This document shows, piece by piece, positions 1-64,000 of a DNA stretch of 64,000 bases (positions within the stretch are counted from its first letter, which is position 1; the number at the start of each line of letters is the position of its first letter). This stretch comes from Anaerolineae bacterium (GTDB lineage Bacteria > Chloroflexota > Anaerolineae > Aggregatilineales > Phototrophicaceae): positions 69,526 through 133,525 of the forward strand of contig JBGSXK010000217.1 of NCBI GenBank assembly GCA_041751455.1. The letters run 5' to 3'. The notes below the pieces were generated by a model. That model made no database searches and was not told the DNA's origin. It saw only the letters and a list, made by a program, of their open reading frames with translations. The translations under genes were made by a program, and so were the position numbers.

Positions 1-2
1 AC

Positions 3-3000
3 TATCTGGCAGTCTCCGCAGTATGGGAAAGCACCAGTGCTGACCCGCTGGAGCCGATTGGCACTCGTTATGAAGTGGCGACATTCCCGGTGATCCAGAC
101 CATCAGCCGCAGCCAGCCAACCATCTTTGCCGATGCTGCCACAGACGATCGCTTCGACCCGGCGGCGCGCGATGTGCTGATTAACACCCTGGGAATGCGC
201 GGTTTCGCCACCTTCCCGCTGACAGTGGGCAATGAATGGATCGGGTATATCACTTGCCAGTCGGCGACGGTAATCGAACTTACAGAAGAAGAACTGCGGC
301 AGATTAATGCCATCACCAGCCAGGCCGCCGTGAAAGTGCAGACCATCCAGCTCTTTGAGCGAACGCAAAGAGCACTCAAGGAAGCGTCAGACTTCAAGTT
401 TGCGCTGGACGAGTCTGCCATTGTGGCGATCACCGATGTCAGCGGCAGGATCACTTATACCAATGATAAGTTCTGTGCCATTTCCAGATACTCGCGCGAA
501 GAACTCATCGGCCAGGATCATCGCATCATCAATTCTGGCTATCACGAGAAATCGGTTATCCGGGACTTGTGGGTGACGATTGCCAATGGCAAGATCTGGC
601 GTGGTGAACTCCGTAATATGGCCAAGGATGGCACTTATTACTGGGTGGATACGACTATCGTGCCCCTGTTGGACGATAAGGGCAAGCCAGAGCAATATGT
701 TGCGATCCGTTACGACATCACCGAGCGTAAGGCGGCTGAAGCAGCGCTGACCACCAGCGAGGCGCGTCTTTCACAGGCTGTGAACACAGCAAAACTGGGT
801 TACTGGGAATTTGATGTAGCATCGCAGACCTTTACCTTCGGTGACGAGTTTTACGCCATCTTCAACACCACCGCCGAGGCTGAGGGTGGCTACAGTATGC
901 ATGTAGGACAGTATGTATCGAAGTTCATGCATCCTGAGGATGCCCCTCTTGTGGGCGAAGAAATCGCGCTGGCACTGGTTACGACTGACCCTGATTATAA
1001 TCGCACACTGGAACATCGTATTTACCGTGTTGATGGCTCACTTGGCTGGGTCGCTGTGCGCTTCAACGTGCGTATGAATGAACAGGGTAAAGTGATCGGG
1101 ACCTATGGCGCGAACCAGGACATCACTGAGCGTAAACTGGCTGAGGAGCAGATTCGTGCCAGCCAGCATCAGCTTCAGTCGATCCTGGATAACTCAACTA
1201 CTGTCGTGTATGTCAAGGCCAAAGATGGCAAGTACATCACCATCAACAAAGAGTACGAGCGGCTGTTCAATGTTTCCGTGGACTTCATGCGTGGGAAGAC
1301 TGACCATGACCTGTTCCCGGCAGAAGTGGCCGATGCGCTGCAGGAGATCGATAGCAAGGTATGGTTCGGCGGCGAAACACTGGAGCTGACAGAGAATATC
1401 CCGGTGGGTGATGAGATACGCTCATACATCTCGGTCAAGTTCCCACTGTATGACAGCAGTGGCGAGGTCTACGCACTCTGCGGTATCTCCACCGACATTA
1501 CCGAACTTCAGCGGCAGCAGGAAGAACGCGAAATCCTGTTCGACATCGCCAATAAGCTCAATGCCGCCCAGACCTATCAGCAAGTCTTTGATGCACCCCT
1601 GGACTATCTGCAAAAGCAGGGGGTATCGACAATCTCCCTGAACCTGGTGGAAAGCGACGAGTCTAACCAGCCTACCTGGATTGAGACTATAGCATCCTGG
1701 AATAGGAGCGATGTGCCGTTAATGACTTCGGAAACACGCTTCTATCTGCCTGACTTCCCCTTCGCCAAATTGTGGATTGCAAATCCCCATGAGGCACTCC
1801 TGATTGAGGATGTCAATGTCAGTGAACTGGTGGACGAAACTACTCGTCAGATTTACAGCCAGATCAATGTAGCCGGCAGCGCGGTGATCCCTCTCTATGT
1901 GGGTGGACGCTGGACAGCATTACTCACCGTAAGCTGGGATCGCCCGATGACTTTTACCGAGCAGCATCGTCGTATCTTTGAGGCCATTCGCCAGCAGGCC
2001 GCTTCGGTGATGGACATCATGCGCGCCAATGCAGAAATTGAAGAGCGCGCGGCGGAACTGCAAACTGTGGCCCAGGTGAGCGCGGCCACTGCCACTAATC
2101 TGGACCTCGATATCCTGCTCCAGGAAGTGTCCGAACTGACGAAAAACAGCTTTGATCTCTACCATGCCCATATCTACCTGTTTGACGAGGAGAAGGAAAC
2201 CCTCGTGCTGGCCGGGGGCGCGGGCGAGGCCGGACAAACGATGAAAGAACGCGGCCACAGTATCGCACTGGCGCACACCCATTCGCTGGTGGCACGCTGC
2301 GCCCGTACCCGCGAGGGCGTGATCGTCAACGACGTCTCCCGCGATACGGACTTCCTGCCCAACCCACTGCTGCCACAAACCAGGTCTGAGATGGCCGTGC
2401 CGATGGTGGTAGGGGGTAAGCTGGTGGGTGTGCTGGACGTGCAGTCCGATCGTGTGAACCACTTCACCGATGATGACGTGAATGTTAAAACGACACTGGC
2501 TGCTCAGGTGGCGGTCGCGGTGGAAAATGCTCGTGCTTACCAGCGCCAGTTGCAGACCTCGGAGCGCCTGCGTGAAGTAGACCGCCTGAAGTCGGAATTC
2601 CTGGCGAACATGAGCCATGAACTGCGCACACCACTCAACTCGATCATTGGCTACTCTGAAGTGCTGTTAGATGGCATTGATGGTGAACTGACGGAAGACG
2701 CGATTGAGGATGTGAAGGCTATTCATGGCAGCGGCCAGCACCTGTTGTACATCATCAACGATATTCTTGACCTGGCGAAGATCGAAGCCCAGCAGATGCA
2801 GCTTGATCGCGAATCGTTGGAACTCGCACCGTTTGTGCACGAAGTGGCACGTGCGGCGGAAATCCTGGTCAAGAACAAGCCTGTTACCCTGGATGTAACG
2901 GCTGATGAGGCTGTACCCCATGTCTATGCAGACCCCATTCGCCTGCGCCAGATCGTCTGGAACGTCCTGAGTAATGCGGTCAAGTTCACCGAGCAGGGCA

Positions 3001-3287
3001 GTGTATTGATACAAGTTGGCCTGCATAATGAAGATCAGGCCGTGGTGAAAATCACTGATACCGGGATCGGCATGAGGGAACAGGACCTCCCCCTGGTGTT
3101 TGACCAGTTCCGGCAGGTGGACGGTTCTTCGACCCGCCGTGCCGGGGGCACCGGCCTGGGGTTGACCATCACCCGTCAGTTGGTGAACATGCACGGTGGA
3201 GAGATTTTCGCAGAAAGCGAAATGGGCAAGGGTACTACCTTCTGGTTTACCCTGCCGCTGTTCAAAAAGGAAAAAGTGCAGGGTTAA
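3..3287 (+). CDS. Sensor histidine kinase (GAF, 3x PAS, 2x GAF, HisKA, HATPase_c); 5' end runs off the window
   Basis: The frame is open from nt 3, with no stop before the GTG at 75 used by the ORF track. The upstream residues [24 protein letters not shown] continue a GAF-like domain. Three PAS-like blocks each end in DITERK/DITE. H-box is [19 protein letters not shown]-lid motifs are NAVKFT, DTGIGM and GGTGLGLTI. Confidence 0.9.
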
Positions 3288-3306
3288 CAGACTGCATCAC
3301 ATCAGC

Positions 3307-3338
3307 AGGGGAGGGTCGCAGACCTTCCCCTTTGTTTT
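3307..3338 (+). terminator. Rho-independent terminator after the kinase gene
   Basis: Stem AGGGGAGGG (3307-3315) pairs with CCTTCCCCT (3323-3331) with one G-U pair. The loop is 7 nt and TTGTTTT follows. It starts 20 nt after the stop codon. Confidence 0.75.
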
Positions 3339-3436
3339 ATGGCATCGACAGAGATTTCTCAACACTTACGGCCTCGCATCAGGGCTACCATAAAGAATGA
3401 GCGCCGGGAAAGAATGCAACGAAAGCGTAGACATTA

Positions 3437-5551
3437 ATGCCAGTATCATACTTTAACAGCGTAATTTGCCTCGAATGCCAGCATCAGATGGCCGCCGACA
3501 TCATGGCCGTAAGCTGCCCGGCATGTGGCTCAGCCTGGGTGGATGCGCGTTATGATTATGATGCAGCAGCACGTTTGTGGCCCGCTGTGCTGGCCGACCG
3601 GCGGCATTCCCTCTGGCGTTACGCCGAGCTGCTGCCCATCAGCCAGCCCGACCCGGAGATCTCGATGGGGGAGGGGTTCACCTCACTCATTCGCCTCTAC
3701 CAGTACGAGCGCCTCTACCAGCACCCGCATATCTACATCAAGGATGAGCGCCAGGGGCCAACCAGCTCTTTTAAAGATCGACAGGCAGCATTGGCAGTGA
3801 CCGCGCTGCGGCAGGCGGGCATCAATGAACTGGTGCTTGCGTCTACAGGTAACGCAGCAGCGGCCTACGCGGCCTACTGCGCCCGCGCAGGTATCAAGTT
3901 ATGGTTGTTCCTCACCAGCCTTGTCCCGGCGGAGAAAATGCGCGAAGCTGCGCTCTATGGGGCGGAGGTTGTGAAAGTCTCCGGCACCTATGACGAAACC
4001 AAACAGGTAGCAGCGGAATTTGCTCGACGTAAAGGCATCTACCTGGATAAAGGCGCGCGTGGTATCCCCGGCAAGGAGAGTATGAAAACCCTCGGCTATG
4101 AGATTGCCGAGCAGCTTGGCCTGCAGATGTCCGAGGGTGTGCCAGGGCGTTTTGTCGCACCGGACTGGTATATCCAGGCTGTGAGCGGTGGTATCGGCCC
4201 GCTGGGAGCATTCAAGGGCTTTAGCGAACTGTTCCAGATGGGTATGATCGACAAAATCCCTAAGCTGGGCGTGATTCAGGCGGCGGGTTGTGCGCCGATG
4301 GTCGAGGCCTTCTGTGCAGGTAAAGCCCAGGCCGACCCCGTAGTGCCCAAAACATTGATTACTGTACTGGCAACGGGTGACCCCGGCATGAGTTATGTCC
4401 AGCTTCGCAAAGCCATTCTGGCTCATGGTGGGGCGATGCTGGCGATTGAAGACGGCGAAACTTTTGCCGCCATGCGTAAGCTGGCGCGGACTGCCGGGTT
4501 TTCTGTGGAACCTGCGACGGCGGTCGCGTTTGCCGGGCTGGAGAAAATGCTGGACGACCAAACCATCCAGCCGGGCGAGAGCGTGGTGCTCAACTGCTCT
4601 GGCCACACGTTCCCGGCTGAGAGCCACATTCTGGGCGATCAGTATGTGCTCAACCTGGAACTGAACGCGCGTGGCGATATGACCCGGCCTAACCGGGACG
4701 AGGACGGTCTGAGCGCGGCGCTGGAACACCTGGACGAGCAGGTGACGACCATTCTGGTGGTCGATGATATGCTCAATGACCGCCGCCTGATCCGCCGTCT
4801 TTTGCAGCGTTACAAAAGCTATCGGGTCTATGAAGCCCAGGGAGGCGTTGAAGCGCTGGAAATGGTACGCGAACGCAAGCCTGATCTGATCGTGGCAGAC
4901 CTCACCATGCCCGAAATGGATGGTTTTACGCTGCTGGAAAAGTTAAAACACGACCCTGATACAGCAGATATTCCCGTAGTTGTTGTTTCTGCCAAGACGC
5001 TGACCGCACGTGATCGTGAAATGCTGGCCACTCACAGCGAGTCGGTATGGACGAAAGGCGGCTTCGACACACGCCAGTTGGTCGATCATGTCGTGCGCAC
5101 ATTGGGTCATCCCACCTCGCAGCCTGCCAATCGGCCTGTTGCGGCGGTGCATGGACAGAAAACCATGAGCGAAACCAACGGGCTGCCGCTTGTCGTGATT
5201 ATTGACGACAACCCGCAGGATGTACGCCTGATGCGCCGTTATCTGGAAAGCAGCGGCGATTATCATGTGGTAGAAGCGCTCAGCGGTCGTGACGGTCTCA
5301 AGGCCGTGCATGAGTATCACCCGGAGCTGGTGGTGCTTGATCTGGTGCTGCCAGATATGGACGGCTTTGAGGTGCTGGACGCGCTCAAAACCGACCACGC
5401 GCTGGCTGATATTCCGGTCATCATTACCTCTGCGAAAGAACTGACCGGGGATGAAGTAAATTACCTCAACTCAAAAATCCATTCTATTTTAGGTAAATCT
5501 TCACTTGACCGAGGGCAATTTATAAAGATAATTAAGGATGTGTTAATCTAA
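3437..5551 (+). CDS. Threonine-synthase-like PLP enzyme fused to two C-terminal CheY-like receiver domains
   Basis: N-terminal Cys4 ribbon (CLECQ...CPACG). PLP-lysine motif SSFKDRQA, plus STGNAAAA and AVSGGIGPLG loops of the PALP/ThrC fold (aa ~1-420). Then REC1 (ILVVDD...VADLTMPEMDG...VVSAK) and REC2 (VVIIDD...VLDLVLPDMDG...ITSAK). Confidence 0.85.
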   Translation: MPVSYFNSVICLECQHQMAADIMAVSCPACGSAWVDARYDYDAAARLWPAVLADRRHSLWRYAELLPISQPDPEISMGEGFTSLIRLYQYERLYQHPHIYIKDERQGPTSSFKDRQAALAVTALRQAGINELVLASTGNAAAAYAAYCARAGIKLWLFLTSLVPAEKMREAALYGAEVVKVSGTYDETKQVAAEFARRKGIYLDKGARGIPGKESMKTLGYEIAEQLGLQMSEGVPGRFVAPDWYIQAVSGGIGPLGAFKGFSELFQMGMIDKIPKLGVIQAAGCAPMVEAFCAGKAQADPVVPKTLITVLATGDPGMSYVQLRKAILAHGGAMLAIEDGETFAAMRKLARTAGFSVEPATAVAFAGLEKMLDDQTIQPGESVVLNCSGHTFPAESHILGDQYVLNLELNARGDMTRPNRDEDGLSAALEHLDEQVTTILVVDDMLNDRRLIRRLLQRYKSYRVYEAQGGVEALEMVRERKPDLIVADLTMPEMDGFTLLEKLKHDPDTADIPVVVVSAKTLTARDREMLATHSESVWTKGGFDTRQLVDHVVRTLGHPTSQPANRPVAAVHGQKTMSETNGLPLVVIIDDNPQDVRLMRRYLESSGDYHVVEALSGRDGLKAVHEYHPELVVLDLVLPDMDGFEVLDALKTDHALADIPVIITSAKELTGDEVNYLNSKIHSILGKSSLDRGQFIKIIKDVLI

Positions 5552-5592
5552 AGACCGATTTCTAACCATTCGTCAACAGTGAGGTGGCAATT

Positions 5593-5979
5593 ATGGGGGC
5601 GAAAATTCTCTACATTGAGGATAATCCGCAGAACATGCGGTTAGTACGGAAGATGCTTAATATTGGCGGCTATGAGATGGTGGAAGCCACCGACGGTCTG
5701 TCCGGGGTAGCGATTGCTGCCCGTGAAGTGCCGGATCTGATTCTGATGGACATCAACCTGCCAGATATTGACGGCCTGGAAGCGACGGCGCGCCTGAAAG
5801 CCTCGCCGCAGTTAGCGCATATTCCTGTGGTCGCGCTGACAGCCAATGCCATGCATGGTGATCGTGAGCGTTTTATCGCAGCGGGCTGCGACGGTTACCT
5901 GGCGAAGCCTGTAACCAAAAACGAACTTCTGAACACCGTGGCCCATTTTTTAGTGCAATCCGAGCACAATAAGGCTTAG
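5593..5979 (+). CDS. Single-domain response regulator (CheY-like receiver)
   Basis: ILYIEDNPQN...LMDINLPDIDG...ALTANAM...LAKP. ATG 5593 lies about 8 nt after GAGG. GTG 5584 from the ORF track is an alternative start. Confidence 0.85.
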   Translation: MGAKILYIEDNPQNMRLVRKMLNIGGYEMVEATDGLSGVAIAAREVPDLILMDINLPDIDGLEATARLKASPQLAHIPVVALTANAMHGDRERFIAAGCDGYLAKPVTKNELLNTVAHFLVQSEHNKA

Positions 5980-5995
5980 GCCGGGGGTACAGGCG

Positions 5996-6373
5996 GTGAG
6001 CTTGATCGTCCTTATCGAAGATAATGAACAGAATGCCCGTCTGGCTGTCAAACTGATGCAGCACGCCGGACATGAGGTGCTGCTGGCCGGGGATGGGGAA
6101 GAGGGGCTGGGGCTGGTGGAAGATGTGCAGCCCGACCTGATTCTGGTCGATCTCGGCTTACCGGATATGGATGGGCAGACAGTAGTCGCGCTTTTGCGCC
6201 AGCAGCCTGCCCTGGAACAGGTGCCCATTATCGCATTTACGGCCTGGCCGCAGGAAACCGCCTTTCAGATGGCGCTGGCCTATGGTTGTGACGGTGTGAT
6301 TACCAAGCCCATCAATACACGTGTTTTTGCCGACCAGATTGAGAGTTATCTGGAAAAAACCGGGACGGTTTAA
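5996..6373 (+). CDS. Single-domain response regulator (CheY-like receiver)
   Basis: IVLIEDNEQN...LVDLGLPDMDG...AFTAW...ITKP. GTG start. Confidence 0.8.
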   Translation: MSLIVLIEDNEQNARLAVKLMQHAGHEVLLAGDGEEGLGLVEDVQPDLILVDLGLPDMDGQTVVALLRQQPALEQVPIIAFTAWPQETAFQMALAYGCDGVITKPINTRVFADQIESYLEKTGTV

Positions 6374-6394
6374 CCGCCATCGAGGAGTTAGGCG

Positions 6395-7285
6395 TTGTCT
6401 ATGCAGCCGCTTCCTTCTGGCTTCGAGCTGGAACGATACGATAACCAGATCATTATTCCCTGTCGCCATTATTCCTTCACCGAGCTGGCAGCGATCTACA
6501 ACGAAACCCGCATCGATTATATTGTTCCGATGCCGATGAATGCCCGGCGTATGGAAGAATATGTGCGCTTCTATGATATTGATCTGGATGCCTCGCCTGT
6601 CTCGCTCAATGCCGCTGAAGAACCTACTGGCATCGGGATGATTGGCCTGCGCGCAGACCGCGCCTGGATCACCCGCCTGGGTGTGATTCCCCACCGGCGT
6701 GGCCGCAAAACCGGGCAGCTCTTGATGTCGAAAATGCTGGAACAGGCACGTAATCACCGCTGCCGTCTGGTACAGCTTGAGGTCATCAAAGGCAATGAAC
6801 CTGCGCATCGTCTGTTTACCAAACTGGGCTTTACAGAGACCCGCGAACTGCTCATCATCCGCCGTCCGCCTGCACCGCTGACCCCTGTGCCCACCCTCGA
6901 TGCCGCGCTGGTGATACCCCTCACGCCAGATCAGATTATCACCAACCTTGTGCTTTACCCACCCGGCGCATCCTGGGTAGAAGAGGCGCGCTCCGTCCTT
7001 CAGGCTGGCAATTTACAGGGCTTCAATGTCACACTGGCCGATGGCACCCAGGGCTGGATTATCTTTCAATGCACACGGGTGCAGATTGCCCATGTCATCT
7101 TTGGCCCGCTGGCCCTGTTGACCGAAGACCTCGTTCATGCACTGCTCTATCATATGCACCAGCAGTTCCCCCAGCACGATACCAAAGTCGAGAATATCCC
7201 TCTGTATGACCTCACCTGGCGCGCCTACCAGCGCCTTGGTTATGTCGAGTCTTTCCGCCGCATGGAGATGTTTCTCCACTTTTAG
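6395..7285 (+). CDS. GNAT-family N-acetyltransferase
   Basis: Acetyl-CoA binding motif A, RLGVIPHRRGRKTGQLLM, followed by LEVIKGNEPAHRLFTKLGF. TTG start lies 7 nt after GAGGAG. Confidence 0.7.
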   Translation: MSMQPLPSGFELERYDNQIIIPCRHYSFTELAAIYNETRIDYIVPMPMNARRMEEYVRFYDIDLDASPVSLNAAEEPTGIGMIGLRADRAWITRLGVIPHRRGRKTGQLLMSKMLEQARNHRCRLVQLEVIKGNEPAHRLFTKLGFTETRELLIIRRPPAPLTPVPTLDAALVIPLTPDQIITNLVLYPPGASWVEEARSVLQAGNLQGFNVTLADGTQGWIIFQCTRVQIAHVIFGPLALLTEDLVHALLYHMHQQFPQHDTKVENIPLYDLTWRAYQRLGYVESFRRMEMFLHF

Positions 7286-8160
7286 CGCTGTAGGTCGGGC
7301 ACAGTCTGGTCCCAGTCTTCAATGCCGAAGGGCACTATCTCATGGAGTGTCCGGTTGTGGGGCAGGAAGAAATCATGAAGCTGTGCCCGGATTACAGGCG
7401 GCATGTCGCTTTCATAGCGGCCAGGGTTATAGGTAGGAAAAGAGTCCGCTGAGTAGCCCTCACGCGCCAGCCCCATAAACTCTAGCGTGGCATTGACCGC
7501 GGCGGCAGGATCAGTGAAGAAATCTTCGCTCTTGAGGATCAAAAAACGCTCCGGCGGATAGAGCGCAAACCAGCGTTTGAGCTGTTCACTGTAAATACCG
7601 CGCGACAGATAAGAATGATGGGCGTGTTTCCAGGGGTCATCAATGTGATACAAAGGCGATTTCCCGTGCTGTATTAAGCTGAGTTCGTCGTCAATGGCCT
7701 GCTGAAAGGAGCGTGTTTCCCAGCCCTTTTCCACCATCTGCGCAAAGTGCGAATAGGCACGCTCTACCGGATTACGCAGCAGCACAATAAGCTTTGCGTC
7801 CGGCACTGCCTGGGCGACCTGCTGGGGCACTTTGGGATGAAACAGATAGTAAGGCGTGGCCTCGCCTGTGAGCAGACCGCGCTGTCTTGCACGGGCTGGA
7901 AAATGCGCCCAGTACCAGTTCAGCCCTTTCATATAATGAAGGTCGAAGAAATGGACTTCTTTGCGCCGTGCCGGGGCGATTTTCGGATGTTGCACCAGAT
8001 AATGATACAGCGAAGTCGTGCCGCCCTTCTGCGCGCCAATGATTAAAAAATCGGGCTTGCTGTACCAGCCAAGTTTTACCGCCGTTGTGCGGGGTATGCG
8101 CCATAACCGCAGCACCCCCTCGCGCACCGGAGCCGGCAAATATTTGCTGAGCTTCGCCAT
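7282..8160 (-). CDS. Sulfotransferase-family protein
   Basis: PAPS 5'-phosphosulfate loop DFLIIGAQKGGTTSL and 3'-phosphate motif LLRNPVERAYSH. ATG 8160 is preceded by GGAGGAGGG. GTG 8181 is the longer alternative. The stop overlaps the GNAT stop in the tetranucleotide TTAG. Confidence 0.8.
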   Translation of the reverse strand: MAKLSKYLPAPVREGVLRLWRIPRTTAVKLGWYSKPDFLIIGAQKGGTTSLYHYLVQHPKIAPARRKEVHFFDLHYMKGLNWYWAHFPARARQRGLLTGEATPYYLFHPKVPQQVAQAVPDAKLIVLLRNPVERAYSHFAQMVEKGWETRSFQQAIDDELSLIQHGKSPLYHIDDPWKHAHHSYLSRGIYSEQLKRWFALYPPERFLILKSEDFFTDPAAAVNATLEFMGLAREGYSADSFPTYNPGRYESDMPPVIRAQLHDFFLPHNRTLHEIVPFGIEDWDQTVPDLQR

Positions 8161-8300
8161 GCCGTAAATACCCTCCTCCACGAAACACCCTTGATTATAG
8201 CACCCGTCATCATACCCGGATTATGGGTATAAACCGGACTGTGGATAAGCGCATTCGCTGGTACAATCAGGCACCTGATAGTTTTTGCACAGGGAACATC

Positions 8301-8978
8301 ATGAAAATTAAATGGTATGGTCAGGCCTGTTTTTTGATTACCGCCAGCGATGGCACGCAGATTATCACCGATCCCTATACACCCGAAACTTCCGGCTATC
8401 AGTATGTTAAGGAAGAGGCCGATCTGGTGATTCGCTCATCAGATAACGACAGCTTTCACTGCCGGTCAGACTTAATTCCCGGCAGCCCCACAGTCGTTAC
8501 CGCGCTTGATCTCGCCTATAATGGCGGCGAAACTGTCCAGAAGGGTATTCCGATCCGCGCCATTGAAGCGATGGAAGCCCTTAATCACCGTTATCATGAT
8601 CCCGACCAGAACGGCATGTACCGCTTTACAGTGGATGGGCTGGAAATCGGGCATATGGGTGATGTGGGCAACGCCCTCAACGAAGCGCAGATCGACTTTT
8701 TTAAAGGGCTGGATATCCTTCTCGCGCTGACAGGCGGGCATCCGGTGATCGAGCTGGATGACCTCAAAACAGTCATCGACCAGGCGCAGCCGAAACTGGT
8801 CATACCGATGCATTTCCGCACCCTGACCTATAAACCACGTAACAGCTTCTGGATTGAATCATTTCTGTCCTACTTTGACGAGTCGCAGATTGATTTTGCC
8901 TTTGATTATGAGACCAACATTACTCACGACTCCCTGCCAGAGACTACACGTGTCCTGGTGCTGGATTACGTGCGGTGA
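8301..8978 (+). CDS. MBL-fold (beta-lactamase-like) hydrolase-family protein
   Basis: N-terminus MKIKWYGQACFLI...IITDPY is typical of the UPF0173/Lactamase_B-like family. ATG 8301 lies 5 nt after AGGGA. The canonical HxHxDH motif is not obvious, so the function is uncertain. Confidence 0.55.
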   Translation: MKIKWYGQACFLITASDGTQIITDPYTPETSGYQYVKEEADLVIRSSDNDSFHCRSDLIPGSPTVVTALDLAYNGGETVQKGIPIRAIEAMEALNHRYHDPDQNGMYRFTVDGLEIGHMGDVGNALNEAQIDFFKGLDILLALTGGHPVIELDDLKTVIDQAQPKLVIPMHFRTLTYKPRNSFWIESFLSYFDESQIDFAFDYETNITHDSLPETTRVLVLDYVR

Positions 8979-9961
8979 CTGACTACGACACGCTGATTAT
9001 CGGTGCGGGCATCAGCGGGCTGCTGGCTGCACGTGAACTGCGTGCCGCCGGGCAGCGGGTGCTGGTGCTGGATAAGGGGCGTGGGGTAGGGGGACGCATG
9101 GCCACCCGCCGCCTCGAAGAGGGCGTGTTCGATCATGGCGCGCAGTTTTTCACCGTGCGTGACGAGCGTTTTAAGGCACTGGTTGCCACATGGCTGACTG
9201 AAGGGCTGGTGGTGGAATGGACACGTGGCTTTGCCGACAGCAGAGGCGTATGGCAGCGGGACGGCCATCCACGTTTTCGTGGGGCACAGGGCATGACCAC
9301 CGTCCCTAAATTTCTGGCACAAGGGCTGAAGGTGCACACGGGTCAGCGCGTGATTTCAGCCAGCATGAATGACGATCAATGGTGTATCCAGACGGAGCAG
9401 GGCGGCACCCTGACCAGCCAAAACCTGCTGCTTACCCCGCCTGTGCCACAGTCCCTCGAGCTGCTCGATGCAGGCGGTTATAGCCTGCCGGATGCAGACC
9501 GCGCGGTGCTGGAAGGTATTACATATCACCCCTGCATCGCGGTTATGGTACTGCTGGATGCCCCCGCCAATGTACCGGAACCGGGCGGGATGCAGCTCAA
9601 TGGTGAGCCAATAAGCTGGATTGCCGATAATTACCGTAAGGGCATCTCACCTGCCTATGGCCTGACCATACACGGCGCGCCGGGCTTCAGCCGCGAGCAT
9701 TTCGAGGGCGATCGGGACGCAGCGGGAAAACTGCTGCTGGAAGCTGCCGCACCTTACATGGGTGAGGCCAGAGTAAGAACCTATCAGGTGCACGGCTGGC
9801 GCTACAGCCAGCCTGTGACGGCTTATCCCGCGTCATACCTGGCCGTCAGCAGTACGCCGCCGCTGGTCTTTGCCGGAGATGCTTTCGCAGTCCCGCGTGT
9901 GGAAGGCGCTGCGCTTTCTGGACTGGCGGCAGCGGATTACCTACGCGGCCTCTCATCTTAA
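8975..9961 (+). CDS. NAD(P)/FAD-dependent oxidoreductase (amine-oxidase/renalase-like)
   Basis: Dinucleotide fold IIGAGISGLLAARELRAAGQRVLVLDKGRGVGGR. The GTG start overlaps the upstream stop (GTGA). Confidence 0.75.
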   Translation: MTDYDTLIIGAGISGLLAARELRAAGQRVLVLDKGRGVGGRMATRRLEEGVFDHGAQFFTVRDERFKALVATWLTEGLVVEWTRGFADSRGVWQRDGHPRFRGAQGMTTVPKFLAQGLKVHTGQRVISASMNDDQWCIQTEQGGTLTSQNLLLTPPVPQSLELLDAGGYSLPDADRAVLEGITYHPCIAVMVLLDAPANVPEPGGMQLNGEPISWIADNYRKGISPAYGLTIHGAPGFSREHFEGDRDAAGKLLLEAAAPYMGEARVRTYQVHGWRYSQPVTAYPASYLAVSSTPPLVFAGDAFAVPRVEGAALSGLAAADYLRGLSS

Positions 9962-9975
9962 AGCCATGCTTACCT

Positions 9976-9996
9976 AAGAGGCTGCTCAGCCTTTTG
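9976..9996 (+). terminator. Probable intrinsic terminator
   Basis: AAGAGGCT (9976-9983) pairs with AGCCTTTT (9988-9995) around a 4-nt loop. The T-tract is partly inside the stem. It starts 15 nt after the stop. Confidence 0.45.
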
Positions 9997-10079
9997 TCCC
10001 ATGCTTCATCCCGAAAAATCCAGACATAATGATTTGAGCGTACAGCATGATTAAGATTTAATCACCGGGATTAAAGCCA

Positions 10080-12830
10080 ATGCACCGGAAATTCTTCACA
10101 GTTTTCTGCCTGATGGGTGTTTTGCTGGGCAGTGTCGGACTGGCCTCGGCTCATGCGAATCTCGCCCGCTCCGAACCTCCTGCCAACAGCATATTGTTCG
10201 AAGCCCCGGCAGAAATCCGCCTGTATTTCACCGAGCCGCTCGAATCTGGCTTCAGCAGCATCCAACTGCGCGATGCGACAGGTATCCCACTGGAGCTTGC
10301 ACCGGCAGAAATTGACCCCGACGACCCGCTGCAAATGGTCTTAAAGCCCGGTGAACTGCCCGATGGCCTCTATACCGTCGCCTGGCGGGCGCTTTCCAGC
10401 ACCGACGGACATCTGACACAGAGCAGTTTCCCCCTGGTCATCGGCGCGGCGGCAGGGCAGGGGGGGCTGGTAGCGCTGATTGAGGAATCTGTTCCGGCAG
10501 AAAGTACACTCGTGCGCTGGCTCAATCTCTTTAGCATCGCGCTGGTGGCCGGGAGTATTGCTTTTGTGCTGCTGGTCTGGCGTGGCGCGGTGCTCGAAGG
10601 CCAGCCTCATATTGAACAGCGGATGCGGTGGTTAATCTGGTTAAGCTGGTGGTTCCTGGGTGTGACCACCGCGCTTGTCCTGCTGCTGCAAGTGGCAATT
10701 GTTACTGAGGCTTCCATCGTGGCCGCGGCCACTGATTTTGTCCAGATCGAACGCATGTTAGCCACTCGTTTTGGTGAATTATGGCTGCTGCGTCTGGGGG
10801 CGTGGGGGCTGGTGGGCGCGGCGCTGCTCTTTGCCCGTCGTACTGTGGGTGCGTACTGGCTGGCGCTGCTGGCCTGTGCTGTTCTGATGCTGGCGCAAAG
10901 TCTGTTCAGCCATGCCAGCGGTACAGAGGATGCGTTCCCGGCGGTGCTGGCGGACTGGCTGCATCTGGCGGCCATGAGCCTGTGGATTGGTGGGCTGGTG
11001 CAGTTTGTTAATGTGATCGGCCCCGCCCGCCGCCTTTTAGACCCTGCTGCGCAGACTATAGGCAGGCTGGTGGGCTACTTTTCCAATCTGGCGCGCGCGG
11101 CAGTAGGCCTTTTGGTTGTCACGGGTTTCTATTCTGGTTGGCTTCAGGTCGGCTCGCTGGATGCACTGCTGACCACGCTTTACGGGCAGGCGCTTCTGAT
11201 CAAACTGGTGCTGATGCTGCCGCTGCTGGGCATCGCGGCGGTGAATCTGGTTTTTACCCAGCAGCGTTTGCTGTCCGGCGAAACCATCTGGATCGACAGG
11301 CTGCGCCGTCTTGTGGGCGTGGAGATCGCGCTGACCGTGTTGATCCTCGGTGCGGTGGGCGTGATGACCGCTGTTTCACCCGCGCGCAGTACGGCAGCCA
11401 TGCGTGCCGCGCTGCCGGATTTCACCCCACCGTCGCCCATCGTGGAAACTTACGCCACGGCAGACCTTCAGGCTGATCTGGAAATTACCCCCGGCCTGGT
11501 GGGCGAAAATACATTTACGCTGACCCTCGCTGCATCAGATGGCACACCGATTGAAGATGCCAGCCTGATTCGTCTGCGCTTCGATCATCAGACCGAGCGC
11601 CTGGGCACCAGCGAACTGCGCCCGGAGCCTGTAGGCGGCGGCCAGTACCGCATCAGCGGTGCGAATCTCAGTGTGGCCGGGGAATGGCGCATCCGTGCAA
11701 CAGTACAGCGTCCCGGTGAGTTTGACAGCGTGATTGATTACCATCCTCTGCTGGAGGTCTTCACACCACCACCGCCCCCGCCTGTGATCGATACCCGTAT
11801 CCCGGTAGATCATCGCCTGTTGGCGCTTTTGGGGTTGGGTGTACTCTGCATCGGCCTGGGTGCGCTCTTAAAAGAGGAAAAGCTGCTGACCACGCTCATC
11901 ATGACAGCGGGCGCGATATTTCTGGTGAGTACCATTCCGCTGGCACAGGTGGGCGAAACGAATGGTGTCCACGCGGGCGACAGCTTTATTGCCGCGCCTG
12001 CTTCCCCCGTGCGGCTGGCGATTTCCAGCACGATGGATATGCCGCTGCTGGTTACGGCTCAGGGCACGCTTTTGCAGCCCGATGGTCAGGGACAGTGGCA
12101 GCCCTTTATGCTGGATGCACTGGTGCAGGATGTCTATGTAGAAGCCAGCAGCACGTTATGGGTGGTAGCCGATGACGGTGTCTATCGTTACAAACAGGGC
12201 GAACCCTGGCTGCACATCCATGACATGCCCGGTCGCCGTGTGGTCATGACTCATGGCTTTTTATATGCCATTGGCGACGAGGGCATCACGCGCTTCCATG
12301 AGCAGGGGGGTGAACTGCTGGAACGTGAAATTAACCTGCCGCAGCCGGAAGCATGGCCAGACGATTTTGTGATGCTCGGCAACCATACCCATGTGCTGCT
12401 CATGGGTGGCGCGGTGTTCCAGAGTATCGACCTCGGTTTGAGCTGGGAGCCGCTGGATGCGCCTGCACCCATTCACCGCATTGGCCTTGACCCGGATGGT
12501 GAACTATTGGCCGCCACTGACGATCACCTGCTGCGCTGGGGGCGGGCAAATCGTGGCTGGCAAACGCTGCTCCTGCTGCCGGAAGGTCAGCCCATCGAGG
12601 CGATACAACCCTTTAATGGCCGTATTTATATTGCTGCCGGGGGCAGACTCTACACGCCAGGGTGGGAGAATTGGAACGCAGTCAATCTGCCTGAAGCAGG
12701 CGACGCTTATATTACCGCGCTGGCCGACCAGTATCCTGACCGCCTGTGGGCGCTGGATGCGGCAGAGTCGCGCCTGTTCTCCACCCAGGACGGCCAGACC
12801 TGGGAGGTGCAGCCCATCTCGACCGGATGA
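10080..12830 (+). CDS. CopC-CopD copper-resistance fusion protein with an Ig-like domain and a C-terminal BNR/Asp-box propeller-like domain
   Basis: Signal peptide, then CopC start HANLARSEPPANS...TDGH. A polytopic CopD-like region follows, then a YtkA/FixH-like segment (LEITPGLVGENTFTLTL...EWRIRATV). After further TM helices the C-terminal part has Asp-box-like motifs SIDLGLSW and STQDGQTW. Confidence 0.75.
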   Translation: MHRKFFTVFCLMGVLLGSVGLASAHANLARSEPPANSILFEAPAEIRLYFTEPLESGFSSIQLRDATGIPLELAPAEIDPDDPLQMVLKPGELPDGLYTVAWRALSSTDGHLTQSSFPLVIGAAAGQGGLVALIEESVPAESTLVRWLNLFSIALVAGSIAFVLLVWRGAVLEGQPHIEQRMRWLIWLSWWFLGVTTALVLLLQVAIVTEASIVAAATDFVQIERMLATRFGELWLLRLGAWGLVGAALLFARRTVGAYWLALLACAVLMLAQSLFSHASGTEDAFPAVLADWLHLAAMSLWIGGLVQFVNVIGPARRLLDPAAQTIGRLVGYFSNLARAAVGLLVVTGFYSGWLQVGSLDALLTTLYGQALLIKLVLMLPLLGIAAVNLVFTQQRLLSGETIWIDRLRRLVGVEIALTVLILGAVGVMTAVSPARSTAAMRAALPDFTPPSPIVETYATADLQADLEITPGLVGENTFTLTLAASDGTPIEDASLIRLRFDHQTERLGTSELRPEPVGGGQYRISGANLSVAGEWRIRATVQRPGEFDSVIDYHPLLEVFTPPPPPPVIDTRIPVDHRLLALLGLGVLCIGLGALLKEEKLLTTLIMTAGAIFLVSTIPLAQVGETNGVHAGDSFIAAPASPVRLAISSTMDMPLLVTAQGTLLQPDGQGQWQPFMLDALVQDVYVEASSTLWVVADDGVYRYKQGEPWLHIHDMPGRRVVMTHGFLYAIGDEGITRFHEQGGELLEREINLPQPEAWPDDFVMLGNHTHVLLMGGAVFQSIDLGLSWEPLDAPAPIHRIGLDPDGELLAATDDHLLRWGRANRGWQTLLLLPEGQPIEAIQPFNGRIYIAAGGRLYTPGWENWNAVNLPEAGDAYITALADQYPDRLWALDAAESRLFSTQDGQTWEVQPISTG

Positions 12831-12906
12831 CAGCGGCATTTGCCTGCTCGCGCTGCCATCGCTATACTCATGGTTACACAACGAGTACAGAAGTGGAACC
12901 TTAATA

Positions 12907-13962
12907 ATGCCTGAAAATCATCACTCATCCCGTGCTCTGAAAGCCACTTCCGACTCTACCACGCCCGCTTTAAAAAATGCGGTCGAGCTGTGGGCGGCGG
13001 CCACCACCAGCCCAGAGAGTGACCGCCGTCACGATTTGCTGCGCGACAAACAGAAAGCCCTTCTTGGCACAGGCACTCAGGGCACGGCAGCAGGCTTTTT
13101 TATCTGCGTGCCTAAACCGTTGGAGTCCATTACCCCGCTGGATGTTAAAACCTGGCAGGCTTATCTGGAAGACATGGGCTTAGCCCCAGCCAGCGTCTAC
13201 GCGCATATCAGCCGCCTGTCCAGCTTTTACGAGTGGCTGTTGAGCGAACCTGCTTTCAAAGATCGCATCCACGCCAACCCTGTGCCATTGGCCCGACCCA
13301 GAGCACCAAAGGCCTACCAGAGCGAAAAGACACAGGCGCTCAGTGATGAGGATGCGCGCGCGCTGCTTCAGGTTGTCCAGGCGGAAGCACTCAAAGGCAG
13401 TCTCAGCGCTCGGCGCGATTATGCCCTGCTCCGGTTTTTCTTTGCGACAGGCAAACGCCGCAGCGAGATTATCAACCTGCGTTGGGATGACCTGCGCCTC
13501 AGTGAGGATGCGATCATCATGCGCAGCAAAGAGAAAGGTGGTCTCTACCGTGCGACCGAGATCAATGACCCCGGTGTGCGCAGTGCCCTCTTCACCTATC
13601 TTAAAGCCTCTGAACGTTGGGATGAGGTTGAGAACCGGCCTCTGATGGAGCAGGACGAACCCCTCTGGCTGCGTCATGACCGTGCCGCTAAGGGAAAGCA
13701 GCCCGTCACCTCACATGGTTTTGTCAAACTATTCAAGCATTATGCAAAACAGGCTGGTCTCGGCAATCTTCATTTGCACCAGACACGCCACACGGTAGCA
13801 CGCATGGTGGGTGAACAGGCGGGTGATCTGGCCGAAGTACAAACTGTTCTCGGCCACCAGAACATCAGCACCACGCGGGTTTATCTTGATCGCATTAGCA
13901 TCAAGCGCGATAAACACAGTCAGCGCATCGCTCACCGCCTGGGGCTGGACGATGAAGAATAG
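12907..13962 (+). CDS. Tyrosine site-specific recombinase (phage-integrase/XerC-D family)
   Basis: SAM-like N-domain (VKTWQAYLEDMGLAPASVYAHISRLSSFY). Catalytic motifs are ATGKRRSEI (Arg), HLHQTRHTVA (HxxR) and LGHQNISTTRVY (His/Tyr). ATG 12907 was chosen because the ORF-track extension back to 12457 overlaps copCD out of frame. Confidence 0.85.
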   Translation: MPENHHSSRALKATSDSTTPALKNAVELWAAATTSPESDRRHDLLRDKQKALLGTGTQGTAAGFFICVPKPLESITPLDVKTWQAYLEDMGLAPASVYAHISRLSSFYEWLLSEPAFKDRIHANPVPLARPRAPKAYQSEKTQALSDEDARALLQVVQAEALKGSLSARRDYALLRFFFATGKRRSEIINLRWDDLRLSEDAIIMRSKEKGGLYRATEINDPGVRSALFTYLKASERWDEVENRPLMEQDEPLWLRHDRAAKGKQPVTSHGFVKLFKHYAKQAGLGNLHLHQTRHTVARMVGEQAGDLAEVQTVLGHQNISTTRVYLDRISIKRDKHSQRIAHRLGLDDEE

Positions 13963-13971
13963 CCCCCTGCC

Positions 13972-14517
13972 CTACTGTCGAAGCTTGCGCACGTAGGCCG
14001 CGCTGTCTGGGATATGCACCGGTAAATGACGGTACATCGGGCGCGGCGGCGCGACCAGAATCGCCTCCAGCATCCCGCCCAGATCAGACGCTTCGCTGTC
14101 TTCATAAGGCGCGGGGCTGTACCATGCCTCGTCCGTCAAATCGCTGATTGCCCGCATCAGATTTGTCTGCGTCTGCTCCCATTCTGCCAGGGTCTCGGCC
14201 AGGGTTTGTCCACGACGCTGCTCGATTCCGCCGTAATGCACTTCACGACTGCGCGCCGGGCTGCGCATCGCGTCGGTAATCCAGTGCCTTTGCCCCTGTG
14301 TCCAGGCTTCAATGGCCTCAATGGCATAAACTTCGTAGGTAATGAGATGCGCCAGAAGGTCTTTGAACGAAAGTTCCTGGTCAGCATATAGCCCATACTC
14401 AATCGTATCGTGCCGGGTCATCTCTTCTTCGGTTAGGTTGTCAATCAGCGCGCGAACAGCCTCATGTTCCACGCCCAGCAGTTCCAGCGCTTTTTTCCGG
14501 TTTGCGGTCGCTTGCAT
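13972..14517 (-). CDS. DinB/ClbS-like four-helix-bundle protein
   Basis: The size and the pattern LLAHLITYEVYAIEAIEAW...TLAEWEQTQTNLM resemble DinB-superfamily/DUF1706-like proteins. No catalytic assignment is possible. Confidence 0.45.
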   Translation of the reverse strand: MQATANRKKALELLGVEHEAVRALIDNLTEEEMTRHDTIEYGLYADQELSFKDLLAHLITYEVYAIEAIEAWTQGQRHWITDAMRSPARSREVHYGGIEQRRGQTLAETLAEWEQTQTNLMRAISDLTDEAWYSPAPYEDSEASDLGGMLEAILVAPPRPMYRHLPVHIPDSAAYVRKLRQ

Positions 14518-14653
14518 AGCTTTGCTCCCTCATGCAAAAATCTTTTTCTTTTGGCCGATGATACCCTGATCTTCCGCCCCATGCCCAGTAACCGCAGGTT
14601 AACAGGTAGAGTCGCGGTGGGCATCAGTGGCGTTTTTCCAGTACACTGGGCAC

Positions 14654-15775
14654 ATGATACACTTAAACAGATGCCTATGGTTCGTGTTGGTTTTCGGCCT
14701 GCTGCTCACTGGCCTGCCCGCCAGGGGCCAGCCCCACCCCTTCCCTGATGGTGTGGTCATGCCGCTGGATATGTTTTTGCGTTTGCGTGCCACACCCAGC
14801 ACCGAAAGCGCCATACTCGACCAGCTTGCCAGCGGCACCACACTCCGTATTATTGGTCGCACGGCGGATAATACCTGGCTGGAAGTCGAAACTGAGCGTT
14901 ACAGTACGGGCTGGGTTTACGCAGACTATGTACAGGTGTTTGTCGATCTGGAAGGGGTAATGGTGCGCACAGATGCAGGGGCAGCGCTGGATTATGGGTC
15001 GGTGGTAATAGGAGATGTCGAAGCAGCCCGCGCAGTTTTCCTGCGTGGCCAGCAGATGGGCAGTCGGGCAGATGTATTCTCGAAGGTTGGCGACAGTATC
15101 ACTGTCTCCGGCCACATGCTGCATCCCATCAGCCGAGGCCTGTATCAGCTTGGTGATTTTATTTATTTGCAACCAGTGATTGATTATTTTTCAGCCGCGA
15201 CTGCCCGCAGCAGCGATTCATTTGGCAATACCTCGTTGGCCGCCGGGGTGGGCTGGTCGGCGGCAGCGGTCCTGGACTCCGCCTACGCCGATAGCGAACT
15301 GTGCCTGCCGGATGAGCCTCCGCTTAGCTGCGAGTACCGGCTTGTGCGGCCAGCCCTGGCGCTGATTATGTTTGGCACCAACGATGTGGGTTATCGCCCA
15401 CCTGCTGCTTATCGTGCCGACTTGGAACGTATCGTGCAGATTTCAATCAATGCGGGTGTGCTGCCTGTCCTCAGTACACTTCCCCTGCGCGTGGGCTACG
15501 AAGCCCAGGTAGAGCAGTTTAACCAGATCGTGCGCGAAACCGCCCTCGCCCACCAGATGCCGCTGTGGGATTATGCCCGCGCGATGGCGACAGCAGGTCG
15601 CCTCGGCCTGGATGACGATGGTGTTCACCCCTCTATTCCGGCACGTGGCTACGAAGGCGCTGCCGATTTCCGCACCTGGAATCTGCACTCCGGTTATGTC
15701 CTGCGCAATCTCACGGCGCTGCATGTGCTGGATGTAATCTGGCGCGAGGTTATCATCCCCTCTGGCGAAGCCTAA
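14654..15775 (+). CDS. Secreted SH3b-domain / SGNH (GDSL) hydrolase-family protein, paralog 1
   Basis: Signal peptide MIHLNRCLWFVLVFGLLLTG. SH3b block LRATPSTESAILDQLASGTTLRIIGRTADNTWLEVE...GWVYADYV. SGNH blocks are KVGDSIT (I), MFGTNDV (III) and DDDGVHPS (V). Paralog of 23457-24596. Confidence 0.8.
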   Translation: MIHLNRCLWFVLVFGLLLTGLPARGQPHPFPDGVVMPLDMFLRLRATPSTESAILDQLASGTTLRIIGRTADNTWLEVETERYSTGWVYADYVQVFVDLEGVMVRTDAGAALDYGSVVIGDVEAARAVFLRGQQMGSRADVFSKVGDSITVSGHMLHPISRGLYQLGDFIYLQPVIDYFSAATARSSDSFGNTSLAAGVGWSAAAVLDSAYADSELCLPDEPPLSCEYRLVRPALALIMFGTNDVGYRPPAAYRADLERIVQISINAGVLPVLSTLPLRVGYEAQVEQFNQIVRETALAHQMPLWDYARAMATAGRLGLDDDGVHPSIPARGYEGAADFRTWNLHSGYVLRNLTALHVLDVIWREVIIPSGEA

Positions 15776-17493
15776 GCCTCCAGCACTTCTCTGCGCCATT
15801 TGTCGCGGTTCGCGCCGCGCGCGATCTTGCCGCTGGAGGTTTTCACCAGCCACTGCGCCCCCACCAGATGCACATAGCTGATCGTCACCGTCGTTTGCTG
15901 GGCCACCGCCTGCCGAATCGCCAGCCCGATCTGCCGCCGCGCTTCGGTATCATCTGCATCCACTTCGGCTACCACCGCGATGAGTTCTGTCCCCTCACGC
16001 TCATCATCGATCCCGAAAGCCACGACTCTGCCGGGATGCACCCCGGCTACCCCGTTTACAATCGCCTCAATATCCTGCGGGTAAACGTTCTTGCCGCCGT
16101 TGATAATCAGGTCCTTCGAGCGCCCGACAATATACACCTCACCCCCGGCCATATAACCTCTGTCCCCGGTCAGATACCAACCGTCCGCCGTGAACGGATT
16201 CAGGTCTGGACGTTGATAATAACCCGTCAGCAAACAACCGCTCTGAATAGCGATTTCGCCCACATAGCGCTCTGGTAATTCATGCCCCTGCCCATCCACC
16301 ACCTTGACCTGCGTCCCTTGGATAGGCGCACCGCACGAAACTACACTGGCCGCTTCCGCGGCCTCCGTCTCAACAGGAACGGCGCGCAGGTCGTTTTCCA
16401 GCGCGTGACGCTGCACCCAATCGACACGACTGCCCTGCCCTGGTGGAGTCTGTGTCACGGCGAAGACATTCTCGGCCATTGCATAGCTGACCGCCAGCAT
16501 CTCCGGCCTCACACCATGCGGCGCGAAACGCTCGGCAAATAGGGCGTGACTCTCTGCCCGTACAGGCTCGGAACAGTTGATGAATGCTCGCATACTCACC
16601 AGCGATACACCCTCTAAATCTCGCTGGCGGATGCGCCGGGCACAGTGGTTATAGGCGAAGTTCGGCAGCCAGCATAATGTCCCGCCGTAATCATGAATGG
16701 CACGCAGCAGCATGGCCGGATGACGCACCCAATCAAACGGTGACATCAGCACCAGTGGCACACCTTGCACCAGCGGCAGCAGAAACCCGGCGATCAACCC
16801 CATATCATGATACAGCGGCAGCCAGCTCACGATCACATCATGCTCGTTCAGAGCAATCGCCGCGCTGTATGCCGCCAGTTGATTCAGCACTGCCACATGA
16901 CTCAGTGCCACGCCTTTTTGCAGCCCTGTGGTCCCGCTGGAATGTTGCAAAAAGGCAATATCATGTCCGTTTACTGCCTGCCTCTTTCCCCATTGTGGGA
17001 GAGCGGCTTGGGCTGAGGGAGAAATATCCCCATACACTGCGCATCCGACTACCTCTGCCAGTTCCGGCGCGAACTCGTCTGTGGTCAGGACGGCTTTCAC
17101 GTCCGACAGGCGCACCAGTTCGGCCATGCTCTGCATATAAATCGCCGGGTCCAGCTTTTCTGTCAGTGTGGGAAACATCGACGGAATCGCGCCGATCCAC
17201 AGTGCTCCCCAGAACGCGTAAATGCTTTCGAGGTTCTGCGTATGTGCGATCACCACCAGGTCGCGCGCGCCGACTCCCCTGCCCCGCAGTGCGTCAGCAT
17301 AATGTAGGACAGCCGTACGAAAATCCGCCCGTGTAACGGTAATCGCCGCTGCGTCGGTTTCCAGGTAGATGATGGCTGGCGCGTTTATATCTGCGCTTGT
17401 CAGTGTGACCGCGTCGAGCAGGGAGTGGAGCTTTACAGGAGGCTGAGAGGTATGCATGGCAGTTATTTTTATAGGCTGATAAATGCCGCTCAA
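15772..17493 (-). CDS. Fatty-acyl-AMP ligase (FAAL-type adenylate-forming enzyme)
   Basis: AMP motif FLQHSSGTTGLQKGV. FAAL-typical WLPLYHDMGLI and LPNFAYNHC. C-terminal YLTGDRG...GRSKDLII and SSGKI. The start is uncertain (TTG 17493 or ATG 17457). Confidence 0.85.
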   Translation of the reverse strand: MSGIYQPIKITAMHTSQPPVKLHSLLDAVTLTSADINAPAIIYLETDAAAITVTRADFRTAVLHYADALRGRGVGARDLVVIAHTQNLESIYAFWGALWIGAIPSMFPTLTEKLDPAIYMQSMAELVRLSDVKAVLTTDEFAPELAEVVGCAVYGDISPSAQAALPQWGKRQAVNGHDIAFLQHSSGTTGLQKGVALSHVAVLNQLAAYSAAIALNEHDVIVSWLPLYHDMGLIAGFLLPLVQGVPLVLMSPFDWVRHPAMLLRAIHDYGGTLCWLPNFAYNHCARRIRQRDLEGVSLVSMRAFINCSEPVRAESHALFAERFAPHGVRPEMLAVSYAMAENVFAVTQTPPGQGSRVDWVQRHALENDLRAVPVETEAAEAASVVSCGAPIQGTQVKVVDGQGHELPERYVGEIAIQSGCLLTGYYQRPDLNPFTADGWYLTGDRGYMAGGEVYIVGRSKDLIINGGKNVYPQDIEAIVNGVAGVHPGRVVAFGIDDEREGTELIAVVAEVDADDTEARRQIGLAIRQAVAQQTTVTISYVHLVGAQWLVKTSSGKIARGANRDKWRREVLEA

Positions 17494-17567
17494 GATACAT
17501 CAACCCGCCAGTCAATGACAGAGCCGACTTGTGCTACAATCAGGCAAACGAGTGATTGAGGTTTGAT

Positions 17568-18131
17568 ATGGCTGTCCAACTGAAACCGCAGATAACACAG
17601 GCTGACTTCGAAGCCTTTATCCATCTGCCAGAAAACCTTGACCGCACATTTGAACTTGTCGGCGGGGAGATCATCGAAGTGCCTTCAAATCCGTTTGTAT
17701 CCAAAATCGCGGCGAAAATTATCCTTTTCCTGGGGATGTATCTGCTGAACAACGACAGCGGCCATGTGACCGGGGAGGCCGGGGGCTACAGGGTCAATGG
17801 CGAGCTGTACGCGCCGGATGTGGCGTACATCTCCTATGCCCGCCAGCCCGAACTGGCGCACAAGGGTTATAATCCCAATCCGCCGGAAATCGCTGTCGAG
17901 GTTATCTCCGATGCGGACAGCCGTGATGAGCAGGCGACCCTGCGCCGCAAGCTGGCGAATTACCTGGCGGCGGGGGTGCTGGTCTGGGTGGTCAATCCCT
18001 ATGATCGCTTTATCGAGGTATATCTGCCGGGTAAACCTGTAGTGGTGCTGGACGAGAACGGCACGCTGGACGGCGGCGAGATTCTGCCGGGCTTCACCCT
18101 GCCCGTGAAGGACATCTTCCCGAAGGGGTAG
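17568..18131 (+). CDS. Uma2-family (DUF820) endonuclease-fold protein
   Basis: FELVGGEIIEVPSNP...APDVAYI...PEIAVEVISD...KLANYLAAGVLVWVVNP matches the PD-(D/E)xK pattern of Uma2 proteins. ATG 17568 lies 6 nt after GAGG. Confidence 0.8.
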   Translation: MAVQLKPQITQADFEAFIHLPENLDRTFELVGGEIIEVPSNPFVSKIAAKIILFLGMYLLNNDSGHVTGEAGGYRVNGELYAPDVAYISYARQPELAHKGYNPNPPEIAVEVISDADSRDEQATLRRKLANYLAAGVLVWVVNPYDRFIEVYLPGKPVVVLDENGTLDGGEILPGFTLPVKDIFPKG

Positions 18132-18280
18132 AAAGTTTCTGGCTTAGGGTGATTCCCTCCGTTTCTCATGACTCTGAATTTTGGCGGTTCCCTCACAAGC
18201 CATCCATAACCAAACTCCATTAACCCAACTCCATTTTATGTTACTCTATGACCCGGCGTTAAATAAAATTCGTCTGCTTC

Positions 18281-19345
18281 ATGTTTCAAAAAGAGACTAC
18301 CATGCCCACCCTGCCCCATACCACCCTCACCCGTCTTATCCGCGATATCTTCGCCGCTGCGGGCACACCCGATGACATCGCGCAATACGTCGCGGAATCG
18401 CTTGTCACCACCAACCTCACCGGCCACGACTCGCACGGCATTATTCGCGTCAAAGGCTATGTCGTACAGATTCAGAATGGGTCGATCAGGCCGGAAGCCC
18501 TGCCGGTGATCGAGCGGCAGTTTGGCGCAATCGCGGTACTCAATGGACAGTGGGGTTTCGGGCAGGTGACAGCGCGCGAAGGGGCAGGGCTGGCGCGCGA
18601 GATTGCCGCCCAGCAAGGCATCGGCTGTGTCGCACTCAGCGATACCAACCATATCGGACGGCTGGGTGAGTACGCCGAGATGATCGCCCGCGCGGGAATG
18701 GTCGGTATCGTCATGACCAGCGGCACGATGAGCCTCCCGTCAGTGACACCCTACGGTGGCGCAGAGCCGCTCTTTGGCACGAACCCGATGGCGTGGGGAG
18801 TCCCACTTGGCGCGTCCCAGCCGCCGCTGCTGCTGGACTTCGCTACCGCTGCGGTTGCCAACGGCAAGGTGAAAGTCGCGCTGGACAAAGGCGAACCTTT
18901 CCCTGAAGGGATGCTGCTGGATAAGGATGGCTTCGCCACCACCAACCCGGCAGATTTCTATGGCGGCGGGATGCTGCTGCCCTTTGGGACTTACAAAGGT
19001 TATGGCCTCAATCTGATGATGGAAATTGTGCCGGTGCTTTTGAGCGGCTTCGTGCCCATCATGCTGGCAGGCTTCAAACCCGGTAATCCTACCCTGATCT
19101 TCGCGCTCAATGTCGAGGCCTTTACCTCACCCCAGCGCTTTGAGCGGGAAGCCGTCGCACTGCTTCAGCGCGTTAAGCAGGTTAAACCCGCTGCGGGCTA
19201 TGACGAAGTGCTGCTGCCCGGCGAGAAAGAATCGCGTATCATGACCGAGCGGCTGGCAAACGGCATCCCCCTGCCGGAGAAAACCTGGGCGGATTTAGTG
19301 GCCTGCGGGGCAGAGCTGGGGCTTGAGGTTAGCAGCTACACCTGA
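18281..19345 (+). CDS. Ldh_2-family (malate/L-lactate/sulfolactate dehydrogenase-like) oxidoreductase
   Basis: GHDSHGIIR, NHIGRLGEYA and FGTNPMAWGVP are family-typical. ATG 18302 is an alternative start. Confidence 0.8.
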   Translation: MFQKETTMPTLPHTTLTRLIRDIFAAAGTPDDIAQYVAESLVTTNLTGHDSHGIIRVKGYVVQIQNGSIRPEALPVIERQFGAIAVLNGQWGFGQVTAREGAGLAREIAAQQGIGCVALSDTNHIGRLGEYAEMIARAGMVGIVMTSGTMSLPSVTPYGGAEPLFGTNPMAWGVPLGASQPPLLLDFATAAVANGKVKVALDKGEPFPEGMLLDKDGFATTNPADFYGGGMLLPFGTYKGYGLNLMMEIVPVLLSGFVPIMLAGFKPGNPTLIFALNVEAFTSPQRFEREAVALLQRVKQVKPAAGYDEVLLPGEKESRIMTERLANGIPLPEKTWADLVACGAELGLEVSSYT

Positions 19346-19347
19346 GT

Positions 19348-19381
19348 GGGCTGCCGGTGCTTGTCTGAACGTCGGCAGCCC
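19348..19381. terminator. Bidirectional hairpin between convergent genes
   Basis: GGGCTGCCG (19348-19356) pairs with CGGCAGCCC (19373-19381). It lies between the Ldh_2 stop (19345) and the carrier-protein stop (19394). Confidence 0.6.
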
Positions 19382-19393
19382 GCAGGGGTCTCT

Positions 19394-19642
19394 TTATAGG
19401 TCGCGCATGATCCGCGCGATGATCTGATCGAAGGTGTCCATCTTCTCGACTGTCAGATCAGGGTCAGGGATATAGACGTTGAACTCGTTTTCGATGTACA
19501 CGGCCAGTTCCGCCAGCGCGAACGAATCCATCAATCCGTTAGTGATAATACCCTCGCTGTCGCTCAGCGGATAATTTGCATCGCGGATCAGTTCGCGTGT
19601 GATATACCCGCGCAGCTTCTCACGAATTGCACCTTCATCCAT
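19394..19642 (-). CDS. Acyl/peptidyl carrier protein, DltC-like
   Basis: 82 aa with phosphopantetheine site GLMDSFALAEL. DltC, as I remember it, has GIIDSF. Its ATG overlaps the msrA stop by 8 nt. Confidence 0.8.
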   Translation of the reverse strand: MDEGAIREKLRGYITRELIRDANYPLSDSEGIITNGLMDSFALAELAVYIENEFNVYIPDPDLTVEKMDTFDQIIARIMRDL

Positions 19643-20177
19643 GCGCGGGCGCTTTCAGGCGATCCAGATATAGGCTGCGGAACTTCCGCACTTTGGGCTG
19701 CACTATCATCCGGCAGTAAGGCTGATTCGGGTTGTTAGCAAAGTATTCCTGATGATAATCCTCCGCCGGGTAAAACACATCCAACGGTACGATTTCGGTC
19801 ACAATCGGGTTATCCCACAGTTGCGCAGCGGCTTTGATAGCTTCCTGCGCGGTCTGCTGCTGCGCCGGGCTGTGATACATAATCGTTGAGCGGTATTGTG
19901 TGCCGAAATCTGGCCCCTGCTGGTTGAGTGTAGTCGGGTCATGCACCGTGAAAAACACATCCAGAATATCCCCGTAGCTCACGATTTCGTTATCAAATGT
20001 GATCTGCACCACCTCGGCATGACCAGTGTCCCCGTTGCAGATCTGCTTATAGCTCGGGTTGGGCACATGACCGCCTGCGTAACCGGATACGACCTCCTCC
20101 ACGCCCTTCAGTTCATCATAGACGGCCTCGACACACCAGAAGCATCCTCCGCCTAATGTTGCAATTTCCTTTGCCAT
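19635..20177 (-). CDS. msrA: Peptide-methionine (S)-S-oxide reductase
   Basis: Active-site GGGCFWC, then GYAGG...NPSY..VC.G.TGHAEVVQI. ATG 20177 lies 6 nt after GGAGAG. Confidence 0.9.
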   Translation of the reverse strand: MAKEIATLGGGCFWCVEAVYDELKGVEEVVSGYAGGHVPNPSYKQICNGDTGHAEVVQITFDNEIVSYGDILDVFFTVHDPTTLNQQGPDFGTQYRSTIMYHSPAQQQTAQEAIKAAAQLWDNPIVTEIVPLDVFYPAEDYHQEYFANNPNQPYCRMIVQPKVRKFRSLYLDRLKAPAHG

Positions 20178-20288
20178 GTTGACTCTCCAGACATTCAAAC
20201 TTCTGCTTCATTATAGACGTGCATGATTAACAGACCATTACAGCACTCAGGCTTTTAAGCATTGCGCATTTCAACCTTACCCGTGAGG

Positions 20289-21431
20289 TCAAAAATCAGT
20301 AATCACTGTCCCGATGATCTCTGCTAACTGGCGCATCCCTTGCGACGTGAGATGTACTGGGCTGTCGGTGAACTCATCCGACGCAATGGCATCCCACAGG
20401 TCGAGATAACGCCAGCCATACGTTTCCGCCTGCGCCGCGTATAGGACACGGTAGGCATCATACGCCCAGCGTGGATACCAGAAGTTATAACGCAATTCGC
20501 TGTTTTCTCCGTCTGCAATGAAGATCGGCTCATTGATCAGCAGCAGCGGCACATCCCCAGCACGCTCCAACCCGGCAGCAATGACATCAAACGCAAGTTC
20601 ATTGGTCGTGAGCGATTGCGGTAGTGCATAACTCAGCCAGCTCAGGTCAGCTTCAAAATCATTCGCGCGCGGGGTATAAGCTTCCGGGTAAAACTGGTCA
20701 ATACCTGTCGCTGCCCACATCACCCCATAAAGCTGTAAGCGCAGCCAATCCGCCAACACACGCCGCTGCCCAATAATCGTGCGCTCAAAAAAATCCGGTT
20801 CACTCAGACGTGCGTCCTGTGCATCAAGGTTGAGGCCATAACTTACGATCAGGTTATGCACCTGCGGCACATTCCGCTGCACCAGTGCAGCATCGAGTTG
20901 TCTGCCCCGCTCAAATGATTGTAATGTCATCAGCCACACGATCATGTCCGGCGTATATTGCATAGCATAATCCAGCAGCAGCAGGTCTTTAGTCAGCGAC
21001 AACATCGGATGGCCGACATTGTACGCCCGTACTGTACGCCCATCGTCCAACATGTACGCCATAGCGTTAATCTGCCCGGCCAGCGTGTCCTCCGGGCGCA
21101 GCAGTACACCCCACGTGGCAGAGTCACCGATAAGTAGTACCCGAAATTCATCGGCAGCTTTCGGCTGGCTGATCTCGTGGGTAGCGAACATGGCTTCGAG
21201 GCTGTCCACGCTTAGATTATAGGCCGCTGGATGTTCGCCATAGGGCAGCCGTGCCCGCCCCGGCAGCAGGTGATTATGCAGCGTTAGCCTGCCGATCAAT
21301 GGCATTGGCTCCAGCAGCGCATGGGCCACGTTCAGCAGCACGAACAGCAGCCCTGCCTTGACGACGACCCGCGCCACGAAACGCCAGTTATAGGCCGCGA
21401 TGCCTTCAGTCAGCCATCCCCAGCTACTCAT
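20289..21431 (-). CDS. Membrane-anchored SGNH-fold protein, DltD-like partner of the MBOAT
   Basis: One N-terminal TM helix (FVARVVVKAGLLFVLLNVAHALL). SGNH block I LLIGDSATWG and block V-like DSPVHLTSQG. The ATG shares its A with the MBOAT TGA (TGATG), indicating translational coupling. Confidence 0.65.
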   Translation of the reverse strand: MSSWGWLTEGIAAYNWRFVARVVVKAGLLFVLLNVAHALLEPMPLIGRLTLHNHLLPGRARLPYGEHPAAYNLSVDSLEAMFATHEISQPKAADEFRVLLIGDSATWGVLLRPEDTLAGQINAMAYMLDDGRTVRAYNVGHPMLSLTKDLLLLDYAMQYTPDMIVWLMTLQSFERGRQLDAALVQRNVPQVHNLIVSYGLNLDAQDARLSEPDFFERTIIGQRRVLADWLRLQLYGVMWAATGIDQFYPEAYTPRANDFEADLSWLSYALPQSLTTNELAFDVIAAGLERAGDVPLLLINEPIFIADGENSELRYNFWYPRWAYDAYRVLYAAQAETYGWRYLDLWDAIASDEFTDSPVHLTSQGMRQLAEIIGTVITDF

Positions 21432-22876
21432 CAAGCCAACCCCAGCAGCCGCACAAACACTGACCATGCCAGACCCACATCCGGCAGCGCGAACCACACC
21501 CAGCCCAGTGTCACGAAATGGAACGTCAGCAGCACACCACCCACTGTATACGCGGCCTTCAGGCGTGGACGTTCACCCAGCCCGCGCACCCAGGCGCGGG
21601 TGCGGTCTGCCCACAGCTTATGCCCGAACAGCGCCAGCCCATGCCACATCCCCCACATGAAAAACGCCCAGGTCACGCCATGCCACAGGCCAATCACAAT
21701 CATCGTCGTCAGGTGGCAGATGAGCATGATTACATCATTGGAGGGGCGCTGCCTGCGCCGCAGCAGTGAACGAGACAGCGGCGAAAAAATATAGAAGCGC
21801 ACCCACTGTGTCAGGGTCATGTGCCAGCTTTGCCAGAAGGCGGTGATATTGGGCTTCAGGTAGGGTCGGTCGAAGTTCTCCGGCAGGCGGATTCCCAGCA
21901 GGATGCCAATGCCAATGGCAATATCGGTATAACCGCTGAAGTCGAAAAACAGGCGAAAGGCATAAGCATACAACAGCACCCATAACGCCAGCACCGATTC
22001 GCTCTGTTCCGCCTTTGTCGCGTCCAGCGCGATCAGCGCCAGTGAATCAGCGATCACAAATTTCTTGCATAGCCCCACGACAATACGCCCCGCCCCTTCT
22101 GTGATGCGTGCCGCGTCCAGCCCGTGCAGTTTTGGCAGCGCCACATCATCGACGATAAAACGTCCGGCGCGGTCAATCGGCCCGGCAGTATAGGCCGGGA
22201 AGAAGATCACATAAGTCAGGTATTCACGCAGGTTAAGCGCGGGCAGGATACCAGTCTGATGATCGCGCAGGGTGTGAATCAGCCGAAAGGCGACATACGA
22301 AAAACCCAGCCAGCCAATATCCACGATACTGGCGAGGCTTGTATCCTGCCCCACCCCGGCGCGCAGTATTGAACTTATCCCCTGCGCCAGCGGTTCGGTC
22401 TTGATGACTACAAACAGCAGCACCAGGGCGATGATGCCCACCTGATTCCAGCGTGGCCAATCACGCCAGCGGCGCGTGACCAGCAGCGTGAGCGCGGCAA
22501 TTAAAATCAGCACCAGAATCACGGTCGTGATTTCCGGCGGGCGTGAAGGCGTGAGTCGGACTTCCGGCGCGAGATAACGATTAGCCGCCAGCGCCAATAC
22601 CAGCCCGATTACCACCCCTGACGTAAGACGATCTTCACGTCCCAGGTAAGGCTCATGTCCTTCCGGTTGGCGAACGATCAGCCAGCACAACAGGGTAATA
22701 ATAAGTGTCAGCGTCGGCAGCCAGAAATCGAGGAAACGGATATTCAGGGTAGGTTGCAGCCAGTAAATGGCGATCACGCTGGCAATCATCAAAGCCCAAC
22801 CGCGCCAGCGCGGCGGGCAGAAGGCCGCGTACAGCAGTGCGCCAACGCAAAAAATGCCAATGTCGAGCAGCGTCAC
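21431..22876 (-). CDS. MBOAT-family membrane O-acyltransferase (DltB/AlgI-like)
   Basis: Polytopic protein with the signature FWQSWHMTLTQWVRFYIF carrying the invariant His, followed by GLWHG. GTG start. Confidence 0.9.
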   Translation of the reverse strand: MTLLDIGIFCVGALLYAAFCPPRWRGWALMIASVIAIYWLQPTLNIRFLDFWLPTLTLIITLLCWLIVRQPEGHEPYLGREDRLTSGVVIGLVLALAANRYLAPEVRLTPSRPPEITTVILVLILIAALTLLVTRRWRDWPRWNQVGIIALVLLFVVIKTEPLAQGISSILRAGVGQDTSLASIVDIGWLGFSYVAFRLIHTLRDHQTGILPALNLREYLTYVIFFPAYTAGPIDRAGRFIVDDVALPKLHGLDAARITEGAGRIVVGLCKKFVIADSLALIALDATKAEQSESVLALWVLLYAYAFRLFFDFSGYTDIAIGIGILLGIRLPENFDRPYLKPNITAFWQSWHMTLTQWVRFYIFSPLSRSLLRRRQRPSNDVIMLICHLTTMIVIGLWHGVTWAFFMWGMWHGLALFGHKLWADRTRAWVRGLGERPRLKAAYTVGGVLLTFHFVTLGWVWFALPDVGLAWSVFVRLLGLA

Positions 22877-22880
22877 TGGC

Positions 22881-23000
22881 CTAGAATCCCTGATAAATCC
22901 AGGTGGGAACGCTGTCTGTCGTGAGGATAATGAGCAGAATCACGATCAGGCACAACCCCACCGCAAACAGGTTTTCACGCGAAAAAATGCGGCGCACCAC
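22881..23000 (-). CDS. 39-aa single-pass micro-protein with C-terminal WIYQGF, DltX-like (not in ORF track)
   Basis: Hand translation gives MVRRIFSRENLFAVGLCLIVILLIILTTDSVPTWIYQGF*. The GTG sits directly after the lipoprotein TGA, with GAGG 8 nt upstream. The TAG lies 4 nt before the MBOAT GTG. The C-terminal [FW]-I-Y-x-x-F matches the conserved DltX tail as I remember it. Confidence 0.6.
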   Translation of the reverse strand: MVRRIFSRENLFAVGLCLIVILLIILTTDSVPTWIYQGF

Positions 23001-23393
23001 TCACCCCGCCTCGCCGCACCATTTCCACTCACCATCTTCCTGCACGACGCGATAACTCGTCAGCGGGAAGGTGGTTGCCTCGCCGCCGTAATCCGCCACG
23101 ATCTGCCCGGTGCACGTCACCGTACTCTGCCCCTCATTCACCCTACAGGCCATATCTTCAATCTCGACTCCGGTCACACTGGCGAAGGCATTCGCCTCGC
23201 GGTTCAGGCTGGCCTCCATCTCGCTGCATAGCAGCCCCCGTAATGTGTCTGCGTCCCCGGTGATTTTCGCCTGCAGGTAATCTTCTACCACCCGCGCCAC
23301 ACGTTCATCCCCGCTTTGTGTATTACCTCCCGCGTCTGTCGCACAGGCAGCCACTACCAGCAGCACGGGCAGCACCCACAATAACCTAGACAT
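23001..23393 (-). CDS. Small lipoprotein (NTF2-like/DUF4878-like)
   Basis: Signal peptide with lipobox LVVAAC. No catalytic motifs. Confidence 0.6.
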   Translation of the reverse strand: MSRLLWVLPVLLVVAACATDAGGNTQSGDERVARVVEDYLQAKITGDADTLRGLLCSEMEASLNREANAFASVTGVEIEDMACRVNEGQSTVTCTGQIVADYGGEATTFPLTSYRVVQEDGEWKWCGEAG

Positions 23394-23456
23394 GTACTCC
23401 TCCTGTTGTGTTGCAGCATGTAGAGGCAGGTTTAAAACCCGCCTTTATGAGTCTAC

Positions 23457-24596
23457 TCAACCCATCTCCAGCACCCGCCGAAGCTCATCCAGCATTCGGA
23501 TGGCCAGCAGGTTTTGCAGTGTCGTGCCGTAAAACGCCTCGTTGCCTTTGGTGAATTTGATATAATTCCAGCCGCTGTTTTTCATATGCACCCGATCCTG
23601 CTCCAGACCGTAAGCAGGCAGGATGCGCGTGGCCGCCCACAGGTTAATCAACGGGACTTCATATTCGGCGGCGATATCACGCAGGCGCAGGTTGAAGTTG
23701 ATCGACTGCCACCACAGCGGCGCGTCCGGGTCACTGCTGAAAGTGGACAGCACCGGGATCACCCCCGCCGCCAGCGACTCCTCCACCAGTTGCCGTATCT
23801 GTAGATCAAAATCAGCATCGGTCATATGCCGTACATCATTCCCGCCAAAGAAGATCACGGCGATGCTCGGCTTTTTCAGGCGATACTCGCAGCCCAGCGG
23901 CGACTCATTAGGACGGCATATCTCTTTATCCGCCCACAGCGGGTCAAACACCACATAAGTAGTCATGCCCACGCGCGCGGCTACACTGTCCTGCACCAGC
24001 GAAGGGCCAAAAAAATCAATCGTCTCCGCCAGATAATCATATGCGCCCAGTTCATAATTCCCCAGGCGCATCGGCGTGAGATACTGCTCATTGGCTGCCA
24101 CGCTGTCACCCACTTTGGTGATCACGTCGCTCAGGTTGCCCAGCCACTGCCCCCGCACATAGACAGCGCGCATGGCCTCGCTCACTTCGGGGATCACGGG
24201 CACCTCATATAATTCGGCCACGGTGAGATAACGCTGCTTGATGCGGTCTGTCTCTGGCACTTCGGTGTTGATCGGGATTTCGCTGAAGCGCAGACGTTCA
24301 TCCAGTGTCAGATAGCCGCTCAGCACCCAGCCATCAGCCAGCACCCGCCCATCCTCTCGCGTCTGCTGGATGCGCACCCAGTTACCGATTTTGTTGCGCT
24401 CGATGATCTTCACCTCCACCCCAGCAGGCAGTGAGGTAAGTTCGCGGTGGCTGTCGCTTGGCCCGGCAAAGACAAAAACTGCCTGATAAGGTGTGGCAAT
24501 GCTGGGATCGGTGGCCTGCTCTGGCGGCTGTGCCGCTGTGAGGTGAGTAAGGAAAAATAACAGGGTCAGAATAAGTGCAGTGAGTGATCGGGACAT
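23457..24596 (-). CDS. Secreted SH3b-domain / SGNH (GDSL) hydrolase-family protein, paralog 2
   Basis: Signal peptide MSRSLTALILTLLFFL. SH3b-like block VKIIERNKIGNWVRIQ...GWVLSGYL. SGNH blocks are KVGDSVA, FFGGNDV and QDRVHM. It is collinear with 14654-15775, including the shared CEYRL and GV(L/I)PVLST motifs. Longer starts at 24626 and 24647 are possible. Confidence 0.8.
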   Translation of the reverse strand: MSRSLTALILTLLFFLTHLTAAQPPEQATDPSIATPYQAVFVFAGPSDSHRELTSLPAGVEVKIIERNKIGNWVRIQQTREDGRVLADGWVLSGYLTLDERLRFSEIPINTEVPETDRIKQRYLTVAELYEVPVIPEVSEAMRAVYVRGQWLGNLSDVITKVGDSVAANEQYLTPMRLGNYELGAYDYLAETIDFFGPSLVQDSVAARVGMTTYVVFDPLWADKEICRPNESPLGCEYRLKKPSIAVIFFGGNDVRHMTDADFDLQIRQLVEESLAAGVIPVLSTFSSDPDAPLWWQSINFNLRLRDIAAEYEVPLINLWAATRILPAYGLEQDRVHMKNSGWNYIKFTKGNEAFYGTTLQNLLAIRMLDELRRVLEMG

Positions 24597-24679
24597 AACG
24601 CTTTCTGGGTTAGCTTCATCGGTCATCCGCGCATAATGGTACTGCATCAGTGGCGGATTGGGCTAGCGAAAGCGCCCTT

Positions 24680-27600
24680 CTAGTGACGGCGACCCGTCAC
24701 AGGGACACGAATAGCGATGCGGGTGCCCTCTCCCAACGCGCTCTCAATACTCAGTGTGCCGTTCAACCGCGCCGCCCGTTCCCGCATCGACTGTAGGCCG
24801 AGATGACCGGGAAATGTGCCCGAAGTATCAAACCCGATGCCGTTATCGGCCACTTCCAGTTGGATACCTTCAGGGACACTCTTCATGCACAGCTTGATAT
24901 GGGTGGCCTGAGCATGCTTGACGGTGTTATGCAGCGCCTCACGTGCGATGCGATACAGCATCTCCTTGACCGCCAGCGGCAGCGTTGGTTCTTCGCCCAT
25001 TTCAATCTCAGCCTGAATACCATGTCGTGCCTGAAGCGAAGCAGCCTGTTTCGTCAGTGCTGTGACCAACCCTTCATTTTCCAGCGACTCTGGCCGCAGG
25101 TCGAAGATCAGTGCCCGCATCTCGGTCAGGCCAGCCTCGGCCAGCGACAGCACGTAATCCAGCGGTTCGCTCAGCCGTGAAGGGTCGCGTTCCAGCAGTG
25201 CGCGGGCGGTGCGTGCCCCCAGTGCGATGCCATAAATCGCCTGGGAAACTGAGTCATGCAGTTCGCGTGCCAGCCGGTTGCGTTCTTCCAGCGCGGCCAG
25301 TTCCTGTGCCTGACGGTAGAGGCGCGCATTCTGCACCGCCACAGCGATGAGGTCTGCCAGCACGGACATCACACGAACATCCGCCTCGCTGAAATGATCG
25401 GCCTCCGGCGACTGCACATCCAGCACCCCGATCAACTGGTCACCCGCCACCATCGGCACCGCCATCTCAGATTGAGCGTTGGGCAAAATAGGCCGCAGCC
25501 GGAAGCCCTGCGGGTTAGTGATGTCGTTGACGATAATGCCCTGCCGGGTGCGTCCTGCCCGCGCCACCAGCGACGACTCGCTGTTGAGCGAGATCACCTG
25601 CGGTTGCGGCTGGCCCGTAGAGGGTGAGCCAGTAGCCTTGACCAGCCGTTCCTCCTCCAGCAGGTAAATAAAGAGGTGATGCTGCTTAAAACTGATCGAG
25701 GTCAGGTAGGTCACAGTATCCAGCAGTTCGCTCTCATTGAGGATAGTTGCGGCGGCAGCACTCACTTTGGCGACAGTTTCCAGCTCACGGGCGCGCTGTT
25801 CGGTTTCGCGTCGGGCTTCTTCTTCGGCCAGGTAAGCGCGGCGGCTGCTCACCACCGAGGCCACTGTCGGGCGAATTGCCTTCAGCAAAATCCGTAATTC
25901 ATCACTGTAACTCTGCGGCTGGTTCCAGGCAAAGGTCAGCACCCCCTGCCATTGATCGACAGTTTTGAGCGGCACGACCACCACAGCAACCCAGCCGACG
26001 GTCTTCAGAAATTCCTGATTTTGCCGCCCTGCGATGCGCTCATCAGTCTGCACATTCTCGACGAAAACCGGTGCGTCTGGGTGGGCATAAGCCAGTTGCA
26101 AAACGGGATAATCAGAGACCGGAAACGAGATGATCGGCAGGAAATTTAACGGCAGCGGCATCCGTCCATCACCAGAGCGCAGCGCCACAATATTGACTTT
26201 TTCGGTGTCATCATCCGTATACGAAAGAATCGATAGCGCCGCACCATACTGCTCCATCAGGTTGGCAATCGGCTCTAAAATCTCCTGTTCATCCGCCGCC
26301 TGCGAAAGCGCCGCGTTCACCCGCGCCAGCATTTCGGCCTGCCGCCGTTCCTGTTCGGTCTCTGCTTGCAGGCGGATACGCTCAAATGCCGCCAGCACCA
26401 GGTCACCAATACCTACCGTCAGACGGCGGTCACGGACAGTGTACCTGCGTGGGCTGTTGCTGTGGAAGGTTAACCCCCCCATCCAGCGATTATTGCTCCA
26501 CAGCGGTGTCCCGATCAGCGCGCGAGTCGAAATGCGTGTCCAGGTGGCGGCAGTGGTCGCGTCTACTCGTGGGTCATCCAGAATATCCTCAATCACCCAT
26601 AGCCCTTCACTCCCCATCACCTCCGTGATGGGAAAGACCGCTTTGGGGAAGCGCCGTTCCCGCAGCGAAAGTGGCTGGCCATCTGCTCCAATGGCCGCGA
26701 TCACATTCAGGTAATCGGCAGCTTCATAATCGTGATGATCCCATATGGTCAGGAATACCGCCTGCGAACCGGTATCCAGCCGTGCCACCGCCTGTAACAC
26801 TTCTTCATAACTCATCGCGGCATTCACCGCCTGGCTCATCTTATACAGAAATTCGCTCTCCTGGCGGGCTTCTTCCTCAGCCAGGTAGGCGCGGCGGGTG
26901 GCCATGACCGACGGCAGGGTTTGCAGCAGGGTCGAGTAAATATATTTTTCGTTGTCCGAAAACACGTGCGGCCTAAACCACAGGATAGACAGGATGCCCA
27001 GGTAATGCCCCCCACGATGCAGCGGCAGCGCCGCCAGCGCACGGGTGCGCATATTGGCCAGCATCTTTTCGCGTTGTTGGTTGTCCAGGCGTTCCTCAAG
27101 GGCCATGTCTTCAATCAGCAGCACTTCATCCGGCTGGTCATACCACAACGCCGCGTATCCATATTCCGCTGGGGACAAAATCCGGTGTCTGGCCGGGTCA
27201 TAGAGTTCGGCCTTACCATCCTGCCACACAGCGACAGTGTAAGATCTGATAGGGCGCTCCCGCTCATCCACATCAAAGTAATTCAGCGTCATGCCATCTG
27301 CGCCCTGCCCTGCGGCATACAGCGCGATAGCCGACAGAATCTCCGACTCGTTAGCCGCCCTGGAAAGCGCAGTGTTAATCTTCAGCAGATACTCGGCTCG
27401 CGCGGCGCGCTCACGATTTTGCTCAAACAGACGCATGGATTCAATCACGGGTGCGGCCTGCTGGATAAGCGCGGTATACATTCGGTAATCGCGCGGGGTA
27501 AACTCGTAAGGCACATTCCAGCTAAAGATAATCAGGCCGACCCAGCGCCCCCGATTATTAAGCGGCAAAATGGCGATGCTCAGGCGCTCAAACTCAACAA

Positions 27601-28516
27601 AATCCTGTCGTACTCCCACATGAAAGCGTTCATCCTGGTGGACATTCGTCTCCAGGATCGGCTGGTTGGGCTGTGCCAGCCACATCGACGAGATGTTATC
27701 CATGCCATAACCATACAGCTTATCGCCAATGCCCTGCCGTTTACCATCCGGCATCGTCCATTCGGCCACCCGCTCCCCCACTAAGGGGTCTTCCTCGGTG
27801 TAGCTGCCATTGAGGAATATCAGCGAACCATAAACTGCCCCCTTGGAGCGCGCATAATCACTCACCGCTTCCAGGATTTCAACAGGTTCTGTCGCCCGTG
27901 TCAGCCGGTTAGAGGCAGCATACAGGATGTCGGTTTCCTGCTTGGCGCGCTCAACTTCCAGTGCGCGCCGCTGGGTCTGCTCGAACAGCCGGATGGAGTC
28001 GATCACTGGCGCGGCCTGCTGGATGAGCGCGGTATAAATCCGCCGGTCGCGCTCATCAAATTCATGAGGCTCACCCCAGTTAAAACCCAGTATGCCGACA
28101 AAACGCCCCTTCACCGTCAGCGGGAGGATTACCGTGGCGCGTATACCATGGCGCAGCAGGCGTTCACGCCCCAGCGGTGGTATGACTTCATCATTCATGT
28201 TATCGTGAACAAAAATCGGCTGATCCAGATGTTCCATCCAGCGGAATTGCTCAGTCACCGTGCTGCGTGTGCCAAGGCGTGCAGACAAACCCTCTGCCAC
28301 CCACTCCGCCACCACTTTCTGCGATTCTGGCTGTCCCTGCTCGTTATTATCCACATACAGCAGCACACCGGAGGTCGCTCCGTTGGCACGGGCGTAATCA
28401 CTTACGGCTTCAAGCTGTTCTGCCGGGTTGGCGGCTTGTGTCAGCTTATTTAACGCGCTGTAAAGAATATCAATCTCGTCTTTCAGAATGCCTGGCTTGC
28501 CCATATTTTTCAGCAT
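24680..28516 (-). CDS. Multi-GAF sensor histidine kinase (HisKA_3 / NarL-partner type)
   Basis: About six tandem GAF-like modules, then H-box ERNRLARELHDSVSQ and HATPase motifs HNTVKHA, DNGIGF and GLQSMRERA. Confidence 0.9.
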   Translation of the reverse strand: MLKNMGKPGILKDEIDILYSALNKLTQAANPAEQLEAVSDYARANGATSGVLLYVDNNEQGQPESQKVVAEWVAEGLSARLGTRSTVTEQFRWMEHLDQPIFVHDNMNDEVIPPLGRERLLRHGIRATVILPLTVKGRFVGILGFNWGEPHEFDERDRRIYTALIQQAAPVIDSIRLFEQTQRRALEVERAKQETDILYAASNRLTRATEPVEILEAVSDYARSKGAVYGSLIFLNGSYTEEDPLVGERVAEWTMPDGKRQGIGDKLYGYGMDNISSMWLAQPNQPILETNVHQDERFHVGVRQDFVEFERLSIAILPLNNRGRWVGLIIFSWNVPYEFTPRDYRMYTALIQQAAPVIESMRLFEQNRERAARAEYLLKINTALSRAANESEILSAIALYAAGQGADGMTLNYFDVDERERPIRSYTVAVWQDGKAELYDPARHRILSPAEYGYAALWYDQPDEVLLIEDMALEERLDNQQREKMLANMRTRALAALPLHRGGHYLGILSILWFRPHVFSDNEKYIYSTLLQTLPSVMATRRAYLAEEEARQESEFLYKMSQAVNAAMSYEEVLQAVARLDTGSQAVFLTIWDHHDYEAADYLNVIAAIGADGQPLSLRERRFPKAVFPITEVMGSEGLWVIEDILDDPRVDATTAATWTRISTRALIGTPLWSNNRWMGGLTFHSNSPRRYTVRDRRLTVGIGDLVLAAFERIRLQAETEQERRQAEMLARVNAALSQAADEQEILEPIANLMEQYGAALSILSYTDDDTEKVNIVALRSGDGRMPLPLNFLPIISFPVSDYPVLQLAYAHPDAPVFVENVQTDERIAGRQNQEFLKTVGWVAVVVVPLKTVDQWQGVLTFAWNQPQSYSDELRILLKAIRPTVASVVSSRRAYLAEEEARRETEQRARELETVAKVSAAAATILNESELLDTVTYLTSISFKQHHLFIYLLEEERLVKATGSPSTGQPQPQVISLNSESSLVARAGRTRQGIIVNDITNPQGFRLRPILPNAQSEMAVPMVAGDQLIGVLDVQSPEADHFSEADVRVMSVLADLIAVAVQNARLYRQAQELAALEERNRLARELHDSVSQAIYGIALGARTARALLERDPSRLSEPLDYVLSLAEAGLTEMRALIFDLRPESLENEGLVTALTKQAASLQARHGIQAEIEMGEEPTLPLAVKEMLYRIAREALHNTVKHAQATHIKLCMKSVPEGIQLEVADNGIGFDTSGTFPGHLGLQSMRERAARLNGTLSIESALGEGTRIAIRVPVTGRRH

Positions 28517-28731
28517 GACGATAAACTCGCTAAGGGTGTTTTCTGCTTGTGCTAACTATAGCGCCTATTAACATAAATCATAGTACATGGTACTTATATC
28601 CGCCAAAAGGCGTAGAGGGATATCGGCTGGCTGGGGGAGTACATGGCGCAGCAGATAGGGCATACTATAAATCATGAAATTGGGATTACAGGGATTGACT
28701 TCCCTTTAAAGCAGTACCACATATCTATCTG

Positions 28732-28764
28732 GAAAACGCGCCCCGCACTTTGCAGGGCGCTTTT
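28732..28764 (-). terminator. Intrinsic terminator downstream of 28851-29423 (bidirectional shape)
   Basis: GCGCCC (28738-28743) pairs with GGGCGC (28755-28760). It is flanked by AAAAC on one side and TTTTC on the other. A second hairpin, CCTCGCA/TGCGAGG, lies at 28803-28829. Confidence 0.65.
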
Positions 28765-28850
28765 CGTTCTTGCCGTGGCAAAAATAAAATCATCTTTAAT
28801 CTCCTCGCACCCCATAACGAGATGCGAGGAAGTACACGCTAAAGACGAGA

Positions 28851-29423
28851 TTATTGGGTAGTGGCAACCGACTCTAACCAGTAGCGGTTATAGCCATAGA
28901 TGCTCCAGACTTGGCTCTCAGAAGCCCAGCCGACCAGCCCACCACCGTAATCAATCAGATACCACGCTAACGGGCCATAACCCGCGCAGATCGGGCCATC
29001 CAGCACTGTAAACTGTGCCGGGCTGTAAATTACACGGATCGCGGGGCCTGCCGGGTAGTAACGTAATGTGCTGAAGCGCTCTGCGATACGTCCCTGTTCG
29101 CCAATCGCCAGCCGGACAGGTAGCGAACCTGCGCATTCCCCGGTTGGGTACGACGGATAACCATAACCGTAGCCATAACCATATTCATAAGCATAAGCCC
29201 CACCCTGTCCCAGATCACCAGGGGCGGGAATAGCCGTTGCAAATACTTCTGGCGGGCAGCCTGTCATATTCAGACCACCACCCGGCGCAGGAAGATCAGG
29301 GCATTGATCGACAGCATCCGGGATACCATCGCCGTCAGTATCAGTCTGCTGAGCGAGGCCGGGGGTGACCATTAGTGCCAGCAAAACAAGTAAAGTGAGG
29401 AGTAGTGCAGCAGGTTTACGCAT
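28851..29423 (-). CDS. Secreted protein with a thrombospondin-type-3 Ca-binding repeat, a YG repeat and an SH3-like C-terminal domain
   Basis: Signal peptide. DTDGDGIPDAVDQCPD. AYAYEYGYGYGYGYPSY. C-terminal LRYYPAGPAIRVIY...GWASES. GGAGG lies 7 nt before the ATG. Confidence 0.65.
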   Translation of the reverse strand: MRKPAALLLTLLVLLALMVTPGLAQQTDTDGDGIPDAVDQCPDLPAPGGGLNMTGCPPEVFATAIPAPGDLGQGGAYAYEYGYGYGYGYPSYPTGECAGSLPVRLAIGEQGRIAERFSTLRYYPAGPAIRVIYSPAQFTVLDGPICAGYGPLAWYLIDYGGGLVGWASESQVWSIYGYNRYWLESVATTQ

Positions 29424-29504
29424 AGAGAATCCTCCAAATTATGCTTAAGCAATCCGGTAAGTTGTTTACTTACGGCAGATACCCTCTATTATAGTAATCT
29501 TATT

Positions 29505-29569
29505 AAAACAGGCCAGCGAACCGCCTGTCATCTGTCTTTAGGCGGAGTTTGTGGCTGTAGGCCTGTTTT
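29505..29569 (-). terminator. Nested hairpin terminator of malate synthase gene
   Basis: Outer arms AAAACAGGCC (29505-29514) and GGCCTGTTTT (29560-29569) overlap the stop codon. Inner stem is CCGCC (29521-29525) with GGCGG (29541-29545). On the minus strand the structure is followed by TTTTAAT. Confidence 0.55.
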
Positions 29570-31139
29570 AAGGCAGATGCTCGTAAGCCAGATAAGTCAG
29601 AAATTCGATAAATTCCTTCGGTAGCACCAGTTGGTCAAGCACATCGCTCGCCTCTCGATAATGCTCCGTGTCCGGGCCTCCCAGTTTTGCCAGTTCTTCT
29701 TCCCTAATGCGGTTGTAAAGCGAATTGTCTACAATCCGCCCATCATCCAGTTTTGCGCCATGATGCAGCCACTGCCACACCTGCGCCCGCGAGATTTCTG
29801 CTGTAGCGACATCTTCCATTAAATTGTAGATCGCTGCCGCCCCGTTGCCGCCAAACCAGGCATTAAGATATTGCAGCGCCACGCTGATATTGGTGCGCAG
29901 CCCGGCCTCGGTGATCGTGCCGCCCGGTACAGGAATGTCATAAAGATCACGCGCCTGCACCTGCACATCTTCCCGCAGTCGTTCCTTCTGGTGTGGCTTG
30001 TCAACCAGTGCCTGCTCGAAAATCGCCCGCGCGACTGGCACCAGGTCAGGATGCGCGACCCACGTACCATCGAACCCGTCTCCTGCCTCGCGAGTCTTAT
30101 CCTCCTGTACTTTTGCCAGCGCGACCCGGTTCACTTCCGCATCCCGGCGGCTGGGGATAAACGCTGCCATGCCACCAATCGCATGTGCGCCGCGTTTATG
30201 GCAGGTGCGCACCAGCAGTTCGGTATAGGCGCGCATAAATGGCGCGGTCATCGTCACCTGTGCCCGGTCAGGCAGCATGAAATCGGCCCGGTGTGCGAAC
30301 TTCTTAATGACGCTGAAGATGTAATCCCAGCGTCCGGCATTACAACCCGCCGAGTGGTCGCGCAGTTCATAAAGAATTTCCTCAATCTCAAACGCCGCCA
30401 GGATAGTCTCAATCAACACCGTCGCACGGATCGTCCCGCGTGGCACGCCCAGCGCATCCTGCGCGGCATTAAAGACCTCGTTCCACAGGCGCGCTTCCAG
30501 GTGGCTTTCCAGCTTGGGCAGATAAAAATAAGGGCCGCTCCCCTGTTCGATAAGCGCGTGGGCATTGTGATAAAAATACAACCCGAAGTCGAACAGGCTG
30601 GCCGAAACAGGCTGACCGTCCACCAGCACATGCTTTTCGACCAGGTGCCAGCCGCGTGGACGCACCAGCAGCACCGCCGTTTGCGCGTTCAGCGTGTACA
30701 TACGGCCATCCGGGTTTTCAAATGTGATCTCGCGGCGGATGGCATCACGCATATTAATCTGCCCCTGTACCACCAGCGGCCAGTGCGGCGCAAGCGAATC
30801 TTCAAAATCCGCCATGAACATATCCGCGCCGGAATTCAGCGCGTTAATCATCATCTTGCGATCTGCCGGCCCGGTGATCTCCACCCAGCGTTTTTGCAGA
30901 TCCGGCGGCGTGGGCGCGACCTGCCATTCCCCCGCACGGATTTCTGCGGTTTCTGGCAGGAAATCGGGCATCACGCCAGCTCTGAGTGCAGCCTGTCGTC
31001 CTGTTCGCTCTGCCAGTAGGCTCTCCCGACGGGCATTAAACTGGCGGTGCAGCCCGCCGATAAAATCCAGCGCAGGGGCGGTGAGAATCTCGTCAAAACC
31101 AGGCATCATCGTGCCCAGGACTTCAACTAGGGTAGTCAT
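29568..31139 (-). CDS. aceB: Malate synthase A
   Basis: Collinear by eye with E. coli AceB: [53 protein letters not shown] and [12 protein letters not shown]. Confidence 0.92.
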
Positions 31140-31428
31140 GCCATATTTCCCGGAGAGTAGATAATAAATATCAGCACAAAGCCTACATCATGTGCTGCCG
31201 AATGGCAAAATCACAGCGCAGTCCACCTTGCAGGTCTGTTGCAACCAGGGTGGAATTGCACTTGTGGGCTTGATTGGACTTGCATCACTGGCATAAGATG
31301 GGCAAAATCTGACCGTGAACGATCACATTTCTGTTCATAGTAGTTGAAATAATGCCGGACTGTTACAGGCTTTAACCGTCTTGGCACATCTTTATTGAAT
31401 AAATATGCTTGTATATAGGTAAATAAAT

Positions 31429-32487
31429 ATGCTGTTGAGCAGACAACGCTTGTTTTTCCTTATAGGCTTTCTCATACCTTTGGCCGTGAGCTGCTCCGGT
31501 TTTTCTCAACCACCCCCCACTCCCACCCCCATCCCGCGTGCAGCCGCTTCTACCCGCCCCACCTACCAGGTCCAGCAGGGCGAGGTGATCTCGCAGTTGC
31601 AGTTTACCGGGCGCATTACGCCGGTCAATCAGGTGGAATTGGCGTTTGGCTCTGCCGGGCGCGTGCGCGAAGTGTATGTGACTGAAGGCGAGGATGTCAC
31701 CGCCGGGATGCTGCTGGCCGATCTGACCATCATCGAGGAACTCGAACAGCGCAAAATCGCGGATGAGCTGGCGCTGCGTCGGGCTGAGCTGGAGCTTGAA
31801 AATGCTCGCTTAGAGCTGGACATCACGCGCAGCAGCGCCGAAGGCGACCACCGCAACGACCAGATCAAAATCCGCGAGAACAACGTCGCCCTGGCGGAAA
31901 TTAAAATGGAAGAAGTCCAGTTGACCATCCGTGATCTGGAGGCAGCCATTAATGCCGCGCAGGTGTTCGCGCCCTTTGAGGGGCGGGTGCTGACAGTGGG
32001 CACCTCCGCAGGCCGTCAGGTGGATGCGTCTTCGACAGTGTTTGTGATCGGTGATATGAGCGCGCTGGAAGTGGCGGGAATGCTGCAAACCGACCGGATG
32101 CGCAGCCTGGAAGAGGGTATGACGGTCAGAGTACAGTCCTCGCGCAGGCCAGAAATCCGTGTGGATGGCATGATCCGCCGTCTGCCCTATCTGGGCAGCG
32201 AAGCAGGCAGCGACGACCCCGCAGTGCGGATTACACTGGACGTAAACGCCGAGGAAGCCGGTCTGCAATTAGGCGATCAGGTCGATATTACCCTCGTGCT
32301 CCAGCAAAAAGAGAATGTGCTCTGGCTGCCACAGCAGGCCATCCGCGCCTTTGAAAATGTCTCGTTTGTGGTGGTGCGCGATGGCGACATCGAACATCGT
32401 GAGGATGTGGTGCTCGGTCTTCAGGGGGGTGGACGTGTGGAAATCGTGGAGGGGCTGGAATCCGGTCAGGTGGTGGTTGGGCCATGA
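31429..32487 (+). CDS. Efflux-pump periplasmic adaptor (HlyD/MacA family), probable lipoprotein
   Basis: Signal peptide with Cys (PLAVSC). A barrel-sandwich, coiled-coil hairpin and barrel arrangement (GRITPVNQVELAF...long EL-rich helix...APFEGRVL). Confidence 0.8.
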   Translation: MLLSRQRLFFLIGFLIPLAVSCSGFSQPPPTPTPIPRAAASTRPTYQVQQGEVISQLQFTGRITPVNQVELAFGSAGRVREVYVTEGEDVTAGMLLADLTIIEELEQRKIADELALRRAELELENARLELDITRSSAEGDHRNDQIKIRENNVALAEIKMEEVQLTIRDLEAAINAAQVFAPFEGRVLTVGTSAGRQVDASSTVFVIGDMSALEVAGMLQTDRMRSLEEGMTVRVQSSRRPEIRVDGMIRRLPYLGSEAGSDDPAVRITLDVNAEEAGLQLGDQVDITLVLQQKENVLWLPQQAIRAFENVSFVVVRDGDIEHREDVVLGLQGGGRVEIVEGLESGQVVVGP

Positions 32488-35321
32488 GCATCGTGGGTCG
32501 GCTGCGCGCCATCATCCTGCTGGTATACAAACGCATTCTCTCGCAACCCGGCTTATCATTGGCTTCCTTCGCCGGGTTGGTGATTGCCATGGCCATCACC
32601 ATGAGTATCCCTATCTACACTGATGCGGTCTACTATCAGACCTTTATCAAAAGTGTGGTCGAGGTCGATACCAGCGGTGCGACCCTCCCCCGCCCGCCGT
32701 TTGCCTTCATGTTCCGTTATGGCGATGGCCTCAACAACCCGGTGCAGCTTGAAGACACCTTTGGCATCGACGAGTATCTCACTACATCGCTTGCGGGTGA
32801 ATTCGGCCTGCCCCTGAACTTTGCTGTTCGCCATTATCGCAGCGAACCTTACCCACTCTATCCACAGGGAGCAGCGGTTACGCTGGACTCGGCGGCAGCA
32901 GTCGGCTGGAGTCATGTCTCATCAGTCACGGACATCGAAGAACATATCACGCTTTTAGGCGGCAGTCACCCTGTCGTGAGCGCCGAAAATGATGAAGATC
33001 CGATGGAAGTCCTGGTCAGCCGTGTGCTGGCCGAAAAACTCACCCTGACAGTGGGCGATAACTTCTTCCTCTACCTGCGTGATCGCAATTCCGACGGCAT
33101 CTGGGTCACGATTTCGCTGCCGGTGCGCATTGCGGGGGTCTGGGAAGCCACCGACCCGGCAGACCCTTTCTGGCTGGTGCGGCCAGCCGTCTTTGATGAA
33201 CATCTGCTCGTCCCGGAGGAGACATTTATCCAGCGCCTCAGCCCGCTCATCCCGGATGAGATTTATGGCGTGGTCTGGTATCTGGTCTTTGATGGCGATA
33301 ATGTCAGTCATAGTGTTGTGGGTGGGCTGGTAGAGCGTATCAACAGCGCGCAGCAGCGCACCAGTGCCCTGCTGCCGGGGGTGCGTCTGCTGGTTTCTCC
33401 CAGGGATCAACTGGTGACGTACCTGCGCGATGCCAACATCCTCAATGCGCTCTTGTTTGCTTTTGGCGTGCCCGTCATCGGCCTGCTGTTAATGTTTATC
33501 GTGCTGACTCGTGTGCTTGCCCTGGAGCAGCGCCGCAACGAGATCGCTGTATTGCGCAGCCGCGGTGCCATGCGTCTGCAAATGATCGGTGTTGGGCTGC
33601 TGGAGGAACTGCTGTTGGGTGGGCTGGCGCTGCTGGCGGCGGTGCCTCTGGCCGTAGCACTGGCAAATCTGATGGGACAAACCCGCAGTTTTCTCAATTT
33701 TGGCAGTGAAGCGCGCGAAATGCGTGTCTTACTCTCACCGACTGTGCTGCTGGCTGGCGTGATCATCCTCCTCATCGCACTGCTGGCACAGCTTGTACCC
33801 ACCTTAGGCGCCTCACGCCACACGGTCATTACCTATAAGCAGGAACGCGCGCGCTGGCAGCAGCGCCCTCTATGGCAGCGCCTGTGGCTCGATATCTTGC
33901 TGCTGATCCCGGTGGCCTATGGAGCCTATCTGCTGCGGCAGCAGGGCAGCTTGGCCGTCATGGATAACGAAATCAGCCGCAATCTGTTCGAGAATCCTCT
34001 GCTCTTTCTGGTCCCATCTATCGGTTTGCTGGCGCTGGCGCTGCTTTTCCTGCGCCTGATGCCGCTGCTTCTGGGCGCGGTGACTTGGCTGGTGGCGCAC
34101 ACCCCCAGTGTGGCACTGCTGATGGCAGCACGTCAGTTGGCACGCACACCCGGCCTGTACAGCACCCCCCTGCTGCTGCTGGTACTCACGCTCAGCCTCT
34201 CGGCCTTTACCGCCTCGCTGGCGCAAACACTGGACACGCATCTTGTGCATCAGTCCTATTATCTGGTAGGCGCAGACCTGACATTTTCCGACTTTGGCGA
34301 AGATCAGACACCAGGGCAGGAAGCCGCCCCCGGCAGCGGCCCAAACTGGATTTTTCGCCCCGTGTCGGATTATGTCCAGGCGACCGGGGCACAGGCCGCC
34401 ACCCGCGTAGGAGCCTATCCCGCTGTGGCGACCCTGGCAGGGAATTCGGTCAGAGGCGGTTTTGTCGGTGTGGATCGCTTCGATTTTTCCAGCATTGCCT
34501 TCTGGCGTGGGGATTTCGCGGGGGAAAGCCTGGGCGGGTTAATGAACATTCTGGCGCTCAACCCGGACGGCCTGTTGATGCCCGCTGAGTTTATGGCGCG
34601 TTATTCGCTGCAATTGGGCGATGTCGTGCGGGTGGTGGTAGATGCCTATAATTATCGTTCTGTGCTGGATTTACGTATTGTCGGCACCTTTGATCTGTTC
34701 CCCACCTATGTCCCGGCAGATGGCCCTCTCTATGTGGGCAACCTCGACTATTTCTTCGAGCGGGCGGGCGCGCCTTTCCCCTATCAGGTCTGGCTGAAGC
34801 TGGAAGGTGACGCCCCGGTCACTATAGGGGCAGCCACCGTGCGCCTGCCGGAAAATCGCATCATCAGCGGCCAGCAGCGCCCGGAGCGTCAGGGGATTTT
34901 TGGGATGCTTTCGGTAGGCTTTCTGGCCGCCTCTGCCCTGACAGTGATCGGTTTCCTGCTCTATGTGCTGTTTTCCTTCCGGCGGCGTTTGATCGAGATG
35001 GGTGTGCTGCGGGCGGTAGGGCTTTCACGCGGGCAGATGGCCGCCTATCTGGCCTGGGAGCTGGCCTTCCTCACGCTGCTTGGGGCCACCGCCGGGACAC
35101 TGCTCGGCATCTGGACGAGTACGCTCTTTATCCCCTATATGCAGATCGACTCCGGCCCCACGACAGGCATCCCTCCTGTGCTGCCAGAGATCGCCTGGTC
35201 GGCCATCTTCCGCATTTATATCCTGTTCCTCAGCCTGTTTCTGGTGGGGCTGGCGGGCATGGCTTTCTCGCTGCGCCGTATGAAAATTTTCCAGGCGATC
35301 AAAATGGGAGAAACCGCATGA
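32484..35321 (+). CDS. Large FtsX/MacB-type ABC permease with two FtsX-like modules
   Basis: 945 aa. Two TM bundles are each preceded by large extracytoplasmic segments. Repeated motif L(E/Q)RR.E(I/M)(A/G)VLR..G. ATGA overlaps at both ends. Confidence 0.8.
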   Translation: MSIVGRLRAIILLVYKRILSQPGLSLASFAGLVIAMAITMSIPIYTDAVYYQTFIKSVVEVDTSGATLPRPPFAFMFRYGDGLNNPVQLEDTFGIDEYLTTSLAGEFGLPLNFAVRHYRSEPYPLYPQGAAVTLDSAAAVGWSHVSSVTDIEEHITLLGGSHPVVSAENDEDPMEVLVSRVLAEKLTLTVGDNFFLYLRDRNSDGIWVTISLPVRIAGVWEATDPADPFWLVRPAVFDEHLLVPEETFIQRLSPLIPDEIYGVVWYLVFDGDNVSHSVVGGLVERINSAQQRTSALLPGVRLLVSPRDQLVTYLRDANILNALLFAFGVPVIGLLLMFIVLTRVLALEQRRNEIAVLRSRGAMRLQMIGVGLLEELLLGGLALLAAVPLAVALANLMGQTRSFLNFGSEAREMRVLLSPTVLLAGVIILLIALLAQLVPTLGASRHTVITYKQERARWQQRPLWQRLWLDILLLIPVAYGAYLLRQQGSLAVMDNEISRNLFENPLLFLVPSIGLLALALLFLRLMPLLLGAVTWLVAHTPSVALLMAARQLARTPGLYSTPLLLLVLTLSLSAFTASLAQTLDTHLVHQSYYLVGADLTFSDFGEDQTPGQEAAPGSGPNWIFRPVSDYVQATGAQAATRVGAYPAVATLAGNSVRGGFVGVDRFDFSSIAFWRGDFAGESLGGLMNILALNPDGLLMPAEFMARYSLQLGDVVRVVVDAYNYRSVLDLRIVGTFDLFPTYVPADGPLYVGNLDYFFERAGAPFPYQVWLKLEGDAPVTIGAATVRLPENRIISGQQRPERQGIFGMLSVGFLAASALTVIGFLLYVLFSFRRRLIEMGVLRAVGLSRGQMAAYLAWELAFLTLLGATAGTLLGIWTSTLFIPYMQIDSGPTTGIPPVLPEIAWSAIFRIYILFLSLFLVGLAGMAFSLRRMKIFQAIKMGETA

Positions 35322-36304
35322 CTGCTCAGGAACCCTTTATCGTTTGTGATAATCTGGTCAAGATTTACAAGGTTGCCAATCTGGAAACCGTCGCGCTTCA
35401 GGGGCTTGATCTGGTGGTCGCGCCCGGTGAGCTTATCGGGATGGTGGGTGTCAGCGGCAGCGGTAAATCCACCCTGATGAACATCCTCGGTGGGCTGGAT
35501 CGTCCTTCTGCCGGGCGTGTCTGGGTGGGGGGCTACGACCTCTTGAAAATCTCCGACTCCGACCTCAACCATTACCGCCGTGCGATGGTCGGCTTTGTCT
35601 GGCAGCAGAGCGCGCGCAACCTCATTCCCTATCTCACCGCGCAGGAAAATGTCGAGCTGCCGCTGACATTGGCGGGCACTGGCGGCGCAGAGATGCGTGA
35701 ATGGGCGCTGCATTTGCTGGATGCGGTGGGGCTGGCACAGCGCCGCCGCCACCATTTATCAGAGCTTTCTGGTGGCGAGCAGCAGCGCGTCTCGATTGCG
35801 GTAGCCCTGGCGAACCGCCCGCAGTTGTTGCTGGCCGACGAACCTACAGGCGAGGTGGATAGCGAAACTGCCCTCAGAATTTATGATACCTTCCAGAGGC
35901 TCAACCGCGACATGCACCTGACCACCGTCATCGTCAGCCACGACCCGGCCATTGCCCGTCATGTAGACCGCGTCGTAGCGATCCGTGATGGCCGGCTGGC
36001 GGCGGAAACCGTCCGCCAGGGGCGCGAGCGCCACAGCGAGAACGCCCAGGACGAGGTCTTTGAAGAACTGACAGTACTGGATGCCGCGGGCAGGCTTCAG
36101 GTGCCCAAAGAGATGCTGGGGCAGCTCAATATCAGAGGCCGTGTCCGGCTTGAACTGACGGAACAGGGCATTCTCATTAAACCGGTAGAAAACAGCGATC
36201 ATGCCGAAGGCGCGGAAGCGCTGGTCGATGATCTGGCACAACAGCGCCCGGCGCGCGGGCTGTGGGGGGCGCTGCGCCGCCTGCGAGGAGGGAGTCAGGC
36301 ATGA
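35318..36304 (+). CDS. ABC ATPase (MacB/LolD type) with a C-terminal AbrB/SpoVT-like extension
   Basis: Walker A GVSGSGKST, signature LSGGEQQR, Walker B LLLADEPTGEVD. An extra ~100 aa includes VLDAAGRLQVPKEMLGQLNIRGRVRLELTEQGILIKP. Confidence 0.85.
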   Translation: MTAQEPFIVCDNLVKIYKVANLETVALQGLDLVVAPGELIGMVGVSGSGKSTLMNILGGLDRPSAGRVWVGGYDLLKISDSDLNHYRRAMVGFVWQQSARNLIPYLTAQENVELPLTLAGTGGAEMREWALHLLDAVGLAQRRRHHLSELSGGEQQRVSIAVALANRPQLLLADEPTGEVDSETALRIYDTFQRLNRDMHLTTVIVSHDPAIARHVDRVVAIRDGRLAAETVRQGRERHSENAQDEVFEELTVLDAAGRLQVPKEMLGQLNIRGRVRLELTEQGILIKPVENSDHAEGAEALVDDLAQQRPARGLWGALRRLRGGSQA

Positions 36305-36981
36305 CTGACGCAGTTCTACAGGCACATGACCTGTGGCGGGTTTATAAACGTGGTGCGGAGGAAGTGCCCGCCCTGCGCGGTGTACACCTCAGCATCGAAA
36401 GTGGGCGTTTGATCGTCCTGAAAGGACGCTCTGGCAGTGGCAAAACCACCCTGTTGAATATTCTTGGCGGGCTGGATCGTCCCACCTCCGGGACAGTACA
36501 GATTTTCGGGCGTGACCTTGCTACGCTCAGTGATGACGAAATGACCCGCTGGCGGCGTGATCGGGTGGGCTTTGTCTTTCAATCATTCGGCCTGCTCCCT
36601 ACCCTCTCGGCTTATGAAAACGTCGAACTCATGCTGCGCCTGACCGGAGCCAGCGGTAAGACGCGTCATGCCCGCACCCTTCACTGCCTTAATCTGGTGG
36701 GTCTGGCCAAACGTATCCATCATCGCCCCTACGAACTCTCTGGTGGCCAGCAGCAGCGTGTAGCGGTGGCGCGCGCGCTTGCCAATCAGCCGCAGTTGAT
36801 CCTCGCCGACGAGCCAACCGGTGAGCTGGACAGCGTGACAGCGAGTGATATTCTCGCCCTCTTCCGGCAGATTGTCGAAGGCGAAGGTGTGACTGTCCTC
36901 ATGACCTCGCACGACGTGCTGGTAGAGGATTATGCCCATGCTGTCTTACAGCTCAGAGACGGACAGATCACAGGGGCCTGA
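36301..36981 (+). CDS. ABC ATPase (MacB/LolD type), second copy
   Basis: Walker A GRSGSGKTT, signature LSGGQQQR, Walker B LILADEPTGELD. The ATG overlaps the upstream stop (ATGA). Confidence 0.85.
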   Translation: MTDAVLQAHDLWRVYKRGAEEVPALRGVHLSIESGRLIVLKGRSGSGKTTLLNILGGLDRPTSGTVQIFGRDLATLSDDEMTRWRRDRVGFVFQSFGLLPTLSAYENVELMLRLTGASGKTRHARTLHCLNLVGLAKRIHHRPYELSGGQQQRVAVARALANQPQLILADEPTGELDSVTASDILALFRQIVEGEGVTVLMTSHDVLVEDYAHAVLQLRDGQITGA

Positions 36982-36994
36982 GCCAATCAAAAAT

Positions 36995-37024
36995 TTGACA
37001 GCCATACAAATTTGCGGTTACTAT
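36995..37024 (+). promoter_or_regulatory. Sigma-70-like promoter candidate for the LacI/sugar ABC operon
   Basis: TTGACA (36995-37000), an 18-nt spacer, then TACTAT (37019-37024). Confidence 0.4.
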
Positions 37025-37030
37025 AAACCT

Positions 37031-37042
37031 GTGAACGTTCAC
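37031..37042. promoter_or_regulatory. Perfect 12-bp palindrome with CG centre, LacI-family operator candidate
   Basis: GTGAACGTTCAC lies immediately downstream of the candidate -10 and 125 nt upstream of the LacI gene. Confidence 0.45.
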
Positions 37043-37166
37043 GGTAAAAACAGCACTGGCATTTTATCCAGTGTTTTAAAGAGCTGGTGAAAGGTGCGGC
37101 ATAACAAACGTCGCCCGCTCCGGCTGAAATTTTTGTGATCGCTTACGGACGAATAAAAAGATTTTT

Positions 37167-38192
37167 ATGAAAAAAGTAACTATTCGCGATGTTGCCAGCC
37201 ACGCGGGCGTGTCTTACCAGACCGTATCCCGCGTGATTAACAATCACCCCGACGTGGCCGAGCAGACTCGTGAACACGTACTGCAAATTGTCCGTGACCT
37301 GGATTATCACCCCAATGCGACAGCCCGAAATCTTGTGACCCGTAAACCTAATACCTTTGGCCTCATTGCCGGGGATTTCGGCGAGTATTTTTTCACACAG
37401 GTCATCATCGGCGCAGAGCGCGAAGCCCGCAAAAACGACTTTTTCTTTATGCTGGGCATTACGGAGAGCAAACCCCAGGATGAACCCGAATACTTCAGGA
37501 TGATGGCCGAGCAGCCCGTTGCCGGAATCCTCTTTGCTCGCCCTAGCCCAAAGCTTTGGCCCGATAACCAGCATATCGAAGACCTGCTGGACAGGGGGAT
37601 GCCGCTGGTGACGGTGGCCTATCATAATCTGACAGGCAGCCATATCGTGGTCGATGTGGACAATATTCAGGGCGGGCTGCTGGCCACACGCTGTCTGGTC
37701 GAGGCTGGGCACCGCCGCATTGGCATGATTACGGGAATGCCGGGCTGGCAGGCCGCCGGAGATCGCGCATTGGGCTACCGTAAGGCGCTGGAAGAAGCCC
37801 AGATCCCCCACGTCCCCGATTTAATCGAACCCGGTGACTGGTCCTATCGCAGTGGCGACCTTGCCGCCCAGCGCCTCCTCAGGCGCATCCCGGATTTAAC
37901 CGCTCTTTTCGTGCAAAGCGATCAGATGGCAATCGGCGCGATGGCCGCGCTGCGCACTGCCGGATACAGCATCCCCGAAGATATTGCCGTCATGGGCTAT
38001 GATGATCTGCCTGTAGCCCAGTATGCCTACCCTGCCCTCTCCACCATTCGCCAGCCCATGCAGGAACTCGGCCAGTTGGCCGCCAGCCTGTTGATAGATG
38101 CCACCAAAAATCCTGCTTCCGGTAAAAAGACCGTACTCTTACAACCAGAGCTTATTCGTCGCGATTCCTGTGGGACACGCCCACCGCCCTGA
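37167..38192 (+). CDS. LacI-family transcriptional regulator
   Basis: HTH VTIRDVASHAGVSYQTVSRVINN plus a periplasmic-binding-protein-like effector domain. Confidence 0.9.
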   Translation: MKKVTIRDVASHAGVSYQTVSRVINNHPDVAEQTREHVLQIVRDLDYHPNATARNLVTRKPNTFGLIAGDFGEYFFTQVIIGAEREARKNDFFFMLGITESKPQDEPEYFRMMAEQPVAGILFARPSPKLWPDNQHIEDLLDRGMPLVTVAYHNLTGSHIVVDVDNIQGGLLATRCLVEAGHRRIGMITGMPGWQAAGDRALGYRKALEEAQIPHVPDLIEPGDWSYRSGDLAAQRLLRRIPDLTALFVQSDQMAIGAMAALRTAGYSIPEDIAVMGYDDLPVAQYAYPALSTIRQPMQELGQLAASLLIDATKNPASGKKTVLLQPELIRRDSCGTRPPP

Positions 38193-38288
38193 CCATCACA
38201 AACAAAAGGAGGGAAAACTTAAAAATTGCCCAGAAGAGTAACCTTATCCGAAAAAAATCAATCTTTTAGCCCGAAAGGTTTAGCACAG

Positions 38289-39716
38289 ATGGAAGCTCAG
38301 AATACCTCTAAAAATTCAGTCAGTCGTCGTGACTTTATGAAAGTCGCAGGGGCTGCCGCGGCCAGCGGCCTGCTCGCCACCCACCTCTCCGCCTTCACAG
38401 GCCGCAGCACCGCCAGGGCACAGGCCGAGGCAGAAGTCAGCTTTATGATCCATGGCGGAGAGCTGTCTGAAGAAGAAATCCAGGTCTTCCACGATGAGAA
38501 CCCTGGTATTACCCTCACCCGGCTGGATGTAGACCAGACAACCCTGTTTGCCCGTATGGCCGCAGGCGATGCCCCCGACATCTGGCGCTTGCAATACCCT
38601 GAGTTCCCGCAGCTTCTCGCCCGTAATCTGGTGCTGAATTTGCAGTCGTTCTTCGAGGCCAGTGCCCTCCTCAAGCTGGATGATCTGGTAGAGCCGAATA
38701 ATTTCTACAAGGCGACCGATGCCTTTAACATCGGCGAAGGCCCCATCTATGGCATGATTAAGGACTGGTCGCCGGATATGACCGTCTTCGTGAACGATGG
38801 CCTGTTTGAGGCCGCCGGGGTCGACCCTGTCCCGCAGGATGCGCCTCTTAGCTACCAGGAATACGCCGATCTGGCAGCGCAGGTCACTCAGACCGAGGGC
38901 GAGCGTGTCAACGTAGTCGGTTATTTCTTTAACCAGGGTTGGATTGATCGTTACTGGGCGGCTTGGCTCATCCCCTTGGGGCAGGGTTTGTTCTCAGAGG
39001 ATTTCCGCACGGCCAATATCGTCAACAACGAAGAAGCGCGCGCGATGGTCAAATGGCATCTGGACATGGCGCAGGATAAAGTCGCCTTTAGCCCGTTGGT
39101 GCAGTCAAGCGCCTGGGCCGGTCCAGACTTTATCAATCAGTCTGTGGCTATGGTGCAGTTTGGCTACTGGTTTAGCGCCTTCCTGCGCATCAATGCGCTC
39201 AATGTCACCGGCGATGATCTGACCCCGGCCATTGAGTCCTTCCAGGAACTTATGGACAGTGGCAAGATTCGCATGGTGCCCGCGCCGTCCTGGGGTGGTG
39301 AGTGGAGTTCCCCCACGATCACCGCGACAGCCGCCGTCATCTACAGAGAAACCGCTAACCCTGACGAGGCTTTCCGTGTCTTCGAGTATTATAATGCCGA
39401 ACTGCCCGCTATCAATCGTGCCGATCTCGGCTGGGGCATCCCCGCGCTGAGGTCCATGTTCGACCGCCTGCCCAAAGATGGCACCTACGGCCAGTTGATG
39501 TGGAACGCGCTGGAAAACGAACTGCCCCACACCGGCACCATTATCCCGGCCAATCCTTACCTGCCCGGCGGCGAGCCGGGGGCGATGGGTCAGGCTTTCC
39601 TGGGCAAATGGGAAGAATACCTGAATGGCAACCTGTCCTTCGATGATCTGCTCGTACAGATTGAAGAGGATACCAACGACATTATCGAAACCAACGCTTT
39701 CGATATGGGCATGTAA
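38289..39716 (+). CDS. Extracellular solute-binding protein of a CUT1-type sugar ABC transporter (Tat signal)
   Basis: Twin-arginine signal SRRDFMKVAGAAAASG. Family-1 SBP length. TTG 38226 is a longer alternative start. Confidence 0.8.
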   Translation: MEAQNTSKNSVSRRDFMKVAGAAAASGLLATHLSAFTGRSTARAQAEAEVSFMIHGGELSEEEIQVFHDENPGITLTRLDVDQTTLFARMAAGDAPDIWRLQYPEFPQLLARNLVLNLQSFFEASALLKLDDLVEPNNFYKATDAFNIGEGPIYGMIKDWSPDMTVFVNDGLFEAAGVDPVPQDAPLSYQEYADLAAQVTQTEGERVNVVGYFFNQGWIDRYWAAWLIPLGQGLFSEDFRTANIVNNEEARAMVKWHLDMAQDKVAFSPLVQSSAWAGPDFINQSVAMVQFGYWFSAFLRINALNVTGDDLTPAIESFQELMDSGKIRMVPAPSWGGEWSSPTITATAAVIYRETANPDEAFRVFEYYNAELPAINRADLGWGIPALRSMFDRLPKDGTYGQLMWNALENELPHTGTIIPANPYLPGGEPGAMGQAFLGKWEEYLNGNLSFDDLLVQIEEDTNDIIETNAFDMGM

Positions 39717-39723
39717 AAATCTT

Positions 39724-39755
39724 ATTCAGGGGCATGATGTATCATGCCCCTGAAT
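39724..39755 (+). promoter_or_regulatory. Strong intercistronic stem-loop after the SBP gene
   Basis: The 15-nt arms ATTCAGGGGCATGAT (39724-39738) and ATCATGCCCCTGAAT (39741-39755) are perfectly complementary. No adjacent T-tract. Confidence 0.6.
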
Positions 39756-39797
39756 CACATCCTCAATTTTTGGCAAAAGTATTGATGAGGAAACCGC

Positions 39798-40769
39798 ATG
39801 GCTGCTGAAGCACCCTCTCCCGCTGCGGCTCGTGTTGTGGTTACAGAACGAAGATATCTTTCCCGTCAGACACGACGCACAATCGCTTTTTATACCTTTA
39901 TCGCCCCCTGGTTAGCAGGCTTTCTTCTGCTGGGGCTGGGGCCAATGCTGATCGGCTTCCTGGCTTCGTTGACCAATTACAACGGCGTAAACCTCGATAC
40001 CCTCCAATTTGTTGGCCTGCGCAATTATGAGCGCATTTTTACGGCAGACCGTGATCTGGGGCTGGCGGTGAGCCGGACTATCTTATGGACCATGCTTAAC
40101 GTCCCCATCTGGCTGGTCGCTTCGTTTATACTCGCCTTGATTCTCGACCAGGCAGTACGGGCCCGCGGCTTCTTCCGCACCGTGTTTTATCTGCCCAGCA
40201 TCCTCCCCATCGTGGCGATTGTCTGGGCGTGGCGCGTCATGCTCGGCCAGAACAACGGCCTGCTCAATGGCATTCTAAGCATCACACGTGGGGCACCTGT
40301 CGCCGAAATCTGGCTGGGTGGCAATAATGCCATTTACTCGCTGACAGTCATTTCGGTCTGGGCCGGGTTGGGCAGCGGGATGATTATCTTCCTTGCAGGT
40401 TTGCAGGGCATCCCGGAATCGCTCAAGGAGGCAGCGCGCATCGATGGCGCGGGCGCGTGGCGTGTCATTCGCCATGTCACCATGCCGCTCATGACCCCGG
40501 TGATTTTCTTCCAGTTGATTCTGTCAATTATCGGCTCATTGCAGCAGTTCACCATTCCCATGATCCTGGCGGGGGGCCAGCTAGGCAGCCGTCCCCCAGA
40601 TTCCACCTACCTCTACATGATCCATGTCAACTTGCAGACATTCGCCAGCCAGCGCTTTGGTTATGGTATGGCGCTCATCTGGGTGATGTTCGTGGTCATC
40701 ATCCTGCTGACAGTGATCGTGTTCTGGACAGCGCGCTATTGGGTCTATTACGAAGCAGACATTAAGTAA
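39798..40769 (+). CDS. Sugar ABC transporter permease (MalF/BPD_transp_1)
   Basis: Six-TM pattern and the EAA loop LKEAARIDGAGAWRVIRHVTMPL. Confidence 0.85.
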   Translation: MAAEAPSPAAARVVVTERRYLSRQTRRTIAFYTFIAPWLAGFLLLGLGPMLIGFLASLTNYNGVNLDTLQFVGLRNYERIFTADRDLGLAVSRTILWTMLNVPIWLVASFILALILDQAVRARGFFRTVFYLPSILPIVAIVWAWRVMLGQNNGLLNGILSITRGAPVAEIWLGGNNAIYSLTVISVWAGLGSGMIIFLAGLQGIPESLKEAARIDGAGAWRVIRHVTMPLMTPVIFFQLILSIIGSLQQFTIPMILAGGQLGSRPPDSTYLYMIHVNLQTFASQRFGYGMALIWVMFVVIILLTVIVFWTARYWVYYEADIK

Positions 40770-40787
40770 GGAAGAGGATTAAAACAG

Positions 40788-41672
40788 ATGGCTACAGAAA
40801 TCGCTTCAGCCCCACCCGATCAGGCTGCCGCCCATCAGGTGCATCCTCACCAGCGTGAGCGGCTGGCCTTGTCCTACGTGGTGCTCATAATCACGACAAT
40901 CTTCCTGCTGCTGCCCATTGTCTGGCTCGTGCTGGCCTCCTTTAAGAGTGACGTTGAACTGTCAGCGTTTCCGATCAAAGTGCTGCCAGAAGTATGGCGG
41001 GTGCAGAATTACATCGATGCCGTGACCATGATTGACTTCCCGCGTTACGCGGGTAATTCCGTCGTCCTGGCCACCACCAATGCCAGCCTCACAGTTATCA
41101 CCAGCGCGCTGGTGGGCTTTGCCTTTGCGCGCATCGAAGCGCCTGGACGTGGGCGTTTGTTCGGGCTGGTGGTGGCCTTGCTGATGGTTCCTGCCGTGGT
41201 CTATGTCATCCCGCAGTATGTCGTTTTCGCCCGCATAGGCCTCGTCCGTACCTGGTGGCCGTGGGTGTTGTGGGGCATCTCTGCCAGCCCGTTCCACATC
41301 TTCCTTTTTCGCCAGTTCTTCAGCGCCTTCCCCAAAGAGCTGGAAGACGCGGCAGAGGTGGACGGATGCAGCCTGTTCCGCATCTGGTGGCAGATTTTCC
41401 TGCCCAACGCCAAACCCGCGATGGCAGTATCGTTCATCCTGGCCTTTGTCTGGGTCTGGGGAGATTGGTTTTCCCCCCTGCTCTACCTGACCGATGCCAA
41501 CACCACCCTGGCCGTCAAACTGGCCAATGCCTATGTCGATCCTTTCGGCAATCCTTTGATTACGGTCACACTGGCCGCCAGTATCTTGTATGCCCTTCCG
41601 CTGATAGTGATGTTTTTTATCGGCCAGCGTTATATACTTGAGGGCGTTGTTACCACAGGCTTGAAGGGTTAA
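40788..41672 (+). CDS. Sugar ABC transporter permease (MalG-like)
   Basis: EAA loop LEDAAEVDGCSLFRIWWQIFLP. Confidence 0.85.
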   Translation: MATEIASAPPDQAAAHQVHPHQRERLALSYVVLIITTIFLLLPIVWLVLASFKSDVELSAFPIKVLPEVWRVQNYIDAVTMIDFPRYAGNSVVLATTNASLTVITSALVGFAFARIEAPGRGRLFGLVVALLMVPAVVYVIPQYVVFARIGLVRTWWPWVLWGISASPFHIFLFRQFFSAFPKELEDAAEVDGCSLFRIWWQIFLPNAKPAMAVSFILAFVWVWGDWFSPLLYLTDANTTLAVKLANAYVDPFGNPLITVTLAASILYALPLIVMFFIGQRYILEGVVTTGLKG

Positions 41673-41673
41673 G

Positions 41674-43311
41674 ATGACCAGAAAAAAATTGCAGCGGGTC
41701 GTATTTCAGCCACAGACTCACCGTGCCATCCAGCGCGGCGTGAACCAGCTTGTCGATGCCATCCGCCCCACATTGGGGCCACAGCCCCGCAGCGTGGCGA
41801 TTGCCCCCTTTTCTAGCCAGCAAAAACCGGAACTGCTGGATAAAGGTGGCGTGATCGCCCGCCGCATTATCCAGCTTCCAGACCGTGACGAAGATGTCGG
41901 CGCGATGTTCCTGCGGCAGATGTTATGGAAGCAGCAGGAAATGATCGGTGATGGCACAGCGACAGCCGCAGTGCTGTTTCAGGCGGTGTTTGATGCCAGC
42001 CTCAGATATATTGCCGCCGGGGGCAATGCCATGCGCCTGCGCCAGCATCTGGAACAGGGGCAGCGGTTGGTGCTGGAGCAACTGAATACGATGACTCTGC
42101 CTGTCATGGGCCGGAAGGGGTTAGAGAAGGTAGCCCGTTCCACCTGCTATGATCCTGATCTGGCAAAATTAATGGGCGAGATTTTTGATATTATCGGTGA
42201 ACACGGTCAGCTTGATATTCAATCTGGCCGCCGCCGGGGGCTGGAACGCGAGTATGTGGAGGGCAGCTTCTGGCAGAGCGGCCTGCTCTCCCGTCACCTG
42301 CTGGACGAAAACCCCAGCAAAGAAGTGATTCTGCAAAACCCGGTCGTACTCATCAGCGACTTCGAGATTCAGGAACCCGCCGAGCTTGTCCCCACACTCA
42401 AGGCCGCCCTCCAGAGCGGCGCAAAGGCGTTGATTCTGGTGGTTGGCAAAGTCTCGGACAAAGTACAGGCGTTCCTGCTGGCAAATAATAAACCGGATAA
42501 ATTCCAGGTGATCGCCGTAAAAACACCCGGCTCAACCATCGAGGATCAGGCTGCCGCGCTCAATGATCTGTCGGTGCTGACCGGGGGACGGCCTTTCTTC
42601 AAGCTCAGTGGCGAAACGCTGGACAATGTGCGGGCGGGTGATCTGGGCGCGGTGCGTACCGGCTGGGCCAACCGCATCAACTTTGGCGTTCGCGGCGGCA
42701 AGGGTGATGCCCGTCAGCTTCGCCGCCACATCCAGCAGTTACGCCAGGGTTTCCAGCAGGCCGACGAAACCCAGATGCGCGACAAATTTCAGCAGCGCAT
42801 CGGCAAGCTCTTAGGTGGCTCTGCTACCCTCTGGATCGGCGCGGCCACCGAGCTGGAGCTTAAAGCACGCAAGGAAACCGCCCGCCAGACCGCCAGTGCG
42901 GTGCGCGGTGCAGTCATGGAAGGCGTACTTCCCGGCGGCGGAATCGCGCTTTATCACTGCGCGCAGACACTCGCTGCCCGTCAGTCCGAGTCAAACAGTG
43001 AAGATGAACGCGCCGCCTATGGCATTCTGGCGCAGGCGCTCCAAGCTCCGCTGCGCACCATCCTTGCCAATGCCGGCTATGACCCCAGCGAGGTCATCGG
43101 CCAGTTAGAGGGCTGTGCTCATGCGGGATGGTATGGCTTTGATCTGGAAACCGCCCAGGTGGTGGATGTGGTCGAAGCCGGCATCCTGGATGTGGCCGCG
43201 GTGCAGAAAACCGCCGTCCGCAACGCCATCTCCAGTGCCGCGCTGGCGCTCACCATCGATGTGCTGATTCATCGCCCGCGGCAGCAGTCCGCCCCCAACC
43301 TGAATCCATAA
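41674..43311 (+). CDS. Divergent GroEL/Cpn60-family protein
   Basis: Collinear by eye with GroEL: RGVNQLVDAIRPTLGP, GDGTATAAVL (GroEL has GDGTTTATVL), AVMEGVLPGGGIAL, and GILDVAAVQKTAVRNAISSAALAL. There is no GGM tail. The ATG lies 1 nt after the permease stop. Confidence 0.75.
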   Translation: MTRKKLQRVVFQPQTHRAIQRGVNQLVDAIRPTLGPQPRSVAIAPFSSQQKPELLDKGGVIARRIIQLPDRDEDVGAMFLRQMLWKQQEMIGDGTATAAVLFQAVFDASLRYIAAGGNAMRLRQHLEQGQRLVLEQLNTMTLPVMGRKGLEKVARSTCYDPDLAKLMGEIFDIIGEHGQLDIQSGRRRGLEREYVEGSFWQSGLLSRHLLDENPSKEVILQNPVVLISDFEIQEPAELVPTLKAALQSGAKALILVVGKVSDKVQAFLLANNKPDKFQVIAVKTPGSTIEDQAAALNDLSVLTGGRPFFKLSGETLDNVRAGDLGAVRTGWANRINFGVRGGKGDARQLRRHIQQLRQGFQQADETQMRDKFQQRIGKLLGGSATLWIGAATELELKARKETARQTASAVRGAVMEGVLPGGGIALYHCAQTLAARQSESNSEDERAAYGILAQALQAPLRTILANAGYDPSEVIGQLEGCAHAGWYGFDLETAQVVDVVEAGILDVAAVQKTAVRNAISSAALALTIDVLIHRPRQQSAPNLNP

Positions 43312-43336
43312 GGGCAGGCTGTAATTTAACCTGCCC
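43312..43336. terminator. Bidirectional hairpin between convergent operons
   Basis: GGGCAGG (43312-43318) pairs with CCTGCCC (43330-43336) around an 11-nt AT-rich loop. Confidence 0.55.
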
Positions 43337-43341
43337 CTGTC

Positions 43342-45624
43342 TCAGTTTACAGCTTCTCCATAACAGCGCACCGCAAAAACAGCAGCAGGCGCGTTGCCAT
43401 GAACAGCCAGCACTTCAATCGTAAGCTGCCGGGTGGTCACGGGCTGGTCGAGCGTAATGTAATGATGCGTCTGGTGATTATCCGTGCGCTCGGCGATCAC
43501 CCGCCCAGCCTCGTCCAGTACCCTGTAATGCTTCACGCAGAACGGCATCGCGTCTTCAGGATGCCCCAGCAGTACCGACTCCATCGGATGATCGTAATCG
43601 GTATCAAAACTCAGGTCAATTTCGGCAATGGTTTGCGGTGTGTCCCATGTCATTTGGAGCATGGGCGCGCCATCTGCAAAATCTGCTGCCCAGGCATTGG
43701 GCTGGTCAGTCGGGCGCGCAAGCCCGTTAGCAATATGTTCCGGCCCGAAAACCGCCAGCGGTGGCGTAATCGTCATCGCAAAATTATGTCCACCCGGTCG
43801 CCGTTGTGGGCACCACATCTCAAAGACCTCCACGCCAATATCATGATCAGGCTTTTGCAGGCGCTCATAACGCACACTCACAATGCCCGTCACACGCTGC
43901 TCACTGCATCGCACCTGTACCTGCTCGTTTGCCATCAGGCAGTAGAAGACATATCGCGCTGCATCAATCTCCACATCAAAATCAGCGGTGATGTTCTGCC
44001 CTGCCCCGGCAGCCAGCTCAACGGTCCTGCTGGCCAGGATCACATCAGGCGTGTGATTGTCCGGGCGGTCACTGGTGCGCAGTTGCAGTTCCAGCGTGGT
44101 CGGCGTGGCAGCATCCACTGTAAAAGTCACAGCGGGCGCTCGGCCTGCCGCCACCGGGAGCATCTGCGCCCACGAGCGTTCCAGCCTGCACAGCGGGCCA
44201 TCCGACGGCAGCCCGCCCAGCTTCAGCGTACTGCTGGCGCTGATGCTGGCCTGCTGCACCAGATCATCGGGATCATCCAGCGTCATGCCGGGAATATGCT
44301 GCCCCCGGCGCATCAGGCTGCGTTGAAGCGCCTGTATTCGCTTTGGCTCGCTCATCTGCGCGGGCTGCAAGCCCTCGCGGATGCAGATCGCCGCCGCCAT
44401 GCCTACCGCCTGCGCCGCATTGGCCAGCGTGGCCATCACGCGCGTGGAGCCAAACGCGACATGTGAGGCGCTGATAATACGTCCGGCCAGAAACAGATTA
44501 TCAATATTGCGGCTGTACATCATGCTGTAGGGCATCTGATACACACCGCGTGCGTGCCACTGGTCACAGCCCGGCTTTTCGCTGAAGACCCCGTCCGCCG
44601 GGTGCAGGTCAATCGACCAGCCGCCGAAGGCTACCGCGTCATCATGCGAATGCTGCTCTACGATATCCTGCTGTGTCAGCATACACGGCGCTTCAAAGCG
44701 CCGGCTTTCGCGTTTGCCCGGCACATGCCCCACCCATTCCAGCGTCAGGTTTTCCGCATCGGGGAACTTGCCCGAATTTTTGATGTAATTCCACACCCCG
44801 TAAACGACCTTCCACAGCTCCCATTTAATGATCTCGGTATCATGCACCGTGTCCAGCCGCCCACCGTATTCAATCCACCACAGGCGGCAGCCATAAGTAT
44901 TGGCATCAAAGCTGCGGAAGCGTGGAATCTGCGTGATGTCGTCCAGCGCGTAACTCGGCGGAATAAACTTGACCGGCTTGCCCACGTCCTTACTGTAAAA
45001 GTAGATCGAGTGACCAAGCAGGTAGCCGTAATCCTCTGTCGGTGCGAATTTCTCGCCGAATTCCTCGCTGCTCTCCGCGCCCATCCGAAAAGCCGCGCCG
45101 GAGAGAAATGCTACCGCGCCATCACCTGTGGCATCACAGAACAATGGCGCGGCCAGGGTGTACAGGGTGGAATTCTGGCTGCAAAATGCCTCTACCTCGC
45201 TGATCGTGTCGCGGTCAGCTTTCGTCACTTCGTAAACCGAGGTATTCAGCAGCAGCCGGATATTGGGTTCTTCCACCACTTTTTCCAGCAGAATGGTGTC
45301 ATAAATCAGCCCGTTGCCATCAGGGTTGCGGTACATATTCTCAACGAGAATCTCGTCCATCACCCCGCCCTCGCGTGCCCAGCGGTTGTTATTGTGCATA
45401 TGCGCCGTCGCGCCCAGCACCCACAGGCGCACCTCACTGGACGAATTACCCCCCAGCACCGGGCGATCCTGCACCAGCCCCACCCGAATCCCGGCCCGCG
45501 CGGCGGTGATTGCGCAGCACGTCCCCGCCAGTCCGCCGCCTGTCACCACCAGGTCACATTCAATGCGCTCGCGCTTAAACGCTCGGCGCTCTGCGGCAGG
45601 TTCACTCAACATTGATGTCATCAT
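43342..45624 (-). CDS. FAD-dependent oxidoreductase with a C-terminal discoidin/galactose-binding-like domain
   Basis: Dinucleotide fold DLVVTGGGLAGTCCAITAARAG. The long catalytic region resembles the FAD_oxidored family. The C-terminal ~150 aa form a beta-sandwich-like tail. Confidence 0.7.
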   Translation of the reverse strand: MMTSMLSEPAAERRAFKRERIECDLVVTGGGLAGTCCAITAARAGIRVGLVQDRPVLGGNSSSEVRLWVLGATAHMHNNNRWAREGGVMDEILVENMYRNPDGNGLIYDTILLEKVVEEPNIRLLLNTSVYEVTKADRDTISEVEAFCSQNSTLYTLAAPLFCDATGDGAVAFLSGAAFRMGAESSEEFGEKFAPTEDYGYLLGHSIYFYSKDVGKPVKFIPPSYALDDITQIPRFRSFDANTYGCRLWWIEYGGRLDTVHDTEIIKWELWKVVYGVWNYIKNSGKFPDAENLTLEWVGHVPGKRESRRFEAPCMLTQQDIVEQHSHDDAVAFGGWSIDLHPADGVFSEKPGCDQWHARGVYQMPYSMMYSRNIDNLFLAGRIISASHVAFGSTRVMATLANAAQAVGMAAAICIREGLQPAQMSEPKRIQALQRSLMRRGQHIPGMTLDDPDDLVQQASISASSTLKLGGLPSDGPLCRLERSWAQMLPVAAGRAPAVTFTVDAATPTTLELQLRTSDRPDNHTPDVILASRTVELAAGAGQNITADFDVEIDAARYVFYCLMANEQVQVRCSEQRVTGIVSVRYERLQKPDHDIGVEVFEMWCPQRRPGGHNFAMTITPPLAVFGPEHIANGLARPTDQPNAWAADFADGAPMLQMTWDTPQTIAEIDLSFDTDYDHPMESVLLGHPEDAMPFCVKHYRVLDEAGRVIAERTDNHQTHHYITLDQPVTTRQLTIEVLAVHGNAPAAVFAVRCYGEAVN

Positions 45625-45687
45625 TCAGTCCCTTTGGCTTTGCGCCCTTCTCCCCCTGTGGCAGAAGGGTTGCAGGTCAGTCCGAAG

Positions 45688-46545
45688 CTATGCCCCCAGC
45701 CGATCCGCTAACACCCCATGCTCCTTGCACCAGTCATTGATCGGATTCCAACCACCATTAGGCTGGAACTCTGCTTTGCCGTCCACATTTTCGCCCACCA
45801 GAAAGCGCTGTAGCATGTCCATCTTTTCCAGCACCTCCGGCGGCTGTTGCAGATAATCCATCGGCTTTAGCCAGCGATAATGATAACCCACCATCACCGC
45901 TTTACGGGTGAGGCCGCGCAGGTTCGCCCCGCCCGCGTGCCATGTGCGATACTCAAAAATCACACAGTCACCGGGGTTCAGCAGCGGCTCAACCGCGTTT
46001 TCCGGGTCGGCCTTCCCTTCCGGGATAGCAATCCTCTCCTTTAAGAGATGACTTCCGGGAGCCATCAGCGTAGCGCCGGAACTCGGTTCGCTCAGGTCAG
46101 TCAGGTAAAACGCGCACTTCAGCCCCATACGCGGGTAATTCTGGTCGCCCAGGTCCATCTTGGTACGCCCGTTATCCCGGTGCCAGCCAGGGAGCCGCTG
46201 CGTTGGCGGGGTGCCCGGTTTATCCGCCCAGCGGTAAATCAGATGGCTCGTCGAAACCTGTAAGTTCGACCCAAGCAGTTGAATCACAATCGGCAGCGTC
46301 GCCGGGTGCGTCACCAGCGGCCTGAATACAGCATCCATGCCGATCACATTACGAAAGCCATCGTACAAACCCGGTACTTCCTGCTGGCGGTTCTCGCGGA
46401 TGTCGGTGGCAATCAACCGGTCACCCACCTCCACCAGTTGCTCAATCGTGTCACTGTCCAGTACATTCCGCAGAATCAGATAACCTTCTTCATCAAACTG
46501 CCTGCGTTGTGTTTCGCTCAGGGGTGTAAAAGGTAAAGCAGTCAT
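45688..46545 (-). CDS. Phytanoyl-CoA dioxygenase (PhyH) family Fe(II)/2-oxoglutarate oxygenase
   Basis: GYLILRNVL..., HxD in GWHRDNG, distal His in WHAGGAN. ATG 46545 lies 5 nt after GAGGA. Confidence 0.75.
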   Translation of the reverse strand: MTALPFTPLSETQRRQFDEEGYLILRNVLDSDTIEQLVEVGDRLIATDIRENRQQEVPGLYDGFRNVIGMDAVFRPLVTHPATLPIVIQLLGSNLQVSTSHLIYRWADKPGTPPTQRLPGWHRDNGRTKMDLGDQNYPRMGLKCAFYLTDLSEPSSGATLMAPGSHLLKERIAIPEGKADPENAVEPLLNPGDCVIFEYRTWHAGGANLRGLTRKAVMVGYHYRWLKPMDYLQQPPEVLEKMDMLQRFLVGENVDGKAEFQPNGGWNPINDWCKEHGVLADRLGA

Positions 46546-46650
46546 TTTGTCCTCACTGTTCTGGTCATACGTGCCAGCCATCAAAGCTCAGCACCATTCT
46601 GTAAAAGGTTAACTTCTGAGCATTCACGTCCGCGAATGTTCAGATACCCT

Positions 46651-47538
46651 CTAGCCCTTCAGCCCACTCAGCGTCACGCCCTGCACAAACTGCCGCTGGA
46701 ACACAGCAAACACCACCAGCACCGGTAAGACCATCAGCACAGTGGCCGCCATCAGTTCGTTATAAAGCGACCCCTGCCCCGGCAGCCCCTGGAACTTATA
46801 CAGGCCAATCGCCAGGGTATGCAGGCGCTCATCTTTCAGATACAGCAGCGGCCCCAGGAAATCATTCCAGTGGCTCTGAAACGACAGAATCGCCACCACG
46901 ATAATCGCGGGCTTGGCCAGGGGCAGCATAATCCGCCACCAGATCATGAATTCCCCCGCGCCGTCAATCTTGGCCGCGTCCAGCAGTTCTTCAGGGATAG
47001 TCATAAAGAACTGGCGCAGCAGGAAAATATAAAACGCATTACCGAAGAAATGCGGCACGATCAGTGGATTAAACGTATTCACCCACCCAATCATGTTATA
47101 GCCGATGTACAGCGGCACCATCGTCACGGCGAAGGGCAGCATCAGGGTACCCAGCAGCACCATAAACAGCAGGTCGCGTCCAGGGAAACGAAAGCGCGCG
47201 AACCCATAAGCCACCAGTGTACACGACAGCAGATCGCCCACCATCGACAGGCCGGTGACGACAGCCGTATTACGGAAGCTCTGTGCGAAATTCCAGAAAT
47301 ACAGCGCTTTGGTGTAATTCTCGATCAGTATTGGGTTGGGAAACCAGTCCGGCGGGTATTTACCAATCTGCTCCAGTGGCATCAGTGACATGGAAAACAT
47401 AAAGAGCAGTGGCACGACAAAAATCAGGCTCAGGCCGATGATCGCCAGGTAGATCAGCGCTTTGCCGAAGTAAAACCGGAGGCGCAGCCAGCGGTCATCA
47501 TAACGAAATGCGTAGGGCTTGGGTGCAGCAGCGCTCAT
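46651..47538 (-). CDS. Sugar ABC transporter permease (MalG-like)
   Basis: EAA loop LLDAAKIDGAGEFMIWWRIMLPL. Confidence 0.85.
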   Translation of the reverse strand: MSAAAPKPYAFRYDDRWLRLRFYFGKALIYLAIIGLSLIFVVPLLFMFSMSLMPLEQIGKYPPDWFPNPILIENYTKALYFWNFAQSFRNTAVVTGLSMVGDLLSCTLVAYGFARFRFPGRDLLFMVLLGTLMLPFAVTMVPLYIGYNMIGWVNTFNPLIVPHFFGNAFYIFLLRQFFMTIPEELLDAAKIDGAGEFMIWWRIMLPLAKPAIIVVAILSFQSHWNDFLGPLLYLKDERLHTLAIGLYKFQGLPGQGSLYNELMAATVLMVLPVLVVFAVFQRQFVQGVTLSGLKG

Positions 47539-47550
47539 AATCTCTGCCTC

Positions 47551-48504
47551 CTAATTTCCGTAAAAGACCCAGCGGTTCGACGTGCGCACCGTAATCATCG
47601 ACATGGCAAAGATAATCACGAACAGAATCCAGGCCAGTGCCGAGGCATAGCCCATTTGCGGTGGCAGATAGCCAAAAGCATTATCATACAGATAAAGCAT
47701 GTAGAAGCGGGTGCTGTTCAGGGGGCCGCCGCCGGTCATAATCAGGGCCTGCGTGAACACCTGGAAGGCATTGATGATGCCGATAATCACATTAAAGAAG
47801 ATGGTCGGGGTCATCAACGGCAGCGTGATGCCGCGCAAGCGCTGCCAGCCGTTCGCCCCGTCAATTTTGGCCGCGTCGTAATAATCCTCCGGGATGCCCT
47901 GCAAACCCGCCAGAAAAATAATCATCGTTGTGCCCACCCACCAACTGCTCATCACCAGCAGCCCCAGCATGGCCGTATCCGGGCTGGTCAGCCACCGCAG
48001 ACGCGGCACCCCAAATAAGCCCAGAAACCAGTTCAGCAGCCCAAAACGTGGGTTAAGAACATACATCCACAGGATTGTCGTGGCCACAATCGGCACGATG
48101 GACGGCAGATAAAACAGGGTTCGCCACAAGGCCAGGAAGCGAATCTTTGCGTTCAGCAGCAGCGCCAGCCCAAAGCCCAGCACAATACGAATCGCTACCG
48201 AACCGACGACATAAACCCCCGTATTTTTGAGCGACAGCCAGAATAAATCATCATTGGTAAACGCCCGCACATAATTTTCCAGCCCGACCCAGCGCCCCGG
48301 TTGTAAAATGGAATAGTTGGTAAAGCTCAGAATAAAGGAGGCCACAAACGGCCCCGCTGTGAAAATCACCAGACCGATTAACCAGGGAAGGATAAAGAGA
48401 TAACCATAGATAGCCTCACGGCGGCGGCCAGGCGAAAGCTCTTTAAACGGATTGAAGATCCATCTTCTGCTGCTGGCAAGCGGTTGTACGGTTGCTGAGG
48501 ACAT
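47551..48504 (-). CDS. Sugar ABC transporter permease (MalF-like)
   Basis: EAA loop YYDAAKIDGANGWQRLRGITLPL. Confidence 0.85.
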   Translation of the reverse strand: MSSATVQPLASSRRWIFNPFKELSPGRRREAIYGYLFILPWLIGLVIFTAGPFVASFILSFTNYSILQPGRWVGLENYVRAFTNDDLFWLSLKNTGVYVVGSVAIRIVLGFGLALLLNAKIRFLALWRTLFYLPSIVPIVATTILWMYVLNPRFGLLNWFLGLFGVPRLRWLTSPDTAMLGLLVMSSWWVGTTMIIFLAGLQGIPEDYYDAAKIDGANGWQRLRGITLPLMTPTIFFNVIIGIINAFQVFTQALIMTGGGPLNSTRFYMLYLYDNAFGYLPPQMGYASALAWILFVIIFAMSMITVRTSNRWVFYGN

Positions 48505-48555
48505 AAGAAGCCGTTCCTATTGTAATTGGACTCACCACAGGGGCAGGGAGTAAAG

Positions 48556-48631
48556 GTGAGGGCAGGCCGGACCCACCCTCACTGTAAACTCCGTTCAAAG
48601 TGCCGCGTAAGCATTCATCCCTGCGCGGCAC
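48556..48631 (-). promoter_or_regulatory. Two intercistronic hairpins after the SBP gene
   Basis: GTGAGGG (48556-48562) pairs with CCCTCAC (48576-48582). GTGCCGCG (48600-48607) pairs with CGCGGCAC (48624-48631). Both lie between the SBP stop and the first permease start. Confidence 0.5.
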
Positions 48632-48645
48632 CCGAAAGCACAGCT

Positions 48646-49983
48646 TTATTGGTTATCCAGCTCTGCCCAGAAAGCGTCCAGTTGGGCTTGTGCCGCTGCC
48701 GCGCCATCAGCCAGCGCCTGCTCTGCCGACTTCACCCCAAACAGCGCTTCTTCCTGCATGTTCATGATGACCTGGTTCAACTGCGGCTGAATCGGGGCGA
48801 TAGGTACCCACTGGTCATGCGACATCACATCCAGGATTTCAGCGGCGCGCGGGTGCGTCACACCATCCAGCAGATAACCATCGCATTCCGTCAGCGGTGA
48901 GGGGCGCTGCTGCTGTTGGATAAACCAGCACGCGCCTTCGCTTTCGGTTTCCACCGTCAGCCATTGAGTCAGCAGCCACGCGGCCTCGCGCTCTGCGTCC
49001 GACATATTGTCATTACGTGGAATGGTATACCCCCACCCGCCCCACGCTGTCCCACGGACATCTGGGCTGCCGCTGGGGCCGTAAGGCAGCGGCGCGATGC
49101 CGAACTCAATATCGGGCGAGTAATCCTGAATCAGGAACAGTGCCCAGGAGCCGTTAAACGTCGCCGCCTCATAGTTGTTATAGAAGGGGCCGTTTTCCCA
49201 CTCCCCGGTCTGCGAATAGAAAGCGCTCACTTCCTCAATGCCGCCGTTGATTTCGTTGGTGTAGTCCACCATGAATTCCAGCGTTTCGCGTCCTTCCGGG
49301 CTGTCAAAGAGGATCGTGCGGCCATCTTCGCTCAGCCAGTCGCCGCCGTTATTGGTCAGCCACACAATAAACGCCGGGGTCTCGCCGCCTGTGCTCGCCA
49401 CATTCACACCTACACGGTCAAGGAAACCGTCATCGATGATCGTCAGCGCCCGGCCAGCCTCTTTCAGCTCATCCCACGTCTGCGGCGGGTTTTCCGGGTC
49501 CAGCCCGGCTTCCTCGAACATTGTCTTGTTGTACCACATAATATTCAGCGCGCCGCCGGTAGGCTGCGGCAGAATCCAGGTTTGGCCGTTGTACTGTGTC
49601 CCCAGCCACTCTGATGGCAGGAAGGTTTCAGAGGTCACACCGTCAGCCTCCATAAACGCATCCAGCGGAGTCAGCGCGTTCTGAATCACAAAGCTCGGCA
49701 AATCTTGCCGGCCCATCATCGTCACATGCGGCGGATCACCTGCCGCCACAGAAGTCAGCAGGGTTTCCAGGCGCTGCTCCCACGGTTGCAGCGTCATATT
49801 CACCGTGATCCACGGATAAGCTTCCTGGAACGAAGTCACCTGCTGCTCCATCAGTGGGACACGGTTGCCCCCCCAGTGATGCCAGAAATTAATCGAGACA
49901 GGCTCTCTGTCCTGCGCCATGCCCACCAGCGATACCGACAGCAGCACAGCCACCAGTGTTAAAAGAACAAATACTTTACGCAT
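48646..49983 (-). CDS. Extracellular solute-binding protein (sugar ABC, family 1)
   Basis: Signal peptide MRKVFVLLTLVAVLLSVSLVGMAQ. Family-1 SBP length and WHHWGG-type start. ATG 49983 lies 9 nt after GGAG. Confidence 0.8.
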   Translation of the reverse strand: MRKVFVLLTLVAVLLSVSLVGMAQDREPVSINFWHHWGGNRVPLMEQQVTSFQEAYPWITVNMTLQPWEQRLETLLTSVAAGDPPHVTMMGRQDLPSFVIQNALTPLDAFMEADGVTSETFLPSEWLGTQYNGQTWILPQPTGGALNIMWYNKTMFEEAGLDPENPPQTWDELKEAGRALTIIDDGFLDRVGVNVASTGGETPAFIVWLTNNGGDWLSEDGRTILFDSPEGRETLEFMVDYTNEINGGIEEVSAFYSQTGEWENGPFYNNYEAATFNGSWALFLIQDYSPDIEFGIAPLPYGPSGSPDVRGTAWGGWGYTIPRNDNMSDAEREAAWLLTQWLTVETESEGACWFIQQQQRPSPLTECDGYLLDGVTHPRAAEILDVMSHDQWVPIAPIQPQLNQVIMNMQEEALFGVKSAEQALADGAAAAQAQLDAFWAELDNQ

Positions 49984-50081
49984 TGCAAATAGCTCCATTC
50001 TGTAAATTTACGATGATCGTTTTGAAGAAGGTTTCTCTCTTTTTCCCGATAAACACCCCTCCATAGGTCTCCATACCTAAA

Positions 50082-51107
50082 TTAGCTCGACCCACGCACC
50101 ACAAGCTGTGTGGGGATCAACGTCAGCCAGTGATCGTGATCTGGCTCGGCAAGCATCAGGCACAGGCGGCGCGCAGCCACCCGTCCCATCATCTCCATAT
50201 CAAATTCAATTGAGGTCAGCGGTGGGTCGGTATAACGGGCATACTCATAACCATGAAAGCCAATCACGGCCACATCTTCCGGCACTCGCCGCCCGCTTTC
50301 CTTTAAAGCGCTCAGCCCGCCCAGCGCCGTCGTATCGTCAGAATATATAATGGCATCCAGTTCGGGCCGTTGTTGCAGCAGTTGCAGTGTCCCCTCATGG
50401 CCGAACTGCGCCCCGAACATGCCCCCGACAATCTGGTCAGGCTGAAATGGCAGGTCATGCAGATGCAGCGCTAACCGCAGCGCCTTGCTTTTTTCCAGGC
50501 TGGTATTGGTGCTGTTCGGGCCATTCACCAGCCCGATATGCCGCCTGCCCTGCCCGGCCAGATGCAGCACGGCCTGCTCGATGCCAGAGTGAATATCCGC
50601 CATGACACTGTTCGCTTGCAGCGGCAGCACATGCGACCCGGCGATCACAAACGGCATCCCCGCCTCTTGCAGCCAGCGGATAAAATCATGTTCGATCATG
50701 CCGCCCAGCAGAATCAGGCCGTCCAGAGCCGGGTCTTCCAGCAGTTCGTCCACTTCTCTGCGCGTCATCTGCACCCGGCGCACATAAGTAATCACATCCT
50801 GTTTTTCCAGCACGGTCTGGATACCGCGCGCCGCCAGGTATTCCACCCCGGAAAGTGAAGTCACCTGTGTCACATTGTTCTGCCGCGAAAGCAGCGCCAC
50901 TGACGAAGCAAAATTCGGTGTAGAGCGCAGATTCTCCAGCGGATACGCCAGCGCTTCCGCCGCCTCGCGCACAATCGAGCGCGTGTAATCGTCTACATGA
51001 GGATAATTATTGAGGACACGCGACACTGTCGAAGTAGAAACATTGGCCTGTTGGGCAATATCACGCAGTGTCACCCGTTTTTTAGAAGATATATTGTTGT
51101 TATGCAT
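50082..51107 (-). CDS. LacI-family transcriptional regulator
   Basis: HTH VTLRDIAQQANVSTSTVSRVLNN plus a sugar-binding-like domain. Confidence 0.9.
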   Translation of the reverse strand: MHNNNISSKKRVTLRDIAQQANVSTSTVSRVLNNYPHVDDYTRSIVREAAEALAYPLENLRSTPNFASSVALLSRQNNVTQVTSLSGVEYLAARGIQTVLEKQDVITYVRRVQMTRREVDELLEDPALDGLILLGGMIEHDFIRWLQEAGMPFVIAGSHVLPLQANSVMADIHSGIEQAVLHLAGQGRRHIGLVNGPNSTNTSLEKSKALRLALHLHDLPFQPDQIVGGMFGAQFGHEGTLQLLQQRPELDAIIYSDDTTALGGLSALKESGRRVPEDVAVIGFHGYEYARYTDPPLTSIEFDMEMMGRVAARRLCLMLAEPDHDHWLTLIPTQLVVRGSS

Positions 51108-51191
51108 AAGAATTTTAAAAGTAAACCGTACCCCAGTTTGCGTACAAACATAGCGCTTTTCTCAGACACAAGTCAATTCATTTCTGAGATA

Positions 51192-51210
51192 TTGCAACAT
51201 ACTTGCAACA
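51192..51210 (+). promoter_or_regulatory. Tandem direct repeat with 11-bp period (Pho-box-like, response-regulator site candidate)
   Basis: TTGCAACA occurs at 51192-51199 and again at 51203-51210, about 170 nt upstream of phnD. Confidence 0.3.
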
Positions 51211-51376
51211 CATAGGACGGTCTCCCGCGATCATCAGCTTAAGAATAATGCTGGTGGAAAAACATCTGCTCAGCACAACTTTTAGACGATGCAAGCCTAA
51301 CGCAGATTTAAATCTTTCTTAACATTCGCTTCTTATATTGTGCCTCGTCCGATATTCATCATCTAAAGGCGTAAAT

Positions 51377-52402
51377 ATGAAAAAACTATCCACATTTACT
51401 ATGCTGGTCGTGCTTGTCCTGCTCACTACCGTCAGCCTCGTCACGGCTCAGGCTGAGCTGGGGTCGCCCGACAATCCCATCCAGGTCTACTTCGTGCCCT
51501 CCGTCGAAGCCCAGACCATCACCACCGGCGGCGAAGTCATGGCCGCCGCCCTGGAAGAAGCCACCGGGCTGAGCTTTGAGGTCTTCGTGCCCACTTCCTA
51601 TGCCGCTACCGTCGAAGCCATGTGCGGCTCCCCCACCAACTCTATGGGCTTCATCCCGGCAGCAGGCTACGTCATCGCCAATAACCGCTGTGGGGTAGAA
51701 GTCGCTGCCGCTGCGGTACGTCGTGGTTGGCCTGTCTATTGGGCAGCATATATCGTCCGCCGTGACAGTGGTATTCATACCTTTGCCGACCTGGAAGGCC
51801 GCTCCTGGGCTTATCCTGATGCTGGCTCCACCTCTGGCTTTGTGTTCCCCTCGGTTGAATTCGCCAACGCGGATATTGAACCCGGTGAGCGCGTTGAGGC
51901 TGGCGGTCACAACCAGGTAGTGCTGGCCGTCTACAATGGTGAGGCCGACTTTGGGACAACCTTCTTTAGCCCTCCCACAACTCCCGGCGGCCCATGGAGT
52001 ATCGGCGACCTGCCCGAGCCGTACGACCTCACGGTTGAAGAGTCCTACATTGGTGAAGATGGCAACCTCTATGTAGGGGACATCCGCATTCTGGATGCGC
52101 GCGCCAACGTGCGTGAAACTGCACCCGACATCATTGAAGAGGTGAAGGTTCTGCGTCTCAGCGCCCCCATCCCCAATGATACGCTCAGCTTTGGGCCAGA
52201 CTTTCCCGAAGAACTGAGAACACAGATCATCGACGCGCTGATCGAGTTCTCGGCCACCGAAGCCTGGGCACAGTCTATCGGCAGCGAGGACTTCTATGGC
52301 TGGAGCAGCCTTGAGCCAATCACCGATGCGACCTACAACATTGTGCGCGGCCAGTTCCAGGTACTTGGCCTGACCGAAGCCGACGTTTTCGGCGAGGATT
52401 AG
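51377..52402 (+). CDS. phnD: Phosphonate/phosphite ABC transporter substrate-binding protein
   Basis: Signal peptide. PhnD-typical IQVYFVPS and DAGSTSGFVFP. ATG 51377 lies 7 nt after AAAGG. Confidence 0.8.
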   Translation: MKKLSTFTMLVVLVLLTTVSLVTAQAELGSPDNPIQVYFVPSVEAQTITTGGEVMAAALEEATGLSFEVFVPTSYAATVEAMCGSPTNSMGFIPAAGYVIANNRCGVEVAAAAVRRGWPVYWAAYIVRRDSGIHTFADLEGRSWAYPDAGSTSGFVFPSVEFANADIEPGERVEAGGHNQVVLAVYNGEADFGTTFFSPPTTPGGPWSIGDLPEPYDLTVEESYIGEDGNLYVGDIRILDARANVRETAPDIIEEVKVLRLSAPIPNDTLSFGPDFPEELRTQIIDALIEFSATEAWAQSIGSEDFYGWSSLEPITDATYNIVRGQFQVLGLTEADVFGED

Positions 52403-52478
52403 GCACGACCCCCTGCAAAATGGTATACTGTGGGCAGGGTGAAAATCCTGCCCATTGTCTCATAACATAGGAAACTCG

Positions 52479-53237
52479 ATGCTCAGGATAGAAAACCTCA
52501 CGAAGGTTTATGACAACGGCTTTAAAGCTCTGGATAACATCAGCCTGGATATTCCCGATGGCCAGTTTGTGGCCATTATCGGCCTCAGCGGCAGCGGTAA
52601 ATCGACCCTGCTGCGCTGCATCAACCGCCTCATCAAACCCACCGAAGGCCGCATCCTCTGGGATGGCCTTGATATTACAGCAGCCAATGACGAGGAAATG
52701 CGCCTCATTCGCCGTCAGATCGGCATGATCTTCCAGCAGTTCAATCTGGTCAAACGCTCCAGAGTGATTATCAATGTCCTCACGGGTCGCCTGGGTTATC
52801 TCAATCCGCTTTACAGCCTGCTCAATTATTTCCCCTCCAAGGATCGGGAAGATGCTCTGGCGAATCTTGATCGTGTCGGCATCCGCAATCAGGCCTATAA
52901 ACGTGCCAGTGAACTCAGCGGCGGGCAGCAGCAGCGTGTCGGCATCGCCCGCGCGCTGATGCAAAACCCCCGGTTGATGCTGGCCGATGAACCCGTGGCC
53001 AGCCTGGATCCAGCCACCTCCCACAGTGTCATGAAATACCTGGAACTGCTTAACAAAGAGGATGGCATTACCGTCTTGTGCAGCCTGCACTTTTTAAGCC
53101 TCGCCCGCACCTATGCAGATCGTGTCATCGCCTTAAAAGATGGTGTGGTACAGTTCGACGGTCTGCCCAAAGATATTGATGATGACCGTTTCAGAGAGAT
53201 TTATGGCGAGGATGCTGTCGAAGTATCTGTTTCGTGA
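52479..53237 (+). CDS. phnC: Phosphonate ABC transporter ATP-binding protein
   Basis: MLRIENLTKVYDNG..., GLSGSGKSTLLRCINRL, IGMIFQQFNLV, LSGGQQQRVGIARAL, LMLADEPVASLDP. Confidence 0.88.
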   Translation: MLRIENLTKVYDNGFKALDNISLDIPDGQFVAIIGLSGSGKSTLLRCINRLIKPTEGRILWDGLDITAANDEEMRLIRRQIGMIFQQFNLVKRSRVIINVLTGRLGYLNPLYSLLNYFPSKDREDALANLDRVGIRNQAYKRASELSGGQQQRVGIARALMQNPRLMLADEPVASLDPATSHSVMKYLELLNKEDGITVLCSLHFLSLARTYADRVIALKDGVVQFDGLPKDIDDDRFREIYGEDAVEVSVS

Positions 53238-53255
53238 GTTTGAGAGGGTAGTAAT

Positions 53256-55406
53256 TTGAAGCAGTCACCACCTTCATCGCAAGCTGCGCTCCGTCGTCTG
53301 CTGGTTGTTCTGGCGATTGCGGTGGGGTTAGGCATCTATTCTTACGGCTGGTCAGTCACGAATATCGACCTCAGTACCCCGCAGGAAGCCAGCCGCCAGC
53401 AGAACGTGACCAATGCCATGCGCGAACTGCTCTCCCCCCGCATCTTCGAGCAGGAACGCACGCAGGTCACACAGCGGTCAGACTTCCTCATCGGCTGCGA
53501 CGAAGGCCCAGCGCCCGCCGCTGCTGCCCCCCGTGAGGGCGAACCCTACATCATCATCGAGCCGACCTGCGGTGTGCCGGGTGATGTGGTTACTGTGACA
53601 GCCTATAACTTTGCGCCAGACTCACAGGCGGAGATTCGCTGGATTCCCGCAGAGGGCCAGAGCCGCCCGCGTGAAGTCCTCGGCACTCGCCAGACCTCCA
53701 TCATTATCAACACATTAGGCGGTTTTCAGGGGCAGGTTGAAGTGCCGCGCATCAGCGGCAGCATCGGTCAGACCCACGCGGTAGGCTTCGTGGCCAGTGT
53801 CCCCAGCGGCCCCGTCCAGTTCAGCGGCACAACTCACGAAGTGATCCGCCGCATGATCGAGACAATCTTCATGGCACTGGTGGCCACTTCCCTCTCAATC
53901 CCCATCGCGGCGGTACTCAGCTTCTTTGCCGCCCATAATCTGATGCGCCCTATTCGTATTCCTCTCGGCAACATGATGGTGGCGATTACCCTGCTGCCCA
54001 TCGGCTGGTGGCTCGGCAGCCTGCTGCTTGGCGCGCTGGGACGCTTCGCGGTGGATTTGGGCAGCGGTCAGTTGTTGGGCATCAGCGCTGTAAGCCTGCC
54101 CTTGATTTTTGTACTGGGGACGACCGTCGCCTCGCGCAGCCTGGGACAGGTCAATAATAATGATCCGGCTGCCCTGCTCCGTGGTATCACCCGGCTCCTG
54201 CTGACTGTGATTGCGGCCATACTGGTGATTGGCTTATTAGGCGGCCTGGGTGTTTTGGGTGGCGTAGGCTTGCAAAGCCTTGCCGATTCTTTCCGTCCTG
54301 CCCAGGTCAGTACTCTGGGCACCTGGCTCGTCAACGCCCTTGCCGATGGCATCAGCGGCTTTGGTTACATGATCGGCATCCTCGGCGGGTTAATCGACCT
54401 GTTTATCATCCCCATTAGCGGCATCCTGGGGGCGTTTGCCCTGTCCTCCGTCGTGGGCCGTGTCACAGTCCCCATGCTGCGCTATGCCAGTGTGCTGACC
54501 AGCCATGTATTAGGCGGCATCCTGGGCGCGCTCAGTGGTGCAATTGTGCTGGCCGCGGTGGCTGCGGTAGCGATGTCCGCCGCCCTGCTCAGTTTGATCA
54601 CGCCCTTTATCGCTGCCCTTATCGGCGGTCAGATCGTCAGTACGCTTTACAACCGCCTGCTCAGCAGCACCAGTCCCAGCACCCTACTGTGGCGCTCCGG
54701 CCAGCGTATTGTCGGGTGGGTGGGCACAGCGCTGGTATTTGTACTTGTCTTTCAATGGCTTAATACAGGCCGTGCCCTCGTCGATGGCATCCTGCCTTCA
54801 ACCCAGACTGTGAGCTTTCTGTTCCTGCAACTGCCGCCCTATATACTCGATGCCGCGCTGGTCGGATTATTGCTCGGTGCAGTCGGCGGAGCGCTGGCAA
54901 GCACCCATGCTAATTTTGTGTTGGGCGATGTGCTTTACAACATCACCCGCACCCTGCTCAATGCTACCCGCTCCATCGAGCCGCTGATTATGGGCCTGAT
55001 CTTCGTCATCTGGGTGGGCATCGGCCCGTTTGCCGGGGTGCTGGCGCTCACGCTCCACTCGATTGCTTCCCTCGGCAAGCTCTATTCCGAGCAGATCGAA
55101 ACCATCGACGAGGGGCCGATAGAAGCCCTCCGTGCCACAGGCGCGACTCACCTCCAGACCATTATCTACGCCGTAGTCCCACAGATCATCCCACCCTACA
55201 TCGCCTTTACCATGTATCGCTGGGATATCAACGTGCGCATGTCCACCATCATTGGTTTTGTAGGTGGCGGCGGCATTGGCCTGCTGCTCAACCAGCAGAT
55301 TAACCTGCTGCGCTATCGTGATGCGGGTGTCGCCGTGCTGGCGATTGCCATCGTCGTCTCCATCCTCGACTACGCCAGCGCCGCCATCCGTGAGCGGGTG
55401 GGCTAA
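53256..55406 (+). CDS. phnE: Phosphonate ABC permease with a ~450-aa N-terminal extension
   Basis: The C-terminal ~260 aa are PhnE-like (TRSIEPLIMGLIFVIWVG, IDEGPIEALRATGA, STIIGFVGGGGIG). The N-terminal part has a TM helix, a soluble Ig-like segment (YIIIEPTCGVPGDVVTVTAYNF) and many extra TM helices. TTG start. Confidence 0.75.
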   Translation: MKQSPPSSQAALRRLLVVLAIAVGLGIYSYGWSVTNIDLSTPQEASRQQNVTNAMRELLSPRIFEQERTQVTQRSDFLIGCDEGPAPAAAAPREGEPYIIIEPTCGVPGDVVTVTAYNFAPDSQAEIRWIPAEGQSRPREVLGTRQTSIIINTLGGFQGQVEVPRISGSIGQTHAVGFVASVPSGPVQFSGTTHEVIRRMIETIFMALVATSLSIPIAAVLSFFAAHNLMRPIRIPLGNMMVAITLLPIGWWLGSLLLGALGRFAVDLGSGQLLGISAVSLPLIFVLGTTVASRSLGQVNNNDPAALLRGITRLLLTVIAAILVIGLLGGLGVLGGVGLQSLADSFRPAQVSTLGTWLVNALADGISGFGYMIGILGGLIDLFIIPISGILGAFALSSVVGRVTVPMLRYASVLTSHVLGGILGALSGAIVLAAVAAVAMSAALLSLITPFIAALIGGQIVSTLYNRLLSSTSPSTLLWRSGQRIVGWVGTALVFVLVFQWLNTGRALVDGILPSTQTVSFLFLQLPPYILDAALVGLLLGAVGGALASTHANFVLGDVLYNITRTLLNATRSIEPLIMGLIFVIWVGIGPFAGVLALTLHSIASLGKLYSEQIETIDEGPIEALRATGATHLQTIIYAVVPQIIPPYIAFTMYRWDINVRMSTIIGFVGGGGIGLLLNQQINLLRYRDAGVAVLAIAIVVSILDYASAAIRERVG

Positions 55407-56365
55407 CCCTGCTCCGCAGCACCTTCACCGGGGCGGGTGTGCGCCCGTCCCGGTAATCTGATCTGTGGCAGCCGCGCATGGAACTGCACCAGCAAAATTC
55501 CTGCCCCCGCCAGCAGCAACCCCAACCCCACCTTAGGAGTCAGCGCTTCGCCCAGGAACAGCCACGCTAGCACCGGAATTTGAATCATCATCGTGTTATT
55601 GATAACGCTCGACTCCAGGGCCGAAAGCGTCCGCAGGCTGCGATTCCACAGCGTAAAAGCAAACGCCGTATTCACCACCGCCAGCCACACGACAATGACG
55701 ACGCTGGTCAGGCTCAGCGGAGGCAGCCCTTCCACCACCAGCCCGATACCCAGCAAGACCCCCGCCCCGATCCCCATGCTGATCGTCGTCACCAGCAGCG
55801 GCGGGATCGCCAGTGAGCGGTTCACTGCTCGCCCGATCACCGAGGCCAGCGCATTGCTCAGCACCCCACCCACCGTCACCAGCAGGCCAAAGCCCTGCTC
55901 CGCCGGGATATGCAGCGGATAGAAGTAGACCAGCACTCCGCACAGATACAACCCCACACCCATCCACTGCCGCTGTGAGGGATGTTCACGCAGGAGTGCC
56001 GCCCCCAGCAGCGCCACCGCCACCGCGCTGAAGCTCAGCAGCAGGCTGACCGTGATTGCGGGCAGATGTTGCAGGCCGACAAACTGCGCGCCCTGTGTGG
56101 CCGCGTAAAAGATCAGGCCCAGCGCGCTCAGTCGCAGCCAGTCCCGCCGTGAGAGTGGCTGTGCCATCTCATTGATCTTCACATGCCGCAGTGCAAACGG
56201 CAGCAGACACAGGAACGCCAGTACATACCGCAGCCCGGCAAATACCAGCGGCGGAATAGCTTCCTCAATGCCGAATTTGATAAAGACCCACGAGGTTGAC
56301 CACAGAAATGTGACCAGCAGCGCCTGGAACACGGCGCGTGTGTGGAGCAAGAGGTTTGTGAACAT
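55403..56365 (-). CDS. DMT-superfamily (EamA-like) transporter
   Basis: Ten-TM, two-repeat architecture. Motifs include LLVTFLWSTSWVFIK and TLWNRSLRTLSA. Confidence 0.8.
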   Translation of the reverse strand: MFTNLLLHTRAVFQALLVTFLWSTSWVFIKFGIEEAIPPLVFAGLRYVLAFLCLLPFALRHVKINEMAQPLSRRDWLRLSALGLIFYAATQGAQFVGLQHLPAITVSLLLSFSAVAVALLGAALLREHPSQRQWMGVGLYLCGVLVYFYPLHIPAEQGFGLLVTVGGVLSNALASVIGRAVNRSLAIPPLLVTTISMGIGAGVLLGIGLVVEGLPPLSLTSVVIVVWLAVVNTAFAFTLWNRSLRTLSALESSVINNTMMIQIPVLAWLFLGEALTPKVGLGLLLAGAGILLVQFHARLPQIRLPGRAHTRPGEGAAEQG

Positions 56366-56409
56366 ATCACACCTTTCAGATTAGCCAGCAGGCACGTTGA
56401 ACTAATCCA

Positions 56410-56515
56410 ACTTACCCCCTCTGGCGTTTTAATCCTCAAGGTGCGAGCCGCTGCTGCGGCCTTCTGCGGCGCTTGGACCAGTCCCGGTAACATTCCCGGC
56501 GGAACCCTAGCCGCC
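56410..56515 (-). promoter_or_regulatory. ykkC-family (guanidine-I-like) riboswitch candidate, atypical core
   Basis: The minus strand reads GGCUAGGGUUCCG-CCGG(gaauguua)CCGG-GACUGGUCCAAGCG-GCCGC...GCGGC-...GGAUUAAAACGCCAGAGGGG and ends ~45 nt before the DMT ATG. CUAGGGUUCCG and CUGGUCC match the remembered family consensus. GAGAG is replaced by AAGCG and the 3' domain is divergent. Confidence 0.5.
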
Positions 56516-56757
56516 CTTTGGTTGGGCACTTCTAATTTAGCATGTCTCTGGGGGGAAGTCTACAACCACCCTCACCCTGAACATCACGGTTGTTCGCGTA
56601 CAGCCGCCCTGCGCTGGCGAATCCGCGTCTGATCGTCGGCACTATAGCGCTCAAACGCCAGCGGAAGCTGGCTGTACTCGCTTGCCTGCCGGTAAATGCG
56701 GGTGCTGATTCCGCTGTATATAAACCATTTTCAAACATTTACCTGTTTCTGACCTGT

Positions 56758-56786
56758 TTTTCAGGCACTTGAATACGCGCTATACT
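56758..56786 (+). promoter_or_regulatory. Weak promoter candidate for the diol-dehydratase gene
   Basis: TTTTCA (56758-56763), a 17-nt spacer, then TATACT (56781-56786). AGGAAG lies 8 nt before ATG 56819. Confidence 0.3.
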
Positions 56787-56818
56787 CATCCACCACAGCC
56801 AGAAAGGAAGCCGCACCC

Positions 56819-59056
56819 ATGACCCATTCCCGCCGCTTCGAGGTACTCAGCCAGCGCCCCATCAACCGCGAAACCTTCGTCGAACCCTGGCCCGAAGCCG
56901 GGCTGATGGTCACGGACAGCCCCTATGATCCACAGCCCAGCTTGCGTCTGGAAAACGGGCAGGTCATGGAAATCGACGGTCGCCCGCGTGAAAACTTCGA
57001 CGCGCTCGACCTCTTCATCACCGCCCATGCGCTCGATCTCAGCGTGGCCGAGGAAGCAATGGCGACCCCTTCACAGCATTACGCCCGGATGCTGGCCGAC
57101 ATCAACGTGCCCGCCGGGGAAATTCGGCGGCTGGTGCGTGGCTGCACCCCCGCCAAACTGGTCGAGATCATCCGGCATATGAATGTGCTGGAAATGATGA
57201 TGGGCCTGGCGAAGATGCGTATCCGCCGCACCCCGGCCAATCAGGCCCACGTCACCAACTGGCGCGAACACCCGGCGCTGCTGGCCGCCGACTCAGCCGA
57301 AGCCGCCCTGCGTGGCTTTGCCGAGGTCGAAACCACCGTCCGTGTGGCGCGCGCCGCGCCATTCAATGCCCTTGCCATTCTCGTCGGCACCCAGACCGGG
57401 CGCGGCGGTGTGCTGACGCAGTGCGCGGTCGAGGAATCGCTCGGCCTCAAAATCGCCATGAAGGGCTTAACCACTTATGCTGAGACACTTTCGGTCTACG
57501 GTACAGAGCGCGTCTTTGTCGATGGTGATGATACCCCCTGGTCAAAAGCCTTTCTCGCCTCGGCCTACGCCTCGCGCGGCGTGAAGATCCGCTTCACCAG
57601 TGGCACTGGTTCAGAGGCGCTCATGGGTCATGCCGAGCAATGCTCCATGCTCTATCTTGAGGCGCGCTGCCTGCTCGTGACCGTCGGCGCAGGCAGTCAG
57701 GGTGTCCAGAATGGCTCGATTAGCTGTATTGCCCTGCCCGAAGCGCTGCCCGGCGGCGTGCGCGCCGTGCTGGCAGAAAACTTGCTCGCGTCCATGCTCG
57801 GCCTTGAAGTCGCTTCCGGCAATGATGCCCTGGCCTCCCATTCCGAGATTCGCAAATCCGCTAAGCTCATGCTCCAGTTCATCCCCGGAACAGACTTCAT
57901 CTTCAGCGGTTACAGCGCCGTCCCCAAACGCGACAATATGTTCGGCGGCGGCAACTTCGATGCCGACGATCTCGACGATTACAACGTGCTTCAGCGGGAT
58001 ATGCAGATTGATGGCGGCCTTCGCCCCGTCACTGAGGAAGAAGTGCTGACGATCCGCCGTAGAGGGGCGCTGGCGATCCAGTCCGTTTACGCCGGGATGG
58101 GCTTCCCACCCATCAGCGATCTGGAAGTTGAGGCGGCGGTGAGCGCTCACAACAGTGATGACATGCCGGAGCGTGATCTGGTGGCCGACCTCAACGCCGC
58201 CGATCAGTTCCTCGCCAGCGAGGATACGGTGCTGGCCGTGGTCAGCGTGTTGCAGGCAGGCGGCTTTGAGGATGTCGCCCACAATATTCTGGAGATGAGC
58301 CGCCAGCGTCTGGCTGCCGATTACCTTCAGCCATCTGCCATTTTTAATCACGCTTTCCAGGTGCAGAGCGCCATCAATGACCCCAATGATTACACCGGCC
58401 CCGGTACAGGCCATCGCGTAATCGGCGCGCGCTGGGAGGAAATCCAGCGCATCCCACAGGCCAGGTCGCCGCGCGACTTCATTAAAGACCAGATGGGTGA
58501 CCCTTCACCCCGCCTGGTTGAACTCGGCCCCGCTGCACCTGGCACCTCGCCGCACGAGGTTGTCATCGGCATCGGCCCCGCCTTCGGGCGCGATCTCACC
58601 CACACCATTGGCGGGCTGGAGCATGAAGCCGTGTTGGAAGCTGTCCTCACAGGCATCGCTCATGAGGGACTGGTCGCGCGCGTGGTGAAGGTCTACCACA
58701 CCTCAGACTGTGCCGCTATCGGCCATGTCGCCGCCCGCCTCAGTGGGAGTGGCATCGGCATCGGCCTGCAATCGCGTGGTACAACAGTCATCCAGAAGAA
58801 GGGCCTCGCCCCTCTCAACAACCTCGAGCTGTTCCCACAGTCGCCCAGCCTCACCCTCCTCCATTATCAGGCCATCGGCCATAATGCCGCCTGTTATGCG
58901 AAGGGGCTGTCACCTACCCCCGTGGCCGTCAAGGTGGATAACGGCGCGCGCCTGCGCCTGATCGTCAGGACTGCCCTGCTCCACCGCCGCGAAACCGAAG
59001 AAGTCCGCCCCGACCAGCTTCCCGTAGAGCTGCACTTCGATTGGGAGCCAGCTTAG
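56819..59056 (+). CDS. B12-dependent diol/glycerol dehydratase, fused large (PduC-like) and medium (PduD-like) subunits
   Basis: aa 1-~555 are collinear by eye with PduC/DhaB1 (RRTPANQAHVTN, LTQCAVEES, YAETLSVYGTE, DDTPWSKAFLAS, GVQNGS, ASGND, FSGYSAVP, DDYNVLQRD). aa ~565-745 match PduD (EVVIGIGPAF, LSGSGIGIGLQSRGTTVI, LNNLELF). Confidence 0.88.
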   Translation: MTHSRRFEVLSQRPINRETFVEPWPEAGLMVTDSPYDPQPSLRLENGQVMEIDGRPRENFDALDLFITAHALDLSVAEEAMATPSQHYARMLADINVPAGEIRRLVRGCTPAKLVEIIRHMNVLEMMMGLAKMRIRRTPANQAHVTNWREHPALLAADSAEAALRGFAEVETTVRVARAAPFNALAILVGTQTGRGGVLTQCAVEESLGLKIAMKGLTTYAETLSVYGTERVFVDGDDTPWSKAFLASAYASRGVKIRFTSGTGSEALMGHAEQCSMLYLEARCLLVTVGAGSQGVQNGSISCIALPEALPGGVRAVLAENLLASMLGLEVASGNDALASHSEIRKSAKLMLQFIPGTDFIFSGYSAVPKRDNMFGGGNFDADDLDDYNVLQRDMQIDGGLRPVTEEEVLTIRRRGALAIQSVYAGMGFPPISDLEVEAAVSAHNSDDMPERDLVADLNAADQFLASEDTVLAVVSVLQAGGFEDVAHNILEMSRQRLAADYLQPSAIFNHAFQVQSAINDPNDYTGPGTGHRVIGARWEEIQRIPQARSPRDFIKDQMGDPSPRLVELGPAAPGTSPHEVVIGIGPAFGRDLTHTIGGLEHEAVLEAVLTGIAHEGLVARVVKVYHTSDCAAIGHVAARLSGSGIGIGLQSRGTTVIQKKGLAPLNNLELFPQSPSLTLLHYQAIGHNAACYAKGLSPTPVAVKVDNGARLRLIVRTALLHRRETEEVRPDQLPVELHFDWEPA

Positions 59057-59862
59057 GAGGAGAAATCGTGGGTGACAACAGCGCTTTCGCTGAATTCGGT
59101 CACATGAAATAACACCACCTTCAACACCAGCTTGCCCAGCCGCAGTTCATCCCCATTACGCAGAATGCGTACTTCATTGGGATGCAGCCGCTGCCCGTTA
59201 ATAAATGAGCCGTTGACGCTGTTCATATCCATAACACGGATGTTACGGTGTTTGGGGTCATAGCGCAGTGATAAATGCAGCCGCGAAACACCGCGTTTTT
59301 CCGCATGATGTGCCATAAGATCAATATCAGGCACGACAGCATTGTTTTCTGCAATGCTGCGCCCGATGACCAGTTCTTGCTCGGCCTCCTGCGGGCGGAT
59401 CTCATAACTGTGGTCGAGATCAATATCGGTCGAGCCGCGCACTTGCAGCGACATCACGGAATTCTCGCCGAAGAAGTCGTTCCTGAAGAATAGCTCGTCA
59501 GTGTGCAGCAGGGTGCGCGTAGCACTGTGTACCTGCTCTGTCTTAAGGACATCACCACAGGCAAAGCACAGCACTTCATCTTTTTTATTCGCTTTGCCAC
59601 AGCGCGGACAGTCGATGTTGAGATGAATCCTGCTGACCGCCGGGTGTGGCTGCTTCGGCGGTGCTGCGTGATTCGCCGCCTGGGCTACTGCCCTGCCCTT
59701 CTGTTGAGATTCCGAAGCGTTAATCAGGTGAGCCAGTTGGTGGCGCTCGCCCTGGGCCAGTTGCATAATGGCCGTGCGCAGCGGCTCAAGAACAGCCGGG
59801 GCCGCCAGCCCTTTGTTGCGCCCCTCCAGATAATGAGAGAAAATTTCCTGTGCCGTATCCAT
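59053..59862 (-). CDS. FHA-domain protein with a zinc ribbon
   Basis: CPRCGKANKKDEVLCFACG. FHA core is VIGRS...VSRLHLSL...VMDMNSVNGSFINGQRL...NGDELRLG. The stop overlaps the dehydratase stop (TTAG). Confidence 0.85.
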   Translation of the reverse strand: MDTAQEIFSHYLEGRNKGLAAPAVLEPLRTAIMQLAQGERHQLAHLINASESQQKGRAVAQAANHAAPPKQPHPAVSRIHLNIDCPRCGKANKKDEVLCFACGDVLKTEQVHSATRTLLHTDELFFRNDFFGENSVMSLQVRGSTDIDLDHSYEIRPQEAEQELVIGRSIAENNAVVPDIDLMAHHAEKRGVSRLHLSLRYDPKHRNIRVMDMNSVNGSFINGQRLHPNEVRILRNGDELRLGKLVLKVVLFHVTEFSESAVVTHDFSS

Positions 59863-60004
59863 AGAGTTACCTTGCTACATAGGATGATTGTCTCTATTGT
59901 ATAGTGGGCTTAACCGCAGCATACGTGTACGAAATTTGAAAAACTTGTTTCTATACGGTTAGTTTAAATTAACCCTAGAGTGATTCCCTGGGAGATTGCA
60001 GCTC

Positions 60005-60403
60005 ATGCCTGAGGATAAGTACCCTCTGATAAACCAGCCCGATCTTGAAATGCACAGCGCCAGTGGCCTTGATCTGGATGAAATCACGCTGGAGAACCTC
60101 GCTCAGCTACAGGCTGCCGATATTCAGGTCAGCGCGGAGACCCTGCGCGCCCAGGCACACATCGCCCGCCAGGCCGGTTATACCCAGCTTGCCGCCAACC
60201 TGCTCCGCGCGGCAGAACTCACCGCCGTGCCCAATGCTGAGCTGCTGCAAATGTATGATCTGCTGCGCCCCGGTCGCGCCAGTTATGAGCAGCTTACCCT
60301 CCTCGCACAGCGCCTGGAAACCATCTACAGCGCGCCAGAAAACGCCCGTTTCGTGCGCGAAGCCGCCGAAGCCTACCAGGAACGTGGCCTGCTCCGCCGC
60401 TAG
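60005..60403 (+). CDS. Diol/glycerol dehydratase small subunit (PduE-like)
   Basis: DYPL-type start (KYPLINQ), QAHIARQAGYTQLAANLLRAAELTAVP, LLQMYDLLRPGRAS, FVREAAEAYQERGLLR. All are collinear by eye with PduE/DhaB3. Confidence 0.8.
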   Translation: MPEDKYPLINQPDLEMHSASGLDLDEITLENLAQLQAADIQVSAETLRAQAHIARQAGYTQLAANLLRAAELTAVPNAELLQMYDLLRPGRASYEQLTLLAQRLETIYSAPENARFVREAAEAYQERGLLRR

Positions 60404-60593
60404 AAGAAAATCACCTCTTTTTATAGAGCCATATGACGCGCTATCCTTCCATCTTATTTCTCATAAAAATTAGGACAACTGACGCATAACTTTAAACACA
60501 GATGGTGTTTATATTACGCAGAACAAGCGAATGCACTCCTTGTGGTGGGCATCTCACCCGCCCTGCATTCGCCGGAAGATAGGACACTTTCCT

Positions 60594-61100
60594 ATGCTCC
60601 ACCCTGCGATAAAGAAACAACAGAGTTCGGTTCATGGTTGGGGGCTGTTTGCCACTGAGTTTATTCCCAAAGGTACGCTGGTCTGGTCAGAAGATTACGA
60701 CAGCCCGCGTTATACCTTTGAGGAGTTGGTACAGCTTCCCCATGAAGTCAGTAACCTGTGTCATGTGGCTGGGGGGATCTACATCATGGGCAGCGGCGAT
60801 AGCTGCTACATGAATCACTCCTGCAACCCTAACGCCGCCTGCCTGGGCGATGAGGCGTTGGTGGCCATCCGTGATATCTTCCCCGGCGATGAAGTCGCTT
60901 ACGACTACGCCACCAGTGAGATCGACGAATGGTTATGGCCAGATTGGGAATGCCGCTGCGGTGCGCCCAACTGCCGTGGTGTGGTCAGTGTGCGGGACTG
61001 TCTCAACCCCGCATTCCAGGAGCTTTACAAAGGTCATTTGCCTTCATGGGCCTTGCAGTACATCCAGGAGCATGAGCACGACAGTCATGCCGTCTCATAA
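60594..61100 (+). CDS. SET-domain protein (putative protein-lysine methyltransferase)
   Basis: GWGLFA, NHSCNPN, EVAYDY and post-SET CRCGAPNCRG. ATG 60594 removes a non-SET leader present in the ORF-track model. Confidence 0.85.
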   Translation: MLHPAIKKQQSSVHGWGLFATEFIPKGTLVWSEDYDSPRYTFEELVQLPHEVSNLCHVAGGIYIMGSGDSCYMNHSCNPNAACLGDEALVAIRDIFPGDEVAYDYATSEIDEWLWPDWECRCGAPNCRGVVSVRDCLNPAFQELYKGHLPSWALQYIQEHEHDSHAVS

Positions 61101-61114
61101 CACATACTAAAAAC

Positions 61115-61141
61115 AGGGGCGCAGCCGGTTGCTGCGCCCTC
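61115..61141 (-). terminator. Intrinsic terminator (usable from both sides)
   Basis: GGGCGCAGC (61117-61125) pairs with GCTGCGCCC (61131-61139) around a 5-nt loop. The minus strand continues CTGTTTTT. Confidence 0.7.
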
Positions 61142-61143
61142 GC

Positions 61144-61794
61144 TTAATCTGTATTCCCTCTGCCACCTTGTGCCGGGTCATCATCATCTTTTTTGTCGCC
61201 GAACCGTGACCCCGCCAGCCCTTCCAGCCATGCCACCACATCTCGTGTGCTGAAGCCCACCAGCGCCCCTGTACCAAACACGGTGAAATTGGTCGCGCCT
61301 GTCACCTCAGACTCTGAAGACCCGCCAAACAACGATGCGCCGCCGCGGATCAGTGCCAGAACCACAATCGCCATGATCGCGCCCTCCAGCGGTGCGGTCA
61401 GATATTTGCCGAACCAGCGAGGATCATACTTGTTCTTCAGGTAATAATGATAAAGCTGGCGGATGTGATACAGGATGCTGCCCATAAACCCGCCCACAAC
61501 GGCATAATTGATCGTTTGCAGCAGTGGCTCACTCAGCGCCGGGCCATTCACCCCCAGCATTTTCAGCAGGGTAAACTTGCTGCTCCACGTATCGAACAGC
61601 AGCCAGATCGCAAAGGTCAGCAGCACACCATAGAAGGTAATCAGAATACCCACCTGGATATGGCAGATCAAAGCCATGTTTCTCGTACGTGTCACAGCCG
61701 CCTGCTGTGGCACTGGCGCTGCACTTTTTTCCTGAACAGGTAAATCGACCAACCATTCTTCCGGGGGAAGTGATAAATGTTCGATGTGCTGCAT
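61144..61794 (-). CDS. Hypothetical integral membrane protein (about 4 TM), acidic/basic C-terminal tail
   Basis: Hydrophobic segments are ICHIQVGILITFYGVLLTFAIWLLF, INYAVVGGFMGSILY, GAIMAIVVLALI and FTVFGTGALVGF. I recognise no family motif. Confidence 0.5.
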   Translation of the reverse strand: MQHIEHLSLPPEEWLVDLPVQEKSAAPVPQQAAVTRTRNMALICHIQVGILITFYGVLLTFAIWLLFDTWSSKFTLLKMLGVNGPALSEPLLQTINYAVVGGFMGSILYHIRQLYHYYLKNKYDPRWFGKYLTAPLEGAIMAIVVLALIRGGASLFGGSSESEVTGATNFTVFGTGALVGFSTRDVVAWLEGLAGSRFGDKKDDDDPAQGGRGNTD

Positions 61795-62000
61795 AATACG
61801 TGACCTCTCCGTCTAAGTCCTGTCCTCCATTACTTTAATAAATGTCTCACTAAGCTTTTTATGACACGACCCCCCGTTTATTCGGGGTTGAAACAAACAG
61901 CGATTACCCCTTTACTAGGTCCCGCTTATGCCATGCATACACTCGTGCAGACAAACACAAATTCGTCTATACTTCACTTTATAAAGTTCATACAGGAGAG

Positions 62001-62648
62001 ATGACTGTGAAGCGCCTCCCACTGCTACTGCTGCTTTCCGCCCTGATCATTTGTGTTTTGCCCGCTGTCGCCCAGAGCAGCATGACTCCCCTTGCACAGG
62101 CGACCGCTTTCCCGCGCGGCCCCTATCTCAACCTGCGCGCCGCCCCCACCACCGACAGCCCATCACTGACACGTATCGCGCCCGGCACAGTCCTCAGCAT
62201 CATCGGGCGTGACAGCAATGCCTTCTGGTTGCAAACGGAATATCTCGGCAGGGTTGGTTGGGTTGCGGGTTGGCTGACCACTGGGCAGGTCGGCGTAATC
62301 AATGTCCCCTGCACCGCGCCGGACTGCTTCGCGCCACCATCTGTTCCCACGGTGACTGTTCAGTATGCGCTGGGTCAGAAACTGCGCTCCCTCCCCTATC
62401 TCTTCGGCAGTGATGGATGGATCGCCACTGTGCCACGGGGCGCGGCCTATCCCATCCTCGCGCGCACAGCCGACTCAGCCTGGGTCAAAGTCAATGCGGG
62501 GGGTTATATCGGTTGGCTCAGTCTGGTCTGTACCGGGTGCGCCACCGCTGTCGACCTCCACCTTGTCCCCGTCGAGGGTCAGGTTGGCACATTTGCCGTG
62601 CCATTTACTGGCTTGGAAAAATCTTCAGAGGCGGTATCACAGCTTTAA
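62001..62648 (+). CDS. Secreted protein with two SH3b domains
   Basis: Signal peptide. LNLRAAPTTDSPSLTRIAPGTVLSIIGRDSNAFWLQTEY..GWVAGWL and a second similar block. AGGAG lies before the ATG. Confidence 0.7.
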   Translation: MTVKRLPLLLLLSALIICVLPAVAQSSMTPLAQATAFPRGPYLNLRAAPTTDSPSLTRIAPGTVLSIIGRDSNAFWLQTEYLGRVGWVAGWLTTGQVGVINVPCTAPDCFAPPSVPTVTVQYALGQKLRSLPYLFGSDGWIATVPRGAAYPILARTADSAWVKVNAGGYIGWLSLVCTGCATAVDLHLVPVEGQVGTFAVPFTGLEKSSEAVSQL

Positions 62649-62691
62649 GGCTCCAATTCCGACAGACAATTGCGTGTACTTTCGATGACGA

Positions 62692-62719
62692 GAACCCTCC
62701 AGGAATCTGCTGAGGGTTC
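62692..62719 (+). terminator. Hairpin downstream of the SH3b gene
   Basis: GAACCCTC (62692-62699) pairs with GAGGGTTC (62712-62719). There is no clear T-tract. Confidence 0.35.
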
Positions 62720-62813
62720 AGGAATGAGCGTTGAGCGACAGGTAGCGAGAAATGAGTAAAAGAAGGGATTAAGCGCGAGGACAGGCGAGAATGGTATTGG
62801 TGGTTTCACCTTT

Positions 62814-63311
62814 TTAACTGCACGCTAAATCCCAGAATGTCCCGTCATAAATACCGTCGAAGATCGAAATGGTGATGACACTGGGTTGTGCTGCATCAAC
62901 ATCAACATTAACTCCTAACATCCCATCCCGGCCCCAGATCGGTGCAATTCTCGATTCCCCTGGCACAATCGGCGGAAACTCTATACTCGCATAATAGGCT
63001 TCAATCTCAGTCTGGCTCAATTCGGTACGCAGCGTTCGGCTCACCTCAAAATCACAGTGGTTGCCGTTACCTGTCAGGATGCCCCATCTGGCGGAATTGC
63101 TGATTTCTACCGTTTGCGGCGGTAGGGGATATTCGAGAAATGGACGTGCGAAGTTTCGAAGGGTGATCGTGTTATGGATGCGTGAAGGCAAAGCGATTGG
63201 GCCTATGAACGTCAGGAAAAGTACGTAAAGCACAACAGGCAACCCTAAAACCACAACTAAGGTTTTGTGCCGCTTCACGAACTTCAATATACGACCTCTC
63301 CGCTCCCACAT
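62814..63311 (-). CDS. Hypothetical membrane-anchored protein in a lower-GC patch
   Basis: N-terminal TM helix (LVVVLGLPVVLYVLFLTFIG). No recognisable motif. Local GC is visibly lower: two 60-nt samples counted about 45-48%. Confidence 0.4.
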   Translation of the reverse strand: MWERRGRILKFVKRHKTLVVVLGLPVVLYVLFLTFIGPIALPSRIHNTITLRNFARPFLEYPLPPQTVEISNSARWGILTGNGNHCDFEVSRTLRTELSQTEIEAYYASIEFPPIVPGESRIAPIWGRDGMLGVNVDVDAAQPSVITISIFDGIYDGTFWDLACS

Positions 63312-63323
63312 TCTTCTCTGTAG

Positions 63324-63676
63324 TATAAGAGATTTTCCGTGAATACCGCCTCTCTTGCCGCGTTTGGCATCTTATATGAACACCATACAGCCCCATGTTT
63401 TACTTCCCACACGCCCCTGGCAGCTATAAAGACAGCAAGGCAGAAGCCAGGGATACATAGATTTATGGACAAACCTTCTACACAGGTGTGGTAGTCATCA
63501 ACATCGTGCGCAGCTACAAGGCACTCAGGGATACAAAAATTGCGGTCATTACCGGCCACCCGGAACTTATAACCGGTACGCGCGATGCTTCTCGTGTAGA
63601 CCTCATTTTAAATAAGCCCATCTCCAACGAGAAACTGCTTGAAACGGTCAACCAGTTTGCTGTTGAATCATTTTGA
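63324..63676 (+). pseudogene. Degraded receiver (REC) domain gene: N-terminally truncated and frameshifted
   Basis: 63488-63676 encodes only the beta3-alpha5 half (KIAVITGH...ILNKPISNEKLLETV). An upstream segment in a different frame (NTASLAAFGILYEHH...PLAAIKTARQKPGIHRFMD) looks like alpha1-beta3. There is no DD pocket or beta1, and a stop lies at 63458. Confidence 0.4.
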
Positions 63677-63691
63677 GAGGAAGAACGGGGT

Positions 63692-64000
63692 ATGGAGGAG
63701 CAGTCTGAATTTACGCAGCTGCTGAGAAAAATGGGGCACGATATGCGCGGCCCCCTCAACACGCTGATCTCAACCAGCGAGATGCTGGCACACGGTTTTT
63801 ACGACCCATTGACCACCAAGCAGGAGCGTGCCGCGCTGCGTTTACAGCGTAATAGTGCCCGCCTTCTGGCGATGCTCGATGATTTCATGACTTACGTCAA
63901 GGCGGATACAAAAGAACTGCCCTTAAACCCGCGGCCCTTCGACCCTCGCGCGCAGTTGGCCGCCTGGTGTGATCCTGCTCGTTTGGCAGGTGAGGAGAAA
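63692..64000 (+). CDS. Histidine kinase, 3' end runs off the window
   Basis: ATG 63692 lies after GAGAGGAAG. H-box is MGHDMRGPLNTLISTSEML. The frame is open to nt 64000. Confidence 0.7.
   Translation, partial: MEEQSEFTQLLRKMGHDMRGPLNTLISTSEMLAHGFYDPLTTKQERAALRLQRNSARLLAMLDDFMTYVKADTKELPLNPRPFDPRAQLAAWCDPARLAGEEK

Follow-up and report, generated by a model that had tools for sequence, protein, structure and literature searches.

The window, a 64,000-nt stretch of DNA from an Anaerolineae bacterium, carries genes resembling those of the Dlt system, with a fatty-acyl-AMP ligase (FAAL)-type enzyme in place of DltA. This raised the question of whether these genes encode a carrier-protein-dependent acylation relay and, if so, which acyl group is transferred and to which acceptor. 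As summarized in Table 1, every gene named in the original prediction was found where it had been placed, except that the end assigned to the first SH3b-SGNH gene (24596) proved to be an internal ATG (MSRSLTAL) of the ORF 23457-24647; this ATG is the probable start of the protein. The coupled junctions were also as described: the TGA of the lipoprotein gene directly abuts the GTG of the micro-ORF, the stop of the micro-ORF and the MBOAT start are 4 nt apart, the SGNH ATG shares 1 nt with the MBOAT stop, and the MsrA and carrier protein genes overlap by 8 nt. The carrier gene is flanked by the genes of Ldh_2 and MsrA, the plus-strand Uma2 and Ldh_2 genes sit between the carrier and ligase genes, and the FAAL gene is convergent with that of SH3b-SGNH paralogue a, with a 4-nt overlap.

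Table 1. Features of the locus, with positions in the window.
Feature	Position	Strand	Remarks
Paralogue b, secreted SH3b-SGNH protein	23457-24647	minus	Pfam SH3_3 1.6e-9, Lipase_GDSL_2 1.4e-9
Small lipoprotein, lipobox VAAC	23001-23393	minus	NCBIfam NF051431 Rv0361_Cterm
DltX-like membrane microprotein, 39 aa	22881-23000	minus	C-terminal WIYQGF then stop, one TM helix
DltB-type MBOAT, 481 aa	21431-22876	minus	Pfam MBOAT 3.1e-24
Membrane-anchored extracytoplasmic SGNH protein, 380 aa	20289-21431	minus	GDS and DxxH blocks
MsrA	19635-20198	minus	Pfam; interposed gene, outside module
Stand-alone carrier protein, 82 aa	19394-19642	minus	GLMDSF phosphopantetheine site
Ldh_2	18281-19345	plus	Pfam; interposed gene, outside module
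Uma2	17556-18131	plus	Pfam; interposed gene, outside module
FAAL-type adenylating enzyme (ligase)	15772-17493	minus	Pfam AMP-binding 3.4e-51
Paralogue a, secreted SH3b-SGNH protein	14627-15775	plus	Pfam SH3_3 3.6e-12, Lipase_GDSL_2 1.5e-12

Gene order was compared across 76 related loci; the 49 well-flanked ones were all from the Chloroflexota class Anaerolineae. The arrangement of the locus was far beyond chance, and in all 67 related loci in which tblastn detected the micro-ORF, its stop codon immediately followed WIYxxF (WIYQGF in 60). The carrier protein and the FAAL were both present in 33 of the 49 well-flanked loci, none of which had the carrier without the FAAL, and neither was found within 10 kb in 15. 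The pair lay mostly downstream of the microprotein, MBOAT, and SGNH genes (upstream in three of the 33 loci), and the carrier-to-FAAL gap was -14 to 158 nt in 30 of the 33, often with overlap; in relatives, the microprotein, MBOAT, SGNH, carrier, and FAAL genes were contiguous on one strand. Independent gene contexts from the protein database showed the same association of the carrier and FAAL with the module. The tie of the ligase to the locus, which had originally been flagged as unproven, was thus strongly supported by comparative genomics, and the suggested neighborhood analysis revealed the co-occurrence of ligase, carrier, MBOAT, SGNH, and micro-ORF in relatives. MsrA, which had been listed within the locus, was absent from all 76 related loci, as was Uma2, and Ldh_2 was found in one (L003); these three were rejected as members of the system and are insertions specific to the lineage of the window. 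Among the relatives for which downstream sequence was available, the two closest (L002 and L003) had a ligase gene that did not adjoin the carrier gene. A divergent variant (L081) encodes, after the microprotein, MBOAT, and SGNH, a fusion of a long-chain-fatty-acid-CoA-ligase-type enzyme with an alpha/beta hydrolase, which replaces the FAAL and the carrier protein, the latter being absent there. Two further loci (L082 and L084) hold MBOAT-SGNH pairs without microprotein, carrier, or ligase.

The microprotein gave no Pfam or NCBIfam match. Its WIYxxF end matches FxYxxF, the acyl-shuttle motif of DltX (PMC12148441), and from this likeness it is proposed as a putative acyl-tyrosine shuttle. The MBOAT contains FWQSWHMTLTQW and the catalytic-His motif FWQSWHMTL, its H352, H399, and H412 were invariant, and a C-terminal FxYxxF extension was not present on it. 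It scored 230.8 bits against the NCBIfam DltB model TIGR04091, under the cut-off of 375, and its sole PDB sequence matches were the DltB structures 6bug and 8jem (E 3e-46). The best structural match of its AF2 model (pLDDT 85.7) was also DltB (E 1e-13, target-normalised TM 0.62), with HHAT and PORCN next.

The membrane SGNH product, whose 380 aa agree with the called gene P0121, possesses the catalytic blocks LLIGDSATWG and DSPVH, and D103, S104, D356, and H360 were invariant. Its AF2 model (pLDDT 85) showed an N-terminal TM helix (16-40) and an SGNH fold; carbohydrate esterases were the top structural matches, and DltD (3bma, 7dxm) was a weak one (prob 0.97-0.99, TM 0.38-0.43). Sequence searches with this protein detected no homology to DltD, so that the earlier label "DltD-like" held for its fold, its anchoring in the membrane, and the place of its gene, but not for its sequence; the protein is an analogue of DltD in position and topology. 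Some lineages have it as a fusion with another SGNH domain or with Polysacc_deac_1, and the latter fusion is encoded directly upstream of the carrier and ligase.

The two SH3b-SGNH proteins, approximately 32% identical to each other, do bracket the locus as had been noted; they are not mere neighbors, however, since they are conserved in related loci. Accessory SGNH genes, with 79 copies in 51 related loci, were the second most conserved neighbors of the MBOAT, and among the 82 copies scanned, SH3_3 was detected in 29 and LysM in 20. The a-type paralogue recurs beside the module in many loci, and paralogue b is usually paired with the lipoprotein. The lipoprotein, present in 40 related loci, has an NTF2-like or Rv0361 C-terminal-type domain (NF051431, 40.1 bits, above the cut-off of 37), with a weak match to Pfam DUF4440. 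Like the two SH3b-SGNH proteins, the lipoprotein is a conserved member of the module. Neighborhood clustering of the related loci gave no other conserved genes: neither a PKS, NRPS, or lipid-synthesis partner nor teichoic-acid or glycolipid synthesis genes were conserved nearby.

The carrier protein matched Pfam PP-binding and the NCBIfam DltC and ACP models weakly, and its best PDB matches, PltL followed by DltC (4bpg), placed it closer to aminoacyl/peptidyl carriers than to fatty-acid ACPs. The Asp and Ser of its phosphopantetheine site were conserved at 95% or more in 46 orthologues. One orthologue (P0344) is named DltC by NCBI. We propose that the carrier is the acyl donor to the MBOAT and that the ligase is its loader. 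The ligase, with a probable start at the ATG at 17457, contains the motifs WLPLYHDMGLI and PNFAY and is 50-71% identical to those ligases of relatives that adjoin the carrier gene. Its best NCBIfam families were the FAAL-type PRK09192 and PRK07768 (351 bits, against cut-offs of 572 and 600), and it fell below the curated cut-off of every FAAL family; the generic amino-acid adenylation-domain family TIGR01733 gave only 112 bits, and DltA families were not among its 25 best NCBIfam matches. The FAALs 3kxw and 3pbk were its best PDB matches, and alignment revealed an insertion of approximately 29 residues common to the ligase and 3kxw and missing from an FACL-like paralogue. The predicted substitution of a FAAL-type ligase for DltA was thus borne out by a FAAL-specific insertion and by the lack of DltA features. 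Where DltA and NRPS A-domains have the Asp that binds the alpha-amino group, the ligase has a His. The ligase has YAMAEN and NCSEP where three aligned FAAL structures have YGLAE/YGMAE and GAEP; these family-specific substitutions fall in two conserved ANL motifs that we take to lie near the acyl pocket, so the substrate could be unusual.

On balance, we consider it somewhat probable that the locus encodes a seven-protein, carrier-protein-dependent, Dlt-like relay, loaded by the FAAL, with a probably fatty cargo and a cell-wall glycan as acceptor; the originally suggested Dlt-style relay was supported by the conserved synteny of microprotein, MBOAT, SGNH, carrier, and FAAL. As family membership and conserved adjacency suggest, the substrate of the ligase would be a free carboxylic acid, with a fatty acid as the most probable one, which it would adenylate and load as a thioester onto the phosphopantetheine arm of the carrier. 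By homology to DltB/DltX, the MBOAT would take the acyl group off the carrier at the cytoplasmic face and esterify the invariant Tyr of the microprotein WIYQGF at the outer face, from where, by analogy to DltD, the group would pass to the catalytic Ser of the membrane-anchored SGNH. The final acceptor would be a cell-wall glycan, with peptidoglycan or a peptidoglycan-bound polymer as the most probable candidate; delivery may be direct or via the secreted SGNH enzymes with SH3b/LysM modules, with the lipoprotein as a putative accessory. Alternatively, at least one SGNH paralogue may be an esterase removing the modification. We infer that the cargo and acceptor differ from those of Dlt: a FAAL-type loader and wall-binding domains on its partners together suggest that an acyl group, likely fatty, is probably placed on the cell wall. 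The long-chain acyl-CoA-ligase-type enzyme of L081 would likewise point to a fatty-acid cargo, and the HHAT and PORCN matches of the MBOAT model may lend it support. We know of no precedent for a long acyl chain on a DltX-type tyrosine.

The cargo of the same relay might instead be an acid that is small or unusual, for example a short, branched, hydroxy, or amino acid, with the system tuning wall charge or chemistry like D-alanylation. Such a cargo would accord with PltL, a prolyl carrier, and DltC as the best structural relatives of the carrier, with the DltC name of its orthologue, with a ligase under all curated FAAL cut-offs, and with Ala for Gly of YGLAE and CS for GA of GAEP, which might narrow the pocket. 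We nevertheless regard it as unlikely, given that the best family and structure matches of the ligase were all medium-/long-chain FAALs (351 bits, against 112 for TIGR01733), that the DltA family was not among its 25 best, that the alpha-amino-binding position lacks Asp, and that the carrier-less L081 has a long-chain acyl-CoA-ligase-type enzyme.

As for the acceptor, the SH3b and LysM modules tell the location of the accessory enzymes, not what is acylated, and it is conceivable, if rather unlikely, that the modified molecule is a glycolipid of the membrane, a secondary polymer (teichoic-acid-like or other), or a secreted protein and that the wall-binding SGNHs act as esterases or are wall enzymes with no part in the relay. 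In the Dlt prototype, the acceptor is lipoteichoic acid rather than peptidoglycan (PMC12148441), SGNH proteins are often esterases, and carbohydrate esterases headed the structural matches; against this stand the rank of the accessory SGNH genes among MBOAT neighbors, their occasional fusion to the membrane SGNH, the fusion to a CE4 polysaccharide deacetylase, which points to a glycan, and the lack of conserved teichoic-acid or glycolipid synthesis genes nearby. The modules and the deacetylase fusion together point to peptidoglycan or the wall-glycan layer. It seems very improbable that the ligase and carrier belong to another pathway (lipid or polyketide synthesis) and neighbor an acyl-CoA-using MBOAT/SGNH pair like PatA/PatB or AlgI/AlgJ, because in 33 of 49 loci their genes lie close together and often overlap, because conserved PKS, NRPS, or lipid-synthesis partners are lacking, and because the MBOAT has the split DltB/DltX form, which uses a carrier protein, CoA-using MBOATs having the motif fused (PMC12148441); what favors separate pathways is the two opposite-strand genes parting the ligase from the rest in the window, the 15 loci without a nearby carrier and ligase, the bare pairs of L082 and L084, and the carrier-less CoA-ligase type of L081.

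No description of a Dlt-like relay combined with a FAAL was found in the literature searched. With the Dlt system of Firmicutes (DltX, DltA, DltB, DltC, and DltD; teichoic acid D-alanylation), the favored relay has in common a homologous MBOAT, a separate single-TM microprotein with aromatic-x-Tyr-x-x-Phe at the very C-terminus, a stand-alone phosphopantetheinyl carrier, an ANL-superfamily ligase gene adjoining the carrier gene, and a membrane-anchored extracytoplasmic SGNH encoded directly after the MBOAT. It differs in its ligase, which is of the FAAL type with the FAAL insertion, in an SGNH without detectable sequence homology to DltD, in a microprotein with Trp for the first Phe and without a match to any DltX model, in an MBOAT N-terminus longer by approximately 70-100 residues, in gene order, in its additional conserved SH3b/LysM SGNH enzymes and lipoprotein, and in its Chloroflexota host, a phylum in which, to our knowledge, teichoic acids are not established. 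PatA/PatB (peptidoglycan O-acetylation), AlgI/J/F/X, and WssH/I (alginate and cellulose acetylation) likewise combine an MBOAT with extracytoplasmic SGNH-type transferases that modify glycans of the wall or of exopolysaccharides. The alginate machinery includes membrane-anchored and soluble glycan-binding SGNH-like proteins and a small accessory protein, a set paralleled here. These systems use acetyl-CoA without a carrier or ligase and have FxYxxF fused to the MBOAT C-terminus (PMC12148441), whereas in the present locus a separate microprotein bears the motif and the ligase/carrier pair is conserved. The eukaryotic protein-lipidating HHAT and PORCN, to which our MBOAT is only 11-13% identical, are also MBOATs that take long fatty acyl groups at the cytoplasmic side and transfer them to an acceptor that is extracytoplasmic or lumenal, but they acylate proteins directly from acyl-CoA, with no microprotein or SGNH relay. 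The FAAL and carrier pairs of other bacteria (mycobacterial FadD32/FadD28, Legionella and E. coli FAALs) share with the present pair the FAAL insertion, FAALs as the best structural matches, and an adjoining carrier gene. Known FAALs pass acyl chains to cytoplasmic PKS, NRPS, or lipid-assembly enzymes, whereas the conserved downstream partner here is a DltB-type MBOAT relay, which we propose as an acyl exporter.

As summarized in the following table, all the genes and motifs on which the original prediction had rested were present in the window, and their order on the minus strand was confirmed. The junctions described there as coupled were found as such, with 0 nt between the lipoprotein gene and the micro-ORF, 4 nt between the micro-ORF and the MBOAT gene, and a 1-nt overlap between the MBOAT and SGNH genes, and the two SH3b-SGNH paralogues indeed bracketed the locus. 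The msrA gene overlapped the start of the carrier gene by 8 nt, a junction that also looked translationally coupled. The ANL ligase, the carrier protein, the MBOAT and the SGNH protein of this kind each occurred once in the window, the carrier and ligase genes lying 1.9 kb apart. Promoter and terminator scans gave counts at or under the shuffled expectation, and were thus uninformative.

Features of the acylation module and its surroundings in the window
Feature	Position	Strand	Remark
CopC/CopD/YtkA-like fusion, 916 aa	10080-12830	+	
Tyrosine recombinase (Phage_integrase family)	12868-13962	+	0.7 kb upstream of the SH3b-SGNH/FAAL end
Second SH3b-SGNH paralogue	14627-15775	+	converges on the ligase gene
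AMP-binding ligase	15772-17493	-	
Uma2	17556-18131	+	between carrier protein and ligase
Ldh_2	18281-19345	+	between carrier protein and ligase
Carrier protein, 82 aa	19394-19642	-	
MsrA	19635-20198	-	
Membrane-anchored SGNH protein	20289-21431	-	
MBOAT	21431-22876	-	
Micro-ORF, 39 aa	22881-23000	-	MVRRIFSRENLFAVGLCLIVILLIILTTDSVPTWIYQGF
Lipoprotein	23001-23393	-	
SH3b-SGNH, secreted (paralogue b)	23457-24647	-	first in minus-strand gene order
Histidine kinase, 1278 aa	24680-28516	-	directly upstream of the module

Three further genes were observed around the module. The histidine kinase carries several GAF domains together with HisKA_3 and HATPase_c, and its adjacency to the module was kept in the closest relative, L001, with which nucleotide synteny was compared. 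At the other end, the fusion of CopC, CopD and YtkA-like domains has a C-terminal stretch of about 350 aa with no Pfam match, and the tyrosine recombinase may relate to a local rearrangement that parted the carrier and ligase genes in the lineage of the window.

The original prediction had left the link between the ligase and the carrier/MBOAT genes unproven, and we assessed it by neighbourhood conservation. A search with the MBOAT over the GTDB species, one genome each, yielded 76 loci, nearly all of them labelled Chloroflexota, Anaerolineae, Aggregatilineales, Thermoflexales or Phototrophicaceae, which assigns the window to a chloroflexotal genome of the class Anaerolineae; the Magnetococcales locus L076 was rejected as a cross-phylum case, having an unrelated AlgI-like MBOAT and no ligase, carrier or SGNH neighbours. 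All window proteins were searched against the loci by tblastn, and the 49 loci whose MBOAT gene had 3 kb or more upstream and 6 kb or more downstream of it were regarded as well flanked. Among these, the microprotein was found in 45, the membrane SGNH protein in 44, the FAAL in 34 and the carrier protein in 33. The carrier never occurred without the FAAL (0/49), and in the 33 loci holding both, a dedicated carrier gene lay directly upstream of the FAAL gene; in 30 loci the gap ranged from -14 to 158 nt. The ligase is thus tied to the carrier/MBOAT genes by co-occurrence and tight gaps, and a carrier partner is encoded alongside the FAAL in the relatives, whose carrier-adjacent ligases were 50-71% identical to that of the window (tblastn). 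The usual order on one strand was microprotein, MBOAT, SGNH, carrier and FAAL, often followed by an SH3b-SGNH gene and a lipoprotein gene, and the same arrangement was seen in contexts retrieved independently via carrier or SGNH homologues (L077-L080, L083, L085 and L087).

L002 and L003 are the closest two relatives of the window whose sequence extends downstream, and there too the cluster broke off after the carrier gene, with the ligase elsewhere. MsrA, Uma2 and Ldh_2 were rejected as members of the system: MsrA and Uma2 were each found in none of the 76 loci and Ldh_2 in L003 only, so that the three genes are insertions specific to the lineage of the window, msrA having entered the operon recently, between the SGNH and carrier genes. 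Clustering of all ORFs around the MBOAT recovered as conserved families only the MBOAT (70 loci), the membrane SGNH protein (56), the accessory SGNH proteins (51 loci, 79 copies), the FAAL (40) and the lipoprotein (40); the microprotein and carrier, also conserved, fell under the ORF length cut-off. The same clustering revealed no conserved glycosyltransferase, phosphopantetheinyl transferase, PKS, NRPS or teichoic-acid gene. The family is large, a membrane-SGNH profile search giving 1049 clusters at 50% identity, and the named members seen were all from Chloroflexota.

The original prediction had placed a FAAL-type ligase in the position of DltA, and the comparisons agreed with this assignment. 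FAALs as a class activate fatty acids without forming acyl-CoA. Besides a Pfam AMP-binding match (3.4e-51), the best NCBIfam families of the ligase were FAAL-type, PRK09192 (351.1 bits against a cut-off of 600) and PRK07768 (351.2 against 572), and the FadD32 model gave 227.6 bits against 975. The best structures were the Legionella FAALs 3kxw and 7r7e-g and the E. coli FAAL 3pbk, and the alignment to 3kxw, 7r7g and 3pbk was nearly gap-free across the FAAL-specific insertion. The ANL core thus carries this insertion, of which about 29 residues are common to the ligase and 3kxw and missing from a FACL-like paralogue (acyl-CoA-ligase type) of a related genome. The ligase passed no curated FAAL family threshold and represents a distinct subfamily, as is also seen from the YAMAEN and NCSEP motifs kept in 38 orthologues, the corresponding motifs of the three aligned FAAL structures being YGLAE/YGMAE and GAEP; SWLPLYHDMGLIAGF and WLPNFAY are conserved in the same 38 sequences. 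No DltA family appeared among its 25 best NCBIfam matches, the generic amino-acid adenylation domain scoring 112 bits, and a D-alanine-specific ligase of the DltA kind is therefore not found in the module. In DltA and the A-domains of NRPSs the alpha-amino group is bound by an Asp, at whose position the ligase has His.

The carrier protein gave a weak Pfam PP-binding match, and its best PDB match was PltL, followed by DltC at E 0.0024; two DltC models gave 28 bits (cut-off 68) and 20.6 bits (cut-off 52). Its GLMDSF motif resembles the GLLDSF of the aligned B. subtilis DltC, and the Asp-Ser pair was kept in at least 95% of 46 aligned carrier sequences. The best 120 of 1531 homologues, all at least 70% identical, were named 'acyl carrier protein' and in one case 'D-alanine--poly(phosphoribitol) ligase subunit 2'. 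A link to OlsH/OlsI was rejected: 'ACP_for_OlsHI' was the best NCBIfam match, yet its 38 bits fell short of the 130 required, and the OlsH paper describes a cytoplasmic lipid pathway unrelated to the module.

The MBOAT matched only DltB among PDB sequences (E 3e-46), with FWQSWHMTL aligned over FWNRWHMSL of DltB at the catalytic His, and its AlphaFold model (pLDDT 85.7) gave DltB as the best Foldseek match (E 1e-13), followed by HHAT and PORCN (E about 1e-5 to 1e-4). It is thus a DltB homologue retaining the catalytic His, with an N-terminal extension and a score of 230.8 bits to the DltB equivalog model TIGR04091, under the cut-off of 375. Its C-terminus (...VFVRLLGLA) holds no fused YxxF, the DltB alignment running to the end, and the module therefore lacks the combination of a fused FxYxxF motif and an absent carrier that marks the CoA-dependent type.

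In DltX, the acyl-shuttle motif FxYxxF lies at the extracellular C-terminus, and its Tyr bears the acyl group (PMC12148441). The module likewise encodes a separate microprotein with such a C-terminal motif, though with W rather than F at the first position: W-I-Y-x-x-F directly preceded the stop in all 67 orthologues found, as WIYQGF in 60, WIYANF in 5, WIYQRF in 1 and WIYQAF in 1. No Pfam or NCBIfam model matched the microprotein at the thresholds used, so that the likeness to DltX is one of motif and architecture.

In the membrane SGNH protein, the GDS and DxxH blocks were confirmed, with D103, S104, D356 and H360 invariant, and the model (pLDDT 85) showed an N-terminal TM helix and an SGNH fold. 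Its relatives among the closest 120 matches listed, at least 56% identical as for the MBOAT, were mostly annotated 'hypothetical' and had no Pfam domain. The best structural matches were generic SGNH esterases, and DltD (3bma, 7dxm) gave the longest alignments at a probability of 0.97-0.99 with a TM score of only 0.38-0.43. No sequence homology to DltD was detected by single sequence or profile against the PDB, and the structural similarity is weak. The protein was also seen fused to a second SGNH domain in the homologues P0362, P0390 and P0397 (from Anaerolineaceae and Longilinea), and to a CE4 polysaccharide deacetylase (Polysacc_deac_1) in P0367, encoded at L085:193-2157, where the gene for the deacetylase fusion immediately precedes those for carrier and ligase.

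The accessory SGNH proteins (n = 82) carried Lipase_GDSL_2 in 73, SH3_3 in 29 and LysM in 20. The SH3b and LysM modules are unrelated to each other, and both bind peptidoglycan. Together with the membrane-SGNH fusions, they locate the last station of the relay in the layer of peptidoglycan or wall glycan, and they also tie the accessory enzymes functionally to the membrane SGNH protein. In the alignment of the 82 proteins (A2; numbering of window 23460-24647), C244, C253 and E254 were invariant besides GDS and DxxH, which suggests a conserved C244/C253 disulfide near the active site. The lipoprotein of the window scores above the NCBIfam threshold set for the Rv0361 C-terminal domain; Rv0361 and its relatives are mycobacterial membrane proteins forming a family of unknown function.

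With regard to the cargo, a divergent variant of the module was observed at L081:7431-13498, comprising a 41-aa microprotein ending in TWIYQGF, an MBOAT and a membrane SGNH protein. Next comes an 828-aa protein in which an alpha/beta hydrolase is joined to a long-chain-fatty-acid-CoA-ligase-type enzyme, the latter scoring 463 bits to PRK06710 and PRK05605 and having no FAAL insertion. A second alpha/beta hydrolase comes after it, and a carrier protein is absent. The outer module is thus paired twice with enzymes of fatty-acid-activating families, and, as far as sequence can tell, this favours a fatty acid as the cargo rather than D-alanine or another small acid.

The weak points of the proposed relay are loci where donor genes are missing. 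Carrier and ligase were absent nearby in 15 of the 49 well-flanked loci, and within the available flanks of all five loci whose microprotein ends in WIYANF rather than WIYQGF (L022, L027, L035, L070 and L073), where the donor may be encoded elsewhere or be a different one. At L082:6553-9155 and L084:2380-5850, an MBOAT is paired with a membrane SGNH protein, and neither a microprotein nor a carrier or ligase was seen nearby; the SGNH protein of L084 is lengthened at its N-terminus by about 310 aa that hold extra TM segments. The assembly containing L084 also contains L028 with the full set, so that some genomes possess two paralogous pairs.

In the relay, which gene content, motifs, folds, synteny and fusions support and of which we infer every chemical step, the FAAL would load the carrier protein with an acyl group, which the DltB-type MBOAT would transfer to the tyrosine of the microprotein; from there it would pass to the serine of the membrane SGNH protein and end on a wall glycan. 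The SH3b/LysM-SGNH enzymes could provide a route for the last step or for its reversal, and the lipoprotein may be an accessory. It is a tentative and on balance doubtful proposition that many Anaerolineae covalently lipidate peptidoglycan or a wall-bound glycan by means of a FAAL-activated fatty acid, a dedicated carrier and DltB/DltX-type tyrosine-shuttle export. If true, extracytoplasmic lipidation of the HHAT/PORCN type would have a counterpart in bacteria, and the wall of a monoderm cell would gain a hydrophobic layer. Should the relay itself hold as proposed, the tyrosine-shuttle mechanism would reach a new cargo class, the cell wall of Chloroflexota, a phylum whose envelope is poorly understood, would bear an unknown covalent modification, and a defined gene set would be at hand for reconstitution and muropeptide mass spectrometry.

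In the literature searched, to which the Schultz 2023 Nat Microbiol survey did not belong, no report was found joining a FAAL with a bacterial MBOAT or describing Dlt-like systems of Chloroflexota. The module would work in a manner similar to Dlt, which conveys D-alanine to lipoteichoic or wall teichoic acid and employs DltA where the module has a FAAL-type ligase; given the missing DltA and the equivocal likeness to DltC and DltD, the module is better not classed as a dlt operon. PatA/B, AlgI/J/X and WssH/I are CoA-dependent and lack a carrier, their FxYxxF motif being part of the MBOAT itself, at its C-terminus on two additional TM helices, and unlike PatAB and AlgIJFX, the module has a split motif and a carrier protein. 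According to a 2025 mechanistic paper (PMC12148441), MBOAT/SGNH pathways other than Dlt have neither a carrier protein nor a DltX-like microprotein. The module represents a second family, beside Dlt, with both, coupled here with a fatty-acid-type ligase and wall-binding SGNH enzymes.

Follow-up and report, generated by a model that had tools for sequence, protein, structure and literature searches.

The window analysed here, a stretch of 64,000 nucleotides from an Anaerolineae bacterium, carries on its minus strand a micro-ORF set between the gene of a lipoprotein and the gene of a DltB-like MBOAT protein (Table 1). As translated from the minus strand, which reads GTG GTG CGC ... TTC TAG, its product is (M)VRRIFSRENLFAVGLCLIVILLIILTTDSVPTWIYQGF*. 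The start codon is the GTG at 23000, which directly follows the TGA of the lipoprotein ORF (23003-23001) and is preceded by a putative ribosome-binding site, GAGG, at 23012-23009, 8 nt 5' of the start. A second in-frame GTG at 22997 is an equally possible start and would give a product of 38 aa; both lengths occur among the homologues. The stop codon TAG (22883-22881) is followed by 4 nt (GCCA) and then by the GTG of the MBOAT gene at 22876. An earlier, sequence-only reading of this DNA had described the same start, GAGG, stop, spacing, lipoprotein TGA, and WIYQGF ending, all of which match the window sequence. A scan for promoters and terminators was uninformative, since it returned fewer sites than were found in shuffled sequence.

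Table 1. Positions of the micro-ORF and of the genes discussed with it, counted from the first letter of the window
Feature	Position	Strand	Remarks
Secreted SH3_3 + SGNH (GDSL_2) protein, 396 aa	23457..24647	minus	second SGNH component of the cluster
Lipoprotein, 130 aa, NTF2/SnoaL-like domain	23001..23393	minus	lipobox ...VAAC; stop abuts micro-ORF start
Micro-ORF, 39 codons + stop	22881..23000	minus	MVRRIFSRENLFAVGLCLIVILLIILTTDSVPTWIYQGF*; predicted single-pass microprotein
C-terminal hexapeptide codons, W34-I-Y36-Q-G-F39	22884..22901	minus	proposed acyl-shuttle motif
DltB-like MBOAT, 481 aa	21431..22876	minus	PF03062 3e-24; conserved WHG histidine H399
Membrane-anchored SGNH protein, 380 aa	20289..21431	minus	position of DltD in dlt operons
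Acyl carrier protein, 82 aa	19394..19642	minus	D39-S40 phosphopantetheine-site motif
Adenylating enzyme, FAAL type, 573 aa as listed	15772..17493	minus	exact start uncertain

The deduced peptide has a basic N-terminus (R3, R4, R8), a hydrophobic core spanning residues 11-27, and a tail, TDSVPTWIYQGF-COOH, in which Tyr36 is encoded by TAT (22895-22893). Its AlphaFold2 model (pLDDT 83) features a helix from residue 8 to residue 30, followed by a break at P32 and, over W34-Q37, by a short turn. According to the positive-inside rule, the N-terminus is predicted to lie inside and the C-terminus outside, so that the tail would be extracytoplasmic. The length of 39 codons alone is not above chance, since the 12-kb neighbourhood of the micro-ORF is overlapped by 125 ORFs with 30 aa or more. 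Its ending sets it apart: the window contains 1788 stop-to-stop segments of 20 codons or more, and [FW]xYxxF closes none of them but this one.

Genes around the micro-ORF

The product of the MBOAT gene has the DltB model TIGR04091 as its sole NCBIfam match, with 231 bits, which is below the 375-bit cut-off of this model. Its closest relatives in the PDB are DltB 6BUG (3e-46) and 8JEM (E about 1e-46). In the alignment with 6BUG, the GLWHG stretch of the window protein is paired with GFWHG of DltB, and H399 is invariant in 12 syntenic MBOATs. The alignment with DltB runs to within ~20 residues of both C-termini, and the window MBOAT is without an FxYxxF motif of its own, since its C-terminus reads ...VRLLGLA. 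Hence, the fused shuttle of the PatA/AlgI type, where the motif is placed at the C-terminal end of the MBOAT after two extra TM helices, is absent from this protein. A terminal FxYxxF was likewise found in none of the 45 full-length syntenic MBOATs that adjoin the micro-ORF.

The ATG of the following gene, encoding the membrane-anchored SGNH protein, overlaps the MBOAT stop (ATGA). Across 60 homologues of this protein, residues G102-D-S104, D356, and H360 do not vary, and block V has the spacing D-x-x-x-H versus the usual D-x-x-H. At the sequence level, only a weak GDSL match was obtained and the PDB search was empty even at E<=10; the fold was therefore assigned by AlphaFold2 and Foldseek. 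The model built on a 60-sequence alignment (pLDDT 86.6) has a TM helix at residues 16-40. Foldseek matched it to SGNH esterases with a probability of 1.00, among which DltD (7DXM/3BMA) aligned over the greatest length and had the highest query TM-score (0.41-0.42). On the other side of the micro-ORF, the domain of the lipoprotein matches DUF4440 weakly and Rv0361_Cterm with 40 bits.

The genes encoding the carrier protein and the adenylating enzyme, which were not part of the sequence-only description, are separated from this core in the window by msrA (19635-20198) and by two plus-strand genes (Ldh_2, Uma2). The carrier protein shows weak matches to PP-binding, ACP, and DltC models, all below their cut-offs (DltC 28 bits versus a cut-off of 68). 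The best NCBIfam subfamilies for the adenylating enzyme are the fatty-acyl-AMP ligase and the long-chain ligase (351 bits), and its closest PDB entries are the FAALs 3KXW (4e-61) and 3PBK (3e-58), 7R7E-G, and FadD32. DltA is not among its PDB matches at E<=1e-20, and the fit to DltA/amino-acid adenylation domains is poor (112 bits).

Conservation and synteny of the micro-ORF

A word-seeded search of 5.8 billion proteins returned 80 homologues of 35-67 aa, with 64-92% identity to the micro-ORF peptide, one of which, from a Candidatus Promineifilaceae MAG, is named a hypothetical protein. All 80 end in WIYQGF, and E9, N10, and P32 are invariant together with the hexapeptide. When 1.84 billion cluster representatives were searched with a HMMER profile, 189 proteins passed E<=1e-3, of which 116 also passed E<=1e-10, and the matches reach the last residue in nearly all of the 189. 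The terminal hexapeptide is WIYQGF in 125 of the best 150 profile matches, the rest of which end in WIYQAF, WIYQNF, WLYQGF, WIYQGY, FIYQAF, FLYEGF, FIYEGF, and others. In the 145-sequence alignment of the family (A2), the Tyr is the only invariant column, and the consensus of the C-terminus is [WF(LG)]-[ILV]-Y-x-x-[FY]-COOH, where position 1 is W and not F in ~94% of the members. The members are annotated as hypothetical proteins or are not called as genes. Scanned against Pfam and NCBIfam, the peptide had just one match, sub-threshold, to the transmembrane model OppC_N, which we judged to be noise. A PDB search with the profile of a further alignment of the family (A1) found no match; a query with an S. 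aureus-like DltX sequence was equally empty, so DltX chains are apparently not retrievable by PDB sequence search.

By a degenerate-pattern scan with one genome per species, the micro-ORF was found to be encoded in at least 521 species-representative genomes. The 80 loci listed belong nearly all to Anaerolineae-type Chloroflexota MAGs, with Anaerolineales, Aggregatilineales, Thermoflexales, Ardenticatenaceae, Levilinea, and Ca. Roseilinea among the taxa. The ORF is intact at every listed locus, and the stop codon follows immediately after the hexapeptide in all of the 86 distinct DNA versions. Over the last 35 codons, these versions give a pN of 0.22 and a pS of 0.71 (pN/pS 0.31), and codon entropy peaks at third positions. 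Synonymous codons are in use for every motif residue considered: four for Pro, three for Ile, two for Tyr, two for Gln, four for Gly, and two for Phe. The invariance of the motif at the scanned loci is partly circular, since the scan selected P[QLT]WIYQGF, and sequences in which the motif is kept are favoured by both pattern retrieval and profile search; the independent evidence for motif conservation is the synonymous turnover together with the profile search. Judged by these sequence comparisons, the micro-ORF is a real gene under protein-level selection.

The gene neighbourhood was counted at the genome loci L010-L089, 70 of which have at least 2 kb of downstream sequence. The MBOAT gene starts no more than 150 nt downstream of the micro-ORF in 53/70 loci and no more than 1.5 kb downstream in 6 more (59/70), the spacing ranging from 4 nt to >1 kb across loci; in the FLYEGF variant (P0216), the micro-ORF ends 1 nt before the MBOAT gene. 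Ten of the 70 loci have no MBOAT gene within 10 kb of the micro-ORF. In 8 of these 10, the micro-ORF is placed directly behind a FAAL gene (with an ATGA overlap in L029) and hypothetical genes follow downstream, so the association of the micro-ORF with FAAL is independent of the MBOAT. The other two have neither MBOAT nor FAAL nearby: in L027 two SGNH paralogues follow, and L020 is an orphan. An origin of the micro-ORF as a frameshifted N-terminal fragment of the MBOAT is excluded by the stop after F in 86/86 DNA versions, by the variable spacing, and by the 8 loci without an adjacent MBOAT.

Downstream sequence extends for at least 7 kb at 44 loci with an MBOAT gene, of which 29 include FAAL and 21 include ACP; in about one locus out of three, the 10-kb flank lacks FAAL and ACP. 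The lipoprotein gene ends no more than 200 nt upstream of the micro-ORF in 43/77 loci and lies elsewhere in the operon in others, and the SH3-SGNH gene was found in most syntenic loci. A collinear operon is seen in L001, a 1.8-Mb contig, where the micro-ORF (X) is followed by MBOAT, SGNH, ACP, FAAL, SH3SGNH, and lipoprotein genes, with an ACP of 83 aa and an AMP-binding enzyme of 560 aa. All genes of this operon were located in the window by tblastn, the window carrier protein being 59% identical to the product of the 83-aa gene and the window adenylating enzyme 67% identical to the enzyme within the L001 operon. The micro-ORF is thus linked to the MBOAT, SGNH, ACP, and FAAL genes. Two expectations formulated in the sequence-only reading are borne out by these comparisons: a conserved micro-ORF with a terminal Tyr motif does occur upstream of MBOAT homologues (59/70 loci), and it is conserved at the codon level, with a pN/pS of 0.31 and synonymous variation at each motif position. 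As a separate observation, glycosyltransferases are frequent near the micro-ORF loci (PMT_2 in L006, GT2/GT4 in L008 and L090).

Comparison with DltX and other acyl-shuttle systems

DltX of B. thuringiensis, whose sequence is MERLKEIWSRPLTQWVAKTVYYLAILFALLWLYGFHDTNTSTFIYNEF, has the same overall plan as the micro-ORF peptide (PMC5541007). The DltX hexapeptide which the sequence-only reading had quoted, FIYNEF, agrees with this protein as given in PMC5541007 and with alignment A3. A score against the DltX-family HMM, proposed in the same reading as a check, went the other way: none of the 145 family members matches PF12459, the FIYEGF and FLYEGF variants included, and the window peptide gave no match even at E<=10, while B. 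thuringiensis DltX, taken as a positive control, scored 2e-21 (75.7 bits). Because of this result, the micro-ORF peptide is regarded as probably DltX-like in function but not as a demonstrable member of the DltX family. When A2 was compared with DltX by hhalign, only the last 19 columns were aligned, and weakly (P=0.0018, probability 14.6%), the peptides being short and the DltX alignment shallow; in the register obtained, WIYQGF lies over FIYNEF and both C-termini match end to end. The DltX alignment used here consists of 9 B. cereus-group sequences, and the profile is narrow because the search for homologues of B. thuringiensis DltX returned sequences of this group only.

A functional analogy to DltX, which in the dltXABCD operons of Firmicutes hands D-Ala from DltB to DltD through the Tyr of its FIYNEF end, is nevertheless suggested by motif, topology, and gene context. 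Like DltX, which has ~48 aa, the micro-ORF peptide is small (39 aa) and, in keeping with the DltX plan of a single-pass protein below 50 aa, has a basic N-terminus and a short tail, its orientation being predicted. In both, one TM helix follows the basic N-terminus and a short outside tail ends in aromatic-x-Y-x-x-F-COOH; the C-terminal F-x-Y-x-x-F with its invariant Tyr is found in the micro-ORF family with W mostly at position 1, in place of the F of DltX. Both are encoded by a separate gene beside a motif-less DltB-type MBOAT, a membrane-anchored SGNH protein, a small carrier, and an adenylating enzyme. The two differ in that the micro-ORF family has an FSREN motif of its own and a tail that is 2-3 residues shorter, and in that the micro-ORF lies directly before the MBOAT gene (X-B-D-C-A or lipoprotein-X-B-D), whereas dltX precedes dltA. 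The operon partners DltA and DltC themselves are not present, since the carrier is only weakly DltC-like and the adenylating enzyme is of the FAAL type. The host also differs, belonging to the class Anaerolineae of the Chloroflexota as opposed to the Firmicutes; teichoic acids are not known in this class. According to the sequence-only reading, the context was unrelated to teichoic-acid D-alanylation. As far as the layout is concerned, this view has to be revised, since a carrier protein and an adenylating enzyme are encoded both in the window and at the syntenic loci, which makes the architecture Dlt-like (X-B-D-C-A); it stands with respect to the adenylating enzyme, which is of the FAAL type and not DltA.

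The principle of a Tyr that shuttles acyl groups has been known since 2023-2025. The FXYXXF acyl-shuttle motif was defined in PMC12148441 (JBC 2025), where the role of the DltX Tyr as D-Ala carrier is reviewed, the C-terminal Tyr of PatA is shown to carry acetyl, and non-Dlt MBOAT/SGNH pathways are described as having no DltX-like microprotein. The DltX C-terminus binds to DltD (PMC13653941). The window operon shares with these systems an MBOAT with a conserved, putatively catalytic His (H399), an extracytoplasmic SGNH partner with Ser, Asp, and His (S104, D356, H360), and a terminal motif of the FXYXXF type, here available in trans through the micro-ORF. With PatA/PatB, AlgI/AlgJ/AlgX, and WssH-type systems it would have in common the terminal hexapeptide, a Tyr acyl intermediate, and a relay from MBOAT to SGNH; the presence of two SGNH-like proteins recalls alginate acetylation. 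In the PatA/AlgI/WssH type, however, FXYXXF is fused to the C-terminal end of the MBOAT through two extra helices and the donor is acetyl-CoA, whereas here the motif sits on a separate microprotein and the donor is apparently a FAAL-loaded acyl carrier protein. In OatA and other AT3-SGNH proteins, a Tyr ester is likewise passed from a membrane acyltransferase to the SGNH Ser (PMC12148441), but the membrane fold is AT3, the Tyr is on an internal loop, and the domains form part of a single polypeptide.

Small proteins of the DltX type that lie outside the DltX family, in the same position and with the same topology, have a precedent in the dlt-like operons of Dickeya and Pectobacterium, whose small first gene encodes a product with the topology of DltX and no sequence similarity to it (PMC5541007). 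Full-text literature searches gave no description of a Chloroflexota system of this kind or of a FAAL-ACP-MBOAT-SGNH system. The operons of Dickeya and Pectobacterium, which we compared by description, keep DltA-type D-alanine activation and differ from the window operon in this respect.

A proposed acyl relay and its alternatives

We consider it probable, at roughly 0.7, that the microprotein is a real single-pass protein which serves as the detached acyl-shuttle arm of the DltB-like MBOAT, in a relay fed by FAAL and ACP. The sequence-only reading of a DltX-like single-pass microprotein that provides a C-terminal Tyr to the adjacent MBOAT/SGNH pair gains support from the conservation of the motif, from the lack of a motif on the MBOATs (0/45), and from the SGNH fold. 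By analogy with DltX/DltB/DltD and PatA/PatB, we propose the topology, each chemical step, the acyl group involved, and its acceptor. The FAAL-type enzyme would adenylate a carboxylic acid that is probably a fatty acid or another non-amino acid rather than D-alanine, and charge the small carrier protein with the acyl at its phosphopantetheine arm; the charged carrier would then dock at the cytoplasmic face of the MBOAT. Through its conserved His, the MBOAT would move the acyl group across the membrane onto the Tyr36 hydroxyl of the terminal W-I-Y-Q-G-F, and the flexible tail, hinged at P32, could bring the resulting acyl-Tyr ester to the membrane-anchored SGNH protein, whose Ser104 is deemed to take the acyl and hand it to an extracytoplasmic acceptor. 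The cargo is presumed to be a fatty or other organic acyl and not D-alanine because the donor would be an acyl-ACP made by FAAL. For DltB-type tunnels, passage is documented for D-alanyl or acetyl groups only, which counts against a fatty-acyl relay. A cell-wall or surface glycan is suggested as the probable acceptor by the SH3_3-SGNH protein, the NTF2-like lipoprotein, and the frequent neighbouring glycosyltransferases; the SH3-SGNH protein and the lipoprotein may assist in the transfer.

The cell envelope of Chloroflexota is still poorly understood. We tentatively put forward, as a broader idea about which we remain rather doubtful, that Chloroflexota of the class Anaerolineae carry a class-wide, undescribed envelope-lipidation pathway, leading from FAAL and ACP to the MBOAT, the Tyr of the microprotein, one or two SGNH proteins, and finally a wall or surface glycan. 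If true, it would be the first relay of the Dlt type, that is, carrier-protein dependent and with a split shuttle, to move something other than D-alanine, and the first split shuttle outside dlt operons. The current model distinguishes two kinds of system: in Dlt, DltX is separate and a carrier protein bears the D-Ala, and in all others the motif is fused and acyl-CoA is the donor. The micro-ORF family would add a third configuration, in which a separate microprotein is combined with a FAAL-loaded carrier protein, and this suggests that split shuttles accompany carrier-protein donors in general. The proposal would tie seven genes into one pathway and give an unnamed family of microproteins, present in at least 521 species-level genomes, a function that can be tested, the genomes examined being from a major, poorly studied environmental class. 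It predicts, for Chloroflexota, an ester-linked and probably lipid-like envelope modification that depends on Tyr36.

Other interpretations of the microprotein have to be weighed against an acyl-shuttle arm. The complete Dlt-like architecture (X, DltB-like MBOAT, anchored SGNH, carrier, and adenylating enzyme), the weak matches of the carrier protein to DltC models, and DltB as the sole NCBIfam match of the MBOAT would also be in line with a true DltX orthologue in a genuine D-alanylation pathway that moved into Chloroflexota, with a teichoic-acid-like polymer as acceptor. We deem this highly improbable, given that the adenylating enzyme is FAAL-like (351 bits; 3KXW/3PBK about 1e-60) and a poor DltA/amino-acid match (112 bits), that no member of the peptide family matches PF12459, and that the DltB model reaches 231 bits against an equivalog cut-off of 375 while the DltC/ACP scores are all below their cut-offs. 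A non-catalytic structural or assembly subunit, acting as a "glue" of the MBOAT/SGNH complex with a tail that is a binding epitope and never acylated, is unlikely in our judgement, even if many small membrane proteins serve as complex stabilisers and if the tail is matched in conservation by the TM segment and by the FSREN motif on the cytoplasmic side (E9 and N10 being invariant in A1), which has no counterpart in DltX. The Tyr is in fact the only universally invariant residue, and the partner MBOATs are exactly those without a motif of their own. Moreover, this Tyr occupies the same position from the free C-terminus as the Tyr of DltX and PatA, which is a proven acyl carrier in both (PMC12148441).

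If the micro-ORF were a regulatory leader or uORF, or a chance ORF, that tunes MBOAT expression and whose peptide is irrelevant, the tight packing (TGA/GTG upstream and the 4-nt gap to the MBOAT start) and the abundance of short ORFs in the GC-rich DNA of the window would be readily accounted for. From the comparative data, this interpretation is effectively refuted by the amino-acid sequence kept across hundreds of genomes with synonymous codon turnover and by the 8 loci where the micro-ORF lies behind FAAL, detached from the MBOAT; the spacing to the MBOAT gene, varying from 4 nt to >1 kb, and the uniqueness of the [FW]xYxxF ending among 1788 segments also argue against it. A precursor of a RiPP or signalling peptide was rejected as well, on the basis of the TM helix, of the absence of modifying enzymes nearby, and of the tight link to an acyl-transfer operon.

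Conserved residues of the micro-ORF peptide and its SGNH partner

The 39-codon micro-ORF, proposed to encode a DltX-like tyrosine acyl shuttle, specifies on the cytoplasmic side of its peptide a strongly conserved F-S-R-E-N motif (F6 to N10) which is particular to this family. Residues E9 and N10 are invariant in our alignment of 80 close homologues, and C17, D29, and P32 are near-invariant, whereas DltX, the Firmicute D-Ala shuttle peptide, has no equivalent of either the motif or these three residues. One possible role for them is to touch the carrier protein or the MBOAT. The SGNH protein, in turn, differs from the canonical block V (D-x-x-H), since its presumed acid/base pair, D356 and H360, is spaced D-S-P-V-H; this D-x-x-x-H spacing is invariant in 60 homologues.

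Loci departing from the micro-ORF–MBOAT order

In 8 of the 70 genome loci (L021, L029, L042, L048, L051, L069, L070, and L077), the micro-ORF lies directly 3' of the FAAL gene and does not adjoin an MBOAT gene, and in L029 the FAAL stop and the micro-ORF start overlap as ATGA. The genes downstream of the pair in these eight loci, hypA/hypB/hypF, are unrelated. A unit made up of just these two genes, FAAL plus shuttle, implies an MBOAT gene at some other site in each of the genomes concerned.

Locus L027 features two tandem GDSL/SGNH paralogues after the micro-ORF and no MBOAT gene following it, while in L020 an orphan micro-ORF is flanked by recJ on one side and an alpha-amylase gene on the other. 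One locus with the micro-ORF and the MBOAT gene, L047 (contig CAZTLS010000134.1; 1994 bp), bears the name of a cyanobacterium, "uncultured Pleurocapsa sp."; because the contig belongs to a MAG and spans 2 kb, it is more likely to have been mis-binned than to represent a true presence outside Chloroflexota.

Glycosyltransferase neighbors and the acceptor

A PMT_2 gene, encoding a GT-C glycosyltransferase of the ArnT/PMT-like type, is inserted between the MBOAT and SGNH genes of L006, and GT2, GT4, PMT_2, and nucleotide-sugar genes occur near other loci, including the flanks of L008 and L090. These neighbors hint at a glycan or glycoprotein as the acceptor.

The interrupted cluster of the window and its flanks

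The order micro-ORF-MBOAT-SGNH-ACP-FAAL is collinear in loci L001 and L013, whereas in the window it is interrupted by msrA and by the opposite-strand Uma2-family and Ldh_2 genes. The first 8 nt of the ACP gene are shared with the end of msrA. The histidine kinase is a possible regulator of the cluster; it is not conserved in the other loci examined. The second SH3-SGNH paralogue shares 28% identity with the SH3-SGNH protein of the cluster over 14783-15757.

Coordinates of the features in the window and in homologous loci
Sequence	Feature	Coordinates	Strand	Remark
Window	Second SH3-SGNH paralogue, 382 aa	14627-15775	+	Convergent with FAAL gene, overlaps its end
Window	Uma2-family and Ldh_2 genes	17556-19345	+	Opposite strand, inside cluster
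Window	msrA	19635-20198	-	Inside cluster
Window	SGNH gene	20289-21431	-	
Window	F-S-R-E-N codons	22971-22985	-	
Window	Histidine kinase, 1278 aa	24680-28516	-	Multiple GAF domains, HisKA_3/HATPase_c; immediately upstream of cluster, same strand
L006	Inserted PMT_2 gene	11813-14056		
L020	Orphan micro-ORF	8578-8724		
L027	Tandem GDSL/SGNH paralogues	10122-12311		
L029	Micro-ORF behind FAAL gene	9971-10111

Follow-up and report, generated by a model that had tools for sequence, protein, structure and literature searches.

A probable ykkC subtype 2d riboswitch with an outer helix P0 upstream of an EamA transporter gene in an Anaerolineae bacterium

The locus and the architecture of the aptamer

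The window, meaning the whole 64,000-nucleotide stretch of DNA that was analysed, carries on its minus strand a full-length aptamer of the ykkC fold (56405-56527), with an intact EamA gene 41 nt downstream. The aptamer is located between the end of an upstream 68-codon ORF and the EamA gene (55403-56365), whose AUG start codon lies at 56365-63, on the same strand and 41 nt from P0, the outer helix of the aptamer. The gene is monocistronic and encodes a 320-aa EamA/DMT transporter with two EamA domains (Pfam EamA, 7.8e-39); its top NCBIfam match, TIGR00950 '2A78', falls under the cut-off of that model. The source organism is a member of the Chloroflexota from a hot-spring metagenome. No sigma-70-type promoter was found on the minus strand of the window, and a look for RNA-seq runs covering the locus found none. 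The phnDCE genes that adjoin the locus were considered as a clue to the ligand and rejected, because gene neighbours are not conserved beyond close relatives: this adjacency is common to one close relative only, and no recurring neighbour gene family was found beyond close relatives.

The whole of the Rfam model Guanidine-I (RF00442), from model position 1 to 107, can be aligned to 56416-56521, with a score of 46.4 bits. The match has an E-value of 2.9e-7 in a local search and of 7.3e-7 over the whole 4.86-Mb genome, where it is the single match, and it is far above chance level. An earlier note on this DNA had described a ykkC-family leader with a non-canonical core upstream of an EamA/DMT gene and had proposed a covariance-model search with Guanidine-I as a check; the full-length RF00442 match, significant at E 2.9e-7, and the Pfam EamA match bear out that description. 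The curated gathering score of RF00442 is 63 bits, so the element at 46.4 bits falls short of membership by that score, and a default Rfam scan of the window at gathering thresholds reports no match for this reason. Annotation pipelines run at Rfam gathering scores overlook the whole transporter-associated class in the same way. PRPP-type leaders also match Guanidine-I alone and below threshold in the Rfam set that was searched, which has no PRPP, ppGpp, NDP or 2d models, so a Guanidine-I-only match does not discriminate between subtypes and the absence of other matches is uninformative.

A covariance model, R1, was built from A2, a plain MAFFT alignment of 54 transporter-associated homologues. 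R1 matches the window at 56405-56527 with 111.1 bits (E 8.4e-28), which is near the top of the family, and this is its sole match in the genome. The complete aptamer therefore includes P0 and reaches beyond the 56416-56521 covered by RF00442; the extent of 56410-56515 given in the earlier note was too short.

All features of the aptamer are read on the minus strand. The P1/P1a/P1b domain (56466-56514) is closed by P1, in which GCGGC (56514-10) pairs with GCCGC (56470-66); P1 is 100% paired, and four of its five pairs covary. Two conserved strands of this domain, CUAGGGUUCCG (56510-56500) and GACUGGUCCAAGCG (56483-56470), are invariant in 77 sequences, and the covarying P1b hairpin (56499-84) lies between them. 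Near the end of the second strand is the subtype discriminator, C56471, by which the GAGAG of guanidine-I becomes GAGCG; it is C in 77/77 transporter-associated RNAs. The P2 hairpin, GGCCGC-AGCA-GCGGCU (56446-56461), shows double changes at all five pairs in the 77-sequence alignment. The earlier note had read GCCGC...GCGGC as the second hairpin, which was a mis-parse: this GCCGC (56470-66) closes P1 with the GCGGC at 56514-10, and P2 is formed by GGCCGC and GCGGCU at 56461-46.

The P3 domain (56417-56443) is the presumed ligand pocket, and its layout fits the published PRPP model CCR...AGR-nGG. It consists of a core, C56443-A-[CCU], an upper stem GG/CC with an A-rich loop (56435-23), a bulge A-G56421-A, and the lower-stem GGG (56419-17). 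Covariation is seen at one pair of the lower stem, C56441:G56417 (CG 42 / UA 26), and both G56421 and C56440 are invariant across the 77 RNAs. The conserved ykkC elements, namely the strands CUAGGGUUCCG and CUGGUCC, the AAAA loop, and the C of CAC with the S-turn G, are all found in the window. So are the A-rich P3 loop and the GAGGGGG tail, as well as the features that the earlier note had pointed out downstream: the AAAGG ribosome-binding site, the pairing GGAUUAG...CUAAUC and the ATG, which lies at 56365. The note's transcription of the minus strand was right in content and wrong by one surplus G ('AAGCG GCCGC' was written where the sequence is AAGCGCCGC).

The outer helix P0 is formed by CCAAC (56521-56525), upstream of the Rfam model start, and GUUGG (56411-07), just past the GAGGGGGUAA tail; the 3' strand (56407-56411) is also part of the 5' arm of a competing hairpin. 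A J0/1 linker, CAAAGG (56515-56520), separates P0 from P1. This linker is purine-rich and 5-7 nt long, and it reads GAAGG or AAAGG in most relatives of the window's type (type A). In the relatives P0 was located by a position-constrained search with manual checks. Its strands pair in nearly all of them and change in concert, as in the 5'/3' strand pairs UCAAAC/GUUUGA, GUCGGUC/GGCCGGC, CAUCGACC/GGUCGAUG, CAUGAACU/GGUUCAUG, CCAUCC/GGAUGG and UCGAC/GUCGA. All six pairs of P0 covary in the plain MAFFT alignment, for example with CG 21 / UA 19 / UG 11 at one pair and AU 25 / GC 20 at another.

The proposed helices hold as a set in homologous leaders, which answers the remaining refutation that the earlier note had allowed for, a lack of conservation or covariation of its helices. 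In A2 (54 sequences), an alignment that was not fitted to a structure, 86.8% of cells are paired, compared to 29-49% in controls with the partners slid by 1-3 columns; double-change cells number 213, compared to 41-78 in these controls, and the covariation score was reached by 0/500 shuffles. The 77 sequences aligned to R1 give 91.2% paired cells and 433 double-change cells, in an alignment that leans towards the structure because it was fitted to the model. Across these 77 RNAs, 26 positions are at least 97% invariant, and the window retains 26/26. Its sole departure from the 85% consensus is A56474, which is G in most.

The expression platform and its proposed mechanism

The aptamer is followed by an anti-P0 hairpin, UUGGAUUAG...CUAAUCUGA (56376-56410, minus strand), which ends at the Shine-Dalgarno. 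The 5' arm of this hairpin overlaps the 3' strand of P0, so that P0 and the hairpin are mutually exclusive. An equivalent hairpin is found directly after P0 in relatives. The Shine-Dalgarno, GAAAGGUG (56377-70), and the AUG (56365-63) together occupy 56363-56377 on the minus strand. Across 31 type-A leaders the spacing from P0 to the start codon is 26-56 nt, and in leader L002 it is 76 nt.

A strand of the aptamer core, UCGCACCUU (56438-56446, minus strand), seems to double as an anti-Shine-Dalgarno: it can form 9 bp with AAGGUGUGA (56375-67), and the 9-bp duplex is found in the minimum-free-energy fold of the window. A duplex of at least 7 bp between aptamer and Shine-Dalgarno is found in 19/31 type-A leaders. 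CACCU resembles the 16S anti-Shine-Dalgarno anyway, so part of this complementarity is expected, and the flanks alone were examined for this reason. In 20/20 leaders the base just 5' of CAC pairs with the one that follows GGUG (G:C 9, G:U 8, C:G 2, A:U 1). The extension has a mean of 2.15 bp within a leader's own sequence versus 1.26 bp in cross-pairings between leaders, with a permutation p of about 1e-4 that ignores relatedness. A GGUG-type Shine-Dalgarno is absent in 11 of the 31 type-A leaders, and these must work somewhat differently. When the aptamer was enforced in folding, the mean unpaired probability of the Shine-Dalgarno changed from 0.22 to 0.32, going up in 12 leaders and down in 5, in a nearest-neighbour calculation that cannot represent the tertiary or ligand-bound state; this gain in accessibility is modest, so release of the Shine-Dalgarno is something that we infer.

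The ykkC subtypes with a known ligand and a described switch direction (guanidine-I, ppGpp, PRPP) are ON switches (PMC6031431). The window aptamer is likely to be an ON switch as well. In the absence of ligand, the hairpin UUGGAUUAG/CUAAUCUGA would capture the P0 3' strand, and UCGCACCUU from the core would pair with AAGGUGUGA, masking the Shine-Dalgarno and keeping the gene off. Once ligand is bound, the core strand would be locked in the pocket by P0 and the lower P3 stem (CCU/GGG), the Shine-Dalgarno would be freed, and the exporter would be made. In some relatives the same competition between P0 and the hairpin may instead form or prevent a terminator.

The evidence leans slightly towards a switch that acts mainly on translation in the window's genome. 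It is possible, though doubtful, that the same class of riboswitch works here on transcription instead of translation initiation, through termination that is either Rho-dependent or intrinsic. In 5/54 leaders the competing hairpin reaches into the J3/0 linker with a U run behind it and so resembles a terminator, and the P0 of PRPP and ppGpp riboswitches belongs to a terminator platform (PMC6031431). In the window, however, no U run follows the anti-P0 hairpin and no terminator-like site was found on the minus strand; the gap from P0 to the AUG is only 41 nt, and the complementarity between aptamer and Shine-Dalgarno covaries.

Relatives, class assignment and ligand

Genomes of the same order were searched for related elements. 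The sub-threshold RNA (32-63 bits, one or two copies each) is present in 14/61 of them, the window's own included, and a Guanidine-I match above the cut-off is present in 0/61. These 14 genomes hold 15 elements, thirteen of which precede an ortholog of the window's EamA gene (N-terminus ...LQALxVTFLWSTSW). The remaining two precede a second DMT type, for which the best NCBIfam match is TIGR03340 'phn_DUF6' (125 and 116 bits), and one genome carries both DMT types (L012 and L015).

A pattern scan with one genome per species (CUAGGGUUCCG...GGWYCRAGCG) found at least 120 loci, and the DMT genes downstream were assigned by tblastn with DMT queries. Among the matches listed, a gene of either DMT type lies downstream at 53/120 loci, and these loci represent at least six phyla: Chloroflexota, Actinomycetota (Acidimicrobiia, Microbacterium, Leifsonia, Mycolicibacterium), Cyanobacteria, Acidobacteriota and others, with Alphaproteobacteria (Paracoccus denitrificans, Ruegeria, Bradyrhizobium) and Burkholderiales (Betaproteobacteria) also represented. 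Also among the matches listed, the RNA type is followed in Mycolicibacterium and Actinopolymorpha by TauE/SafE genes and in Nesterenkonia by an MFS gene, and the remaining loci are Firmicutes-type leaders with terminators before other genes. Several of these Firmicutes-type leaders adjoin a guanine aptamer and so show the tandem guanine-PRPP layout that has been published. In an RNA-only tree of 131 subtype-2-type leaders, built from an alignment that up to 100 nt of 3' flank entered ahead of the column filter, every RNA associated with a DMT, TauE or MFS gene falls into a single clade, and the PRPP/ppGpp-like RNAs lie outside it.

The ykkC motif is divided into subtype 1, which is guanidine-I, and the subtypes 2a (ppGpp), 2b (PRPP), 2c (ADP/CDP) and 2d. 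Subtype 2 is marked by a pyrimidine in place of an adenine of GAGAG, numbered A38, A46 or A55 in three published numberings (PMC5340920, PMC6031431, PMC8457001), and in these RNAs the position of the pocket-floor G of CACGG likewise holds a pyrimidine (PMC5340920). The window shows both changes. It has C56471, the discriminator, where guanidine-I has the GAGAG adenine, and C56440 (CACGG to CACCU) where guanidine-I has the pocket-floor guanine, G67 in D. dadantii numbering. G85, which binds guanidinium through its Hoogsteen edge, corresponds to A56420 or to G56419 according to the alignment register chosen, Rfam or PRPP-type. Subtype 2d is an orphan associated with EamA, phn_DUF6 and TauE genes (PMC7266159, PMC5912903), and these are the genes found here, with EamA in the window and phn_DUF6-like and TauE genes in relatives. 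Papers of 2021 and 2023 continue to class it as unknown or orphan (PMC8457001, PMC9881157). No report of a ligand for subtype 2d was found in the literature up to 2026. The 2d candidate was reportedly described in Nelson 2017, Sherlock 2018 and Sherlock 2019, and it is reviewed in PMC7266159. To our knowledge, every other ykkC family member has a solved structure, and 2d has none.

The window RNA is a new member of a published orphan class, real and intact. More specifically, it is very probably a transporter-type (2d) riboswitch of ykkC subtype 2, an assignment based on marker nucleotides, gene association and clustering, not on the published 2d alignment. With good confidence, 56405-56527 can also be taken as a functional ykkC-fold aptamer of the orphan subtype 2d class that controls the single EamA exporter gene downstream. 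The earlier note had read AAGCG in place of GAGAG and had left the choice between a functional variant, perhaps with another ligand as in the subtype-2 classes, and a decaying element. C56471 is the published subtype-2 marker, so AAGCG is a class-defining change and not a sign of decay, and this marker, the EamA association and the covariation across phyla all point to the functional variant.

It is quite improbable that the element is a divergent but genuine guanidine-I riboswitch, which would sense guanidine and turn on a guanidine-exporting DMT protein. Guanidine-I is the sole Rfam family that matches, the SMR guanidine exporters belong to the DMT superfamily, and 2d has been called the subtype most similar to guanidine-I (PMC5912903). 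The match is non-discriminating, however, since PRPP-type leaders match Guanidine-I alone too, and its score is under the gathering threshold. C56471 and C56440 are the very changes that define the non-guanidine subtype 2 (PMC5340920, PMC6031431, PMC8457001). In vitro, G67A cut guanidine binding about 200-fold and A38G about 10-fold (PMC5340920), these being substitutions other than those in the window. The window context also contains no guanidine carboxylase or SMR genes.

A structured leader on the ykkC scaffold that answers a non-metabolite signal, such as a protein, temperature or Mg2+, is a very improbable reading. Subtype 2d has had no ligand since its definition in 2017-2018, and the organism comes from a hot-spring metagenome, both of which would fit such a signal. 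Small molecules, however, are the ligands of all ykkC subtypes solved to date, bound each time in the same region of the pocket, and it is round this pocket that the invariant nucleotides are concentrated. The class is also found in mesophiles, for example Paracoccus, Microbacterium and Nostocales.

That the element is a decaying or non-functional ykkC remnant, as its sub-threshold Rfam score and non-canonical 3' domain might suggest, has a negligible chance of being true: the retention of 26/26 class-invariant nucleotides excludes decay, there is one departure from the 85% consensus, the score against the class model is 111 bits and near the family top, the helices covary across phyla, and the downstream gene is intact.

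For the 2d riboswitch that the element very probably is, the ligand is presumably the substrate of the exporter. Our guess, offered as opinion, is that a small anionic or phosphorylated metabolite is at least as plausible as a guanidine-like cation, because four exporter families are controlled (EamA, phn_DUF6-like DMT, TauE and MFS) and because P0 is formed as in the 2a-2c switches, which bind polyanionic ligands. The P0 of PRPP and ppGpp riboswitches is an add-on helix that stacks on P3, extends the pocket for a larger ligand and serves the expression platform (PMC6031431), and in PMC5912903 extra conserved 5' and 3' nucleotides are named for subtypes 2a-2c only. As far as the accessible text of the published ykkC descriptions searched goes, neither a P0 with a 5-7-nt linker nor a CACCU strand serving as anti-Shine-Dalgarno was met. 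P0 and the pairing of an aptamer strand with the Shine-Dalgarno may be new details. We tentatively suggest, at rather less than even confidence, that 2d ykkC RNAs all carry an undescribed add-on P0 with a purine-rich linker, visible by covariation and not by sequence conservation, that a larger anionic ligand is possible, and that the pocket strand doubles as an anti-Shine-Dalgarno in the window's lineage.

If P0 is new, the true aptamer would be about 20 nt longer than the three-hairpin model, and binding screens on shorter constructs could have overlooked the ligand; by analogy with the P0 of 2a-2c, that ligand might be a larger anionic metabolite rather than a cation like guanidine. The ligand of 2d would reveal what widespread EamA, TauE and MFS exporters remove from cells. 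The comparative set supplies construct boundaries that include P0, together with the 26 invariant nucleotides, and tractable hosts carry the switch (Paracoccus denitrificans DSM 413, Microbacterium, Mycolicibacterium).

Comparison with known ykkC systems

The window shares with guanidine-I the overall fold, the CUAGGGUUCCG and CUGGUCC strands, the A-rich P3 loop, the S-turn G paired to the C of CAC, and the control of a DMT-superfamily exporter. Three core motifs are changed relative to guanidine-I: GAGAG to GAGCG, CACGG to CACCU, and GGGAG to AGAGG. The window also differs from guanidine-I in having P0, in scoring 46.4 bits against the 63-bit cut-off, and in having no guanidine-metabolism context.

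With the PRPP and ppGpp riboswitches (2b and 2a) the window has in common the scaffold, the discriminator C and the tail ...GG-R-UAGGUU. The lower P3 stem has the same layout, CCR...AGR-nGG in those classes and CCU...AGA-GGG in the window; the PRPP consensus has a three-nucleotide bulge AGR with a conserved G (PMC5912903 supplement 2), to which AGA with G56421 corresponds in the window, and, like the PRPP class, the window keeps the S-turn G. In the PRPP and ppGpp riboswitches the two ends form an add-on P0 that is used by the expression platform, and the P0 of the window is likewise formed from both ends and covaries. The PRPP P0, however, abuts P1 via a single G, whereas in the window the CAAAGG linker lies between P0 and P1, and the equivalents of PRPP G104 and G105, which make phosphate contacts, are drawn into P0 in most members of the transporter class. 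The core reads GCACCU in the window and ACACCR in PRPP/ppGpp. More broadly, where the PRPP/ppGpp consensus has GAAAG abutting P1, YACACCR and CCCAGRnGGRYAGGUUUC, the window has the CAAAGG linker, CGCACCU and GCCAGAGGGGGUAAGUUGG. The genes differ as well, since PRPP and ppGpp riboswitches control purine or (branched-chain) amino-acid synthesis and the window RNA precedes an exporter. The platforms of PRPP and ppGpp riboswitches have been assayed by transcription termination, whereas that of the window and of most type-A relatives examined would seem to be translational.

Published subtype 2d, said to be nearest to guanidine-I among the ykkC classes (PMC5912903), is an orphan like the window RNA, and it has in common with it the ykkC fold, the discriminator pyrimidine, and a position directly upstream of EamA (phn_DUF6) or TauE genes.

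Surroundings of the aptamer and its EamA gene

A 68-codon ORF without a Pfam match (56532-56738, minus strand) ends about 5 nt upstream of P0, the outer helix of the subtype 2d aptamer (56405-56527), on the same strand. Beyond it lies a divergently oriented gene that fuses the large and medium subunits of a B12-dependent diol/glycerol dehydratase (56819-59056, plus strand), and a sigma-70-like promoter was matched at 56758-56786 (plus strand). The EamA gene (55403-56365, minus strand) is convergent with the gene for a 716-aa protein (53256-55406, plus strand), their 3' ends overlapping by 4 nt (55403-55406); BPD_transp_1, an ABC permease domain, matches only the C-terminal ~160 aa of this protein. 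The adjacency of phnDCE genes to EamA was not conserved across the other riboswitch-bearing genomes.

The stretch 56200-56700 was found nearly complete in two hot-spring metagenome DNA runs from a single study (0.92 and 0.88 of sampled words), which are probably the source sample. There were no RNA runs among those listed for that stretch.

Variation among transporter-associated leaders

One related genome, G023, holds two riboswitch copies (L012 and L015), and because one precedes a window-type EamA gene and the other a phn_DUF6-like DMT gene, this suggests that the same signal governs both transporter types.

In genome G091, from the window's family, the leader of an EamA ortholog (L137:1501-1623) keeps P0 and the usual tail. 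Its subtype discriminator is A (CCAAGAGCGGC) and its core is CACCGG, a combination that amounts to a partial reversion toward the guanidine-I signature.

The transporter-associated ykkC clade also contains RNAs from a Melainabacteria MAG (L042:7411-7535) and Actinokineospora inagensis (L123) with guaA, encoding GMP synthase (Pfam GATase and GMP_synt_C), immediately downstream. Their P0 is GCUGACCG/CGGUCGGC, and the internal loop of P3, the hairpin domain with the presumed ligand pocket, is comparatively small (CAUCU-CC-GGG...CCC-AG-GGA). These guaA-linked RNAs may be an additional specificity class, or may point to a 2d ligand tied to guanine-nucleotide metabolism.

Rfam annotation and the ykkC RNAs of family f25

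Tandem leaders of guanine and PRPP type (L088, L031, L141) were annotated by Rfam as Purine riboswitch plus Guanidine-I, the latter at 59.9-63.3 bits, at or just under the cut-off of 63. The ykkC subtypes are not separable by Rfam-based annotation, since these PRPP-type leaders score only as Guanidine-I and the Rfam release 15 copy used gave no PRPP, ppGpp or NDP family matches for them.

In Chloroflexota family f25, an element before a gene for an NMT1-like binding protein (L144) looks like a true guanidine-I. Subtype-2-type ykkC RNAs were found in the same family at L146, L151, L152, L154, L139 and L145, with others upstream of purL (together with a guanine aptamer) or of a xanthine/uracil permease gene. 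Those whose P0 is of the GAAAG type lie ahead of 213-aa histidine-phosphatase (His_Phos_1) genes. Published subtype 2c is associated with NUDIX/HAD genes, whereas these GAAAG-type RNAs are found with His_Phos_1 genes instead.
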